A stretch of DNA of 64,000 nt from Mantamonas sphyraenae STR306. Its lineage: Eukaryota > Protista > CRuMs. The notes beneath the pieces are model-generated. The model saw only the letters and a program-made list of their open reading frames with translations, had not been told where the DNA came from and did no database searches. A program made the position numbers and the translations under genes. Shown piece after piece: positions 1 through 64,000 of this stretch (position 1 is the stretch's first letter; every line of letters begins with the position of its first letter). Location of the stretch: assembly GCA_026936335.1 (NCBI GenBank), contig JAPMXV010000057.1, positions 62,001 through 126,000 of the forward strand, given 5' to 3'.

Positions 1-1128
1 GTGGAGGATGTGGACGGTGGAGATCTGGACGACGGAGCGTCTGTGAGCGACGGCGGCTGCTTCCTGACGGACATTCTGTTGTATGCATACGCACGATTGC
101 CGACGATTTCGGACCATTGTGTGATTTGCGACCGGAAGCATCTGTTCCAGAACGGGTCGATGCTGAAGCCGAGCGTGTGTACGCGAGAGCTGTGCTTCTT
201 TGCGTACCAGCAGTTGGGTGTGATGAAGAGTGCGGCGGACCTTGTGGCGAGTGGCGCAGAGGTTGTGGATCTGCTGGTGAACATGGCACGTGCGGCAGCA
301 CTGAGCCCGCGCTCAGAGATGATCTTTGATCCGTACCCGACGATTGCGGACAAGGACAACCCGGAGAAGCTTGCGTTTGATCCGAAGAAGAAGGACATGG
401 CGAAGCTGAAGAAGCTGTTTCAAGACTTCCCGCCGGTGAAGGAGATTGTGAGTGCCAACGACAAGTCGGACATGGAGCGACGTAGCAACCAATTGTCGCC
501 GTACGTGTTTTCCATGCTGGGCTGGATCCTGTCGAGCAACCGCTCGCACATTGTGCGACTGGACGAAGAGTTGCATCTGCCGACAATGGGTACGCCGCAT
601 CAGTTCCTTCTGATGAGCAGTCCGCCAGAGAAGGAGGCCAAGTTTCGGGAGTTGAAGAAGAAATACGGATCGTACTTTGCGTTCCACGGCTCGCCCGTGG
701 AGAACTGGCACTCCATCATGCGTCACGGTCTGCGCAATGCGTCGGGTACGAAGCTGCAGTTGCATGGCACTGCACACGGCCACGGGGTGTACTTGTCGAC
801 CATGGCATCGACCTCGTTGAGCTACTCGCGCATCTACAACAGTGGAGGCGGACGCAACACAGGCAAGGGCAAGGACGAGGAACACTACATCGACACGACG
901 ACGGCCAACTGCCTGGCCATGTGTGAGGTGGCCGACAAGACAGGGAGTATCCGCAAGGATGGGTCGATCCATGTGGCACAGGACGCCGACCTGGTGGTCA
1001 CTCGTTTCTTCTTTGTGTACGACAGCAAAACACCCTTGGGCAATGCGCAGAGTGCAGACACGACGTCGAGTGCGTTCAAGGCGGAGATTGAAAACGCGAT
1101 GAAGCTGCGGGCAGCGAGCACAGAATGA
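1..1128 (+). CDS. PARP6/PARP8/PARP16-like mono(ADP-ribosyl)transferase (5'-partial)
   Basis: Upstream CxxC region (HCVICD, PSVCTRELC) and catalytic motifs AFHGSPVENWHSI, LHGTAHGHGVYLS, SLSYS, CLAMCEV, VVTRFFFVY. The third catalytic position is I rather than E, typical of mono-ARTs. Confidence 0.85.
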   Translation: MEDVDGGDLDDGASVSDGGCFLTDILLYAYARLPTISDHCVICDRKHLFQNGSMLKPSVCTRELCFFAYQQLGVMKSAADLVASGAEVVDLLVNMARAAALSPRSEMIFDPYPTIADKDNPEKLAFDPKKKDMAKLKKLFQDFPPVKEIVSANDKSDMERRSNQLSPYVFSMLGWILSSNRSHIVRLDEELHLPTMGTPHQFLLMSSPPEKEAKFRELKKKYGSYFAFHGSPVENWHSIMRHGLRNASGTKLQLHGTAHGHGVYLSTMASTSLSYSRIYNSGGGRNTGKGKDEEHYIDTTTANCLAMCEVADKTGSIRKDGSIHVAQDADLVVTRFFFVYDSKTPLGNAQSADTTSSAFKAEIENAMKLRAASTE

Positions 1129-1227
1129 GGAGGGGACGATGGTTGTCATGCGTGGTGGAATGAAAGGGATTGGACGTTGGGCGTAGGGCGTTGGTTGGGA
1201 ATTGGGAGGAAAAGAGGGAGAGAGGAA

Positions 1228-3561
1228 ATGGAGACATTGGACGTGAGCCAAAGTCGCGAACGCCAAAGCACCGGAATTTTGCAAATGAGCCTTGTGGAGC
1301 AACCGATGAACGATTCGACCGCCGCGACGGAGGAGCCTGTGCAGCAGGAGACGGTGGAGACGAGCGTGGAAAGCAGCAGCAGCAGCGGAAGCAGCGCGAA
1401 CGGAGGAGGAGGAGGAGGAAACGGAGGTGGATCGGAGGGTCAGACGGAGGGCGAGAACGGGAAGGGCTCGCAGGGAGAGGAGGGCAACCAACAGAAGGGA
1501 GAGAAGCAGGAGGGAGGCAAGAACGGAAAGAAGAACAAGGCTCGCAAGCGCAAGGACGACCTGAACCTGGATGGCCTGAGTTTGGAGGAGATTCAGAAAC
1601 GCCGAGCCGACTTGCCGATGCTGGTGAAGCCGGATGAGCGCCAGTTCAAGGCGGAGGTGGCAGACATCAACGAGAAGATTGCAGATGCGCAGCGACAGCT
1701 GGTAGGTGCAGAGGATGGGCAGGAAGTGGGCACAGAGGGATGTGTGTGCAGGGCGTGGGGGGTGAAAAGAGAGGGCGTGCATGGAGGGCCCGAAAAAACT
1801 GACGCCGAAACGCCGAAACCACCGGGGGCCGCGGGGCTTTTCTTTGCAGAACGAAATCCAGGACACGCTGCGTGAGAAGGACCTGCTGAAGCAGCAGGTG
1901 TTTGGCGAGGCGGAGGGAGTGCGTGCGGCGCTGGAGGAGCTGCGGGCTCAGGTGACGGCCAAGTTCCAGCAGAAGAAGAAGCTGCAGGGGATTTTGGACG
2001 AACTGGACGAGGAGCGCAAGGCCAACTACGAGGCGTTGGACAAGCTGAAGAAGAACCTGCCGAGCACCAAGCTGGAGGACATCGACGCCATGGTGGAGTA
2101 GGTTGCAGAGGGACGGGATGGGAGAGCAAGGGGCATGGGCAGAGGCGAAGGAAGGCGAGTGCCACGTGGAGCATGCAGCCAGGGATTGGGCGAGAGAGAG
2201 GGTCGGAAAACAACAACGCGTTTGAGCGCAGAAAGACGCACACAGAGTGGTGGGTGGTGACTGACACACACGCGTACACACCTGTACCACCATGGCATGC
2301 TGTGTGTTTGGTCACACGGCTCCACAGGAAGCTGAACTACAAGATTTCGACGTCGACGATGAGCCTGCGCGAGGAAAAGGACATCCTGGCGCAGATCACG
2401 GCCCTCAAGGCGGCGAAGCGGGAGGTGAACGCATACCACAGCCAGCGCAAGAGCCTGACGGGAGGCGGAGACAAGAAGGAGATTGTGGAGGAGCTGAAGC
2501 AGGTGAACGCGGAGCTGACTGCGTTGCGTGCGCAGGAGAAGAAGGACAGCGGGACGCTGAACGGGATCTACGCGCAGCTGGGCCCCAAGGGGGAGTACAC
2601 GAAGCTGAAGCGGGAGAAGGACAAGTTGCACCGCACGCTGCGTGACCACTACACAAAGATCAAGCGTGTGTGCAACACACACAACAAGGCGAAGCAGGAC
2701 TTTATCAGCAACCAGCGGGAGCTGCGTGCGCTGCAGGCGGTGGAGCGTCGCCTGACCAAGGAGGCCAAGAAGAAGGAGTACGAAGAGAAGAAGGCACGTC
2801 GTGCGGAGCAGAAGGCAGCAGACAGTGCAGCAGCAGAGGCGGAAGAGGCGGCACTGTTGGCTGAGCTGGAGGAGGAGGAGGCAGAGGCGGAGGATGTGCA
2901 CCCGTGGGCGCAGGAGATTGCCCTGTGCGAGAACCTGATTGGGTACCTGGAGAACTATCTTCCCAAGGAGGAGGACACCAAGGGCAAGGGCAAGGCGGCA
3001 CTGGGCAACGAGGACAACGACGAGGAGGAGAGGAGAAACGCACGCGAGGTGGAGCAGTCGGAGGAGGACGACGACCTGCAGACCATTGGCAAGAAGGCGG
3101 TGGAGGCGGAGAGCTACTTTGTGGCACCGGCGGGCAAGAGCAGGAAGAAGAAGAAGAACAAGCGCAGCCAGAAGAAGAAGGAGGAGGCTGGCAACCCGCA
3201 CGAGCACATCAAGCACCCCGTGGACGTGTTTGCCGACTTTGGTCTGCTGGACCTGTCGCCTCCCCTCACCGTGGGCGACGTGGCAGAGTGCATCGGGGCC
3301 ATCCGCGAAAAGATTGAGGAGTTCCAGACCAAGCCAGCCGACCCCAGCAAGGGCAAGAAGGGCAAGGGCAAGGACAGGGAAGCCAACAACAACAGCAACA
3401 ACAGCAACAACAACAACAACAACAACAACAACAAGGGGAAGGGGAAGAACAACAACAACAACAACAAGACTAACGACGACGATTTTGCCGCGGCGGGCGA
3501 GGATGTGCCCAAGCCGATCGAGCCGGAGCCTCTGCCCAGCTGGGGACCTGGCAGCAAGTGA
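1228..3561 (+). CDS. Bfr1 / proton-pump-interactor-like coiled-coil protein (3 exons approx. 1228-1701, 1850-2092, 2329-3561; start uncertain)
   Basis: K/E-rich coiled coil with motifs STMSLREEKDILAQI, HPWAQEIALCENLIGYL and HPVDVFADFGLLDLSPP; frames are joined by GT-AG introns. Confidence 0.6.
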
Positions 3562-3667
3562 ACCAACGAGTGAAGAAGAGAAGATGGAGGGTCGATCAAC
3601 ACAGACGCAGCTTGTTTGCCTTTTTCTATTGTTTGTGAGGTTGTGGTTGCAGCTGCGATGGCGATGA

Positions 3668-5486
3668 TCAGCTTGAGAAGAAGCGCACGTTTCCGTCGGC
3701 ACAGGCGGTGACGAGATAGGGGTCGAGGGGAGCAAAGTCCAGGGAGTAGACACGTCCACCGTGGCCATCGATGCGTTGCAGCAGGCGGGCACTCTCCATA
3801 CTGATGTCGTACACGTACACCTGGTGATCGGCAGAACCTGTGGCAAGCAGCACGCTCGTGTCCACCTGTTGCTCCACAAGCTCCACGTTGCCCTGAGACA
3901 CGTCTCCTTCGTCGTCCAGGACATTGGTGGAGTAGATTTGTTTGACTCCGTCTGTGGGAAGGGGGGAGGGGGGGGGACAGTGCAGCAGCGGGGGGTGAGT
4001 GATTCACGACACAAAGCACAACACACACACACACAAGGCACGTACAGTCTTTGCCGACGAAAAAGGCACTGCGGATGGGCCAATTCCTGTTTTTGTGGCC
4101 AGTGAGGTTATGGATGTGGTTGAGGCTGATGCCGCGTGTGCTACGCTCGTAGACGCGCAGGACATTGTCAAAGCTGTTGACGGCGACGTAGCGTCCACGT
4201 TTGTACGCACCCATGTTCCTGCTTGCATGGACGTGAGAGATAGGCACACCCAAACTGTCTCCAATGACCATTTCGTCGACGAGACTGGTGCTGGAGGCAT
4301 CCAGGCCCTTGCGCAGATCCCAAGTGCACAGGCGGCCGTTTGCATCCCCTGTGATGAGATACTTGCCCTTGTTGCCAATGTACGCCGAATTGATGCTCAC
4401 TCGTTCACCATGGATGCCATCCAGCAGCATCACACTTGCCGGTGTCTCTCCAACGCTTCCGCTGGACGACGACGACGACGTTTCGCCCACACGCACGTCG
4501 TGTACCTCGACACAGCCCTGGTTGGTGGCACTGATGACCAACGAATAGTCTGTGGCAAGGTGTGAGGACAGTGGGATGATGGGGAGAAGGGTGTCAGGGC
4601 GGTGAAAGGCCCGGAAAGACCAAGGGAGGAGGTGTGGGATGGTGCTTACCTGTGGGATGAGGACTGACGCAGGTGACCATCCCTTGCGTCGCTGCGCTGA
4701 GCACAGGCTCCTCGGCCATGGAAACGAGATCCCACACTTTGATGGAGGAGTCGAGGGAGCCTGTGACGAGGTACTCATCATCACGCATCCATTTTGTGTC
4801 GACGAGGGGTTGCGTGTGACCCAGCAGGCAGGCTGCCTCTTCGCCCTTTTCGCCGTCAATCACACGTGCACTCTTGTCAAAGGAGCCCGTGGCCACGTAG
4901 CGGCCGTGTGAATCGAAGCTCACCGAGTACACTGCTGCTTTATGGCCCTGTGTGTTTTGGGGGGGGGTGGAGGATGGGTCAGAACAGAGCACACACACAG
5001 GGCGGAAGAAGCAGCGTGTGTGTGTGTGGGGAGAGGGAGGGGTGGGGTGAACCGGGGGACAACGCTTGGCCAACCACGCACTGTAAACATGAGCTTGGCA
5101 TGGAACTCCATTTCTGTGTCTTTGTCCATGACTTCGGAGTAGCCCTGTGGTTTGTTGCGTGTGCTTCGTCCGAGACCGCCTGCGTGGCCGTCTGACCCAG
5201 CCTGGTGGTGCTCGCGTTGCGGGTGTTTGTGTGTGTGTGTGTTGCCAGACATGCCCCCCACGCCACTACCGACATCACGGCGTGACTGTGTGTTGTGGGT
5301 GTCGTCGCCCAGCATGTCGTCCAGATCAACCACCCAGTCGGCCGTCCCTTGACGCACGCTGAGTTCAAACACAGTGCGCTTCAACATGGCATTCTCCTGT
5401 TGCAGAGTGCCCACTTGGGCCTTCAGCTCCGCATTTTCCTTTTCCAGGACCCGTAGGCGGGCTTCTGCAAACGAGTCCTTTTCCAT
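3668..5486 (-). CDS. WD40-repeat protein with N-terminal coiled coil (multi-exon)
   Basis: GHKAAVYSVSFD..ATGSFDKSARV, GHTQP..VTGSLDSSIKVWD, GHKNRNWPIRSAF and GHGGRVYSLDF..VTACADGNVRF occur across ORFs 4920-5486, 4594-5073, 3114-4859 and 3668-3901. Confidence 0.8.
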
Positions 5487-5629
5487 CGGGTTGGACCGGA
5501 TAGTGGGGGGGGGGGAGGAGAGGGGGGTGTGGTGAATGGGAACGGTGGCATGGAGGGTGGAAACAAGCAGTGGGGTTGGGACAAGGGGAAATCAACACAT
5601 TGACGCTGCCCTTTGTTTTCGCCCCGCAA

Positions 5630-5814
5630 TCAATCCTCGTCAGGACCCTCATCCACCAGAAGCACATCGTCGTCGTCTTCATCGTCATCATCATCGCTGC
5701 TGTTGATGCTCCCGTCTGCATCCATTCCCAACGCTTGTGCTCGAAAGGGTTCCGCCTGGATGTCCATCCCATCCTCCTCGTCTTCCAATTCCTCCTCCTC
5801 CCGGTCCTCTCCGC

Positions 5815-5845
<31 letters not shown>

Positions 5846-8216
5846 ACCCTCTTCGTCCTCCTCTTCATCCCTATCCGCTTCCGCGCCTCTGTCTCTCCCT
5901 AGCCCAACCTCCCTCTCCCTCTCCTCCGCCTCCTCCTCCTCCTCCTCCTCCCGCACCCTTTTCACACCCACACTCAACACACTCCCCCAATCAATGGAAG
6001 CCACACCGGCAGTGGCAGACGCGGCCACCGAGGGCGGCAAAGCCACCACACCGCCCGGATGCACCAGCGCCTCGCACACATTCAACCCGTGCAGACACAC
6101 GCCACTGGTCACTGCATCGGGATCGCCTTTGCCCAGAGTGAACAGGTACACCGCATGCGGCAGCGCCCTGTTCTGCGTGTCCTCCGACACACACACACTG
6201 GCAAGGAGACAGCGAAAGAGGGCCCTGCGAAAGCTCGCAGGCGAAGGCAACACACCGCTGAGTGCTGCCGACTGCGACGACTTGATGGTGCTCAATCCAT
6301 GCTCCAGGGTGTTGAGACGCCCACGTGCTCCGGGTCCCTGGGCCATCACGCGTACAAGCAGTTGCACCACAACCGCATCCGCCTTGGTGCGCAACTCGTC
6401 AACCCACGCCGATCCACTGCTCTGATACAACCCATGCAGACACTCCAGTGCCGCCACTGCCACTGCATCCATCTCTGCCAGCTCCTGGTCGCTGTGTCGC
6501 ACGTACTGGTGTTGCACCTGCGCATACGCAGCCTCCGAGGACGACGACGATGAAGACGATGACGACGCATGTCCTCCTCCATCCCCTCCCTTGCGCCTTC
6601 GCTTGCGTGACCCACCGCTCTCACTGATGTGTGCTCCCATGTTGCTCTGCAGCTGAGTGCGATGCAGCACAGGTGCGCATGCATCGCTGCAAACCGTGTT
6701 GATCAGCGGCAATGCCAGCGAGGCTGCAGAGTGCACGCCCAGACACTGGGCCAGCACACCCAGGGTGTGCCACACCTGCACGCGCAAGGCAGCATGTGCT
6801 GGCATGCCACTCAGCTGCGCACCCCTGTCCAGTTGTTCCACAAGCACCTTGCACAGCAACTTGGCATGCCGAAACGTATGTGTGCCTACACGCTGCACCA
6901 CACTCTCCAACAGACGCAGACTGGCCATGCGCACCTCCACACTCCCGTGCAGCAGCTGCCCAAACTCATCCCATGCCAACCGCGACGCCGTCCCATCCTC
7001 CGCTGGCGTCCTGCTCTGGTCCAGGTACAACGAACGCACCACCAGCGAGAACAGTGCACCCACGGGCATGTCCACAGGCTGTTCACTGTGTGCCTGCGTC
7101 ACCAGCGCCTGCAGTGCCGTGTGCAGATTCAGGGCAAGCTGCACCAGCTCCACCACCGTCAGCTGGCTCACATCCACACGCCCAAACACAATCTGCTGCT
7201 CCGACGACAGAGTCGATGTCCATCCGCCACTTGCGTCGTCTTCCACCCCACATACCGCATACAGTCTGTCCATCACCTCGTGCGCCAATTCCACAACGCT
7301 GCCCACCGTCGATCCCCACGCCTCCTGTGTCCCTGCACACTCGGGCAATGCCCACAACACCTCCACAGCAGCCTGCACCACCACACCATCCTTGCTTTGC
7401 ATGCATGGGCTCACCACGGCGTCCAAATCCACTCCCGACCGCAGGATGTTCCGCATGCTCGTACGGTATGTGTTCATACATGCTGCCATGGCTCGTACTG
7501 CACCTGCCTTGCCCTGTGAGGCATGTGCAGCCATGCTTGGCACCACACTGCCCAGATTCCTCTCTGCCGTCTCGTTCTTGATCTCCAGCCAGCTCACCTC
7601 TCGCAGCCGTTCCATCAATGTCTCCACCACCACCAGGGCTGCTTCCACCACCCCATCATCCTGCTTCTCCTTCTGCACACACACCCCTCCTGCCGTGTCA
7701 GTCTTGCGCACCCCACCCGTTCTCCACCTCCCCCCGTGCCGATTCCCGCGGACTTGGCACAAATGCACCCCTTACCCGGATCGCCGCCTGCACGCTGCTA
7801 AACAGCGTCTGCCACTTGGGCGCCACGTATGTACACTCCACCTGCCGGATGGTCTCTGCCAGGTACAGCATCCCTGCTCGTTTGATGTCTGTGTTGCTGT
7901 GGTGCACCATTTCGTTCACTCGCTGCAGCCAACTGCTCAACACCCCCGCCGCATGCACCTCCACACCCAATTCAACCCCTTTGCCCTTGCCCTTGCCCTT
8001 GCCCTTGCCCTTTCCTTTGCCCTTGCCTGTTTCCAGCCCCAGCATGGTCTCGTCAGGCACCAGCACCCGGCCCTTGAGTCCCGTCCGAATCCGCAGCGGC
8101 TCCACACGACGCAGCACACCCAACACATGCCTCACATGCTCACTCGCCGCTACATTTCCATACATGTATTCGTTCTGCAGAGCAAACAGCGCCAGCACCC
8201 GTCCGTCGTCCAGCAT
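5630..8216 (-). CDS. PELP1/Rix1-like pre-60S biogenesis protein (ARM/HEAT repeats plus acidic tail; intron ~7699-7773)
   Basis: Helical repeat protein with LHGLNVCEALVHP (Rix1/PELP1-like C..L.HP motif) followed by a long D/E tail. Confidence 0.6.
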
Positions 8217-8227
8217 GATCGTTTTCG

Positions 8228-9811
8228 TCAACGCTTGGCCTGCTTCCCGCCGCGCCCTGACGACGACGACGACGACGACGACGACAAAGATCCACCCCCA
8301 ACTTTCCCCTTTCCCTTCCCTTGACCCTTCTCCTTCTCCTTCTCTTTCTCATTCTCGCTGTCCTTGTCCTTCCCTCCTCCCACGACCACCTTTTCCTTTC
8401 CCTTGCCCCCAATCCTTTCCTCCTGCTCCTCCTGCACTTCCCCCGATATCCTCCTTCCGTTCATCTCCAACCTCCTTTCCACCACCACAGGTTCCATCAC
8501 CTCATGCACAGCCTTGCGCACAAACAATGCATACCCATCCACCTCCTCCGCATCGTCGTCCTCCTCATCCTCCTCATCCTCCTCTCCATCTCCCCCTCTT
8601 TCCGTGCCTCTCCTCCCTCGAAACCATCCCCGCCACCCTTTCCTCCCCTCCCGTGCCTTGCGTTCTTCTTCCGTCTCACTCTCATGCAGATCGACCCCTT
8701 CCAAGGCTCCCTCCAACGAAATATCCCCAAACACATCCACCTGGCCCATCAACACCGCCATGGCCACCTTGGACACAAATGTACCCACACTGCTCCACAC
8801 CGACGTCTGCTCAAATCCCATCCTTGCCGCTTCGTCCACCATGCGCTGTTCATACGCCAACACTGCACGCAGCTCCACGTTTGACCTGTTTCGCATCATG
8901 GCACGCATGCTCCACCTGTGCAGTTTCCCCTGAAGGGTATATCCCAACACCACACCCATCACATACCCACTCAGGGTGTGGCTGTCTGGTGCAAAGCCAA
9001 AGCAAAGCGCAGTTGTCACCACGTGGGCACACGACACCACATGGAGCACCAGCAGAAGCATCACATCCACTGCCCCACCGTGCATCAGCCTTAACAACAG
9101 ACCCACAGGCACAGCAAGGGTCATTGCACACAGACACGGGTGCAACACACGCGGAAGGAACAACCGGCTCACCCAGCCCCCTGCCATGCCCCACCACGGC
9201 GACACCACAACCGCAAACCCTGTGTACTCATGCACACGTGTGCACAACGCAGCCAACACAACCATCCGCACCCATTCCACCCCCATGCCACTCTCCCGTC
9301 CCCCGTCTTCCGTCCTCGCTTGCCCGAATTCAATCCACACCACCAGCCGTTCCACCAACCTGTGTCCCTGCCTGCCCACAAAGCCACCCAGTGCCTGCAT
9401 CCATCCAGGCACACTTGTGTCCATCACTTGTTTCAGCCAAGCCCACCTTGCTGCCTCTGCCTTGTCCATTTCCCACGCTTCCTTGCCCCTGACGTCATTC
9501 GTCCCCACCTCCTTGCTCTCGTCCGACCTGCTCCCTTCCATGTCCATTTCCCAGGATCCACCTTTGCTGCTTTGTACACGCACTGCCTTGGCCAGTGCCT
9601 CCACATGTCCTGCACGACACACAGCCCCTTGGCCCAAGGCGGTGGCCACCCCAACCCCTGCCCCTGCCCCTCCACGTGCCAACACCACAAAATGAACCAC
9701 CCACACAGCCCACATCGACACAAGACCCACCGCCACAATCCAACACCCACTCGATCGCAACATGGATGGCTTCCACTCCAACAACAAAAGCGGAATTCTC
9801 TTTGTTTCCAT
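8228..9811 (-). CDS. Uncharacterised multi-pass membrane protein
   Basis: 527-aa ORF with several hydrophobic segments and a charged low-complexity C-terminus; family not recognised. Confidence 0.55.
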   Translation of the reverse strand: METKRIPLLLLEWKPSMLRSSGCWIVAVGLVSMWAVWVVHFVVLARGGAGAGVGVATALGQGAVCRAGHVEALAKAVRVQSSKGGSWEMDMEGSRSDESKEVGTNDVRGKEAWEMDKAEAARWAWLKQVMDTSVPGWMQALGGFVGRQGHRLVERLVVWIEFGQARTEDGGRESGMGVEWVRMVVLAALCTRVHEYTGFAVVVSPWWGMAGGWVSRLFLPRVLHPCLCAMTLAVPVGLLLRLMHGGAVDVMLLLVLHVVSCAHVVTTALCFGFAPDSHTLSGYVMGVVLGYTLQGKLHRWSMRAMMRNRSNVELRAVLAYEQRMVDEAARMGFEQTSVWSSVGTFVSKVAMAVLMGQVDVFGDISLEGALEGVDLHESETEEERKAREGRKGWRGWFRGRRGTERGGDGEEDEEDEEDDDAEEVDGYALFVRKAVHEVMEPVVVERRLEMNGRRISGEVQEEQEERIGGKGKEKVVVGGGKDKDSENEKEKEKEKGQGKGKGKVGGGSLSSSSSSSSSGRGGKQAKR

Positions 9812-9817
9812 CCCCGC

Positions 9818-12304
9818 TCAGTAACCACCACGCCCACGACTGCGGTTCTTCCCAGCCGTCTTGGGTCGCCCACTGGACGCTCCACCGCCACCTCCGCCGC
9901 CCTTGTCACCGTTGTAGCTGAGAAACATCGAGGGCAGGTTGTCCATGGCCGAAAACGTCACCTCCTCCTCCTCCTGGAACGCCGAATCCAAGGCGGCCTG
10001 CACGCGCTGGTCTTCAAGACTCACCGCCTCATAGTCCGTCGTGGTACGTTCGGGATACTCCAGCTCCACATCCATCACGTTCTCATACTTGAAGCGCGGC
10101 GGATTCTGCGGCAGCATGGAGCAGATACGCGAAAACTCGCTCATGGGACGACGCAGGCCAGCCGCACTGATGGGACGCCGCGGTGCCTCCTCGTCCAGAT
10201 TGTTGCCAGCCTGGGCAATGTGGGCCACTCGCCACTCGCCATGCTCGGGGTCCCACTCGGCACGATCCTCAATCTTCTTCTGCTCCTCATACGGAATGAA
10301 GTTGTCGATAATCAGCATGCGCAGCTTCAGATCCCGCGTCAGTTCCCGAATCGTTTCCAACATGTCTGCCTTCTCCACCTGAAACTCCTGCTCCAAATCC
10401 ACAATCTCCGCCTTGGCTGCCTTGTACTTGTTGAACAGCTTCGTCAGCCGGCGTGTCTTTTCCTCCACCTCCTCCTGGATCGACCCGTACTGCTCCTTCA
10501 GATTCAATGTCTCTGCCTGCTGCTCTTCCATCTGTGCCTTCAGCCTCGCCTCCATCTTGTGCTTCTCCTGCAGTTCCCGCTCTCGCTTGCGCAGCTCCAT
10601 CTCCTGTTGCTTTGTCTTTTCCACCAGGTTCTCACCACCCACAATCAGCTTGGCCTCCAGTGCCTTCAGCTTGTTCTCCGTGTCCTCCTTCCTCTGTCGC
10701 TCCTCCTCCAGCTGCTTCTCACGCTCCAGCAACTCGTTGCGAATCTTTTCCTTTTCGCTCTCCGCCATGTCCTTCTCCTCCAACAGCGCCTTCTTCTCCT
10801 GGTCCAGCTCCTTCTTCATGCGCTCCATCGTTTCCGTGTCCATCTTCACCACCACACGCTCACCACCCGGCCCCATCACCATCTGCTGACCAACCCCATC
10901 CATCCCCACGCCTCCACTTCCGTCCACCTGCGCACGCAGACGCTCAATCTCCTCCTGCAGCGCACGCAACATCGCATCCTTGGGATCCTCGTTGATCTTG
11001 GGCTTGTTCTTGATGCTCTTGGCTCGGTTTGCATACCGCAGCGTCGAGATGGTTTCGTCAAAGTTGTAGTCCGCTGGGCCGATGTTGGCCACCATCACCG
11101 TCTTGGAGTTGCCTCCCAGCGAATCCTGCAGCAGACGCGTCAGCTTGCTGTCACGGTACGGAATGTACGACGTCTTGCCATCCACCAGTGCGCCGATCAC
11201 ATTGCCCAGCGCACTCAGCGACAAGTTGATGGCACACCCTTCCTTGAGTCGATCACCCGAGGCCTTGGTCTTGGCCTGTCGCTCCGAACCCGCCAAATCC
11301 ACCAGGTTGAGCTTGCCCGCTCGGATGTGGTTGTTGCCCTCCTCGTCGTTCTGGCTCGTTTCCACCGTGATGATAAAGATGGAGTGCGAGCGTGACGAGC
11401 GTGCGTTCATCTCCGTGGCGCCTGTGGTTCGGTTCTTCTTGCCATACTGCATCACCTGATCGATCTGATGCACGTCCTTCACCACCTTGGAGCTCAACCC
11501 ACGCACAAAGACTCCCTTGTCCTTGTCCTCCTTCAGATCCAGGTTCGTATCCTGCGACGACGACAACAGATCGCGGATGTCGTCGTTGTAAATCTCCAGG
11601 TACGAGGCATGCACAAGAAACTCCATGTTGGCGTCCTCCCCACTGATCGCGCTAAAGATGTGGTCAAACGCATTCGGAATGATGCCCCGCAGTTCCTCCG
11701 GCTTTGGTTCTCCCTCCATCGTATGTGTCTTGCCCGTGCCTGTCTGGCCGTATGCAAAGATTGTCCCGTTGTACCCCTCCAGCACAGAGTCGACAATCGG
11801 CGCCGCACAGTCGTCGTAGATTCCGCGCTGCGTAGCACTGTACCCACACATACATACACACACACACACAATGCAACCCCGGTGTGTCAGTGTTTCTCGC
11901 CCTGGGGCATCCCTTTTCGCCTTCCACCTGCTCTCCTGCCCATCCCCCGGCAACTTGGGCGCCAAAAAAAAACGGCCGACGCGCGCCGGAAGCGGAATCC
12001 GCCGGCGTGTGGCACATGTAACGTACTTCCAGTCATACACCGAGTCAAACGTAAAGGTCTTGGGTGGGTCTTGGATCTTGTTTGGGTTGACAATGGAAAT
12101 CTGGCCCATGGTGGTGTCCATGCGCACGACGCCCTTGTGACCCGCGTCCTTCTCCTTGGAATTCAAAGGCCTGCAACGCACAACCACCTTGACTCGCTCC
12201 GAGCCCTTGTTGGCAATCACACCGGCAGCCTTGAGCTTGCCCATGGCACTCTTCATCTTGGTGTTGGCCGAAGACGATGACGAGGACGAAGACGACGACG
12301 ACAT
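9818..12304 (-). CDS. KIF3: Kinesin-2 motor subunit (KIF3A/B, FLA10-like); in-frame intron ~11839-12026
   Basis: [77 protein letters not shown], coiled-coil stalk and LIIDNFIP tail motif. Confidence 0.95.
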
Positions 12305-12363
12305 TTTTCAACTTCGGGTTTGGGTGTTTTTCAATTGGCACACCAGCGCAACCATCACACACA

Positions 12364-14752
12364 TCACACATCCTTGCTCACTCCATCCATACGAGACAAC
12401 GGGGACGAGCCAAACGGGTTGCTGCGTTGGAGAGAGCGTGCCATGCTGCGCAAGCCAGCTTCGGCATCCTTCTCCGGAGCTTCCTTGGCAGCCCGCCTCT
12501 GCTGGCGCCATCGCCACAGGAACCGCACCACAGCCGACAGGAGCATTCCTAGGGCCAGCAGGGCACCGATGACCAGAAAGACAGTCGAAATGGGCACAAT
12601 GATGCTCTCGTTGACAAAGATGGCGACCACAGACGAGCCGGTGTCGATGATCAGGTGCAGATTGCCCTGACGAGGAGTGCCCACAGACACCTCTGCTGTG
12701 TAATGGATCCTGTCCAATGGATGCGCACGGATCACAGACGAAGGCCGTGCCAATCGCATGTGTTGTTCACTGCGACCGACAAGGGCAATCACACTGGTGT
12801 TCCCACGCTGCTCCGTCTCCTCCCATCGTGCCAGCACCCGCTTCACACGAACACGTTCCACACCGCCTCTCTCCATACTACCGAGCAACCTCCTCCGTGT
12901 CATTGTCTTTGATCGGACGTCTCCTGCCCTGCCATCACCCTTGGCATTCTCCGCGTTGCCTTGTCCAGCATCACCGTCGCCATCCCCATCCCCCGGAGAT
13001 TCCTTCCCACTGTGCCCATCATCCTCATCCCCGTCTCCTCCATCCTCATTGTCCCCTTTGCCTGGCTCTTCTGCGTCCACAGGAGGTGTGCCTGGCACAT
13101 ACTTGCGATTCCGTTTGGCAAACCCAATGGATGGCACTGCTGGGTTGTGCAGGTCATGAATGGTCACCACTGTGCGCAGGAACACATCCCCCAGAATCAG
13201 CATGTCCGACAGGTGGTGTCTTCGTGTGCGAATGGTGTCCACACACATGTACGCATCGTTGGTCGCCTCTGATCCCACTCTCCGCTTCTCTCCGCCTTCC
13301 CCTCCCTCACTCGCCCCACCATCCTCCCCGCCTCCATCACCCTCGGCTCCACTACGTCTTGGATCGCTTGATCCCGTGGAACCGTCCCTGTCCATCGATC
13401 GGATCAGCTCCTGGAAGGGAATCTCAAACTCGTGCCCTCCAATCGTCCTGTGGTCCACAGCGTGTCAGCCACCCCACACCATCCAACCATAATCACCCAC
13501 TTCCCACATCTGCAACGTACACAAACATGCTTGGCATATCCTTGACCAGGAACGGATGCAGTGCCACGGCTGCCGCAAACCGTTCCCACGGACTTTCCTT
13601 CAGAGTGCCGTTCACCGTTCCCGATGGCAAGATCTGAGCCAGCTGTGTCAGTCCACACCACCCCTACCCCCTCCAAACACACACACACACACGTCCATCA
13701 CCTACCAAACAGGAGGAGCCAGAATCCACCACACCCACAACCGTGCGTTTGCTGACCCCTGGTTGCCATGCCAGCAATTCCACTCCTCCAAACCGTACGC
13801 CTTCCACATGGATCCTGTACTGAGTGAACCAACACTCCCCTGGTTTCAAGCACTGATCCATGGTGTCTCCTGTCAGTGTCCCACACACACACACACACGA
13901 GACACACACTGAGGGACCCCACTCACCTCTGGAATCACTGCCGCATGAACAATCACACTCCCCTCTTCAATTGCCCGTGGATCATACCCTCCCAACTGGA
14001 TCTCGCCTGTGCAGCAGCCCCGTTCCGTGTCCGTGTGAGTCACACGCCTGGGCGTTTGCGGGGAAACAACTGTGCGCCACTTCCGCCCTGCTCTCTGGGA
14101 AAAAAATGAACCACCCACCGTCCGTGTCGGTCAACAGCAGAGTAAACACTCGCCTGTGAAGCATGTTCTGTCTAATGTTGATGCCCCAATCATCAGGAGA
14201 CAAGTCTCTGTTGTCTGGCCTCTCTGTGTCCTGGTCCAGAGCTGTTCTTGCCTGGTGAATCTCCTGCTCCGAGTGTCCCGGGTGTTCCTCTGCCACTGGG
14301 CCAATCATGCGCACCCCAGTCAGATTGTCAAAGAAGGCATCGGTGGCCACTCGCTTCTGTGATGCCTGTGGGCCCGTGTTCGATCCATCTGTGGCTGTGC
14401 CTGCTGAAAAGGTGGTGTGCTGTCGCAACCTGGGCCAAGGAAGGGCCCCGTTGCCCTGCAGACCCAACCCCAAGATCCCATCGTAGCCACGAAAGTGCAC
14501 ACTCTGTACAATGCATCCAATGCGTGTGCGCACGTAGTGTGACCCCAGTTGGACCACGTCGCTAGCCACATACCCGGCTATCCGTGACCCATCGATGTGC
14601 TGCTGGGCAAACGTCACAGGCACCCTGCCCCCATCTGAAGCCTCTGTGTACACCAGTCGGAAGGTGCTGGATTGTTCAGGAGAGAACCGAGTGGCCATGG
14701 TGATGCCTACTCCCATCAGGAGCATCATCACAAGCCATCCAGCCCCACGCAT
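12364..14752 (-). CDS. Pepsin-like (A1) aspartic protease, membrane anchored, apparently circularly permuted (multi-exon)
   Basis: Signal peptide MRGAGWLVMMLLMGVGITMA; FSPEQSSTF; GYVASDVV; YDGILGLG; GEIQLGGYD; VVDSGSS; LILGDVFLR..IGFA; then YTAEVSVGTPRQ..IIDTGSS and a TM helix at the C-terminus. Confidence 0.8.
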
Positions 14753-14960
14753 AGCTGCAGTATTGGTTGGCTCATCCAGCGGAGTGGGGGATGTGATGGG
14801 GGATGGCATGAAGCAGGAGGGCATGACACACGTCCATCCATGTCCTCCACCATGTGTGTCCGTGTGTGGGTGTCCGTGTGTGTGTGTGGATTCCTGTGTG
14901 GTAGCTCCACCCCACCCACCGTAAACCCCCACCCCCACCAACAACCACACCAAGCAAGTC

Positions 14961-16486
14961 ATGTCCACTGTGGAAGAGCTGCAGGCTCAAGTGGCACAGC
15001 TCAAGGCTGAGCTGGAGGCTGAGAAGGCCAAGAACACCACCACCACCACCACCAACACCAACACCACCACCACCAAGCGAGAAAAGATTGCCGAGATGAG
15101 TGCCGAGGTGGTTGATAGCAACCCATACAGTCGCCTGATGGCACTGAAGCGCATGGGTATTGTGGACAACTACCAACGCATCCGCGACTTTTCGGTGATC
15201 ATTGTGGGCGTGGGTGGTGTTGGCTCTGTGGCTGCCGAGATGCTGACCCGATGTGGCATTGGCAAGCTGATGCTGTTTGACTACGACACCGTGGAGATTG
15301 CCAACATGAACAGGCTATTCTTCCGCCCCGAACACGCCGGCATGAGCAAGACGGCGGCTGCCAAGGTCACCCTCCAGGACATCAACCCCGACGTGGAGAT
15401 CCATGACTTCTGCTACAACATCACCTCCTTGGACAAGTACCAGGAATTCATGCAGCTCATCCAGTATGGCAATCTCAACGGCGACGGTCCCGTCGACCTC
15501 GTCCTCTCCTGCGTCGACAACTTTGAGGCTCGCATGGCCGTCAATAGGGTCCGTTTCATCCCATTCCCTCCCTCCCCTTCCCTCTCTCCCTCTCTCCACT
15601 CTTCCATGTGGCCATCGTCCTTGGTCCACGTGACCCCATACCCTCCCACGGCGCCCAAAACAACCCGGCCCACGTGGCCCCTCGCAATTCCCCTCAGCCC
15701 CCATTTTTTTCCAGGTACCAGGGCCGTCCACTGACACGTGTGCACACACGCAAACGCACACCCACATGTGCGCATGCACCCTGTGCGTGTGTTTAGGCGT
15801 GCAATGAGCTGCGACAAAAGTGGATGGAGAGTGGAGTGAGCGAAGACGCCGTGTCGGGCCACATCCAGTTCATCATCCCCGGTGAGACGGCATGCTTTGC
15901 CTGTGCACCTCCGCTGGTGGTGGCCTCGGGCATTGACGAAAAGACCCTGAAGCGAGAGGGAGTGTGTGCTGCCTCCCTGCCCACCACCATGGGGATGGTT
16001 GCTGGCATGCTTGTCCAAAACACCCTCAAGTTCCTCCTGGGCTTTGGTGAGGTGGCCAAGTTCCTTGGTTACAACGCCATGCAGGACTACTTCCCCAAGT
16101 ACACCATGCTGCCCAACGAGGAGTGCTCAGACGACAACTGCATCATTGCCGCACAAGAGTACCAACAGTGGCTCAAGGACAATCCGCAGGATGCCCAGGC
16201 CTCTCAGGACGCTCAGGTCGACAAGAAGCCCAAGCATGCCGATGGTGACTTTGGCATCACTGTCGTCGGCACCTCCGACCCCGAGGACGACGACGCGGCT
16301 GCCGGTGCTTCTTCCTCCACCTCATCCGCCTCTGCCAACAACAACAACAAGTCCGATGAGGACCTGCCCCAGGGCCTTTCCTTCCAGTACGAGGTCAACA
16401 AGGACACCGTGGCTGACGAGGACATGGTCCAGGTCAACGAAGAGGCCGATCTCGCTGATCTCCAGGCACAGCTCTCTGCCCTCTGA
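14961..16486 (+). CDS. UBA5: UFM1-activating enzyme E1 (intron ~15549-15797)
   Basis: [58 protein letters not shown] and [13 protein letters not shown]. Confidence 0.97.
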
Positions 16487-16692
16487 TGAGCGTCTCAGCC
16501 CATGCAAATACAGTGTTCGCCGAGAGTACCGGCCCTCCGACCACCCCATCGATCCCATCCGCCTCTCCGCCCGAGCCCACGCATGCACACTGTAGTGTGT
16601 CCTTAAATTTTGATTCATGTTGAAATTACACAATCACACACAACATTGTCATTTTGGTTTCAATCAAAATTCTATTGTCCATTTCGCAAGGA

Positions 16693-19600
16693 TCACCTTG
16701 TCGACGAGGAGGACCCTCCTGCCAGCTCGCCCAGCTCCTGCTCGGCTTCGTCAAAGCTCTGCTTGCCCGTACGAAAGTCGATTCGCGTCCACGGGTCGAT
16801 GTGTTCGTTGCGCACGCCCTGGGTGACGACAAGGCAGTTGTAGTGCACACAGACGCCGTTGGGGAAGAAGGCAAACACCTTGTCGCCGATGTACTTGTCG
16901 CACACGGGGCATGTGAGCTGCCGCGTTATCCTCACCGGCTTGTTCTGCAGGCCAATGAGCTCGCTCTTGTGGTGCAGCTGTTCCATCTTGGCCACGTTCT
17001 TCAACACCTGACTTTCACGCAGCTTGTGCTGGCTCTGCGTCAGTGCCTTGACAAAGTAGTCTTGCAGCACGTCCAGCGTCAGGTCTTCGGGCAGCAGATC
17101 CAGCACCTTGGACGACTCCATCTTGTCCGTCTTGCTGTCCAGCAACTCCAAGGCCTTGACCTTGAGGGCGTGCGCCTGTTCGCTCTCTGGATCCATGCTT
17201 TCATCGCCTTGGAGCAGTACACGCATGAGCACCAGGTACAGATCCTGATCCGAATCCTCTCTGTTCTCCTCGCAGTACTCCTGAGCGCCTTCAAAGTCGT
17301 TCAGCTGAAACACGAGCAGCTTGAGTGCTTCCTCGTCCTGTTTCTGCTTGCCATACAGCAGGGCACACTCTTCGTACAGGTCTGTGTCACGAATATGCGA
17401 CAGCATCACCGGCACGCTGTAGTGGTTGCTGGCACGCAGAAAGTTGATCAGCTTGCCACGCACCTGGCCCAGCAGTCCTGCCTCGCTGCCTGGCTTGGGC
17501 CTGGGTCCCGACGTGGTGGGTGAGATCAACACCAACACGGTGTCAAGATAGAGCATGGCCAAACGAGTGTGCACATCCGTGTCCTCGTTGCCCACTGCCA
17601 CCAGATGCTCCAGATACGCCGTCACTGCCTTGTCCCCAAACCCCTCCAGGTGCTTCAACACCCCCGCCGGCTCCAATTCCGGATCACGTGCGGGTTCCGT
17701 AAAGATCTTGACGCCCAACTCCACCTCCTTGTCCAGGATCCACTTGGAATACTCAAACACCAGCGAGGCATCCGACAGCGTGCGCAGATAGTCCACACTC
17801 TCAATCAATCCGTCGTAGCCTGCCTCAAACAGTTCGTTCTTGCCCAGCTTACGCCACACCTGCAGTGCCTCCCGTGCGTGTTCCGTGCCTTGCGACCGAT
17901 ACAGCAGTGCCAGCGCGTTGTGTCGTTCCGCCTCCATCAACATCTGTTCCCCCTGCTTCAGATCCACGCTGTTCTCATCATCCAACAGGTCATGCAGGTC
18001 GTCCACACGCTCGTGCAACACAAAGATCTTGGCCAGCGCCGTGTCCACAGCCGCTTTGATTTCAGACAGCGCCTGCGATTTCCGCTGCTGCTTCAGATAC
18101 TCCACCAACGCCTCTTCTGCCTCGTGGATGTGATCATTCACACTATGTGCGGTGGAGACGGTTGTGGTCGTGTCAGCCATTGTGTGTGTGTGTGTGTGTG
18201 TGTGCGTGTGCCCTCACTCTACCCAGATGCACAAAACTCACATGGCACTCGTCTCTGTCTTGCCCTGAGTGCGCAGATAGTTGCGCACCACCTCTTTGAT
18301 ACTACTGCCCGAAGGTTGAATGCCATCCGGATTGCCACTCCACGCTGACCCGGACGACGACGACGACGACGAGGTGCCCGAGGTCGCCCCTCCAGCCTGC
18401 CCTCGCCCACGCAGGTTGCGCATCTCCTCACTGTCCAGAGACACCAAATGGGGAAACAGGGACAGAAGCAGGCGTGGATCGATGTCCGAGTTGCTAAAGT
18501 GGTCCATGGCCTGTGCAAACTGGACGTCGTTGAGCAGGACAAACCCTGCGTCGCCTTGCAACTGCCGCATGCGTGCAAACTTGCGTGTGTCGCCCCTCGA
18601 GTCTCCATACGCATCTTCCTCCTCCTGAGACGCCAGTTCCACCAGATTGATGGCCTCGCTCACTCGCTTTTCACTGATCAGTTGTTGCACCTGCTTCTCC
18701 AGCGCCACGGGACGCAGCAACACCACCTTGGTGTTGGAGGCCACGTACACGTTGTCGTTGTCAGACATCAGCTGGCCATCCTTAAAGGCAATGCTCTGCA
18801 CCAGCTGCTGGTCATACAGGTTGTACACATGGATCTGCTTCGACACCAACACAATCATGTAGGGCTCGCTAAAGGCAAGGAACACAGGGAACGCATCCAC
18901 ATTGATGGGTGGCTTCGTCATGGCTCCCTGTGTGTTGATGGCAGACACAAAGTACTCTTTGCCCTCCACACTGTGTGCAAGCAGAAACTCATCCTGGTGC
19001 ATCAACACCTTGATCACCGGTTTCTGATTCTTGCCCAACATGATGGGCAGTGGGTCCAGAGGCTCACCGGTCTCCGGATCGATTAGGTTGTACTCTCGCT
19101 TGTACCCTGCGGCAATCGTCGTCCCACACCAACCCAACACCAGCGCTGCATCCGGAATAAACGCCTGCTTCACCTCGTCAAAGCTGCCCGTGTACTCAAA
19201 CACAAGCAAACGGCGTTTGACAGACACACACAGTCGATACAGTGTGCTCTTCTTGTCGATTGCAAACCGGTTGGCCCCCTTGGCCTCTGCAATCGTGTCC
19301 AGACGCGTCAGATCAGACAGGTCGTGCACAGTCAACTGGTTGTCTGTGTGTGTATGTGTGCGTGTGTGTGTGTGCCACGTTAGCATTGCGTGTGTGTGTC
19401 CCAGCGCGGCGTTGGGTCCCTGCAGAGTGTCTATTCTCCCACCCAACTTACCACACAGCACAATCAGCTTGCCCGATTCGCCAAACACCTCCAGCTGTTC
19501 CACAGTCTTTTTCGTGTTGTGCACACTCATTTTGACCTCCAGGTATGTTTCGAACGATTGCTGTGCGTGTGTACAGGCACCCAGTGTGTCGGCGGGTTGC

Positions 19601-20096
19601 ATCAAAGGGTTTTCCCCTCTCTGCGTGTCTTCCTCCACCTCCCATGCTTCCTCCCTCTCCCGTCTCCGTTTTCCCATCCCTGCACACTTACGCTGATCGA
19701 TGATGACGTCGTCTTTTCAATGCGGTACAGCAGGATCATGCCGTCCGTCGTTCCCACATACAAGTTGTTCTCTGTGAAAAGCAGCCGCCCACCGCGCGTC
19801 AGCCAGGCTCTTCCCGCCCCCTCCCCTCCGTCAACAACAACCCCCATCCCATACAAATGATGATGAAGATTGTGCCCAGCTCCCCCAACTTTGCCCCGCC
19901 GCCCATCCCTGTGCATGCAACCCTCCCCCTTCACGCTCCCATCACCATTATCCTCCTCTCCCGCCATCCTCCTTCCTCCCGCCCTTTCCAACCAAAACTC
20001 ACCGTACGAATCCAGTGCCGAAATCTTGCCCGAGGGCAGCCTGTTGATGAGCTCGTACGTTTCAAACGCCTCGTACGTGCCCGACGAGCTGCTCAT
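16693..20096 (-). CDS. Vps39/Vam6 or TGFBRAP1 (Vps3)-like HOPS/CORVET subunit (CNH, clathrin-like repeat, C-terminal RING-like)
   Basis: N-terminal YEAFE..LYVGTTDG CNH domain, HTRLAMLYLD, and C-terminal CPVCDKYIG..FAFFPNGVCVHYNC; at least 3 introns. Confidence 0.88.
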
Positions 20097-20204
20097 GGCT
20101 GGATTTTGTTTTGGGGGAAGCAGCGGACGCCGCGGGTTTTGTTGTGTTCCGAGTTCATGCTCTCTCTCCACTCACTCACCCAGCACCCACCCACTCTTGT
20201 TCAC

Positions 20205-23200
20205 TCACGACTTGACAAACTTCTCCACCCGTGCAGCAATGTGCTTGCCGTAGGTGTAGCGGCGCAGCTGCGGCAGGTAGGGCTTGATGTTGTCCACCAG
20301 GTAGAGCTGCTCGTCGTCGCGGAGCACCTCCACCAGCCGCTGCACCACGTAGTTTGCATAGCGGTCCTTCATCATGATCAGAAGGGCCTCGTGCTCGTCG
20401 TCGTTGCAAATCTCCTCCATGATGGCCACCCGTTCGTCCTGCTTGCCGTACTGCACGCACTTTTCAATCACGTTGCTGGCAAACTTGTGTTGGCTCATCT
20501 TCAGGATCTGACCCATCATCCGTTCGATGATCTGACTCTTGTCGCCCTGGGTGCCATACACCAGAATGTGCTGGATCACGTAGTTGCCGTACTGGTCCTG
20601 TACAAGCCCCTGCGTGCACTGCATCAGCTCGTCCATGATCGGTGCCACCTGATCCTCGTCGCACCGTTCCAGGATGCGTTGGATCACACGGCAGCCGTAC
20701 GGATGCACTGCCAGGTCGTACACCTGGTTCTTGAAGCTGTCCACAAGGAATTGGATCCGTTCCGGCGGAATCTGCTCGATGCACTTTTGCACCACGTGGT
20801 TCCCGTTCTGGTCCTTCACACACTTCATCACATTGCCGTCCAGCTCACGTGCAATCTTCACCTTGGCCGACAACTTGAGAGTCTCGAGTGCTTTTTGGAT
20901 CACGCGGCACCCGTACATCTGCAACGCCAGCGTCAGGATGTTCCCTTCCAGCAACTCGGCCAGTTCCGCCTGCTGCTCGCTGCTGCCAAACTCAAAGAAC
21001 TTCTGGATGACGTAGTTGCCAAACACGTCCGTCATCAGCTGCATGGCGTCCGGCAACACTTCGCGGAACACCATGTCCTTGTCCGCCTGCGTCGACACCT
21101 CCAGTTCCTGTTGGATGAAGCGTGAGCCGTGCTGGTCTGTGGAAAACTCCACAAAGTGCTTTTGGATGTCGTTCAGCGTGTACGCACGGTTCTTGTTCGA
21201 CGACTTGAACTCGTCCAACAGCTTGCTTGACGAGCGCGTCGACTCCACGTTCTGTCGTCCACGCTTGCCACGGCCCTTGCCATTGTTTCCATTGTCGTTG
21301 CCGTTTCCGTTGCTGCTTCCGTTGCCGTTGCGTCCTCCGCCACCCTGTCCTCCCGCTCCTCCTCCTCCTCCCGATCGCTCCTCGCGATCGTTGCCACGGC
21401 GTCCACCTCGCTCTCGTCCTCCACTTCCACCACGACCTCCACGTCCTCCACGTTCGTGGTTGCCATCGTCACTGCCTCCACTCACGTTGTTGTTGTTGTT
21501 GTTGTTGTTGTTTCCGTTGTTGCCGTTGTTGCGTCCTCCACGTTGGTTTCCGCGCTGGTTGCCACGCTGCTGCTGCTGCTGGGTCGTCTGCTGTCCCGCC
21601 TGCTGCTTGCTGTTGTTGTTGCTGCTGCTGCTTGTGCTGCTGCTAACACTGCTGCTCACACGCGGTCCTCTCGACGCCACCGCATCGGCGTAGTCCATGG
21701 GCCGTTTGCGTTGCAGCGGCGCAGAGGCGGCACTCTTGCTCTCCACCTCCTCCTGCTGTCCCTCCTGCTTTCTTGTGCCGTGGTGACTGTTGCCGTTGTT
21801 CGACTGCTGTTGGTTGCCTTGATTGGCACGTCCGTTCACATCGCCGTCGTTCTGCTGCTGCTCGTTGTTCGGCTGCTGCTGCGACTGCTGCGACTGTTGT
21901 TGTGGGTGCTGTTGCACCTGTTGTTGCTGCGGCTGCTGCTGCTGCTGCTGCTGCTGCTGAGGGTGGCCTTGTTGCTGCTGTACCTGCTGTTGAGGGAGGC
22001 CCTGCTGCAGCGGCTGCTGCTGCTGGTAGCCGTACCCTCCCTGTTGTTGGTACTGCAGCTGCTGGTTGTGTGCCATCTGCTGCTGCTGCTGCTGTTGCTG
22101 CTGGGCCTGCTGCTGCTGCATGTGCATGTGCTGCTGTTGCTGCTGCTGCTGCTGTTGTTGCATCTGCTGAATATTAAACATAGGCATCAGCTGCTGGCCG
22201 TCGCTGTACATCATGCCTGCGGACATGGGCATGCCAAACTGAGTGTACATCGGCATGTGCATGTTCGCATTCACGTAGTAAGGATTGTACATGTTGTGCT
22301 GGGAGCCAAGCACGTTCCCATACTGCATCTGTTGAGCCTGCTGCGCCTGTTGCTGCTGTTGCTGCACCTGCTGCGCCTGCTGTTGGTTCATCTGCTGTTG
22401 GTTCAACGGTTGCTGCGACTGCTGCAGGTGTCCCTGCTGCGCCTGCTGCTGCTTCGCCTGCTGCTGCTGCTGTACATGTCGCCCGCCACCGTTGGTGTCC
22501 TCGTATGCCACAGATCCTCCTCCAAACATCTCATCAAACGACGCCTGCGTACCTTGGCTCTGACTCTGGCCCTGGCTCTCGCCCTGCTGGCCCTCGTCGT
22601 TGCCTCCGCCGCCGCCGCCGCCGTTTCCGCCTCCGCTCTTGAACACGTCGGCGTAGCTGCGGCGTGCAGATGACTGCGACCCCGTGTGCTGGCCTTGAGA
22701 CGTATGTTGTGTATGGTTGTTGTTGTTGTTGTTGCTGTTGTTGTTGCTGCCGCCAAACGCCTGCTGTTGTCCACCGCCTTGTGATTGCTGCTGCGCCTTC
22801 TGCTGCACCTGGTTCAACTGTTGTTGAACCTGTGCCTGTGCCTGTTGCATCTGCTGCACCTGTGCCTGTGCATGCTGCTGCTGCTGCTGCTGTTGTTGTT
22901 GTGCCTGCTGCGATTGGCTGTTTTGATCTACAAGGGAGGTCCCTTCACCTCCTCCTCCTCCTCCCCAGGCTCCAAACGACCCAAAAGGCGTGTCATCATC
23001 CACCATGCCGAATGAGTTCTGAGTGTTGCCTGTGCTCGGTCCAAACGACGACGACCATGCGCTCCAGTTGCCATAGCTGGGCTGGCTGCTGTCTCCAAAC
23101 CCGTCGCTTCCTCCGCCCCCACCTGTCGTCATGCCACCCATCATGGAGCCCATGCCACCCATGCTGCTCAACATCGAGCTGCCATCTTCAGGCAGTGGCG

Positions 23201-24124
23201 GCGGCAGACGTGGATCCCGCGGGTACGTGGAAAAGTACAGTTGGTGGTAGTCGGCCGAACGTCGCATCTCTTCCGTGATGTTGTTGTCGAACGACGGGAT
23301 GCTCAGGTCCGTCTGTGTGTGTGGATGGCCATCCATGTCCAAGCATGTCATGTTGTCAATCCATCAAGCCCATTCCCGTGTCTGTGTTAGTCTTCTAATG
23401 CCTCTTCCACGCCCCACTTGCGTTTTGCGATCCGTCATCCATTTTTCTGGCCTTTCTGGCCCCACGCCGCTGCCAACCACCGCGGCGTTTGTCGCTCCAC
23501 ACACGCCCTGTCGCTGCCCTGCTGCATGCCATATGGCCATACAACGCACGCACGCCAACGGGGTGCCTGTGTGGCAACCCATGTGTACTGCATGCGCTCT
23601 GCAGCGAGGCCCCCACGTCGCGCCAAAAAGAGGGAAAATGCTTTTGGCGGGACGGGCCAAACGGCTGTGCCAGGCTCCCGTGGCACAAGGCCATGAGCGG
23701 CGACAGTGTGCTGTGTGCAACAGATGACAGTGCACATGGACGTGTGTGTGGTGCCAAGGCGTGGGCCACGTGTGGTCCGTGTGTGTGTGTGTGTGCGGCC
23801 GTTGAAACTTACAAACTGGTTGTGCGAGACGGCAGGCGCGGAGCTGCTTCGGTTGTCGCCTAGAGTGAACAGATCGCCTGTGCTCATCAGCGACGACGTG
23901 TTGCTTGCTCCCAGCGACGTTCCATCGTAGTCCAAGCCGTTGCCCTGCTCGTGGTCTTGTTTCTGACCCGTCAGGCTGCTATGCACACGAGAATTGCTTG
24001 CAATGGGCGTCACAAACGCTTCGCGGTTCATGTACTCGCTGAAGCGGCTCTCACCCGCATCATCGTCCACACTCAGCGTCTCGTGCAGAGAGCGACCGAT
24101 GATATCCTCGGGGAAATTGCTCAT
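20205..24124 (-). CDS. PUM: Pumilio/PUF RNA-binding protein (intron ~23313-23812)
   Basis: Eight PUF repeats (DQHGSRFIQQ, DVFGNYVIQK, YGCRVIQK, DQNGNHVVQK, HPYGCRVIQR, DQYGNYVIQH, HKFASNVIEK, DRYANYVVQR); Q/N/G-rich N-terminus; exon 1 NRSSSAP and HQLYFS..RDPRLPPPL motifs. Confidence 0.95.
21487..22910. repeat. Coding trinucleotide repeats (CAG/CAA/AAC) giving poly-Q/N tracts in Pumilio
   Basis: (TGC)n and (TGT)n runs visible on the + strand. Confidence 0.85.
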
Positions 24125-24172
24125 TTACAAAATTTGTATGTTCAGGGTGTGCAATTTCGTTGGATCCGCTCG

Positions 24173-25351
24173 CTACGCATCTTCGCGCCACACACGCCGC
24201 TCCACCACATCCACACGCAACCCATGTGCACGTGTCGAATCGCACTGCTTGCACCTCAACACCAGATTGGCCTCTCCATACTCCTCATCTGCTTCCACGC
24301 TGGCCAGCAGATGGGCCACAAAGCGAAGGTCCACCCTGTGTAGTTCTCCCCGCTCCTGCGCCGCCTGCACCGCCTTGACCACCACATGCACCTCCACACT
24401 GTGGTCCAACGTCCAATAATTAGAACGCACCTCTTCGTGTGCATACAAAAAGTCGATGTTGGCCCGATACGGACACGCCGCCCCGGCAAACGACCCCTGA
24501 CACGCACGCACTCCTGCGTAAAACTCCAGGAACGGTTCCTTGTAGTGTGCATCAAAGAGATCCAGCATGGCTGCCCATTCGTCTGCTCCCAGGATCCCAC
24601 CACGCACGAGTAGGCTCTGAAATCGGCCTCGGAACGTGGCCCACTTTTGCTTTTCCCGTTCCACCACATCCTTGTCCATCATCCGTCGCCTTCGTTCATC
24701 CCCATGCCAGCCCGCGTTCCCTTGGCCATTGTTGTCTTGGTCCACCACCGCCTCCCTGCGCTGGCGCACCCGTCCCACAAACCGCACCACCTCTTCCCGC
24801 TCCTCTTCGTTCAGATCCTCAAACACCCCGGCCAGCGCCTCCTTGCTTGCCTCCTCCTCTGCCTCCAACGCCCGGTACTTCTCTTTGTACATGCCCCCTG
24901 GACGCTTGGGAGCCTCGTTTGTTGACTGTCCAATGCTGCTGCTGCTGCTGCTGCTGGCAAAGTACGGTGACACGTCGCTGCTGGACGACGCCTCCTCTGC
25001 GTCCAACTGCCCTGTGCTGTCCAAGCCACTGGTGGGAACTGATGGCACATGACAGCTGTGCATCAGAGCTTGTTTGATGCGAACCAGCAACCTCTGCTTG
25101 TGCTCCACTCGCTGTCGTTTGCGACTCTGCTCCGCTGCCGCTTCCTTCTCCGCCTGCTCTTGCTCCCATTCCTGTCTGCTCACCGCCTCCACCCGTTGCA
25201 ACAGTTCCAATTCGTCCATCAGCAGCTGTTGCTGTGTTTGTAGCCAGTGCCGTTGCTGCTCATCCACCTCGTGTCGTCGTCGTCGCTTCCCACTTCCTGT
25301 CTCCTCCTCCAGGAGACCACTCTCCACCAACATCTGCTCCTGGGCATCCAT
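24173..25351 (-). CDS. Putative DFF40/CAD-like beta-beta-alpha-Me nuclease with coiled-coil N-terminus
   Basis: C-terminal CQGSF....CPY, WTLDHSVE, VDLRFVAHLL and NLVLRCKQCDSTRAH match in order the caspase-activated DNase catalytic domain (CQGPF....C, WNLDHIIE, VDWEYFY.LL, NLKLVHIVCHKKTTH, recalled from memory). Confidence 0.65.
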   Translation of the reverse strand: MDAQEQMLVESGLLEEETGSGKRRRRHEVDEQQRHWLQTQQQLLMDELELLQRVEAVSRQEWEQEQAEKEAAAEQSRKRQRVEHKQRLLVRIKQALMHSCHVPSVPTSGLDSTGQLDAEEASSSSDVSPYFASSSSSSSIGQSTNEAPKRPGGMYKEKYRALEAEEEASKEALAGVFEDLNEEEREEVVRFVGRVRQRREAVVDQDNNGQGNAGWHGDERRRRMMDKDVVEREKQKWATFRGRFQSLLVRGGILGADEWAAMLDLFDAHYKEPFLEFYAGVRACQGSFAGAACPYRANIDFLYAHEEVRSNYWTLDHSVEVHVVVKAVQAAQERGELHRVDLRFVAHLLASVEADEEYGEANLVLRCKQCDSTRAHGLRVDVVERRVWREDA

Positions 25352-25407
25352 GTGTGTGTGTGTGCGTCTATTATTCTTGCTCCTTTCCTTCTCTCTGAAG
25401 CGGGTGT

Positions 25408-26791
25408 TCACGCTCGCAGCTGCACGAGGAAGCGCACCTTGCCCACAATCTCTTGGGCCATGGCGGGCGACTGTGCCTCGTAGTAATACATGCGCTTCTC
25501 ACTCTCCTCAAAGTATTCGATCTCAAACTTGGCCTTGCCATCCTCGTGGTAGACCTCGAGCACATCGTCGATCTCGTGTGTGCCCTTGCGCACACGCTTG
25601 CTGTTCCGCGACAGGAAGCTGCTGCCCTTGGATGGCAGCATGTTGTAGATCCGTTCTCGATCGATGCCCATGATGCGCAGTTGCCGTCTTCCACGGTTGT
25701 TGGTCTTCCACACCTCGTACTCCTTGTACTGGCTGGCTGTAAACTCGCTAAACAGCAGAATCTCTGGCGAGTCGTCCACATCGGTCGATGATGACGAACT
25801 GCCCCCTTCACTGTTGCTGCTGCTCCCCTTGCGCAGTCCCAATCCCTTGGCCAGTTTCGATTGCACAGACCCTGCACGTCCCCGTGCCCCTGCCCCTCCC
25901 GTTTCCATCTCGGCACGCTTCAGACGTTCCTCCTCCAGCATGTTGGCCACCTTTTGGTTTGTGATCACCAGTTGCAACTCGTCCTCATCGTAGCTTTTCA
26001 CCGTGCGTGTGAGCACCAGGGGTTGGGGAAAGTCCATCATCTGGAACACACAGTCTTCGGGCTTGAGATCGATCTTCTTGCACACCACCGCACGCAGTTC
26101 CCCCACCGTCATGTCTTCCCTCACACTCAGACGCGTCGTCGCATTGCCAGGCAGGAAGATCTTCATCAGATGCTCCTTCACCTTGGGTTTCTGGCCCGAA
26201 CGACGCATTGCCTCCGCCTTCATGGCCACCACTTGCTTCGGTGGGTTCGGGTTTTCGCACAGCGCAAAGCACGACGAACCAAACTTGAGCAGGGGTCGCT
26301 TCTTGTCCAATGCTGTGGAGACCACGTATAAAGAGGGGGAGGGGGGGTGAGGTTCAATCCCAAAGGGTGGTGTCAGTACTTGGAGAGGGGGGGATTTGTG
26401 GTGAAGTGGCACCATTTTCCAGCTTTCCTGATCTCTCGCCGTTTCGCTCAACTCACGGAACTCTGCATCAACTTCGCCATCCTCTTCTGCCAGGCGCATG
26501 ATGTAGGCATCGACGTGGCAAATCATGCCAGCCACTTTGTTGTTGATGGCCTCGACGACGGCCAGGCCGATTGCTTGGGCCACAAGAGTCTGGCTGGGAA
26601 CCTCGATCTTGACAAAGGCCGGCTTGGCAAAGTCCAGAAAGACCTTGAGGTTGTGTGTGCGCTCGCCGTCGCGGATAACGGGCTGTGCACGAGGGTGGTC
26701 CCATGCTCAGGGTGTAAGCCAGCCGTGTTTCGGGGCAAAAACGGCAGGGAGGGCCGGGAGGTTGGGAAATGGGAGTTGGGCCAAAAAAGAA

Positions 26792-26830
<39 letters not shown>

Positions 26831-27448
26831 TTTCAAAGAACTTGGGGATGCCTGCACCCAGGGATGACTTTGCGATCTGCTGCGAGAGCTGACTGCGTGG
26901 TCCCTTGCCATCATCGTCTGTGTCTCCGTTTCTGCTGCTGCTGCTGCCGCTCCGCTGCTGCTGCTTGTGTCCACCTCTGTCTTGCCAAACAAGTCGGTGT
27001 TTACCTGCGTCAGGCGCTCGTCATCAGCTTGGAACTGAATGAGCACAGGCTTCTTTGCCTGTGCCTTGCCTGCCGCCCCTGGTGCAGCCGATGCTCGCTT
27101 GGCTGCGCCTGACGCCCCCTGTTGCGCTTGTGGCTGCGACTGCCGTGCGCCCCCCGCCGATTGCCCTCCGTCTCCGCTGCCGCTGCTTGCCCCAGAGCCC
27201 GATTCGGCCCCTGCCGACGCACCGGATGCACTGTTGCCTTCGTTCACAGGTGTGCCTTGAATCATACTGAGACGCTGCTTGAACGAGCCCGTGGGCGCAC
27301 CCGATTTGCCTGCGTCGCGTTCGTCCACCAACATCGACGCCTTGTTCTCAGGCGAGATTGTCATCAGCTCGCACACATCGTCCCTCACATCCTGTTCAGC
27401 AAACCGAATGAACTTGATCACCCCTTCGACGTCGTGGATGGTCGACAT
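25408..27448 (-). CDS. MAPKAP1: TORC2 subunit SIN1/Avo1 (CRIM, Ras-binding and PH domains; multi-exon)
   Basis: N-terminal MSTIHDVEGVIKFIR..DDVCELM; AYIMRLAEEDGEVDAEF..LDKKRPLLKFG..FALCE (CRIM); RBD; PH YKEYEVWKTNNRGRRQLRIMGIDRERIYN..AQEIVGKV. Confidence 0.85.
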
Positions 27449-27661
27449 GGGGTGGAGACAATGGGAAGAGGAGGGGTGTGTGCTGTGCTTTTGTTTTGCT
27501 GTAGCAAACGTGAACGCGAACATGGGGTGACAGAGGACAAAGGGGGGGTAGTGGGGGGCAATGGGTGGGGGTAAGGGAGAGGGGGGGGGATGGGATGAGA
27601 TGATGGGTTGCATGTTCATTGCGCCAGGGACGCCAACCCATATCAAGAACACAGCAGCAGG

Positions 27662-28795
27662 ATGCCGTTGCCGCCTTCGGACTCGCTTGTGAAGTACGAC
27701 ACAGCGGAGCTGGTGAGCACGACAAAGAAGGAGAAGAAGGAGAAGAAGGGCAGCAAGAAGGGCGCTGGATCGTCGTCCAGCAGTTCCAGCTCCTCATCGT
27801 CCGAAACCACACGCACAGAGGAGATTCTTGACTCCATCTTGCCTCCTCGCGAGTACATCGAAGAAGGCCAGCTGTGGATCCAGCGAGTGTCGTCCACTCC
27901 GGCCACCCGTCTCGACGTCGTCAACCTTCAGGTACGTGATGCACACCCACGTCTGTCCCCACCCCCCCCCCAGTGTCCATCCCTCCTCTGCGACGTTGGC
28001 TCCCGTTTGTGTCGGCGCCAACGGCTTTTTTCGCGCCAGCTGACCCCTCGTTTGCACGCCCCACCGCCCAACAGGAGCAACTGGATCTCAAGCTGCAACA
28101 GCGACATGCGCGTGAGACGGGCATCTGCCCCGTGCGCCAAGAATTGTATTCACAGGCGTTTGGTACGTGGCACTACAGCGGGAAATAGGCTTTTCAGAGG
28201 CCGTTTCGCACTCGCTTTCCAGCAGCCCCTGCGCTCCAACAGGCACCCGCATGACTACATGCGGCATGCACATGCGTGCATTGGCACTGTGTGCATCGTT
28301 GGGACATGTCCATGTGCTGTGGTTTCCTGTGTGTTGATGAGAAACGTGTCTGACACACCGTTGGCGTTCCCCTCCTCCCCCTCCACCCCACACACACACA
28401 CACACACACACACAGACGAGGTGATTCGTCAGGTGACCATCAACACAGCAGAGCGAGGATTGCTGCTGCTGCGAATCCGGGACGAGCTGAAAATGACCAT
28501 TGCGGCGTACCAGACACTGTACGAGAGCTCGATTGCCTTTGGCATGCGCAAGGCGCTGCAGGCGGAACAAGGCAAGGCAGACATGGAGGCTCGCATTGAG
28601 GAGCTGGAAAGCGAGAAGAATGATTTGGAGAAGCAGGTGCAGGAGCTCAAGGCCACGTGTGAGGCCATTGAGAAGCGGGAGTCGGAACGTAGGGCCATGG
28701 ACGAGAAGAAGCACGCCGAGGAGATTGCTTTCCTCAAGCGCACCAACATCCAGATGAAGACGCAGCTGGAACAGATTCTGTCGCCCAAGAAGTGA
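27662..28795 (+). CDS. DNALI1: Axonemal inner-arm dynein light chain p28 (exons ~27662-27931, 28075-28162, 28415-28795)
   Basis: PPSDSLVKYD, EEILDSILPPRE, VSSTPATRLDVVNLQ, ARETGICPVRQELYSQ and ERGLLLLRIRDELKMTIAAYQTLYESSIAFGMRKALQAEQGK. Confidence 0.97.
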   Translation: MPLPPSDSLVKYDTAELVSTTKKEKKEKKGSKKGAGSSSSSSSSSSSETTRTEEILDSILPPREYIEEGQLWIQRVSSTPATRLDVVNLQVRDAHPRLSPPPPQCPSLLCDVGSRLCRRQRLFSRQLTPRLHAPPPNRSNWISSCNSDMRVRRASAPCAKNCIHRRLVRGTTAGNRLFRGRFALAFQQPLRSNRHPHDYMRHAHACIGTVCIVGTCPCAVVSCVLMRNVSDTPLAFPSSPSTPHTHTHTHTDEVIRQVTINTAERGLLLLRIRDELKMTIAAYQTLYESSIAFGMRKALQAEQGKADMEARIEELESEKNDLEKQVQELKATCEAIEKRESERRAMDEKKHAEEIAFLKRTNIQMKTQLEQILSPKK

Positions 28796-29020
28796 GCGTG
28801 GTGGCAACCGGCGCACACACACACACACATGCACGCACACACCCGTGGGGGGCAGTGGGCAAGCGTGGCAACGTGGGCAACGTGGGAAACGTGCTGTGCT
28901 GTGCAACGACGAGACAAGGGAGAGCGGAGAAATGGACGCGACACAAATTGCATTGCATGAATGGTTTCTTTGGTTGGTTGTGGTGTTGGTGTGATGGTGA
29001 ATGGGAAGATCGTGTGCTGT

Positions 29021-31125
29021 TTACAGACCCAGGTCGTCGAGGGTCTTGTTGGTCCAGGAGAGAAAGTCAAAGAGGCCGTCGTTGTAGAAGAGGTAGATGA
29101 GGTAGCAGGCAAAGGCATAAAACACAAAGAGGGCGAGGGTGTCGACGGCGTTGAAGAACGGGGACGGGGTGATGGCAACGGTGGGGTTGTCCGCCTTGAG
29201 CATCTCCATGACAGGGTCAGGCATGTCATTGCCACACAGCAGGGCATCCACTTCCTTGGCCACACGTTCTCCCGAATCCAGGGCACCCTCCATGTAGCCG
29301 GCAAAGTCGGTGGCCGTCTCGGTGCCGGCAAAGTGCACCAGTCCCACAGGCTCACGCAGGGCCTCACCCACCTGGGTCAGCACACCCGGGGCAAACAGGG
29401 ACGAGTAGGCACCGCGAGAGTACGGCTCTGCCATCCAATCCATGTCCACATAGTCCACGGGGCTGCGTGCTTCCTCGCATCCAAACAGAGTGGCGTACTG
29501 CTCCGCCACCAGCTTGCCACGCTCCTCCATGCTCAACTTGCTCAGGTTGCGCGCATCCGCACCTCCAATGAATCCCAGCAGGGCGTACGACTCCTGTCCG
29601 TCGTCTGTGAGTCCGCTGTCGTCAAAGGTGCTGCTCACGGGACCCTCCACGTCTGCGGCAATGCCGTTCAACCCACGCTGACGCCACCAAGGCGATGCGT
29701 AGAAAGAAATGGTTTTGATGATGGCGCCCATCGGGGTGCGATCCTGCAGGTGGAGACGATCACCGGGCAGCTGCGGGTCAAATTCGATGCTGCGTGCCAC
29801 GGTGGGCGACATGGCCATGACCAGACGACGTCCTGTGACCACGGTGCCATTGGTGCATGTGACCACCACGGTTTCGTCTGCCTCGTCCTGTTCAATGCGA
29901 GCCACCGCAGCGTTGAGCAGCACCGAGTTGCCCGGCAGCTTCTCTGCCAACCCCTGTGCAAGCTGCTGGCTGCCACCTTCCACCATGTACTTCTGTGCTC
30001 CCTGCGACGTCTCTGTCAGGTACGTCAGGTTGTGGCCACTGTGTGAATACCACAGCAGGCTCAGCTGAGACACCTCGCTCGCCTCGGCACCCAGAACCGC
30101 CTGTCGTACAGTGGGTGTGTGGGTGTTTGTCAGTGTCTTTGTACTGGGATTCCCCAATACGAGCTGTTGCTCTCTGTGTGTGTGTGTCTCTCTCTCTATC
30201 TGTCCCTGTGGTGGGGTTGGTGTGCACGTACACGAGTGGTGATGTCCACAATGTCGCCAGCCTCCTCCGTCCACAGCGTCTTGTTCTTCCACGCCTCCAC
30301 GGTAACCGAATCGAGGGCGTCGGCCTGTGCACGCAATTTCCATCGTGAGAGACAGTGTCCATAGCAAGTCGCACGGGCCGTGTGTGTGTGTCTGTGTGAG
30401 TATCCAGAACGTTCTCAGATTCGTCTCGTACGGATTGATTGCAAAAAACCACGCGAGGGAAGTGGGCAAAAAACGCCAACGGTGGACGAACAAGAGACCA
30501 CACAGCACACAGGGATGCACGTACAGAAATGTTGAACCAAGGCTTGTCCTTGGGGATGGCCGGGCAATTGGAGTCGATGTCCTGGATGGCATGGCCGAGG
30601 TCAAGAAGGGCAGGCAAGGAGAGGCTGGGCCTGGTGCCTTCGGCGTAGAGATGACGGCCCTTGGAGGTGCGCAGGACACACTTGCCCTTGGTGGGCACCT
30701 CCTTCACGTTGACCGACAGTTCTTTAGCCAGGGCCAGAACGCGTGTCTGTGCACCGATGTGCGGACAGCGCGCAGGGGCCGTATGGAAGTCAGCAAGGAG
30801 CCAGAAGGGAAACCGGATGCATGGCCGTGTCAGGAACTGTGTGTAGGAGACAGGAACAGGAGAGGCAAGCGGAGAAGGAGGGATAAAAGATGATGGCAAG
30901 GTGCATACAACGTACCTGCTTGTCGCCAACAAACTGCGCTCCCATGTCGATGACATGGCCCTCGTGGTCAACCGAGTAGACGCGGCCTCCGACTCGGTCA
31001 CGAGCCTCGAGCACCACCACGCTGTGGCCCTGTTTGTGCAGGTTGACGGCAGCCTGGAGGCCTGCCAGGCCTGCGCCGACAACAACGACATCGTATTGCT
31101 TGCTGGAGGTTGAGGACACACTCAT
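29021..31125 (-). CDS. Flavin-containing monoamine oxidase family protein with C-terminal TM anchor (multi-exon)
   Basis: YDVVVVGAGLAGL..VVVLEARDRVGGR, DMGAQFVG, GGSQQL, DWMAEPYSRGAY and VHFAGTETA..GYMEGALDSGER. Confidence 0.92.
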
Positions 31126-31188
31126 GTGGATTGGGGTTGATTCGGGGGTGGTGCGGGCGGCGCAGCAGACTGATTGTGCGCACCTCCG

Positions 31189-33636
31189 ATGCAGTGGGAG
31201 GACACCGTGGAGCGGTTTGTGCAGCAGGTGGTGGCACAGCCCACACGCTTCCTGACCCCGGATGCCGATGTGGAAGAGCAAGCACTGGAGGTGACCAAGC
31301 AGCTGTTCAAACAGAGTGAGTCCGGCGTGATGGCAAAGCGAGGGGGCATGTGGATGGGTGTGCGAGTGACCGTGTGCCATGTTGGAGTGATAGTTTTGCC
31401 ATGAATTGGATGGGCACATGGCACATGGAAGAGGGCACATGGGTTGGGACGTGGGGATAAGGCGGGGTTGGGGGGTCAGAGTGAGTGTTTGACGCATGCG
31501 CGGGCATCGAGGCTCACACACAGACGGGGTGTGCACAGGCAAGGAGGATGAACCCAAGGCCATGGGAGGTCTGGATGAGCTCATCACACAGGGGTTTACC
31601 CACGAGCAGATCTGGCAGCAGTTGCAGATGCGCAACGGACCCATGCTGGCTTACCTGGAGAAGAAGAGCCGGAAGCTGGTCTCCCAAGGCGACGAACTTC
31701 AACTCGAGCTGGAGCTGGAACTGGGCCAGCAGGACGACGAAAGCTTGGACGACAGTGAGCAAGAGCTGCTGGACTCGGAGGAGGACGGGGAAGCAAGCGA
31801 GGAGGACGACGATGTGGAGGCGTGGGGAGAGGAAAGCAGCGAGGACGAAGAGCAGGCGGATTTCCAGGCACAGTTCGAGGAGGAAGATGAGGACGAGGAT
31901 GAGGATGAGCAAGATGCAAAGGTGGAAGACGGATTTCTGGATTTGGCGGAAATGGAGGAGTTTGTGGCCGCAGGCGAACGGATGGAGTACGGCGAACAGG
32001 ACTTTGGGGACATTGCAGAGGTCAAGTACGCCGACAGTGACTCGGACATCGATTATTTCCAGGATCTGCCATCGGAAGACGAGGCGAATGGAGGAGGAGT
32101 GCAGCATGAAGATGTGGATGAGGATGACGAGGACGAGGAGGACGAGGACGAGGACGGAGAAGGCGGGGATCTCATTGCCATGCTGAGGCAGTCGCGAAAG
32201 ACGGCGGGAATTACAGATTACGACAGCGATGAGGATCGGTTGGAACGCACGCTGGCCAAGGAGAGCCGCAGCAAGGCAAGGAAGTTGACACGAGATGACT
32301 TTGATGTGCTGGAGGTGCAGGAGGGCGACGGAGGGTTGATGCAGCTGAACGATGGAGGCAGGGTAGGCAAGAAGGGAAGCAGCAAGAAGAACAAAGGAAG
32401 AGGAGGAGGAGGAGGCAATGACACAGTGGGTGCATTGGGACCCACATACAAGGAGTTTTTCGATCCGCCGAAGCGCAAGGGAAGGCGTGGGGGGGCTCGA
32501 CGCAGATTTGATAAGCAGGCGAGCAAAAGGGCAGGGATGGACGACAGCGAGGGATGGGAAATGTGGGAGGAGGAAGGGGAAGGAGAGGAGGAAGTGGAGG
32601 AGGAGGGAAGGCGAAGGAAGGCGGGCAAGGGTGCACGTGGGGGCGAGGTGGATTTGGACGAACAATTCATGGAGTCGATCCGCAAGCAACGACAGGAGAT
32701 GTTTGCCAAGGGCAAGGGAGGCAATGAGGATGAAATGGACAAAGAGGAGGGAGAGGACGAGGACGAGGAAGAGGACGAGGAGACGGAGTATGAGAGGAAG
32801 CAAAAGAGGCTGGAAAGGCAAATCGAAGAGCTGGAGTCAAAGAACCTGGGAGAGAAGCATTGGTCGATGACAGGCGAGGTGGAAGCGAGCAAGCGCCCTG
32901 CAAACAGTCTGCTGGACACGGTGTTGGAGTATGAACAGGCGACAAAGATTGCGCCTGTGATCTCGGAGCAATCGACGACTGCACTGGAGGACATCATCAA
33001 GAGGAGGATTGTGGAGGAGCGGTGGGACGACGTGGTGCGCAAGGTGCAGCTGGAGGACAAGCGGGAAAAGAAGCAGCTTGTGGAGCTGAACCACGAAAAG
33101 AGCAAAAAGTCGCTGTCGCAGGAGCTGGAGGAGGAATACCTGGCACAGTTGGAGGCGAGGAGACGTGCACAGAAGGGATTGACGGGTGACGAGGACGCAG
33201 AACGGGATCCGAGGTACGTGGAGATGGATGCGCTGTTCAAGAAGCTGTGCTACAAGCTCGACTCGCTGAGCAACTTTCATTTCACGCCGAAACCGGATCT
33301 GGAGGAGGTGGAGGTGACAAGCAATGTGGCCGCCCTGAACATGGAGGAGGTGATCCCCGTGGGTGTGAGCGACAGCTCGATGATGACCCCGGGAGAAATC
33401 TACGCCGCCAAGCGCAAGCCAGTGACGGGCGAGACGGAACGCACACGGGAAGACCGCAAAACGGCACGTTTGGAGAAGAAACGACAGAAGCGGAAACGAC
33501 TGGCTGGCATCGAAGAGAGTCGCAAGGTGCGTGCCAAGCTGGATCCAGAGTATGCCAAGAAATACCACCAACGCAAGGCGCTGGAAAGGGCAGCCAATGC
33601 ACGCAATGTCACTGTGGCCGGAGCAGATGGTCAGGT

Positions 33637-33670
<34 letters not shown>

Positions 33671-33830
33671 GGTGGTGGGTGGTGGTGCAGAGCAGGTCAA
33701 GACCAGCTCGGCCTTTTTCGAACGACTGCAGGCCGAGGTCAGCCGGGGCATTGCTGGCGAGAAGGAACAGCTACAAGAGAAGGAGAAGCAGCGCAGTGGC
33801 AAGGGCGGAGGCAGCAAGTACAGATTGTGA
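31189..33830 (+). CDS. MPP10: U3 snoRNP protein MPP10 (intron ~31316-31539; apparent 1-nt frameshift near 33677)
   Basis: LITQGFTHEQIWQQLQMRN, EKHWSMTGEVEASKRPANSLL, LEDIIKRRI, LCYKLDSLSNFHFTPKP and MEEVIPV; the C-terminal KTSSAFFERLQ is in the adjacent frame. Confidence 0.93.
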
Positions 33831-34003
33831 GAGGGAAGCGGTGTGTTTCTTGTCGCGCGTGGAGTAAAATGCAGTCCCCTGCCCCAACTGGATGTTGGAA
33901 TCCCAACATTGCAAGACACAAACACAGGACCAAGGATGAGAATAACCTGTTTGGAATGCATTTGGATGGTGATGATCGCGTGCACGAACCAAAAAGATTA
34001 CGC

Positions 34004-35027
34004 TTACTTCCAGCTGTGGCGACCACGCGCACGCTCGAACTTGCGGCCGTTGGCGCGGACATAGGGGCGGGTGCTGCTGTGCGGGGTACCCGGGGCAGCG
34101 CCAAAGTACTTGAAGACCTTGCGGGCCTTGACCGGGCCACGGAGGAGGACGGCGTTGGAGCCGGTGGGGTTCTCCAGTGCAAACTGGTCAAAGGTGATGA
34201 TGCGGCCACCAGCGTTGAGGATGCGAGCGCGAGCCGACTTGGTCACACGCAGGGCGCACACGTTGAGGGCGGGCACGTTGAGCATGCGCTCGTCGTCGGT
34301 GATGGTACCGACCAGCACAGCCACGCGGTTCTCCTTGCCCTTCATCAGACGGGCCAGCTTGCTCAGCGAGAGCGGGGCACGGTTGTTGCGCGACATGTAC
34401 AGCCTCTTCAACACAACCTTGTTGAAGTTGGAGTTGGTGCGGCGGGCCAGGAAGCGATACAGCTTGACCAGCAGGCGCAGGTACAAATCCTGGCTCACGG
34501 GCGCGGTGCGCGACGAGTTCTTACGGCGGCCTCCTGCAATCAAGTCGATACCCTGTAGAGTGTGGATGTGTGGAATGCGTGTAGGACATGTGTGAGCAAA
34601 CGTGTGCCGGTGGTGGTCGTCGTCTGACGCACTGCCTGGTGCGGTAGGGCCAGGTGGAGCAGCGGGCAGAATCGCATGCGAAAAAACTGCATGCACCACA
34701 CGCGCCCGCACACGGTCATGCACACCTCGGAACACATCGACACATGCACCCATGTGTCGGGGAGACATGTTTGCAGGGCTGGCTATGGCCAGATTCGGTG
34801 TGGCACGTGTGTGGCGCGTGCGGAGGCGTGCAGAGGGCCGGGCTGGCCTTTTTGGCAAGGGGCAGAGGAGCGAGGGCAATGAGTGCCGCCTTTGGGGACA
34901 CAGCCTCTGCGCACGCGTGCGCTGCGGTGGGGGAATGCCACGTGCACAGGGTTCACATGGTCACACATGGGAGTGGCTGGGCAGATGGGTGTGCAAGAGG
35001 CAACATGTGGGAGTACCAACGAACCAT
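34004..35027 (-). CDS. RPL18: 60S ribosomal protein L18 (eL18); main exon 34004-34552, probable ATG-only exon at 35025-35027
   Basis: [45 protein letters not shown]. The first exon position is inferred from ATG|GTTCGT. Confidence 0.95.
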
Positions 35028-35090
35028 TGTGTTTTCTTGCTTTGTGGTGTTGGACGCGGCGCCGCAGGAAAGCAATCACACTCATTGAGG

Positions 35091-36749
35091 TCAGGAGGCA
35101 TGTTCCTTGGGTCTGCCACGATGCCATCTGGAGACAGCCCACCAATGCCACATGGCAAGGGCAATCATGCCGAGATGCATGACGGCGAGGAGGACGCTGT
35201 TGTTGACGTCGAAGCGACCCACGCGCAACATGTCGTACAACACAGTGTAGTACGCCTCATCGTAGGCGAAGCACATGGCGGCAACGGCGCCCGGTCCAAA
35301 CACACCCGGATGGTGCAGGACAAAGGGCAGGCTCCAGGAAATCCACAGGAGGAACTGAACGTGGATGCCCTTGGACAACCCATACCCGATGGCGTTGCTC
35401 ATGATAAACAGCGCCACAAGCGCCTCGCTCTCCAGAGTGGGGCCATGTGTCTGTGGTGATGATGATGATGAGGAGGAGGAGGAGGAGGAGGAGGAGGATG
35501 AGGGCTGCTTGTGTGCTCGCTGCTGGTAGCGAGAGGCGGCTCGCTTGAGGGTGGAAAACAGGAGGGCGTACATGATGACCAGGGCGACGACGGTGGTGAG
35601 GAGCAGGGAGAGGCCGAACCAGGAAGCGGTGGCCATCTCCTTGCCCAGGAACTTCCATGCGTAGTTGTTTGTCCATGTAAAGTTGCGTGAAAAGTTAAAG
35701 GCGTGGCGAAGGTAGGCCATGGGTGCCTCGAGGAGGAAAGGCAGGGCAAGGAGGAGTTGAACGACACCCATGACGCCAAAGTGGAGCACCACCTTGGCGA
35801 GGGGCAAACGCAGCAGGTACCAGAGGAGCAGGGGAGGGCCGTAGAAGAGGTTGTTCATCTTGAGGGCAACGGCAGTGGTGTATGCCAGCGAGGCAATCCA
35901 CAGGCGGTCGTTGAGGACAGCGTAGACACAGAGGACGATGACCAGGGTCGGATAGACGTCGTTGGTCACCTTGGCGACGGTGACGTGGAGGGCATGTGCG
36001 GAGAGGAACGGGTACACCAGCAGGAGGAGGTGTTTGGGCAGGCGTGCGTGACGCACAAACATGTGTGCAGCAAGCAGGTGGTGGAGCACATAGGCAGCCA
36101 AACCCAACAGCTGGGCACGCGTGTAGTTCCAGTTGCACAGCCAAGCCACGCCTGCATACAGCCAGGTGAAGGCCGCAGGGTAATAGTCGGGTCCCAACGG
36201 ACACTCCAGGTTGGCATAGTTGCGCTCGCCGCCGAGTACGGCGTTGCCAAACAGCATGTAGCAGTCAAAGTCGCAGCGATCCTGAGTGCCGACCAACCGC
36301 AGCCCCATGGCGGTGTCCAGCACCGCCAGGATGAGCAGAAAGGCCCAGGTGGGCAGTGCATCCACTGTGTCGATGAGCACACGCACGGGTGCGCGTTCAA
36401 AGTCATGTCGGAACGATCCGGGAGCGGAGGACGAGCGCCTCCTCGTTGCAGCCTGTTCGCTCACCTGGTCCGTCGCCTTGCTCAGCTGCAACGGCGGGGG
36501 CGGAGAGTGTTTGGCCTTGTGTGGGGTGCCTCCAGCAGAGGAGGAGGAGTGGGACGTGTGTGTGGACGCCGGCTGATGTGCAGACGAGCCTGCAGGCGAG
36601 GAGGGCGAGGTGGGCGGTGAATGGAGAGCGTTGTTGTTCGCCCCTCCCTTCGGGCTGCTGCTGTCCATGTGCACCTTTTTCCCGTGGCTGTGACTTCGAG
36701 AACGTCCTGTCGACGCATTGTCGCCGGCCATGGTGACGGGACGCAACAT
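35091..36749 (-). CDS. ALG3: ALG3-like Dol-P-Man alpha-1,3-mannosyltransferase (GT58)
   Basis: DFDCYM..GERNYANL..LGPDYYPAAF, ALKMNNLFYGP, YLRHAFNFSRNF.W..WKFL and IGYGLSKGIHVQFLLW; multi-TM. Divergent (KVTND for RLFND) and the start codon is uncertain. Confidence 0.75.
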   Translation of the reverse strand: MLRPVTMAGDNASTGRSRSHSHGKKVHMDSSSPKGGANNNALHSPPTSPSSPAGSSAHQPASTHTSHSSSSAGGTPHKAKHSPPPPLQLSKATDQVSEQAATRRRSSSAPGSFRHDFERAPVRVLIDTVDALPTWAFLLILAVLDTAMGLRLVGTQDRCDFDCYMLFGNAVLGGERNYANLECPLGPDYYPAAFTWLYAGVAWLCNWNYTRAQLLGLAAYVLHHLLAAHMFVRHARLPKHLLLLVYPFLSAHALHVTVAKVTNDVYPTLVIVLCVYAVLNDRLWIASLAYTTAVALKMNNLFYGPPLLLWYLLRLPLAKVVLHFGVMGVVQLLLALPFLLEAPMAYLRHAFNFSRNFTWTNNYAWKFLGKEMATASWFGLSLLLTTVVALVIMYALLFSTLKRAASRYQQRAHKQPSSSSSSSSSSSSSSSPQTHGPTLESEALVALFIMSNAIGYGLSKGIHVQFLLWISWSLPFVLHHPGVFGPGAVAAMCFAYDEAYYTVLYDMLRVGRFDVNNSVLLAVMHLGMIALAMWHWWAVSRWHRGRPKEHAS

Positions 36750-36837
36750 GGTGCGAGGCAGAGGAACGTGGGAGTTGCTTTGCCTGCGCCGGTTCGCCCA
36801 CACAACGAACCCAACAACCCAAAAAAAAACCCCAGCA

Positions 36838-39564
36838 ATGAGGCGAACCATTCTCATCGCTACCATTCTGGCCATTGCCGCTCTTGTGGCGGCTGACTTC
36901 CAAGGCGACGTGTATGTTTTTCCTCTGCGTGTGTTACCCTTGTTTTTTTTGCCGCACGCCGGAAATCGTTCCGCACGCAAACGCTCGCGCGGCCTCCGCG
37001 CGTTTCTTCCTGCCGCCCGTACGCGCTCGCTCGCAATGCAGGACGCCCAGCACACACGTAGATGCCCAACACCTGCGCGTGTGCATGTGGGCGTGTGGTG
37101 CAGCCCTGCTCTGCGCGTCCAGATGACGCTGCACGCTTGCGCATTGGGTTCGGATGGAAGTGGGAGAAAAAAAAGCCCTCCCGCCCCAAACCCGGTCTCC
37201 GGTCCCATACGCCAAGGGAAGCACAGCACTGACACCCTCTCGCACACCAACACATTGGCCATCCTCGGTCCTGTCCCTCCTGCATCATTGCCACAGGCTC
37301 AACGCAGCTGAGGACGCGTACGTTTGGAGTGTGTGTGTGTGTGGTTGTGATTGTTGTTTCCTCGTTTGCCCTTTCTCGTCACGTTGTCTCTCGTGCTGAC
37401 AGCCACTTGTCGTACACACAGCGTCCGCGAGGCTGTGAACCAGGCCATGATTCAGCAGGCAGCTGCTGAGCATGGTGTGGATGTGCAGAGCAGCGCTAGC
37501 AGCGACAGCAGCGACGAGGAGTACGACGAGCTTCAGGATTCTGACTCGGACTCGCTTTCTCTGCCGCGTCGCTTTGACTCGGAGGTGATTGTGCGTCGCC
37601 GCGGTGGCATGACTGTGCAGTGCCTGGTGCCGCCGTGCCCCAAGATCGAGGACCCGCGCGTGCGTGTGGTCAAGCCTGTGCGCCGCAGCGATGTGCGCAA
37701 GTTCCCGGTGCTCCGCCCGGGGTACATCCGCCGTCACTACCGCCTGCCTGGCGTGCGCCGCCATGCTGGCATCCGCCACGCACGTCTGTCTGAGCTGTTC
37801 CGCCGCTTCAAGGGCCGCTACGGCGGTGTGCGCAAGGGCCCCATCGGCGTGCGCGTGGTCCGCTGTGGCTTCCGCCCGCGCCCGCAGATCCGTCTGCCCA
37901 GGCCCGTTGTGGACCGACCCCAGGTCATGGTGCGCCCGCCTGTGGCCAACGGCGTTGCCTCGAGCGACGAGAGCGCCAGCGAGGAGAGCAGCGAGGAGGA
38001 GTGGTCGGACAACGACGACGTGACCGACGAGAACGCCCTGAGCTTTGGTCGCTTCTGCAACAAGGCCTGCCCCAAGGTCAAGGTGTCCTGCACCAACGGC
38101 ATCCTGATGCGTGAGCGCACCCTGCGCAACGGCTGCAAGATCTGCGCCCGCTGCATCCCCAAGCGCAAGCCCAGGAAGTGCAACTGCAAGGCCATCAAGT
38201 GCGCCCCGGGCTACGAGCTCGGATACCCTGCCCGTGGCATCCGCCCCGCCGTCATGCCCTTCCGCCGCTCCCGCTTCGGTGTGCGCGACGAGGACAGCAA
38301 CCACAACGCCCTGCGTTTCGCCAGCCACTGGTGCCCGCCGTGCAAGACTTGCATCAAGAAGGGACAGAACTGGGGCATCAAGCCGCCCAAGCCCATCAAG
38401 CTCCCGTTTGCCTGCCCCATGTGCGCCATGCCCAGGTGCATGACTGGCTACAAGCTGGTCAGCGGCAAGAAGCTGTCCAACGGTTGCCACGCATGCCCCA
38501 CCTGCGTGAAGGACCCGACGGCCAAGCCGTTCCCCCACCCGTTCCCGTGCCTGCCCCGCGCTTGCCCCATGGTGATCCGCATGTGCAAGGCTGACGAGGA
38601 GTGGAAGGCCGGCACCGACAGCCGTGGCTGCACCACGTGCCCGTCGTGCCAGCCCAAGGACAAGCCGACGAAGCCTGTGGACCCGACCCCGGTGACCCCC
38701 AAGCCCAAGCCGTTCCCGTTCACCCGCTGCCCCATGGTGTGCTGCATGATGCGCATGCCCCTGAAGGGCTGCCCTGAGGGCAAGAAGTGGGGACCCACCT
38801 TCATCACGATCCGTGGCCAGAAGTGCCGCGGCTGCAACTCGTGCATCGACGCCAAGGAGGCCGAGAAGGACGCCAAGGAGGTCGCCGACGCCGAGGCTGC
38901 CACCATTGCCGAGGTCAAGGAGATCATGCAGGACGTTGCATCGTCCTCCGACTCGGACGACGAGCTGTTCAACTCGGATGACGACGACGTGTACGACGAC
39001 GACGAGCGCTCCATGCGCCGCCGCTGGAGCACGCGCCCTTCCATGTACAAGCCGTGGAAGCCGTACCGCTTCGACTGCCCCATCTACCGCTGCATGCGCC
39101 CGATGTGCAAGAAGGGTGAGGACCTCGTGCCCACCGTGATTGTGCGCAACGGCAAGCGCTGCCGTGGCTGCCCCAGGTGCAAGCCCGAGAAGGACATCAA
39201 GATCCGCGTGCGCCCGTGCCCCATCCCCATGTGCGCCTACCGTGGCAACTGCCCGGCTGGCTACAAGCTGACCCCGAACCACTTTGTGGCCAACGGTCGC
39301 AAGTGCCCGGGTTGCCCCACCTGCCAGAAGGTCGAGGTGTCTGAGGGACCCAAGTGCCCGCTGCGCTTCTGCCCCGCCGTCGCCTGCCCGCGCTCCCTGA
39401 GCACGGTCAGCAAGGACGCCAACGGATGCCCCGAGTGCCCGCGCTGCAACTGGCCGGGCCGCCCTCTGGTCGCCGTCCTGCCCGCCGAATCCTCGTCCGT
39501 CAGCGACGCCGAGGAGGCCGACGATGTCGAGGACATGAACATCTACGAGGAGCAGCAGGAATAA
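36838..39564 (+). CDS. Secreted Cys/Pro/Arg-rich modular protein with antistasin-like C-x5-6-C...NGCxxCPxC repeats
   Basis: Signal-peptide exon MRRTILIATILAIAALVAA at 36838, micro-exon(s) near 37296-37317, then a large exon from ~37422 with about 8 CxxCxxC repeats and acidic S/D/E spacers; strong C/G-ending codon bias. Confidence 0.7.
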
Positions 39565-39666
39565 ATCTGCCTGCCTGACCACACACTGTGGGTTCAACCT
39601 TGACTTGTATTCCTTCATTTTCTTGTGTGTTTGTGTGTGTGTGTGTGTGTGTGCGCGTGATTCTCT

Positions 39667-40799
39667 CTACCCGCGTGCTCGACGTGCCTTGCGTCCAGAC
39701 CCGCCGCCTGTGCTGCTGTTGCCTCCCCCCTGAAGTTTCTGCGTGAGTGCCTGGATCTTGGCATCCTTGAGGGCCAGCAGCTTTTCCATCTTCTTGACCT
39801 TGGAGTTGAGCACCTCGACCGTCTCCTGCAGCTCAATGATGAGCTGATCCTTCTCCAGATCCTCCAGGGAGTGGCCCTGGAAGGACGCCGAGTTGCCATG
39901 TGACTGTTGATGTTCCACACTGCCCGTGCTGCTGTTGACACCCGATGAGGCGGTGAAGTACGTGATGCCCCCCGGACTGGACGTTTCGCCCACGTGCTGG
40001 CCATACACGGCCTGCTTTTCCTGAAGTGCCTCCTGCTCCTTGCGTGCCGCCCTTCGCTCCTCCACTTTCTCTTGGTATTCCTCCATGGAACGCTGCAGGT
40101 TGAGCAGAAACGCCTCCACAGAGCCGCGCTTCGCCGTCGCCAAATCCTCCATCTCTTCCGGCGTCAGATCCATGCCCATCTTGCGCAGGACCTTGGCTGG
40201 GGAAGGACGCGGGATGGTAAAGGACAGGTGGTGAGAGCGAGAGAGGGGAAGGCGGGGGGAGGGGGATGTGTGTGTGTGTGTGTGAGTGTCGGTGTCCAAG
40301 CGAGAAAGAGCAGGAGATTGGAAGCGGGCCACTCACTGTTCAGCGTTTTCCAATTGTACACCTTTGTGTCGGTGCTGTTTGCAGGCACATAGTTGTGCAG
40401 ATCGACCAGTTTGGGAAAGTAGGCGGCTACAACCTCGGCCGCAAGAACTGTGTGCGTTGTGCGTTGTGTGTGTGGAAAGGGGGCGGGCGCGGCGTGGCAA
40501 AGGAGAGAGTAACGGTTCCTGGGTGTCAGCACACTTTGCGGCCGGGCAGATGAGAGCCAACACAGTGGAGAGCGTGCATGGTGTCACATCGTTGAACACA
40601 GGCATACAGACCAGGATACGAGGGTGCACCCTGGAATGGTATGCGCGGGGGAACCATGGCAGCGGCAGAGAGGATGCCATGACACAAACACACCTCCGTC
40701 TGCAAAGTCACGTGCAATGTTGCGCTTGGGTCGCGACAATGGGATCTCATCGATCCAAAGATAGACTTCCTGGAGTTCTTCCTCCTCAATCTCGGACAT
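39667..40799 (-). CDS. SPEF1: Sperm flagellar protein 1 / CLAMP (CH domain plus coiled coil; multi-exon)
   Basis: LQEVYLWIDEIPLSRPKRNIARDFADG, VAAYFPKLVDLHNYVPANS..KVYNWKTLN, and C-terminal LQETVEVLNSKVKKMEKLLALKDAKI. Confidence 0.93.
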
Positions 40800-40882
40800 G
40801 GCTTGCGGGCGGGGAGGGGGGGGGAATGGGGACAGTGTGGGGGCGGTGGCGGCGTCCGTGTAAGCAACACATCGGCACACAC

Positions 40883-42395
40883 ATGAGCACGGGAGGCATC
40901 TTTGGAGGTGACGACGACACAGATGTGATCAAGCTGGGCATTCTGGGACAAACGTCGGTGGGCAAGACGTCCATCTGTGTGCAGTACACCACACGGCAGT
41001 TTGAGACGCGGCACCTGAGCACCAACCTGCAGCAGGAGTACTTTTGCAGGGCTCAGTTTGACGAGGTGGGTTGCAGCTGTCCAATGCACACACATCACAG
41101 GCACTGCATACCAGCACGCAACACATGGGTGTGGTGCTGGTGATGCATACAAACCGCCTTGGATGCCCAACAGGGCGTTTTCCGCAGGGGTGGAGGGTCA
41201 GGGAAATGCCTGTGGGGGCTGCACGAGAACAACAACGGGCGAGGATGGGCTCACACGGGAGGCAAACACACACATACACACACACAACAGGGGCCTCTGA
41301 AGGGAAGGGACATCCTGGTGGAGATTGTGGACAACGCAGGACTGGACACAGCGGACATGGTGACGCAGAAGATGGGCGAGCTGGTGTTTGAGGTGGACGA
41401 ACGCGAAAGCCGCAACAAGAACAAGAAGAAGGAGAAGAAGCCCGAGTTTAGTCGCAAGGAGATCGAAGACGCCAAAGAGTATCTGTTGAAGGAACGGGCG
41501 GGGATAGAGGAGGAGAGCACAGAGGAGGGCACGGAGGCAAAGGAGGAATCCATGTTCTCCTCCTGGTTTGGTGGCGACGCAGAGGAGGAGGAGGACGACC
41601 AGGTGCGTCTGGACAGTGGTCTCAACGGACCCAAGGAACGAAGTCTGCGTAGCATTGCCGAGGGTGAGTGAGAGGGCCGGGTGTGGGGTGTGGGGGATGG
41701 GGGGAAGAGAGAGGGGGGATGAGGGACACCACGCACACCGTCCCTGTCGCACACTGGCACACACACACACACTGACACACACACACACACACATGCAGCT
41801 GAGTTGCGAAAGGAAGAGGCGGTGGAGGATGAAGACGTGTCGCATCTGCCTGCAGAGAGCACAGTGGATGTTCTGGTGAACGAGGAGAACATGACCACAG
41901 GCTACTCGGGCTTCATGGTTGTGTACGACTTTGGCAACAAGCATTCATACGAAATGGCCAAGAAGATCATCAATGCCATCAACACAAAGTGCGTGCTGGC
42001 GTGTGGGAGATGGAGGGAGGGTTTGGGGGGGGGCGGAAGAGAACTCAAACCAATGGCAACTCACACAAACACCACCCCACCACCACCACCACCACCACCC
42101 CACACCCTACAGGATGCAATACACAGATGACGCAGAAAAGGGCTGGCGCCCCAAGGTGGGCATTCTGCTGGTGGGCAACAAGCAGGAGCTGCGATCGGGT
42201 GAACGCGAGGTGGACCGCACGCCAGAGGGCTTTGCCAACAAGTTTGCACACGTGGAACACTTCACCTGTTCTGCAAAGATGAACAAGAACATTACGGCGG
42301 CATTCACTCGACTCATCGAACTCAGCGACGAACTCACAAACAACTGGGCCCCGTCGGGTCCCCAGGAAGACGACGAGGGCTGTGTGGTGCAATAA
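40883..42395 (+). CDS. Atypical Ras-superfamily small GTPase with large insertion and CaaX (exons ~40883-41065, 41291-41663, ~41817-41988, 42113-42395)
   Basis: G1 GQTSVGKT, G3 DNAGL, GFMVVYD, G4 VGNKQE, G5 CSAK and C-terminal CVVQ*. Confidence 0.8.
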
Positions 42396-42459
42396 AATTC
42401 CTGTTTGCAAAACAGCGCGCGTTCAAGCGATGATCACGTCAGACCCACGGCATCATGTC

Positions 42460-42647
42460 CACCCCCAATTGCAACAATGTTCGTTCACCCACAGTGTGTT
42501 CTTGTGTGAGTAGCTCGTCTTGCGCGTGGGAGGGGGTTGCAAACTCACATACGAATGTTTCCGGACAAATCTGCTTAGTGCCGGATTGAATTGTGTGACG
42601 AGTCCCTTGACACACACGAATGCGCAGGGACTCCGTCACACACACGC
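42460..42647 (-). ncRNA. Candidate Fanzor omega RNA scaffold (boundaries uncertain)
   Basis: Non-coding region directly downstream of the RuvC gene stop, with consecutive inverted repeats at 42592-42607/42626-42642 (16 bp with a 1-nt bulge), 42560-42564/42581-42585 and 42505-42511/42543-42549. The position matches where TnpB/Fanzor guides lie. Confidence 0.5.
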
Positions 42648-45600
42648 TCACGTACATGGCTGCAAGTGGGCCGGCCGTGCGCCGATGAGCGAATAGAGCA
42701 GACCAACAGTGCCAATCTGCAAGGCCCCATTCACATCACGATCAACACAACGTCGACGGTATTCGGTGGTTGGGTTGATTGCGCTGATGAGCGATAAGCT
42801 GGCGCCAATGGCTGTGGTTCGGGTTCCAAGGGAGCGAGACCGGTCGCACTCACAGCGTTTGAGGCGGCCGTGCGGGCTGTTGGAGCCCAAGTCTGGCGCA
42901 TACGTCGTTTCAGCACCACACACATGGTGAGTCTTGGAGGTGTTGTACTCATTCACCCGAACCACCATTGAGGATCTGGAGATGAACTCGATGGCTGATT
43001 TGAACCCACCCGAGGATCCAGTCCATGTCACACTGCCCACAATGTACAATACTGTTCGTGCAGCTTGTTCTTTGCGAGGTTTTGCCACGTTTGCCATCAT
43101 CTGCTGCGTCTGTGCGTGTTTGCCGGTGCGATGCACCTTGGCCACGGCTCCCGTCGGGTCTGCACCGCCCGCAGCATGACGCTCTACACTGTGTGCATGG
43201 TCGTCAATCTTTCTTGCGTGGTGTGGGAGCGTTGGCACTTTCCACCATCGCCCAATCGTTTCGGAGCCATGTTGGACGTCGTTTGCCAGCTCGACGCACA
43301 CAACGTTGGTGGCGTACGAGCCGGGGTCGATGAAGCACAGGCGCAGCCTGCGCAGAAGAGCGAGTGTCTCGCTGTACTGTGGTGGGGAAGTCGGATGGCG
43401 CAGCCGTTGAGAGTGGAGGTCACCTCGGCACAGCTCCCCGTAACTGCTCAATCCAATGCCACTCTTCACAATGGAACTGATGAGTCGCTCACCCAGTATG
43501 TCCTGAACTCGTCTTCTTCCAAACAGGCGACAAAGCCGGCAAATAGCGATCAGTTTGTCCCGTGGTTCTTCACTCTGCAGCGACTTCAGGAGCGGTTGTG
43601 CGTATGCCAGAGAGCGATGATGAGGCGATAGAAGCTCCAGCAAAGAGAAAGTGGCCTCCTGCCGCTGGGTTCCACGCGGCCACGTGGTGCGCAGAGTGGC
43701 AAGCGTTGACGGCACGTTCCAGGTTTGGCACTTCAGGATCTTGCCACACACGACGAGGGTGCCCGTCATGCGAGCCAGTGTGCGCAGAGACAGGTTGGCG
43801 ACGCGAGGGCATGCCAACATTGCCAGTGCCGGTGACCTCGCCTGCCGTGCATTCCGTAGTTGTTCGTCGGTGATTTCGTCGCCCAACAGAGTGTGCTTCG
43901 CGTACGCTTGCAGGTGACTCTGAACGCGTACGTGCTCCTCCGTATCCCCGCCCCATGCCCAGTCGTGCACTTGTGTGTTGACATACTCAATTTCGTCGCC
44001 ACGATCGATGTGCAGGCTGGGAGGAAGTTGCAGCAAGCCCATGCTGAACATCATCTTCAACGTGGTGGGAGTGAGACAAACATCGGGTGACAGGCTGCGG
44101 GGCTTTTGAGGCACGCCCACACCACGTCCAGAGACATGTGCTGCAGCAAGCGCGACCCAATCCGCGGATGTGGGTTCTCCGCTCTCTCGGCCGAAAAAGA
44201 CGTCTGCGTTGCACATCCCAGCCGCATCCAAGGCTTCAAGCAGGTCGTCGGTTGCCTCCTTGTACACTGTGTCGTCGTCACCGTGTTTCTTCGGTCCAAA
44301 GGCGACGTTGAGGGCGGCGAGGCGGGCAGCAACGGCGACCGGGCCCTCGTCCAGTTTCTCGGCGATCGCCTCCACTGCTGTGTCACGTGGTAGTGCGTCG
44401 AAGTGGGGCTGCAGCTTCGCCAGAGTGTTGGCCAGCTGGAACCTCGTCAACAATCCTTTCCACTCTCCGTGCAGTTTCTTCGAGCTCTCCTCCAGTGGAT
44501 CTGTTGTCGCCGTCCACAGCGTCCTCCACATGTTTCGATTGTTGCGAGCTGGCAGGAGGTCCAGATCATCCAGATCCAGGAGCACCGTAGCGTGATCATG
44601 CTCAGACAGGTCTGCCACGAGGTGGATGTGGTTGAAGACCAGCTCGTCCTGGAACCAAGTGTTGCCACTGCGGTCCCCACTCAGTACGACGAAGCGTTGT
44701 TGGTCTTCTGCATCGCGTACGAGGTTCCTCAGAGACCGCAGCCACGACAGAAGCTGTTTCTGCGAGTGAAAGAAGGCAGTATCGGCCGGCGAAGGGCCAC
44801 TGAACCTGCTGTTGCTGCTGCTGCTGCTGCTGCTGGCAACAACATCATATCCGTCTTCCTCCATCTCGTCCTCTTCGTCGTCCTCTTCGTAGTCCTCGCT
44901 GGAGCAGCTGCCGGAGTCAGAGGAGTCTGATTCGGAAAAATCATCACTGCACATTCCCTCGTCCTCATGCTCTGTGGCGACACGCTGCCGCTTGTCCATC
45001 GACGACGTAGTCTGTATGCTCCGACGGCGCTTCTTGTTGTCTTGAAGCGTGTCTTCCTCGTCGCTCCACTCGTGGTCCTGTTGATCAGCAGCATCAACAT
45101 GTCCGCGAGGCCCACCAGCACTGCTGTGTGAGCGGAGGCTCATGCCGTGGTGTTCTTCCTGGGATAGAGCTCCAATGCTGTCGATCGCACACACCAAGGT
45201 CGCGGTGGCAGCCCGTTCGAGACCTGCCACGGCCTGGCCGACTTGGAACATGGCATGTTCGCTGGCTTTGTCACCTGCGTGTGGACCAGCGAGTGTGACA
45301 GTGTGCTTGCGGTCATTTTTAAACACACCGTACGCAGTCGTCTTGGCGGTAGGTCCCAGCGTGTGCTCCACAAGCTCCTTGGTGGCCCGCTCCACGTCGT
45401 GCTGCGCCAGCGGCGTGATTTCAGCCAACGTAGCTGTCACCTTGGTGGCCTTCTTCTCCAGTTTCTTCTCGTAGTCCCGGGCGTGCTTGTCACGTTGCTG
45501 CTTTTCTTTGCTCTGGGCCTCCCTCTCCTTCTCCGTTGAGACATACTTGCGCCGAACCATCGTGTCGTGCAGCGACTCCGCCACTGAGCATGCCACCCCG

Positions 45601-47947
45601 CGGACAAAGCAGTCTGCACCCAGCCTGACAAAGGTACACAGGTAGAGCGAACCCACATCCGCCTGGTCTGTGTGCACCTCGACACGCACGTGCTCCTTCA
45701 CCGCGCGCAGCAGCGATGAGCACTCGATCTCGCGCAACACCAAGGCGGCAGTGCGGATGTCGTCAGGGTGCCCAAGCAGTACTTGGGACGCGCTGTCCTG
45801 TGCATCTTCCGTGCCCGTGCCAAATACCATCGTGTCCGCTTGGCTGATGAACGGGTCACGCTGCGCATCTTGAACAATTTGCGCATCTTCGTCGACACTG
45901 GATGTGGCGCTGGATGTGGCGCTGGAGCTGGCGCTGTCCTCTGTGTCCATAGCATCGGTGTGGTCCTTGCTGTCGTTCTCGGCGTCTGTGAACGCCTGGT
46001 AGAGTGGATGTTCCGTGGCTGATTCCAGATCATGGATCTTGACGTTGATTTTCTCTCGTGCATTGCGTTTGCCTTTGCCTTTGCCCTTGCTCTTGCCTTT
46101 GCCTTTGCCCTTGCTCTTGCCTTTGCCCTTGCCTTTGCCCTTGCTCTTGCTCTTGCTCTTGCGTTTTCGGCCCGGTTGCGTAAGTGTGATTGTTTCGAGC
46201 ACCTCACCGCTGGCCAGACCTCCATCGTGGAACAGTACGTGTGCTCCCGCCTCGACCTCGTCGTTGCGAACGATGTATGCTTGCGCCGTGCCGTCGACGG
46301 CCACGTACAGCGTGTATCCGACAGTCGCCGTGGACACCCTGGTGCACAGCTGCTGCAGCTCCTCCAGCCCGATGGTGGCGCCAAAGCACACGCGGTCATG
46401 GATCAGACTCTCCAGCGTCCTGCTGGGCATGCCCATACTGTTCACGGCCGTCCACAATCCATCCAAGTCATCGGCGAGCGAGCTTTCCTCAGGATCGCCG
46501 ATCTCCTCCAAATTCTCCAAACCGCTCTGCTGGCGCGCCAGCTCATAACGAGTACCGTAAAGCTGCCAGTCTTCATCAGATGCGTCAGCCACGTGCTCGT
46601 CAAGCCAGGTGAACGTTCCGGGGTTCCGTGTTGATGCCAAGCGGACGAAAAATTCCTTCGGGTTGTTGCCACACGCTTGCCCGGAGAGATCCATGTCGCT
46701 CGAGACTGCCGCGTGCGCAAGCGGCAGTGGAAGCCGCAGATAGGTGGTGGATATGTCGCCACGGCCAGCGAGAACGGCCGCGGCGGCGGTTGTGTGCCGG
46801 ATTTCGGGATCCACAGATGTGACGATTGCGTTCACTGGGTCGACGATGTGCAGTGTGCTCTCCACAAGCGGAGCACAGAAGTAAAAGTCAGAGTCTTGGG
46901 CAATCACGACGAACGCATCCACCTGCTGCTTGTCGATGTTCGTGGCAAAGGTCTCCGTGATGGTTGCATCAGCACTCGTACCTTTGTGTCCGATCACCGT
47001 GACCCGCTTGTCCTTGGCGAAGTGTCTGGCCACAACCCCGTGAAGCACGGTGTATGCCTCGTCCTTGGATCTGGGGCGCTGTTGGGAAGTGTGAGTCAGT
47101 GCCATGCAGCTGGTGAACTCGTCGGATGCACGCCGTGAGAGGGTTTTTTTTGCGTGCCCCTCCAGGAAACCAACCTCCTTCGCCCCGGCGAGTGTGGCGT
47201 TTACCATGGACTTGACGTTGTACAGCAGATGTGACGCTTGTTTTGGGTCCGCACTATTGAACAGCGCGCCGTGACGATCAATGTGTAGCGAGAAGACGCA
47301 GCGTTCCACGATGGAGCCGATGGTATCCACAAGCGCACGCAGACGGAGGGCCAGCGACTCGCACTTTTGCTCAAAGTCAGTGTCACTCGCTTGCTTGCCT
47401 GTACTGAACAGTCTGTACTTGTAGTCTGTGTTGTGTACCGAGTCAGGAGGGACGAGAGGGCAAGGATTTTGCGGGGCATCCAGCATGTGTGTCAATCACA
47501 GAGGCCGCGGCAGTAGCTTACAGAGATAACCAACGTCAACAGCCACATGCAAAGGACACTCGTCGTGCTTCTGGTTGGCAGCAGTCTGTACGTAAACCTG
47601 CCACACATGCTCCACACACATGGCAACGCGTTTGTCCACGTCCAAATCCTCGGCTTCTTCCTGTGCCTTCCAGACACTGCTCTGTCGCATGACGTGATTG
47701 CGCAGGGGGACCTTGCCTTGGATGTGCCTCTTGCGTAGGTAACTTCGCTCCCATTCCTCTCCGATGTCGGCTTTCTCGGGGTCAAGGATGGTGACGTCGA
47801 TCACGGCAAAGACACTATTGAAAATGTGCGCGGTGTCGTCCAGCAGAGTGGCACTGGCCACATGTGGCTTGTGGAGCAAAGAGCGAACAGCAGACTGGCC
47901 CATGTCCCTTTGTGCCTTGCTCAGAGGAGAGCCAGCAGTGATGCCGC

Positions 47948-47994
<47 letters not shown>

Positions 47995-47996
47995 AT
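42648..47996 (-). CDS. Fanzor1 (eukaryotic TnpB-derived RuvC nuclease) with N-terminal FEN1/XPG-like PIN domain; exon 1 47522-47996, intron 47426-47521, exon 2 42648-47425 (~1,750 aa)
   Basis: RuvC-I FIDPG (43320-43328), YIVG in place of the canonical E strand, relocated E in VVRVNEYNTSKTHHVCG (42948-42950), RLKRC, RuvC-III DRDVNGALQI (42729-42743) and terminal GARPAHL. The N-terminus has HVAVDVGYL|YYKY, LHID, GTSADATI, VIAQDSDF and AVLAGRGD. The intron GTAAGC...CTGAC...CACAG joins the two ORFs in frame. Confidence 0.85.
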
Positions 47997-48833
47997 TGTT
48001 CTTGACCAGCGTGCGCAAACAGACATAGCCGAGCACATGCACGAGGTGTATGTTGCAGATACGAGCATCTGACTGCAACGCAACGTCCACCCGGGTGTGC
48101 GTGCCCCTGGTGCCTTTTTTGCAGAGTCTCACCAGCATGCCAATTTCGTGGCGCAATCAGCCGATGTTCTCCTCACCAGCTACGCATGTGCCACTGTGAA
48201 GACAGGTTGGCGATGCTGGACATAGCCACACTTTCCTGTGGTGCTGCGGAGGATGTGCGCCAAAAGGCTGCATGGGCCGCACCCATTCCTCACACTCGTC
48301 CACTCGTCCAGGGTCACAACGAACGACTTGCCTGAAACAGCAAGGCACAACGCCTGCCGTAGTCTGTGTCCCATCAGGTGCTTCCAATGTGTCGACGAAT
48401 TGGCCAAGCAAGGGTCGCCTTGCTCTGTGCCCATGCAATCACGTGCAAGATGACGCTGCACGACAACCGGCTCGGTGAATCCATGTCGTATGCGCAGTAG
48501 GTGCACGCCGAATGGGCCACGGAGGCTACAACCTGGCCTAGGACGCCCGACGCTTGGCCGTTTGGGCACTGCCTCAACCTACTCCGCAGACCCAACACAC
48601 TGAAGAAGCGAAAATCCTTGACAACCTCATCATCGCGTCTGTTCATTCGTAACACTCCTTTCAAGTGCACATCTCTGCACGTGTTCCAACGCCCCACCCC
48701 CCGCCGTTCTCAACCGAAGTACAACGAATCTCGAATCTCAATCTCACTTTGCACGCGGAGTTTGCTGGCGGCGGAGCACCCCTCTGCAATCATGGGCCCA
48801 CTAAGACCTCACTCAAGGTGAGTACGGATTTTT

Positions 48834-49901
48834 CTAACACCCCATGCAGAGTGTGCTGCAGCCAGTCCACCGAAGATCATCACATCCTGTACCCACAGTT
48901 GCGTCCCACGCTCGCACATCGCGATTCGTAGTCATTCGCAGACAGTGCTCGATGGCAAATGGTGTGCACACGTCGACTCGTGCGTAATGCCGCCTGAGCA
49001 TGGCCTTGAGCTTGCTGAACATAAATTCGATTGGATTCAAATGTGGGCTGTACGCGGGCAAGAACTCGACACGCACGCCAAACAATGCACACAGTGTAAG
49101 TACTTCACTTCCCTTGTGGATGCTACAGTTGTCCATCACCAGCATGCGCATGCCCTGTGCTTGCATCCGTGGAAGCAGTTTGAAGCGCAGAAAGTGCACA
49201 AAGTCACGACGTGAGTACGATCCGGTGAGCATGTCGAATGCCACAATGCCATTTCGAGCCCTTGCATTGATAGCTGCCAACAGAGAGATCCGTGACTGGC
49301 GTGCTTGCAAGGCGTGGACAACGGCGTCACAGCCGGCCCGTGCTCGGCCGTACCGTCTCCAGCAAGTGCGATTCTGCACTGCGCTCTCGTCCAGAAACAC
49401 AATGTTGGCCATTGTCATGTCGATGTCGTGCCGCATCAGTCGCTCAAACTCCTGGCGTCGACGACGCACGTGTGCAAGGCTGCGCTCGCGTGGGACAACT
49501 GCACACTGCTTGCGCGTCCATTTCATGCGCTTGAGGGCACGAAAGATGGTTGAAAGAGATGCATGCACATGGCGCTGTTGGAACAGACGGCTCTGCAGCT
49601 CATCGAGGAACAGAGTGCAGTCCACGCGAAGCTCATCCTTCAGGAATGCATCATCAGCTGCTGCAAGCAGTCTTGGACGCCCTCCAGATCTGGGCAAAGG
49701 TGCCACGTGGTTCAGCCGCTGCAGCTGCTTGACATACTTGCGTACCGTGCTGGCTGCAACTTTCCAAATTCGAGCCGTTGCTGCAGCGGAGCGTCCGCTC
49801 TGAATGTGGTCGTCCACCATACGTTGACGCAGTTCCAGTGGAAAGGGATGACCAGGTGTGAACACCCCACCAAGTGAATTCACTTTGGTTTGAACCGGCA
49901 T
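48834..49901 (-). CDS. IS630-Tc1-mariner superfamily DD34E transposase with paired-box-like N-terminal HTH
   Basis: HTH SAAATARIWKVAASTVRKY, GGRPRLL linker, VFLDES (D1), VMDNCSIHK (D2) and FLPAYSPHLNPIE (E); 34 residues between D2 and E. Confidence 0.92.
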   Translation of the reverse strand: MPVQTKVNSLGGVFTPGHPFPLELRQRMVDDHIQSGRSAAATARIWKVAASTVRKYVKQLQRLNHVAPLPRSGGRPRLLAAADDAFLKDELRVDCTLFLDELQSRLFQQRHVHASLSTIFRALKRMKWTRKQCAVVPRERSLAHVRRRRQEFERLMRHDIDMTMANIVFLDESAVQNRTCWRRYGRARAGCDAVVHALQARQSRISLLAAINARARNGIVAFDMLTGSYSRRDFVHFLRFKLLPRMQAQGMRMLVMDNCSIHKGSEVLTLCALFGVRVEFLPAYSPHLNPIEFMFSKLKAMLRRHYARVDVCTPFAIEHCLRMTTNRDVRAWDATVGTGCDDLRWTGCSTLCMGC

Positions 49902-50000
49902 TGTCGTTGTGCAATCGTTTGATTTTCTCGTCGAGCGGAGACGTGTGGAAACACCAAGAACAAAGAAAAGCATGGGTGTGTGGACAGTGAACGTAGCTTG

Positions 50001-50057
50001 TTATATCATGGTGTCCCGTGTTTATGTCATGGTGTCCATCACCGTCCAGGGTGGACC
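50001..50057. repeat. Tandem 16-nt direct repeat TTAT(A/G)TCATGGTGTCC (50001-50016, 50022-50037) plus GTCCA-ggg-TGGAC inverted repeat (50045-50057)
   Basis: Read directly from the sequence, ~100 nt upstream of the transposase ATG; repeat period is 21 nt. Confidence 0.7.
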
Positions 50058-50386
50058 ACCTCTACGCGTGCCAAATCGGAGAGAGCAAAGCTGATTGAAG
50101 AAGATATCGCCATGTGGAACATGCACAGTATGGAATACGACCAAAAAATTGCATTTGAGCTGGAATTAAACGAGCTGGGGTGCATACCAGGGCGTTGCAC
50201 GAAAGAGTCGCTCAATTGAAAACGCCTGAACCAGACCCACTCAGCATGTGTACGAAATCAGTTCCATTTGCAAACGAGCCATGGGTAGGTGTTGTTGTCC
50301 CATGTGTTTTGGTGTGTGATGTTGGGAAGAGGGCGGGTCGCGGTTGATCACCGTCACGCGTGGTTCTTCCAGGCTTCGTGAACAGG

Positions 50387-50632
50387 TCAGCTGCTCCAAA
50401 AGTCCAGGCGCCCTGTCTTGCTGTAGTGGTTGTAGACCATCCAACACAGCCAGGTGATGGCCAGCAACAACTGCAACCGCTTCATGGAGGCTTTGCGCTC
50501 GGCGACGGAACGAGCAAACTCCCGCCTCTGCAGGCGCTCCAACTCCTCCGGGGTCGGGGGGGCATCCTTCTGTACATTCTCGTTGGTGTTGGTGGACGCT
50601 TTGTTGCCTCTGCGTCGCCCTTGTTTGGCCAT
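50387..50632 (-). CDS. Small single-pass membrane protein
   Basis: MAKQGRRRG..ELERLQRREFARS followed by hydrophobic LLLAITWLCWMVY. Confidence 0.5.
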   Translation of the reverse strand: MAKQGRRRGNKASTNTNENVQKDAPPTPEELERLQRREFARSVAERKASMKRLQLLLAITWLCWMVYNHYSKTGRLDFWSS

Positions 50633-50705
50633 GGATGCGTGTGTTGGGCTGCGCACCTGAGCGCACAGGAGCTACGCGCACCCGCATCCATCTCGATGAG
50701 GCTGC

Positions 50706-52040
50706 ATGTCCAGCCGCAAACACAAGTACATGACCCGATTGGCCAAGGCCACCCATGGTGTGTGGGACGACGCAGGCACACGCGACAATGTCACACAGTC
50801 TGCAGACACCGGCAACGAGCCACACGGCTCCATGAAACGTCCGCGTCCAGAGGAAAACGAGGTGTCTGACGATCCGCTCGAAATGGGTGACGAAGATCCT
50901 GAGGAGGTGCACGTCGTGCCTCTTCGCCATCGCTCGACCCTGAGCGTGCCGGAGCTCACAGATCTCTTTCTGGGGCTGGAGACACATCCGATGCTGTCGT
51001 CCACGACATGGAATACGCTACATGCAGATTATGACGACGGCTTTGTGTTTGCGGAAGCGTTTGCGCCGGAACGCAAGAGGGTGGGTGCGAGTCAGGATTC
51101 TTCCTCGTCCGCAGCGCCCGATCCCACGTTGCAAAGCATGGCACAGTTCGAAAACGTGTACAGCAGTGTGTTGCATTCCCAGGTGCCCTCCATCACATCG
51201 CTTCTGGCCAGCACCGACCATAACTATGGTGGACGGGAGATGCCGATGGCCAGGCAGGGCACGGTACAGCCACATGAAGGGGTGCAACACACAAACACGC
51301 CTGTCCGTAGCCTGCTTCATGCAGTTGAAAGGCCACACACGATCGCTGGTCTCGAGAGAGACGAAGATGGACGCATGGTATTGCCTCGGAAGCCGTGTGA
51401 GACGCTGGACTACTGCTCGTGTTGTCACTCGTCCAAGAAGGTCACCCTCCTGTGCCTGGCAGGTCTTGTGTTGTATCCCCATTTGAGCGTGGTGGTGGAC
51501 AGCTGGGGCACGTGTGCCAACGTGACGGACATGTGTCGGGTGGAGGTCTTGGACGACCATGTTTACATGAGTATGCACAAAGGCCAGTTGGAGCTCGTGG
51601 GGGGATTCGTACGCCAACAGAGTCGTATGTACGTGATTGGGTTTGATGCAAAGAGCAAAAAGGCCAGCAAGCGGCACTGGAGGCTGAGAAAGCGCAGGAA
51701 GCGGTTCTACGACGACGACGACGACGACGACGACCAGGACCAGGATACAGAGGCCAAGAGGGAAATGGAAAGGGCCTCGGATACGATGCATCGAACCATG
51801 AGGCGACTGCGGGACGACAACACCGGGTTTGATTACGATGGCTCGTCAGAACACACCTCCATCGATCTGGAAAACCTGGCCAGAGCACTCGACCACACAG
51901 GGTGGCCTGAGCGAGCGGCCCTGATACGTGAAGTGGCAACAGAGATGCTTGCGCTCCGAGACGTGGTGGATGAGCAAGAAAGGGGAGAAAGTGACAAAGA
52001 CGAATCTGAAGACAGCGAATCGGAAGATGAGGCTGCGTGA
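50706..52040 (+). CDS. Uncharacterised intronless protein (444 aa) with C-x5-C-x-CCH cluster and basic NLS-like stretch
   Basis: Long ATG-initiated ORF containing PCETLDYCSCCH and KKASKRHWRLRKRRKR plus acidic tracts. Confidence 0.6.
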   Translation: MSSRKHKYMTRLAKATHGVWDDAGTRDNVTQSADTGNEPHGSMKRPRPEENEVSDDPLEMGDEDPEEVHVVPLRHRSTLSVPELTDLFLGLETHPMLSSTTWNTLHADYDDGFVFAEAFAPERKRVGASQDSSSSAAPDPTLQSMAQFENVYSSVLHSQVPSITSLLASTDHNYGGREMPMARQGTVQPHEGVQHTNTPVRSLLHAVERPHTIAGLERDEDGRMVLPRKPCETLDYCSCCHSSKKVTLLCLAGLVLYPHLSVVVDSWGTCANVTDMCRVEVLDDHVYMSMHKGQLELVGGFVRQQSRMYVIGFDAKSKKASKRHWRLRKRRKRFYDDDDDDDDQDQDTEAKREMERASDTMHRTMRRLRDDNTGFDYDGSSEHTSIDLENLARALDHTGWPERAALIREVATEMLALRDVVDEQERGESDKDESEDSESEDEAA

Positions 52041-52083
52041 TGTCAACCACGACAAATCAACACACACACACACACATCCATCC

Positions 52084-53099
52084 ATGACATCGTTGCAAAC
52101 TCCATTGCGCGTGGTTGACGATGACGCGTGGGACGAGGAATACGACGGCGAACGAGAGGAGGTTGCGCAACCGGAGCTGAGTTGGGCTGTGGAACTGCAG
52201 GCGCCCACGCCAACGGTGAAACAACTGCTGGTGTGCACAACCAAGGCAGCTTCAAGCCTGATGCACGCATACTTCAAGGACGATCTGGTGCTGGTGGGCT
52301 CCATTTCGCTTCAGGATGTGAGCGTGGAGCACGGAGACAAGCCGGACATCAACGCCGCCACCTGCGGCCTCTACACGCTTGACTCGGCCGGAGGCGACGA
52401 CATTTCCTCGGGAGGCACTGGCACTCTGCTGGCTCTGCTGCAGTACGATGTGTCCGAGGACCAGAGCAACGTGTTTGCCAAGCAGCTGGTGGAAGCCGTG
52501 GCGACGGAATCGTGCGTTGCGCTGCGCCCTTTCCCCCCCCCCTCTGCGTTCCGACTGCACACACCCATGCACACAGTTGCTCACACACCCACTCCTCTTC
52601 CAATGGACCACACCACAGCGTCACCGTTCTCACCACCATCCCTGATTTTGCGTACAAGCCACCCGTGCACGGCGAAGAGGCCTCGTTTGGCGAGCTCACC
52701 ACAGGCTTCCTGCGCGTGCTCCACACAGGCACCTACTTTGATGACGACAAACGCAGCCAGGTATGTTGCCACATGCACAGCAGTGCAATGACATGTCCCT
52801 GCACCCTCACACACTTACACACTTTCACTCGCATACAGTTTTGCGACAGTCTGGAGTCACCCAACATGCTCACTGGCCCCAGTGCGTCCTTGCTCACCCG
52901 TTGTTTGATCAACAGCGTGCCCTGTGCGGTGTACGTGAGCGTGGAGGACCGCAGGTTGCTCAACGTCGACACCCTCGTCGCCCTACAGCCCGTCCTGGAT
53001 GCCCTCGGGTACCAGAGCAAGCAGAAGGACATTGGACAGGCGTACAGCGATGTCCTACGTTCCATGCGCACTCGAGTGCTGTCCTCCTTGTACCTGTAA
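52084..53099 (+). CDS. PSMG1: Proteasome assembly chaperone 1 (PAC1)-like (exons ~52084-52512, 52619-52760, 52839-53099)
   Basis: RVVDDDAWDEE N-terminus, FLRVLHT, LESPNMLTGPSASLLTRC and C-terminal ..SSLYL* HbYX-like end. Confidence 0.7.
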
Positions 53100-53225
53100 T
53101 CCAAGTACGGCTTCGATTCATTCTCTCCATTCTCATTTGATCCCCATCCCCTCCCCCCCTCGCCTGTCCAAATCCCCTCTTTCTGTTGGTGTGCACATGC
53201 ACACAAGTTGTGTCTTCTTGACGAG

Positions 53226-53948
53226 TCACTGTGCCCCTGTGGCTGTGTCGAGGAGGGTGCGGATCTCGCGAATGGTCGCCATACTGGCAAGCCTGTTCTC
53301 CTCGCCTGTGAGCTGCTTGAACAGCTTCTCCTGTCCCCATTCACTCCATGAATTCTGCGCTGCCTTGTGTTCCATCCTCAGGATCCAGTCTTGAAGGTAT
53401 TTGGAAATAAGCTCCAGCGATTCCTTGTCCGTCTCATCCGTCACTTTGATGTCCGTCAGCGTCTCCACAATCTCTTGGTTCATCTCCTGTGTGGAGTGCC
53501 ATGCGTGCCATGCGTAGTACGTGTGTGTGTGCGTGTTTGTTGTGTGTTGTGTGTCCCCTGTCAGCGTTCCGCTGTGTTTGTGCGCTTCCCCTCGCTCGCG
53601 AGGGAAGCTTTGCCCACACACTTTCCTCACAACGACGCCTCTCTACAGCCACCCAGGCAGATGTGACGCTTGCGGTTGGTGCAAGGACTGCCGTGGTGCA
53701 TTGCAGTCCCAACCCGCTCATCCACTCACCTGAAACTCGCGGTATGTCTCGCCCATGCCCGTGGAAAGGCTGGCTGAGAACAGAGGCATGGCCGTCTCCA
53801 CCATGGACTTGACCTCCGTCAACACCCTCTGCACTCGTTCATCATCGCTGCTGCGTTCCTCCACTGCCGCCAACAACGCCTCAAAGATGTCCTGCGTGTG
53901 GCAATCCGCCACGTCAAAGTAGTGCCCCTGTGTGTCCTCGCTGCTCAT
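53226..53948 (-). CDS. Uncharacterised helical protein (2 exons, ~53948-53730 and ~53487-53226)
   Basis: Two coding-like ORF segments joined by a CAG|GTGAGT donor and CACAG acceptor. Confidence 0.55.
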
Positions 53949-54171
53949 CTCTCCAGGCTGTTTGCACAAGTTTGCGTTTGGCCCCACACCCGCACCACAG
54001 TCACACACACATACCCACATGCACACTCAAGTGCATTGGCAACCCCAAATGGCAATCACAAACACGGACAACAACACCCATCCATCCATTCTCCCATGCG
54101 ATGTGTGGTCTTCATTCTCTTCTCAACGGCTGCTTTGATGCCTCTGCGTCAAAACAACGCTCCGCATTCGC

Positions 54172-54693
54172 CTACTCGCTGATCTGGACCTTTGTCGTGT
54201 CACTGTAGGGTTTGACATCTGCCTCTGGATGGCTGGGTTGGATGTCTGTGTCGAGGAGGTCGGCGACGATGGACGGGTGCTTGCAGACAATGACCGGGCA
54301 CGGGGCCGACTTCATCAATTTGTCGATCACACTGCTGTGGAGGATGTTGGAGAGCAAACCCCGCTTGAGCTGAGCACATACAATGTAATCGATGTCCTCC
54401 TGCTTGGCCACCTCGCACAGCTGCTCGTCCACAGGCTCGGGAAAGGCTTCGCGAATCTCACACTCCGAGTCGACCCCGTCTTGCGTCAGCCGCCAGCGGA
54501 TTTCGTCCATCAGTTCCACAAACACGCTCATTTCCTTTTCCGTGGCCGAACTCATCTGCATGTCTTCGTACTGCATCACAGGCACCACCTGCATCACCAG
54601 CATCGAGTCCCCAGGACGCATCAGAGACAACGCGTCTTCCACCGCATAGTGTGACTCTCGGCTCCCATTGACTGCCACAAGGAAGCGGCTCAT
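54172..54693 (-). CDS. Universal stress protein (UspA) family
   Basis: RFLVAVNGSRESHYAV..QLCEVAKQEDIDYIV..RGLLSNILHSSVIDKLMKSAPCPVIVCK. Confidence 0.85.
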   Translation of the reverse strand: MSRFLVAVNGSRESHYAVEDALSLMRPGDSMLVMQVVPVMQYEDMQMSSATEKEMSVFVELMDEIRWRLTQDGVDSECEIREAFPEPVDEQLCEVAKQEDIDYIVCAQLKRGLLSNILHSSVIDKLMKSAPCPVIVCKHPSIVADLLDTDIQPSHPEADVKPYSDTTKVQISE

Positions 54694-55189
54694 GAGGGAA
54701 GGGAGGGTTGGTTGGTTGGGGGAGAGGGGATTTGGGGGTGAAAGGAGGACGAGGGTGTTGCTTTGGGTCGGCCACGGCAATGACTCACAGAAGCATCCTT
54801 TGGACTGCTGTGGAGCTTCGTGGCCTGGCGAGGAGGATACCACACGCAAAGGAGGCTCGCAGACTGCGTCGTATGGCCCATGAGATCGAAAAAGTGAGCG
54901 GAGGAGTCTGTGTGTGTGTGTGTGTGGGTTCAATCTCCCTTGCCCTTGCTAACCCCCCTTTCCCCCTTGTTTATGGTCCCACAGCAATCTCGAAACGTGA
55001 CACCAACCTCCGCCAAGAACGAATTGCGTCTGCGTGACATCCATCAATTGGGCAGAAGGGTTGTCCAAGGCGTGTATTCACGCTGGCAGAAGCGAGACGC
55101 TGATGGGGTCTTTGTTCGACGCCGCTCCCCCCAGAGCAGCAGCAACGACTGAAATGAAAACGTTTACATTTTTTTGGCTTCCAACTGTG

Positions 55190-55912
55190 TCACAGGTTCT
55201 CATCCATCTCAAACAGCATCGTGTAGTGTCTCCTGCGTTCACGCTCGCGAAGGACTTCGTTGACAACGCCGCTGAGGAGGCCGACCACCACTCCAATGGG
55301 CAACAAGTCCATCTCCATCTGCTTCATGCGTCTGCTGCGCAACCCTGCGTCCTCCACATCCAATGCACCAAACAGCAGGCCGTACACACAGCCCAGGACT
55401 GTGGACGTCACGGCCACGAGGGCCACCTGGACGGGCGATTTCACAAGCGGTTCAAACTCGTAGCTGGGGCAAAAGCAGGTGAAGTAGCCCATGTTGAGGA
55501 ATTCCGTGAGGGTAAAGATGACGCTGAACGACAGGGAGCTGCCGAGAAAGGCAAAGAACACCGTCTTTGTGCCCGGGGAAATCGACCGCGCGTCGACAAC
55601 AAAACAGCCCACGGCGCTCAGCAGGACGATGATGGCAAAGACCAACACCGCCAAACGACGCCAACTTGACTCGTAGGTCGCACCGCATGTGGATCGCCAC
55701 ATGAGAGAGGCACCCATGGAGACGAGGGAAAGGCCAAACAGCACCGCAAAGATCGCACTGTGGCTGATTTCCATCAACGAACTGGCAATCATTTCACCCA
55801 CCCCCACCGCAATCAAAGCGCCCCACAGGCCGCTGATGAGGATTCGTCCTCCCAGCTGCATGTGTGAGGGGGAGGGGGGGGGCGGTTTGAGTTGGCACCA
55901 TCTGGGCATCAT
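55190..55912 (-). CDS. Uncharacterised multi-pass membrane protein
   Basis: About 6 hydrophobic helices in a 241-aa ORF; probably has a short 5' intron. Confidence 0.65.
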   Translation of the reverse strand: MMPRWCQLKPPPPSPSHMQLGGRILISGLWGALIAVGVGEMIASSLMEISHSAIFAVLFGLSLVSMGASLMWRSTCGATYESSWRRLAVLVFAIIVLLSAVGCFVVDARSISPGTKTVFFAFLGSSLSFSVIFTLTEFLNMGYFTCFCPSYEFEPLVKSPVQVALVAVTSTVLGCVYGLLFGALDVEDAGLRSRRMKQMEMDLLPIGVVVGLLSGVVNEVLRERERRRHYTMLFEMDENL

Positions 55913-55929
55913 CACTGTGAAGGTGCTCT

Positions 55930-58665
55930 CTATTCGATCATGCCAAACAGATCCTCCTCGTCTGCATCTGCACCGGTGTCCTTCGCACTGCTCTGTTCCT
56001 CCTCCATGGCATCCTTGGCGTCTCCGGCCAGAAAGGCAGCACTGGCCTCTGCGCTGACATCGGAATCGTCCGTTTCTGCGCTGCTGATCAGAGACACCTT
56101 TGCCTCGACAACCATGGTCCAGAAACCCGACTTGCGTCCCGTGCTAAAGGTCCTCTTGAGCTCTCGCAGAAAGGCATTGAAGCTGGCCGCCTCCATGTTC
56201 ATCAGGCAGCCCTTGCGCAATGCCTGCAGGCACTCCAATGCCTTGCCATACATGCGGTCCTTCACACTGCGCTCCACCAGGCTCTGCACCAACGCCTGCA
56301 TCTGCTCAATGGCAGTTTCCACAAAGTCACCGTCCCGTCGCTCCAGCATTGCCTCAAAGTCCTCGACTGGCGTGGTCTGCGACACGTGATCAGCCTTTCC
56401 CTTTTCCAGATCGCCGATCTTCAGCATGGAAGACGAGGACGACGAGGACGAAGACGTGCTCGTTGTCATGCTGGCCAGCTGCGCTTCGTCCATGTCATCG
56501 CCATGGCCCACCTTTTGCCGTTTGCTGCTCTGAGCCTCAACCTCCATTGCTGATGACGATGATGATGATGAACTGCTGCGCACATCCTTCTCGCCCTGAG
56601 GCAGCAAACGCACTTCAGAGGCTTGGTCGCTGTCCTTCCAGTACCTGCGCTTGTGTGACTGCTCCTCACGCACCTGCTGTTTGACGGGAAAGGCGTTGGC
56701 AAACCGCTCGAGCTGTGCCTTGGCTTCCTGGAGCATCTCTTCATCCGGACGGCTGTACGACGCAATGTACGGGTCCAATTGAGGCAGAGGTTCGTCGGGC
56801 TTCATGGCACGATGGTGCAGACACTGGTAAAAGTGCTGGAGGACCGGGTTGAACGTCTCACGCACACGCAGCTGTTCGTCCACGTCCCCGTCCTCATCCA
56901 CAGGCTGCAAATCCATGGCATGGATGAGTTCTTCGGCCGCTGCCATCTGATCGATGGTGGGTGGCTCGTACGAGGCGTCGCCCTGGCCAAACGGCTCAAA
57001 TGTGTACGAGCGCAGATCCTCCGAGTAGGGCAGCGAGTTGAAGAACAGACACTCGTAGTCCGGTTTGATGTGTGGCCACATGAGACCCAACACAGGATGG
57101 TCGCTCTTGTCCGTTTTTACCCAACGCACAATGGCTACGTGATCCAACTCGGCCATGGCGTGGATGAGCGCACTGACAGCCTGTTCCGCCTCCCCGTTGC
57201 CCTCCTCGGGCACAAAGCAGTAGCATTCGCCCATAAAGTGGTGCCTTTTGATGGCTTTCATGGGCGAAAAGAACAACAACTGCATGCCCTTGTTGTCCTG
57301 GAAGTGCATGGCATCCACATCGGCCTGGCTCATCGGCACCAACTCCTTGCCGTAGTAGTACCCCTTTACCTTTTCACTTGCATCCAAGGGTGTCTTGGAT
57401 GCATCGCTGGCCACGTAGTACACCCTGTCACGCGTCACCTTGGCACTGCTGCTCGCATCGGCTTCCAGTGCTGGCTTGCTCAGTTTCTTCATCGTCGGAA
57501 ACTTGGCTGTGGATGTCTTCACATACCCCTGCACGGGCAACCCGACGTTGGGTCCAATGCTCAGCATGCCCGAGAACGCAGGGCGTTGCAGCACACTCTT
57601 CATGCGCAGGCTGGAGATGATCTCGATGGCCTCCGTGCAGGCAATCACCTGCCCGTTCACCTTGCTGACCATCTCGTGCAGCAGCGCTTCGTTGTCAATC
57701 TTGGCCTGCGGTTTGTCCACAGGCACCTTGGCCGACTCTTCGTCATCCACGTCCGTAAAATCGAGGCCGCTGCGGACGGTTGTCGTTGTGGTGTAAAAAG
57801 AGGCGAGTCAGGCTTCGTATCCAGCACAGCGGACACCCGGGGCAATGTGCGTGCACTTACATCACATTGACAGAAAAGTCCAGTTCCACCATTTTGTCCA
57901 GTACCTGCTTGAGATCCTGCGGCGCGTCCACTGGCGAGGCGGCGTCGGTGATCAGGAACACACGCTTTTGGTACTGCCTCTTCTCTGTGCGCTCGATGAT
58001 CATGTGCACAGCCACCACCAGGGCGTCCACCACTGCGGTGTCATCAAGCAGTGTGCACCATGACGTGTTTATGTGTGTCCAGGCCGTGTGTGAGGTGCAT
58101 GCCGGCGGCGTGTTTGTGCGCGAAGGCGAGGGTCAGAAAAAGTCGACGCAAAACGACTCGCTCACCCATCACCAGGCCTCCACAGCGTGTGTGCCCTGCC
58201 TCTCACACCCTGGTTCCAAACATACAGTCTCCTACATGGCCGCACTGCTGTTCCTCCGGGATGGTGGGGATGGATTTGAGCAGATCCAGGGTGGGTTTGG
58301 CAATCGGCGCGTGCACAACCACGTTGTCGTACCCGGAATCGTCCAACGGGTTGTCCTTGTCTGCAACAACACACCCGCATGCGTGTGAGCGTGTGGACAC
58401 ACACACACACACACACCCATACCCACGCACCCGCAGGTTCTTTCCATCTCCCTCCCTGCTCCAGGGGCAATCACTCACTGTGTGTGCCAAACAACACGAC
58501 CCCGATCTCGTCCTGCTTGGTAAACATGAGCTTCTGCTGGATGAGCATGTAGCACGCCTTGAGCGCATGGTCCAAACGGGTGGGGGACACCCCTTGCATC
58601 ATGCTGGAGCTCACATCCACCACCAGCACCGCTGCCTCCTTGGTCGGCTTCTTCTTGGCCGGCAT
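55930..58665 (-). CDS. XRCC5: Ku80 (NHEJ DNA end-binding subunit; multi-exon)
   Basis: vWA AAVLVVDVSSSM, DEIGVVLFGT, KGYYYGKELVP, SALIHAMAELDHVAIVRWV, LPYSEDLR, FNPVLQHFYQC, C-terminal YGKALECLQALR and EEDLFGMIE. Confidence 0.93.
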
Positions 58666-58763
58666 CTCTGTGTTCCTGTTGCATCGCACAGCGCACACAC
58701 ATGCTGACCCATCATCATGATATTGATCCAGCACACATCCGTTCATTGATCCAAATGGGCCCT

Positions 58764-61700
58764 TCAGTACCCTCCATCCCTCCTTGGGGACCCCAACAGC
58801 GACGTGATGTCCTCCTGCAGTGCGCTCAGATCGTGTTCGCTCTCCAGCCTCGCCCCTCGCAACAAGGCATGCACCTCTGCCTGCTCCTTCTGCCTCCTCT
58901 CCCGTTCCCCATCCAACGCCGACCGCAGATTCTGCACTTCCCGCTGCTCCTTGGCCACTTGCTGCGTCGTCACATTCGCCTCCCGTCCCATCCGCTTGTT
59001 CTCCAGTTGCAACGCCCTGTTTTCCCTCTGCAGCTGCTCACACAGCTCCGTCGCTGCGTCCAACTGTGCTGCCAAGTGCACATGCCTGGGTCCCTCGCCA
59101 TCTTCGGAACCGCTGCTGCCGCTGCTGCCACTCCCCATCCCGGCTGCCAATCGCTTCTGCAACTGCTTCACTGTGCCCTCACTCAATGCCAACTGATGCC
59201 TCGCGTCTGCCAGCTGCTGCATGAGAGCTCCCTTTTCCTCCTCGTCGGCCTCATCCAATCCTCCCCTGGCACCAGCCACCGCCAATTCCAGCTCCAGCTC
59301 CTGTGCATGGTCACGCACACGTCGCAGCTCCTCCTGCATGCGTTCCATGCGCTGGTTGTACACCTCGTGTATCTCGTCACGCTCCATGGCGTCTCCACTG
59401 GCCTCCTGTTGGGCCTCCTTCAGCGCAATCGCCAGCTCGTTGCGTTCTTGCTCCAACGCCGCGTATCGTTCGCTCATGTCGCTCATCTGCGAACCCATCC
59501 TGCTCATGCTTGTGTTCAGCAGCGCCTCCTTCTGCTCTGCCGACACCGAACTGACACTGTGTGTGTTTTCCATCTCCCGCACCTGCAGTTCCATCTGGTA
59601 CACCGCCTGCTCCGCTCGATTCACCTCCAGTTCCAACTCGCGCACTCGTGCCTCCAGGTTGCCCACTTCCTCCTGCAGATTCGCCACCTTGGCCATCGCC
59701 GCCTCGCGTTCCCTCGCCACAATCTCGAAATCCGCATCCCTCCGCTTCAGCTCGCTCTCCAACTCCAGCCGCTCCTCCTCTGCACGTCCGCGATATGCTT
59801 CCAGCTCCGCCTGCACGCGTGCCACACCCTCCTGCTTGGCCGTGAGCAACTCTCGCAGCTCTTGCACCTCTTGCGCATTGTTTTCCTGCACCGCCGCCAG
59901 CATCTGCTTGGCTTCGCTCAGCTGCACCCCGCCGTGCTTCACCTCCTTTCGCAACCGCCCGTTCTCCGCTTCCGCTTCGTCTCGTTTGCGTTCCAACTCC
60001 TTCACCTGCCGTCCCAACGCACTCGCCCGCTTGCCACTCTCCTCGCTTTCGGCCCGTGCCTTGTCCAACTCCCCACGCAGTTTGCTCTCGGTGTTGCTTG
60101 CACGCGCTTTGATTTCACCCAACTGTTTCTCTCGCTTGCTTGTCGCCTCCCGGAACTTTTCCTTCAGGTACCGATTCTCCTCGGCCAGCTTTTCCGCCGT
60201 CTCTGCGTCTGCCGTGCTCTTGGCCAACAGTGTCATGCGCTCCCTGTTCATCGACTCCATCTCCGCCTGAAGCTGTCTGTTGAGCTTCTTCAGCGACTCT
60301 GTCTGTTCCTCCAGCGCCGCCTGACGCATTTCCATACGCTGCATCTTCATCGCCTGCTCCCGGTCCGCCTCGTCCAGCATCGTCTTCATCTGCGTACGGA
60401 ATGTGTCGTACTCTTGCGCCACCGCCTCGCCATTACCCTGGGCCACACTCAGCTCGTTCTCCAACCGCTGCAGCTGGCCCCTGCGCCTCTGCCGCCTCCT
60501 TGGCCCTCTCCTCCGCCACCCGTCGCGACTCGGCCGCCGCTGCCGCCCTGTCGCGCAGCAGCTTGTCGATTTGGCCCACCAATCGCTCCGTGTCCTCTTC
60601 TGTGGTGCGACGGTACGCCGCAAAACGTGACCGCATCGTGCGTGCCGCCTCTTCCATGGCTCCCGCGTGCTTCACACTCTCCCCATGGCGTCGTCGCAGC
60701 TTCTGCACCTCCCGTTGCAGGTTGGCAAGCGTCTCCTCCTGCTGCAGCGCACCCGTCCTGCTGCGTGCCAGCGTCTCTTCTGCCTCGGCCTTGTGTCGTC
60801 CCACCTCAGCCTCCAAATCTGCCACCTCAGCCTCCAGCCGCCTGCGTGCACGTTCCTTTTCCTCCACCTTGCGCTCCAAGGCCTCGCGCACCGCTGCCAA
60901 TTCCCGTTCTCCGTTGCTGCGCTGCTCCTTCATCAGTTGCAACTGGCCGCGTGCCGTGTCCTGCAGTGCCAACACGTTGCGTTCTGCGTCTTCCTTCTCT
61001 TGCACATGCATGGCCACACGTGCCTCGTACGTGCTGCGTTCCTTCTTCCGTGAATCCTCCAGGGCAAACACACGCGTGCGCAGACGCGTGCACTCCTCTT
61101 GCAACCCTTCGTTCTCTTTGCTCTCTGCCTCCAGTGCCTCGCGTACACGTTCCATCTCCGCCTGCACCTCACGCACACGTGCCTCCTGGCCCTCCAGCTC
61201 GCCGTGCTCCTCGCGCAGTTCGCTCTCCAGCTTCCCATACTTTTTGCGCCAATTCGCCACCTCGTTCTCCAGCCGCTGCACCTGCATCGCCCAATCCATG
61301 TGTGCCGCGTTGGCTTCGCTTTCACTCTCACTCAACGCCGCCTGCGTCTCGCGCACCAGCTCCCGCAACGATTCGATTTCCTTGCGCGCCTTTTCACGCT
61401 CAAACCGAGCCCCCTGTTCCGCCTCCTCCACGCTGTGTTGCAACACCTTGACCCGATCCGCAAGCTCTTGCCGCTCCTCGCTCAGCGTGTCGTGTTCCTT
61501 CTCGTACGACGCCAACTGGAACTGGGTCGTGCGCAGAGTTGTTTGCAACGTGCTGACCTGCGCCTGCATGCTTGCCATCTGCTCTTCGTACGCCGCCTCG
61601 GCCAGTGCCATCTGTTGCGACACCTCTGCCTCTGTTTCTGCCTGGTGAGTTTCTGCACGCGCCGTCGCTGCCTGCAACTCGGCCAGCGCTTGCTGACCCT

Positions 61701-64000
61701 CCTGCGTGGCCCTCTGCTGTGCCACGAGTTGTGCACGCAGCTCCTGCACGTGTTGCCTCTGTGTCACGTTGTCCTTCTCCAGCTCGGTCAGCCTGTTGCT
61801 CTTCTCCGCATCCAACACCTCCCAATTGCGTGCCTGAGTGCGCATCTGCTCCTGCAACGCCGCATACTCTGCCATGCTTGCCTCGTGCTCCTTCTGTTGG
61901 CTGTCCAGGATGCGTTTGATTTCCCGTTCCATCTCACCCGTGCGTTCCCGTGCCCCGTCCAGCTCACCGCGAAGACGCGCCACCTCCTGGTCCTGTTCGT
62001 ATGCACCGCGTTCCATCAGTTCCATCTGCGTGTTGACACGCTCCATGTGCCGTTCTGCCTCCGCCATGCGCTCTCCATGCGCCTTGTCCTGTGCCAGTTT
62101 CTCTTCGCTCAGCTCGTTGAAATTGTTGCCCAGCTCGATGTGGTCTGCCCACAGCTCGTCGTACTGTTGCTGCAGCTTCTCCACACGCAGCTGCAGCTTG
62201 CGTCGCTCCTCCATGAGGTCTGCCGTCTGTGCACTGTGTCGTCCCATCATTCCACCCATCAGCAGCACGCTGTCGTTGTTCTCCTCCTTTGGCGTGTGTG
62301 CCTCTGCCTGTCTGTGCCTCGGCGTGTCACCACCACTGTGACTGCCGCCTTCGACGTTCCCTCCTGCCTCTCCCGCCTCGCTGGCTGTCTTGCGCCTCAG
62401 GCGCTGCTCCAGCTGCTGCTTCTCACGCTGTGCACGCTGCAGCTTACCCTCGAGCTGCTTCCGTCGCTCCTGTTCACTGGCAAGGGTCTTTTGCACACGG
62501 CGAAGCTCCTTGGAGGCGTCACTGCCCTCTTCTGCCGCACGTGCTTCCAGGCTATTGATCTGCACGCTCATCTCCTGGATCAGCGTCTGCCTGCGTGCCA
62601 CCTCCTCGGCCAGGTGCTTGCGGTCGGCCTGCAGGGCGCTAAACTGGCTCTGCAGTGTGCTCAGCTGCGCGTGAACGGTGTTAAACTCGTTGTGCACCCT
62701 CTCCAACTCCTCCTGCTTGCCCTCCAGCTCGCGTGCGTGCCTTTCCTCCACACTGGCTTGCTGACTCTTGAGCAACTGCAGCTGCCGTTCCATTTCAAAC
62801 AGTTCGTTGTTGTAGCTGAGTTCCGTCTGGTTCAACGCCGTGTGTGCCTCGGCTCGCAGATCCGACAACTGTGCATCGCGCTCCTGCGCCGTAAACTGCA
62901 GCTGCTCCTCCATCTCTGAGATTTCCATTTCGCAGGACAGCACGTGTCGCTTGGCGGCGGCAATTTCCGCATCGGCATTGATTTGCAACGCCGCGAGTTG
63001 TGTCTGCAGCGCACCTTGCTCGCCACGCAGACGTCCGTTCTCCTTGCGCAGTCGCTCCACGTCTGCCAGCAGCACATTCACACTGCTGCCATCAGACGCA
63101 AACACTTCGTTGCGTGCAGGCAGCGACACCTTGAGACCACGCAGACACTCCAGTCGGAGATCGTAGGCACGCTTCTGGGCGTTGCTTGCTTCCACCAGGA
63201 ACGTCATCTGTTGCAACAGTTTGCTGTGTTCGTCCTCCTCAACGTCGTTGTCGTTGTCGTTGTCGTGGTCGTTGTCGTTGTCATCGTCCTCCTCGCGCTC
63301 GCGTCGTGCCACTGTGATGTTCTTCAACGCCAACAAGTCTTCCAGATGCGTCTGGTAGTTGTTGGCATGTTGCGACTGTGCCCTCTGCATGGCCTGCAGC
63401 TCCGCGTTGGCCTGTTCCAGCTTGGCTTCCAGGTCGCGGTTCAGCATGATCCAATGCTCGTGCGAGTTGCCCGCGTGCAACTGTTCCTCGTAACCTTCCA
63501 CCTGCAGCTGCAGCTCCTGGTTCACCCGTTCCGACTCTGCAGCATGTTCCAACAGCACCTGCATGTGATTCTCCGCCATCTGGTGCTGCGACTCTAGGTA
63601 CATAAACATGTTGTCCAGGATTCGCCTGTGTTCCTGTGCCTGTCGTGCGGCCGCCTCGCTGGGAACGATGGATACGGGTACATTGCGTGTCAGTCGGTCG
63701 TCGGTGGCAGTGGGGAGTGGCAGGTGCGCGGGTGGTTGGGCAGGTTGCACCCCGCACAACACTCGACTCTCTTGTACACTCACATGGCGGCTGCGTTGTG
63801 GTTGCCATCAACGCCGTGTGTGCCGTCTGCTGCGCCCACAGGGACGAGCTGGTCCTCATCGTCGTCATCGTCGTTGTTATTGGCACCGTGTTGGCCTTGT
63901 CGAGTGCCGTGCTGCTGTTGCGGCCTGCTCTGTTGGTCTCCATCTGCAGAGGCGCTTGTCAGCTGCAAGAGCTGAACTTGACATTCTTTCAGCTCTGCGT
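58764..64000 (-). CDS. Very long coiled-coil protein (centrosomal/golgin/myosin-tail-like; 5'-partial; apparent 1-nt frameshift near 60480)
   Basis: E/Q/R/L heptad-rich ORFs 60433-63783 and 58764-60623 join as AEAQG|QLQRLENEL if one base of a GGGG/CC run is removed. Confidence 0.7.

Follow-up and report, generated by a model that had tools for sequence, protein, structure and literature searches.

Fanzors are known as compact single-nuclease effectors. To our knowledge, their biological role in eukaryotes has not been the subject of a test. Fanzor1 genes were described in the Tc1/mariner elements PGv-1, PUl-1 and PUl-4 (Bao and Jurka 2013, PMC3627910). The element family found in Mantamonas sphyraenae STR306 resembles them: a mariner-like transposase lies upstream of the Fanzor gene, and there are TA duplications, TIRs and Fanzor-only derivative families. 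The copy studied here is located in a 64,000-nt stretch of DNA (the window). Its predicted product joins a Fanzor-type cutter and a 5' nuclease in one polypeptide. This natural pairing is absent from the literature searched, where no fusion of Fanzor or TnpB to XPG, PIN, XRN, an exonuclease or a flap endonuclease is described; most subscription papers and Repbase were outside its scope. The best model is RNA-guided homing, with a probability of about 0.5. The Tc1/IS630-type transposon would carry a Fanzor homing nuclease, and the fused FEN-like 5' nuclease would resect the cut.

An IS630/Tc1 transposon family carries the gene as cargo, a context absent from the initial annotation. The whole element (42398-50228, minus strand, 7,831 bp) was delimited with copies on contigs C2 and C11, which are 96-97% identical and lose similarity sharply at both ends. 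It is flanked by a 2-bp target duplication (left copy 50229-50230, right copy 42396-42397), TT on the minus strand in the window copy and TA in most others. The left terminal repeat (50209-50228, minus strand) is imperfect and matches the right end in register at 11 of 20 positions; its motif also starts elements of six other subfamilies. The right terminal repeat (42398-42417, minus strand) is common to a transposase-less sister subfamily (L030-L032). A DD34E transposase of the IS630/Tc1 type, 355 aa long, is encoded at 48834-49901 on the same strand (Pfam DDE_3, E 1.3e-25; HTH_Tnp_IS630, E 8.7e-5). It has 340 aa in three other copies, from which the window copy differs by 1 nt close to the C-terminus. 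The DD34E transposase with its N-terminal HTH, the imperfect TIRs and the 2-bp duplication place the element in the IS630/Tc1-mariner group. A domesticated host gene is ruled out by the mobile ends and the different flanks, and a retro-type element by the kept introns and the dominance of 2-bp duplications. Some Academ transposons carry an XPG domain; a literature search for it found nothing, and the element is without an Academ transposase.

The PIN-Fanzor gene lies on the minus strand and has three predicted exons for a product of 1,718 aa. Exon 1 (47522-47996) encodes an N-terminal extension and the first PIN strand with the catalytic Asp (47535-47537). This Asp immediately precedes the GT donor and is kept in 20/20 copies. 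Predicted intron 1 (47426-47521, 96 nt, phase 1) contains an in-frame stop; position and phase are identical in 20/20 copies, with lengths of 53-276 nt. Exon 2 (47175-47425) encodes the second PIN strand with Asp 47277-47279 and a conserved Lys (47241-47243). Predicted intron 2 (47079-47174, 96 nt, phase 0) is in frame here, with a weak donor, GTTGGT. The initial annotation had read it as coding, giving about 1,750 aa. The shorter product is likelier because the frame is shifted or stopped at the equivalent position in 10 other copies. Both introns coincide with low pLDDT in the folded paralogue L033 (<50 for the intron 1 stretch), and a comparison of the copies suggests splicing. Exon 3 (42648-47078) encodes in one frame the second half of the 5' nuclease, the middle region, REC-like helices, the RuvC and the zinc finger. 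The stop-free frame 47495-42651 comprises 1,615 codons. The 1,476 codons of exon 3 would be stop-free by chance at this composition with P about 2e-23, which rules out a chance ORF. Two separate genes are ruled out by a single frame in 18 intact copies. Sequence searches were done exon by exon, and the fold is that of paralogue L033, 33% identical to the window protein, modelled from its natural open frame; this frame continues across both introns.

About 45 relatives, mostly transposase-less, are present in the genome. They fall into seven or more diverged subfamilies that differ in their ends. Six distant loci, transposase-only elements and host XRN/FEN genes were set aside in the copy comparisons. 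The fusion of a Fanzor-type RuvC and a FEN-like PIN in one reading frame, as initially annotated, holds across this deep family. Trees of the PIN and of the RuvC yielded the same subfamilies. Judged by substitution rates, both domains evolve under purifying selection, with dN/dS <1 in each for every pair tested (0.05-0.48 for the PIN half, 0.03-0.30 for the RuvC). Outside this genome, no relatives were found in a set of 5.8 billion proteins, limited to similar-length proteins sharing 5-mers, and none of the PIN part in a set of 1.84 billion. Viral, metagenome and prokaryotic contigs yielded no relatives of PIN-Fanzor, and the large protein searches gave no sequence relative at E 0.001 or better. 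The searched sets contain few protist genomes, so the family may range more widely.

The Fanzor-type RuvC and zinc finger occupy 42663-43340 (minus strand), with Asp 43326-43328, Glu 42948-42950 and Asp 42735-42737. The motifs are FIDPG (43320-43334), YIVG (43035-43046), VNEYNTSK (42933-42956), DRDVNG (42726-42743) and, at the C-terminus, GARP..L (42663-42683). All motifs named in the initial annotation, in both halves, were recovered at or beside the positions given there. The proposed triad of DPG, relocated Glu and Asp has all three acids intact in the window copy. All 19 copies compared keep the RuvC acids and three zinc-finger cysteines unchanged. RuvC-I has DPG in 13/20 copies and DGG or DTG in seven. 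The canonical RuvC-II Glu is replaced (YIVG), and an alternative Glu is located six residues ahead of the zinc finger. DPG plus a Glu six residues before the zinc finger is the Fanzor fingerprint (PMC10711439). The zinc finger of the window copy, E-YNTSKT-H-x-x-C, has His as first ligand, and several paralogues have C-x-x-C. The Fanzor signature D-X(125-275)-[TS][TS]-XX-zinc finger-X(5-50)-RD is present, with 120-131 residues from Asp to Glu, then TS, and 35 residues from the last Cys to RD. The C-terminus was modelled as the RuvC fold of the TnpB/Cas12 family, as the initial annotation had expected, with the Fanzor1 PpFz as best Foldseek match (E 5.7e-4). The nearest Atlas clusters are giant-virus and eukaryote proteins of 620-800 aa with the TnpB zinc-finger family. 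Unlike Fanzor1, no conserved TDG motif of the WED was found among the copies, and the modelled REC2 region has two short helices, partly of low confidence, in place of kinked REC2 helices. With respect to Fanzor2, the context is IS630/Tc1, not IS607; the RuvC spacing is short, and there is a weak sequence match to ApmFz2 of mimivirus (E 0.0011).

Between the two nuclease domains, a Lys-rich repeat (46060-46170, minus strand) is a candidate nuclear localisation signal. The weakly conserved middle region (44784-46059, minus strand) ends in an acidic/Ser-rich linker. It has no credible Pfam match. Pfam matches to EBNA2, SR-25 and the like were dismissed as low-complexity noise. A mostly helical region in the predicted model (43340-44783, minus strand) lies at the place of the Fanzor REC/WED. 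The REC/WED assignment is tentative because the Foldseek alignment to PpFz, which covers the region, has an rmsd of about 26.

The stop codon is 109-259 nt from the right end of the element in 20 copies. The segment from the stop codon to the right end (42396-42650, minus strand) is a candidate omega-RNA scaffold. A 55-nt hairpin is predicted after the stop, and a terminal stem uses the right repeat. Folding of the whole region in the window copy is no better than in shuffles (z -0.8 to -0.9); z is -1.8 to -8.2 in four other subfamilies, which have strong hairpins. Compensated pairs were found for 2/36 in one subfamily. The scaffolds do not align across subfamilies, and there was no Rfam match for the candidate. 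The flank beyond the right end (42381-42395, minus strand) differs in every copy and is the predicted guide segment, by analogy with Fanzor reRNAs (PMC10711439). In the best model, PIN-Fanzor would be RNA-guided. The protein might instead be a two-domain structure-specific nuclease, a junction resolvase plus a 5' nuclease, aiding repair after transposition without a guide. In the structural comparison of the RuvC half, Holliday-junction resolvases and the best Cas12 match lie no more than 2 Z units apart, the REC/WED region superposes confidently on no Fanzor, and the 3' region of the window copy lacks significant structure. This reading is very unlikely: the Fanzor fingerprint and the zinc finger are present, Foldseek and Atlas put Fanzor-like proteins first, and the gene always ends near the right end with its strong hairpins in four subfamilies.

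The initial annotation had also proposed a FEN1/XPG-type PIN domain at the N-terminus. The paralogue fold, hhalign and motifs provided support for a FEN-like PIN nuclease, with its C-terminal half at 46500-47078 (minus strand). The L033 model has the PIN core, arch region and helix-turn-helix extension of the FEN-like PIN 5' nuclease superfamily. Two outcomes that would have refuted the initial annotation, an N-terminus lacking a PIN fold and a C-terminus unlike RuvC, were looked for and not observed. The top 17 of 48,161 chains were all 5' nucleases (Z 7.1-11.0), and the best structural scores were those of DNA 5' nucleases (Exo1, Z 11-12; T5 FEN, 9.9). Identity to known FEN-like 5' nucleases is 8-13%. 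No Pfam family reached the cut-off for the PIN half, with 5_3_exonuc_N as best (E 0.0044, one copy). The term FEN1/XPG-type stands at the superfamily level only, because profiles favour the phage T4-RNase-H/T5-type 5'-3' exonuclease (hhalign 82-88%, versus 5-12% for FEN1/XPG) and two other methods, language-model features and TM-score, indicate viral XRN. XPG_N and XPG_I had no Pfam match, and genome scans with XPG_I or XRN_N missed the PIN-Fanzor loci. Elsewhere, the host genome encodes 4 XRN genes and 5 XPG-family genes of its own.

The XRN likeness is the basis of the main rival. The same Fanzor homing element would use its fused 5' nuclease on RNA, for guide maturation or R-loop RNA clearing; in the maturation variant, a read-through transcript would be trimmed 5' to 3' up to the bound scaffold. 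The nearest language-model feature clusters are giant-virus XRN_N (0.92), and in the Atlas a viral XRN is the top structure (TM 0.52 over residues 10-457; other 5' nucleases reach 0.34-0.39). The alignment to XRN structures extends over about 300 residues and takes in the helices past the core, and Xrn2 had Foldseek's only E below 0.001. The T4-RNase-H type, the best profile match, also removes RNA from hybrids. An RNA substrate is nevertheless rather unlikely: the profile-profile score against 107 viral XRNs was 0.3%, Exo1 ranked 2-3 Z units above XRN, and other Fanzors lack such a domain yet still make their RNA. RNA-guided homing with DNA as the presumed substrate is preferred.

The active-site acids were assigned from motifs: VAVD (47535-47546), LHID (47277-47288), GTSADATI (46959-46982, with S-A-D at 46968-46976), QDSDF (46884-46898, with D-S-D at 46887-46895) and LAGRGD (46755-46772, with the helix-turn-helix Asp at 46755-46757), all on the minus strand. 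Six of the seven nuclease acids are present in the window copy by this motif-based assignment, and the seventh is the Glu-to-Ser change in the E-A-D motif already annotated. The PIN acids are kept in 18-20/20 copies. The first acid of E-A-D is Ser in 12/20 copies, Pro in 1/20 and Glu in seven paralogues, the only ones with an EAEQ/EAEE form of the EAEAQ motif. The second-strand Asp is altered in 2/20. Both the Glu-to-Ser change and the lack of a clear second gateway Arg might make the nuclease weaker. A weak or dead PIN could have been retained as a module that binds branched or nicked nucleic acid and holds the break or a repair intermediate. The altered E-A-D and second-strand acids would suit such a module. 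Against it, 20/20 copies keep D-S-D, the first-strand Asp and the helix-turn-helix Asp, although their identity is only 15-35%. Metal ligands conserved to this degree would be typical of working active sites and make a mere binding function improbable.

Insertion footprints bear on homing. Fifteen of 20 copies carry the 2-bp duplication (TA 12, TT 2 with the window copy, TG 1). The other five have, at the left junction, a second copy of 6-21 bp of the right flank that begins at the right junction, and two of these lack 42 and 74 bp at the left end. Mismatched flank pairs gave 0/380. The one-sided duplications look as expected from cut-and-copy-back repair and may be genomic footprints that Fanzor cutting left in vivo. 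They need no fused domain: the CRe Fanzor elements of Chlamydomonas have this pattern as well (PMC3627910), and the authors of that paper explained it by one-ended rolling-circle transposition. In the homing model, the transposase, in cis here and in trans for most subfamilies, would insert the element into a 2-bp site, mostly TA. Transcription across the right end would give the omega-RNA, with the final ~15 nt copying the flank. At sites free of the element, after excision or in the empty allele of this diploid, the RuvC half would cut 5-20 nt past the TA. The 5' nuclease tethered to it would then shorten 5' strands or remove 5' flaps at the break. The exposed 3' tails would favour a repair that uses the occupied allele as its template. 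In favour of this model, homing has been established for bacterial TnpB (review PMC13565253), and the cuts of known Fanzors fall 9-21 nt from the TAM (PMC10432273). Against it, an engineered T5-exonuclease fusion reduced SpuFz1 editing (PMC13434818).

The fused 5' nuclease probably aids the copying of the element back into the sites cut. An intact-looking 5' nuclease, kept fused to a candidate guided nuclease through deep divergence, points to a post-cut step. Cleaning of mariner excision footprints is ruled out as this step; such footprints are 3' overhangs. There is almost an even chance that PIN-Fanzor is a natural single-chain RNA-guided cut-and-resect enzyme, by which ~45 mostly transposase-less elements persist and spread through homing in a diploid protist. 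With its two separable active sites, the protein opens the hypothesis of homing by eukaryotic Fanzors to a direct test, and the subfamilies offer several independent orthologues for an assay. Should the second domain mature the guide or steer repair to homologous copying, it would be the natural counterpart of engineers' artificial exonuclease fusions.

Among known systems, PGv-1 also carries a second nuclease, a GIY-YIG, as a separate gene, whereas here the FEN-like 5' nuclease is part of the same polypeptide. With 1,718 aa, the protein is larger than Fanzors of about 500-800 aa (PMC10711439). Giant-virus TnpBs of the DDE-6 branch share the IS630-family transposase and symmetrical ends (PMC10691335); no fusion is described for them, ApmFz2 or PpFz. 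The PIN half has the fold and the order of metal-binding acids of Exo1, FEN1, XPG, GEN1, T5 FEN, T4 RNase H, the Pol I 5' domain and XRN, but differs from them by a Ser for one active-site Glu in most copies. CRe-1, CRe-2 and CRe-3, the Chlamydomonas Fanzor1 elements, likewise have intact 3' ends, truncated 5' ends and 7-19 bp duplications from the normal target motif; they differ by Helitron2-type ends, and no fused nuclease is reported (PMC3627910). T5 exonuclease fusions to CRISPR/OMEGA effectors (PMC13434818) also tether a 5' exonuclease to an RNA-guided nuclease. Those are man-made; PIN-Fanzor would be the natural, evolved version.

The gene of the giant predicted protein PIN-Fanzor lies on the minus strand at 47996-42648. 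It comprises a stop-free frame of 1,615 codons (47495-42651, minus strand) and, just upstream, a separate frame ending in VAVD. All PIN and RuvC motifs named in the initial annotation are present in the window. Twenty family loci of the same genome were fetched with flanks, collected through their 3' part. In all 20, the predicted intron 1 has a phase 1 GT donor six codons past the first PIN aspartate, with the acceptor 53-276 nt after it. The predicted phase 0 intron 2 precedes the P-x-x-K motif. It keeps the frame in the window copy and shifts or stops it in 10 copies. The predicted spliced product has 1,718 aa; the annotated length of about 1,750 aa holds only with intron 2 retained. All searches used single exons, never joined, as queries.

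The C-terminus models as a Fanzor-type RuvC, as had been proposed. For the predicted fold of the last 711 residues (pLDDT 72), the Fanzor PpFz ranked first in Foldseek (E 5.7e-4, overall superposition loose) and Cas12j first among RuvC proteins in VIA (Z 10.6). The nearest Atlas clusters hold viral and eukaryotic proteins of 620-800 aa with a TnpB zinc finger (0.97). Pfam gave only a sub-threshold match to this zinc finger (E 4e-5). The Fanzor fingerprint, a DPG motif and a glutamate six residues ahead of the zinc finger (PMC10711439), is present. Unlike Fanzor1, PIN-Fanzor lacks the TDG motif; compared with Fanzor2, its C-terminal profile matches the mimivirus member weakly. With these sequence and fold features, PIN-Fanzor is predicted to work like a Fanzor homing nuclease. 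The distant members L022 and L027 carry long low-complexity tails (Gly/Ser or Glu/Val) past the RuvC-III motif.

The N-terminal domain was folded from the paralogue L033, because a single natural frame spans both its introns. The model had a mean pLDDT of 62 (core 70-90) and a pTM of 0.62. Its low-confidence stretches coincide with the two encoded by introns, an independent point of agreement with the intron calls. The best 17 structural matches among 48,161 solved chains were all FEN-like 5' nucleases, led by Exo1 (Z 11.0, rmsd 4.5, 254 aligned). Further Z-scores were 9.6 for T5 FEN, 8.8 for XRN1, 8.4 for T4 RNase H and 8.0 each for XPG and FEN1. The first 27 Foldseek rows were likewise FEN-like 5' nucleases, and viral models agree. 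Of the annotated 'FEN1/XPG-type PIN', the FEN-like fold was recovered by the first 17 matches, whereas FEN1/XPG proper scored only 5-12% in profile-profile comparison. There, phage T4-RNase-H/T5-type exonucleases reached 82-88% (E 3e-6 to 1e-5) and XRN 0.3%. The reference families were gathered by motif from public contigs and score 30-73% mutually, so the phage-type preference is a lean, not proof; Z-scores favour Exo1, and language-model features and the Atlas TM-score favour giant-virus XRN. The host genome has four XRN_N genes (C42, C23, C38, C15); many eukaryotes have two.

The first-strand Asp, Lys, A-[DE], D-S-D and helix-turn-helix Asp of the PIN active site are conserved in 20/20 copies, the second-strand Asp in 18/20. 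Ahead of A-[DE], the window copy and 11 others have Ser, seven copies have Glu and one has Pro. This conservation is compatible with a working active site, and a PIN domain that serves for binding only is rather improbable.

The genome assembly spans 78 contigs and 25,061,354 bases. Within it, 27 loci match the C-terminal 250 residues (24-99% identity), almost all of them in open frames of 1,200-2,250 codons. A profile search raised the count to about 45 loci; at about 25 of these, an N-terminal profile matched as well, within the same genes. The fetched loci form at least seven subfamilies, identical in the PIN and RuvC trees. In 18 intact copies, a single exon encodes the entire RuvC together with half of the PIN active site. 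Over 11 pairs, the PIN core gives dN/dS values of 0.05-0.48, and RuvC gives 0.03-0.30. By these sequence measures the fusion is old and maintained, and the architecture itself is close to certain.

Other loci vary in form. At least 12 more distant frames of 1,700-2,000 codons match the RuvC-II/zinc-finger part only (C7, C12, C51, C63, C70, C10, C44, C75, C52). L033 (3422-5452) and L034 have about 400 extra middle-region residues, rich in beta-strand-like sequence and with no Pfam match. L040 (C35:263104-273103) is an internally deleted copy of 3.5 kb with both ends intact and a TG duplication; it lacks the entire 5' nuclease and keeps a 1,175-codon frame including RuvC. L035 (C68:190608-200607) is split into three frames; its 3' region contains a tandem duplication, and it has no defined end.

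The gene is part of a transposon whose borders, 50228 and 42398, are marked by a sharp stop of similarity to two 96-97% identical copies. The termini of all subfamilies are inverted repeats, imperfect and about 20-30 bp long. A 2-bp duplication flanks 15/20 copies (TA 12, TT 2 including the window, TG 1). In sequence terms, these features are the IS630/Tc1-mariner signature. A DDE_3/IS630 transposase with a clear Pfam match (49901-48834, minus strand) lies upstream of PIN-Fanzor and is co-oriented. Only five fetched copies carry a transposase. On C44, two copies of the same transposase (95% identical DNA) adjoin a PIN-Fanzor of only 39% identity, and in two subfamilies the leftmost 300 bp are the reverse complement of a third subfamily's right end; modules and orientations have thus been exchanged. 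In the window transposase, a 1-nt difference (48834-48900) swaps the last five residues for 20 others, and the one on C11 (L029:7572-8750) has a frameshift near the N-terminus; either decay or assembly error may account for these differences. About 13 IS630/Tc1 transposases form a second group, 46% identical (C11:189621, C43:172590, C46:163155, C59:146193, C68:288710, C44:17512 and others). For some of them, distant giant RuvC frames (C11:182458, C46:153010, C10:93674, C51:269758) are found 5-10 kb away, which suggests further composite subfamilies.

The element directly follows the stop codon of a plus-strand ORF (41919-42395; junction 42393-42397); on its other side, the stop codon of a convergent minus-strand ORF (50241-50987; 50229-50243) is 10 bp away. 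Judged from these flanks, only a very short interval separates the two gene ends at the empty site. Immediately left is a spliced small-GTPase-like gene (40880-42395, plus strand) with GQTSVGKT and NKQE motifs and a long acidic insertion. Further left, a 737-aa ORF (37351-39564, plus strand) opens with a signal-peptide-like segment and contains Cys-rich basic units that recur with acidic spacers between them.

The five copies without a 2-bp duplication repeat the first 6, 9, 9, 12 and 21 right-flank bases at the left junction, with 0-2 mismatches; 0/380 shuffled flank pairs did so. In two of them the left end is truncated, by 42 and 74 bp, with right ends in place. Junctions were set by eye, and no mirror-image duplication occurred among the 20 copies, where five cases are few and sampling was through the 3' part. 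The duplicated flank is precisely the sequence expected to serve as the guide of a right-end RNA. Such junctions would result if an empty site were cut some bases beyond TA, with the right-hand end of the break copying the element off the occupied allele and the newly made strand then joining the untrimmed left-hand end; M. sphyraenae is diploid (PMC10492846). The duplications are possibly a footprint of such cutting. Chlamydomonas CRe Fanzor elements have the same pattern with no second nuclease reported (PMC3627910), so it supports guided cutting rather than a role of the fused domain.

In all copies, 109-259 nt separate the PIN-Fanzor stop codon from the right end. In four subfamilies this stretch folds much better than shuffles (z -1.8 to -8.2) and forms a predicted long stem incorporating the terminal repeat, as in described Fanzor RNAs. 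One subfamily has two compensated pairs. The window's subfamily has an overall z of -0.3 to -1.3, a 55-nt hairpin past the stop and an 8-bp terminal stem. The stretch is suggestive of a guide RNA. The predicted guide runs antisense to the terminal part of the gene on the left. RNA-guided cutting by PIN-Fanzor is very probable, and action without RNA guidance is highly improbable.

We propose, at roughly even odds (about 0.5), that the RNA-guided RuvC would cut empty sites and the tethered 5' nuclease would then resect 5' ends or remove flaps, favouring copy-back repair. That the fused nuclease instead trims RNA is somewhat unlikely. Protein and contig database searches found no relatives of PIN-Fanzor outside the source genome, and the literature searched contained no report of a 5' nuclease fused to either Fanzor or TnpB. 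Fanzors themselves, mariner-Fanzor elements and their Fanzor-only derivatives are already known (PMC3627910). The new features are the giant size, more than twice that of reported Fanzors, and the second nuclease domain.
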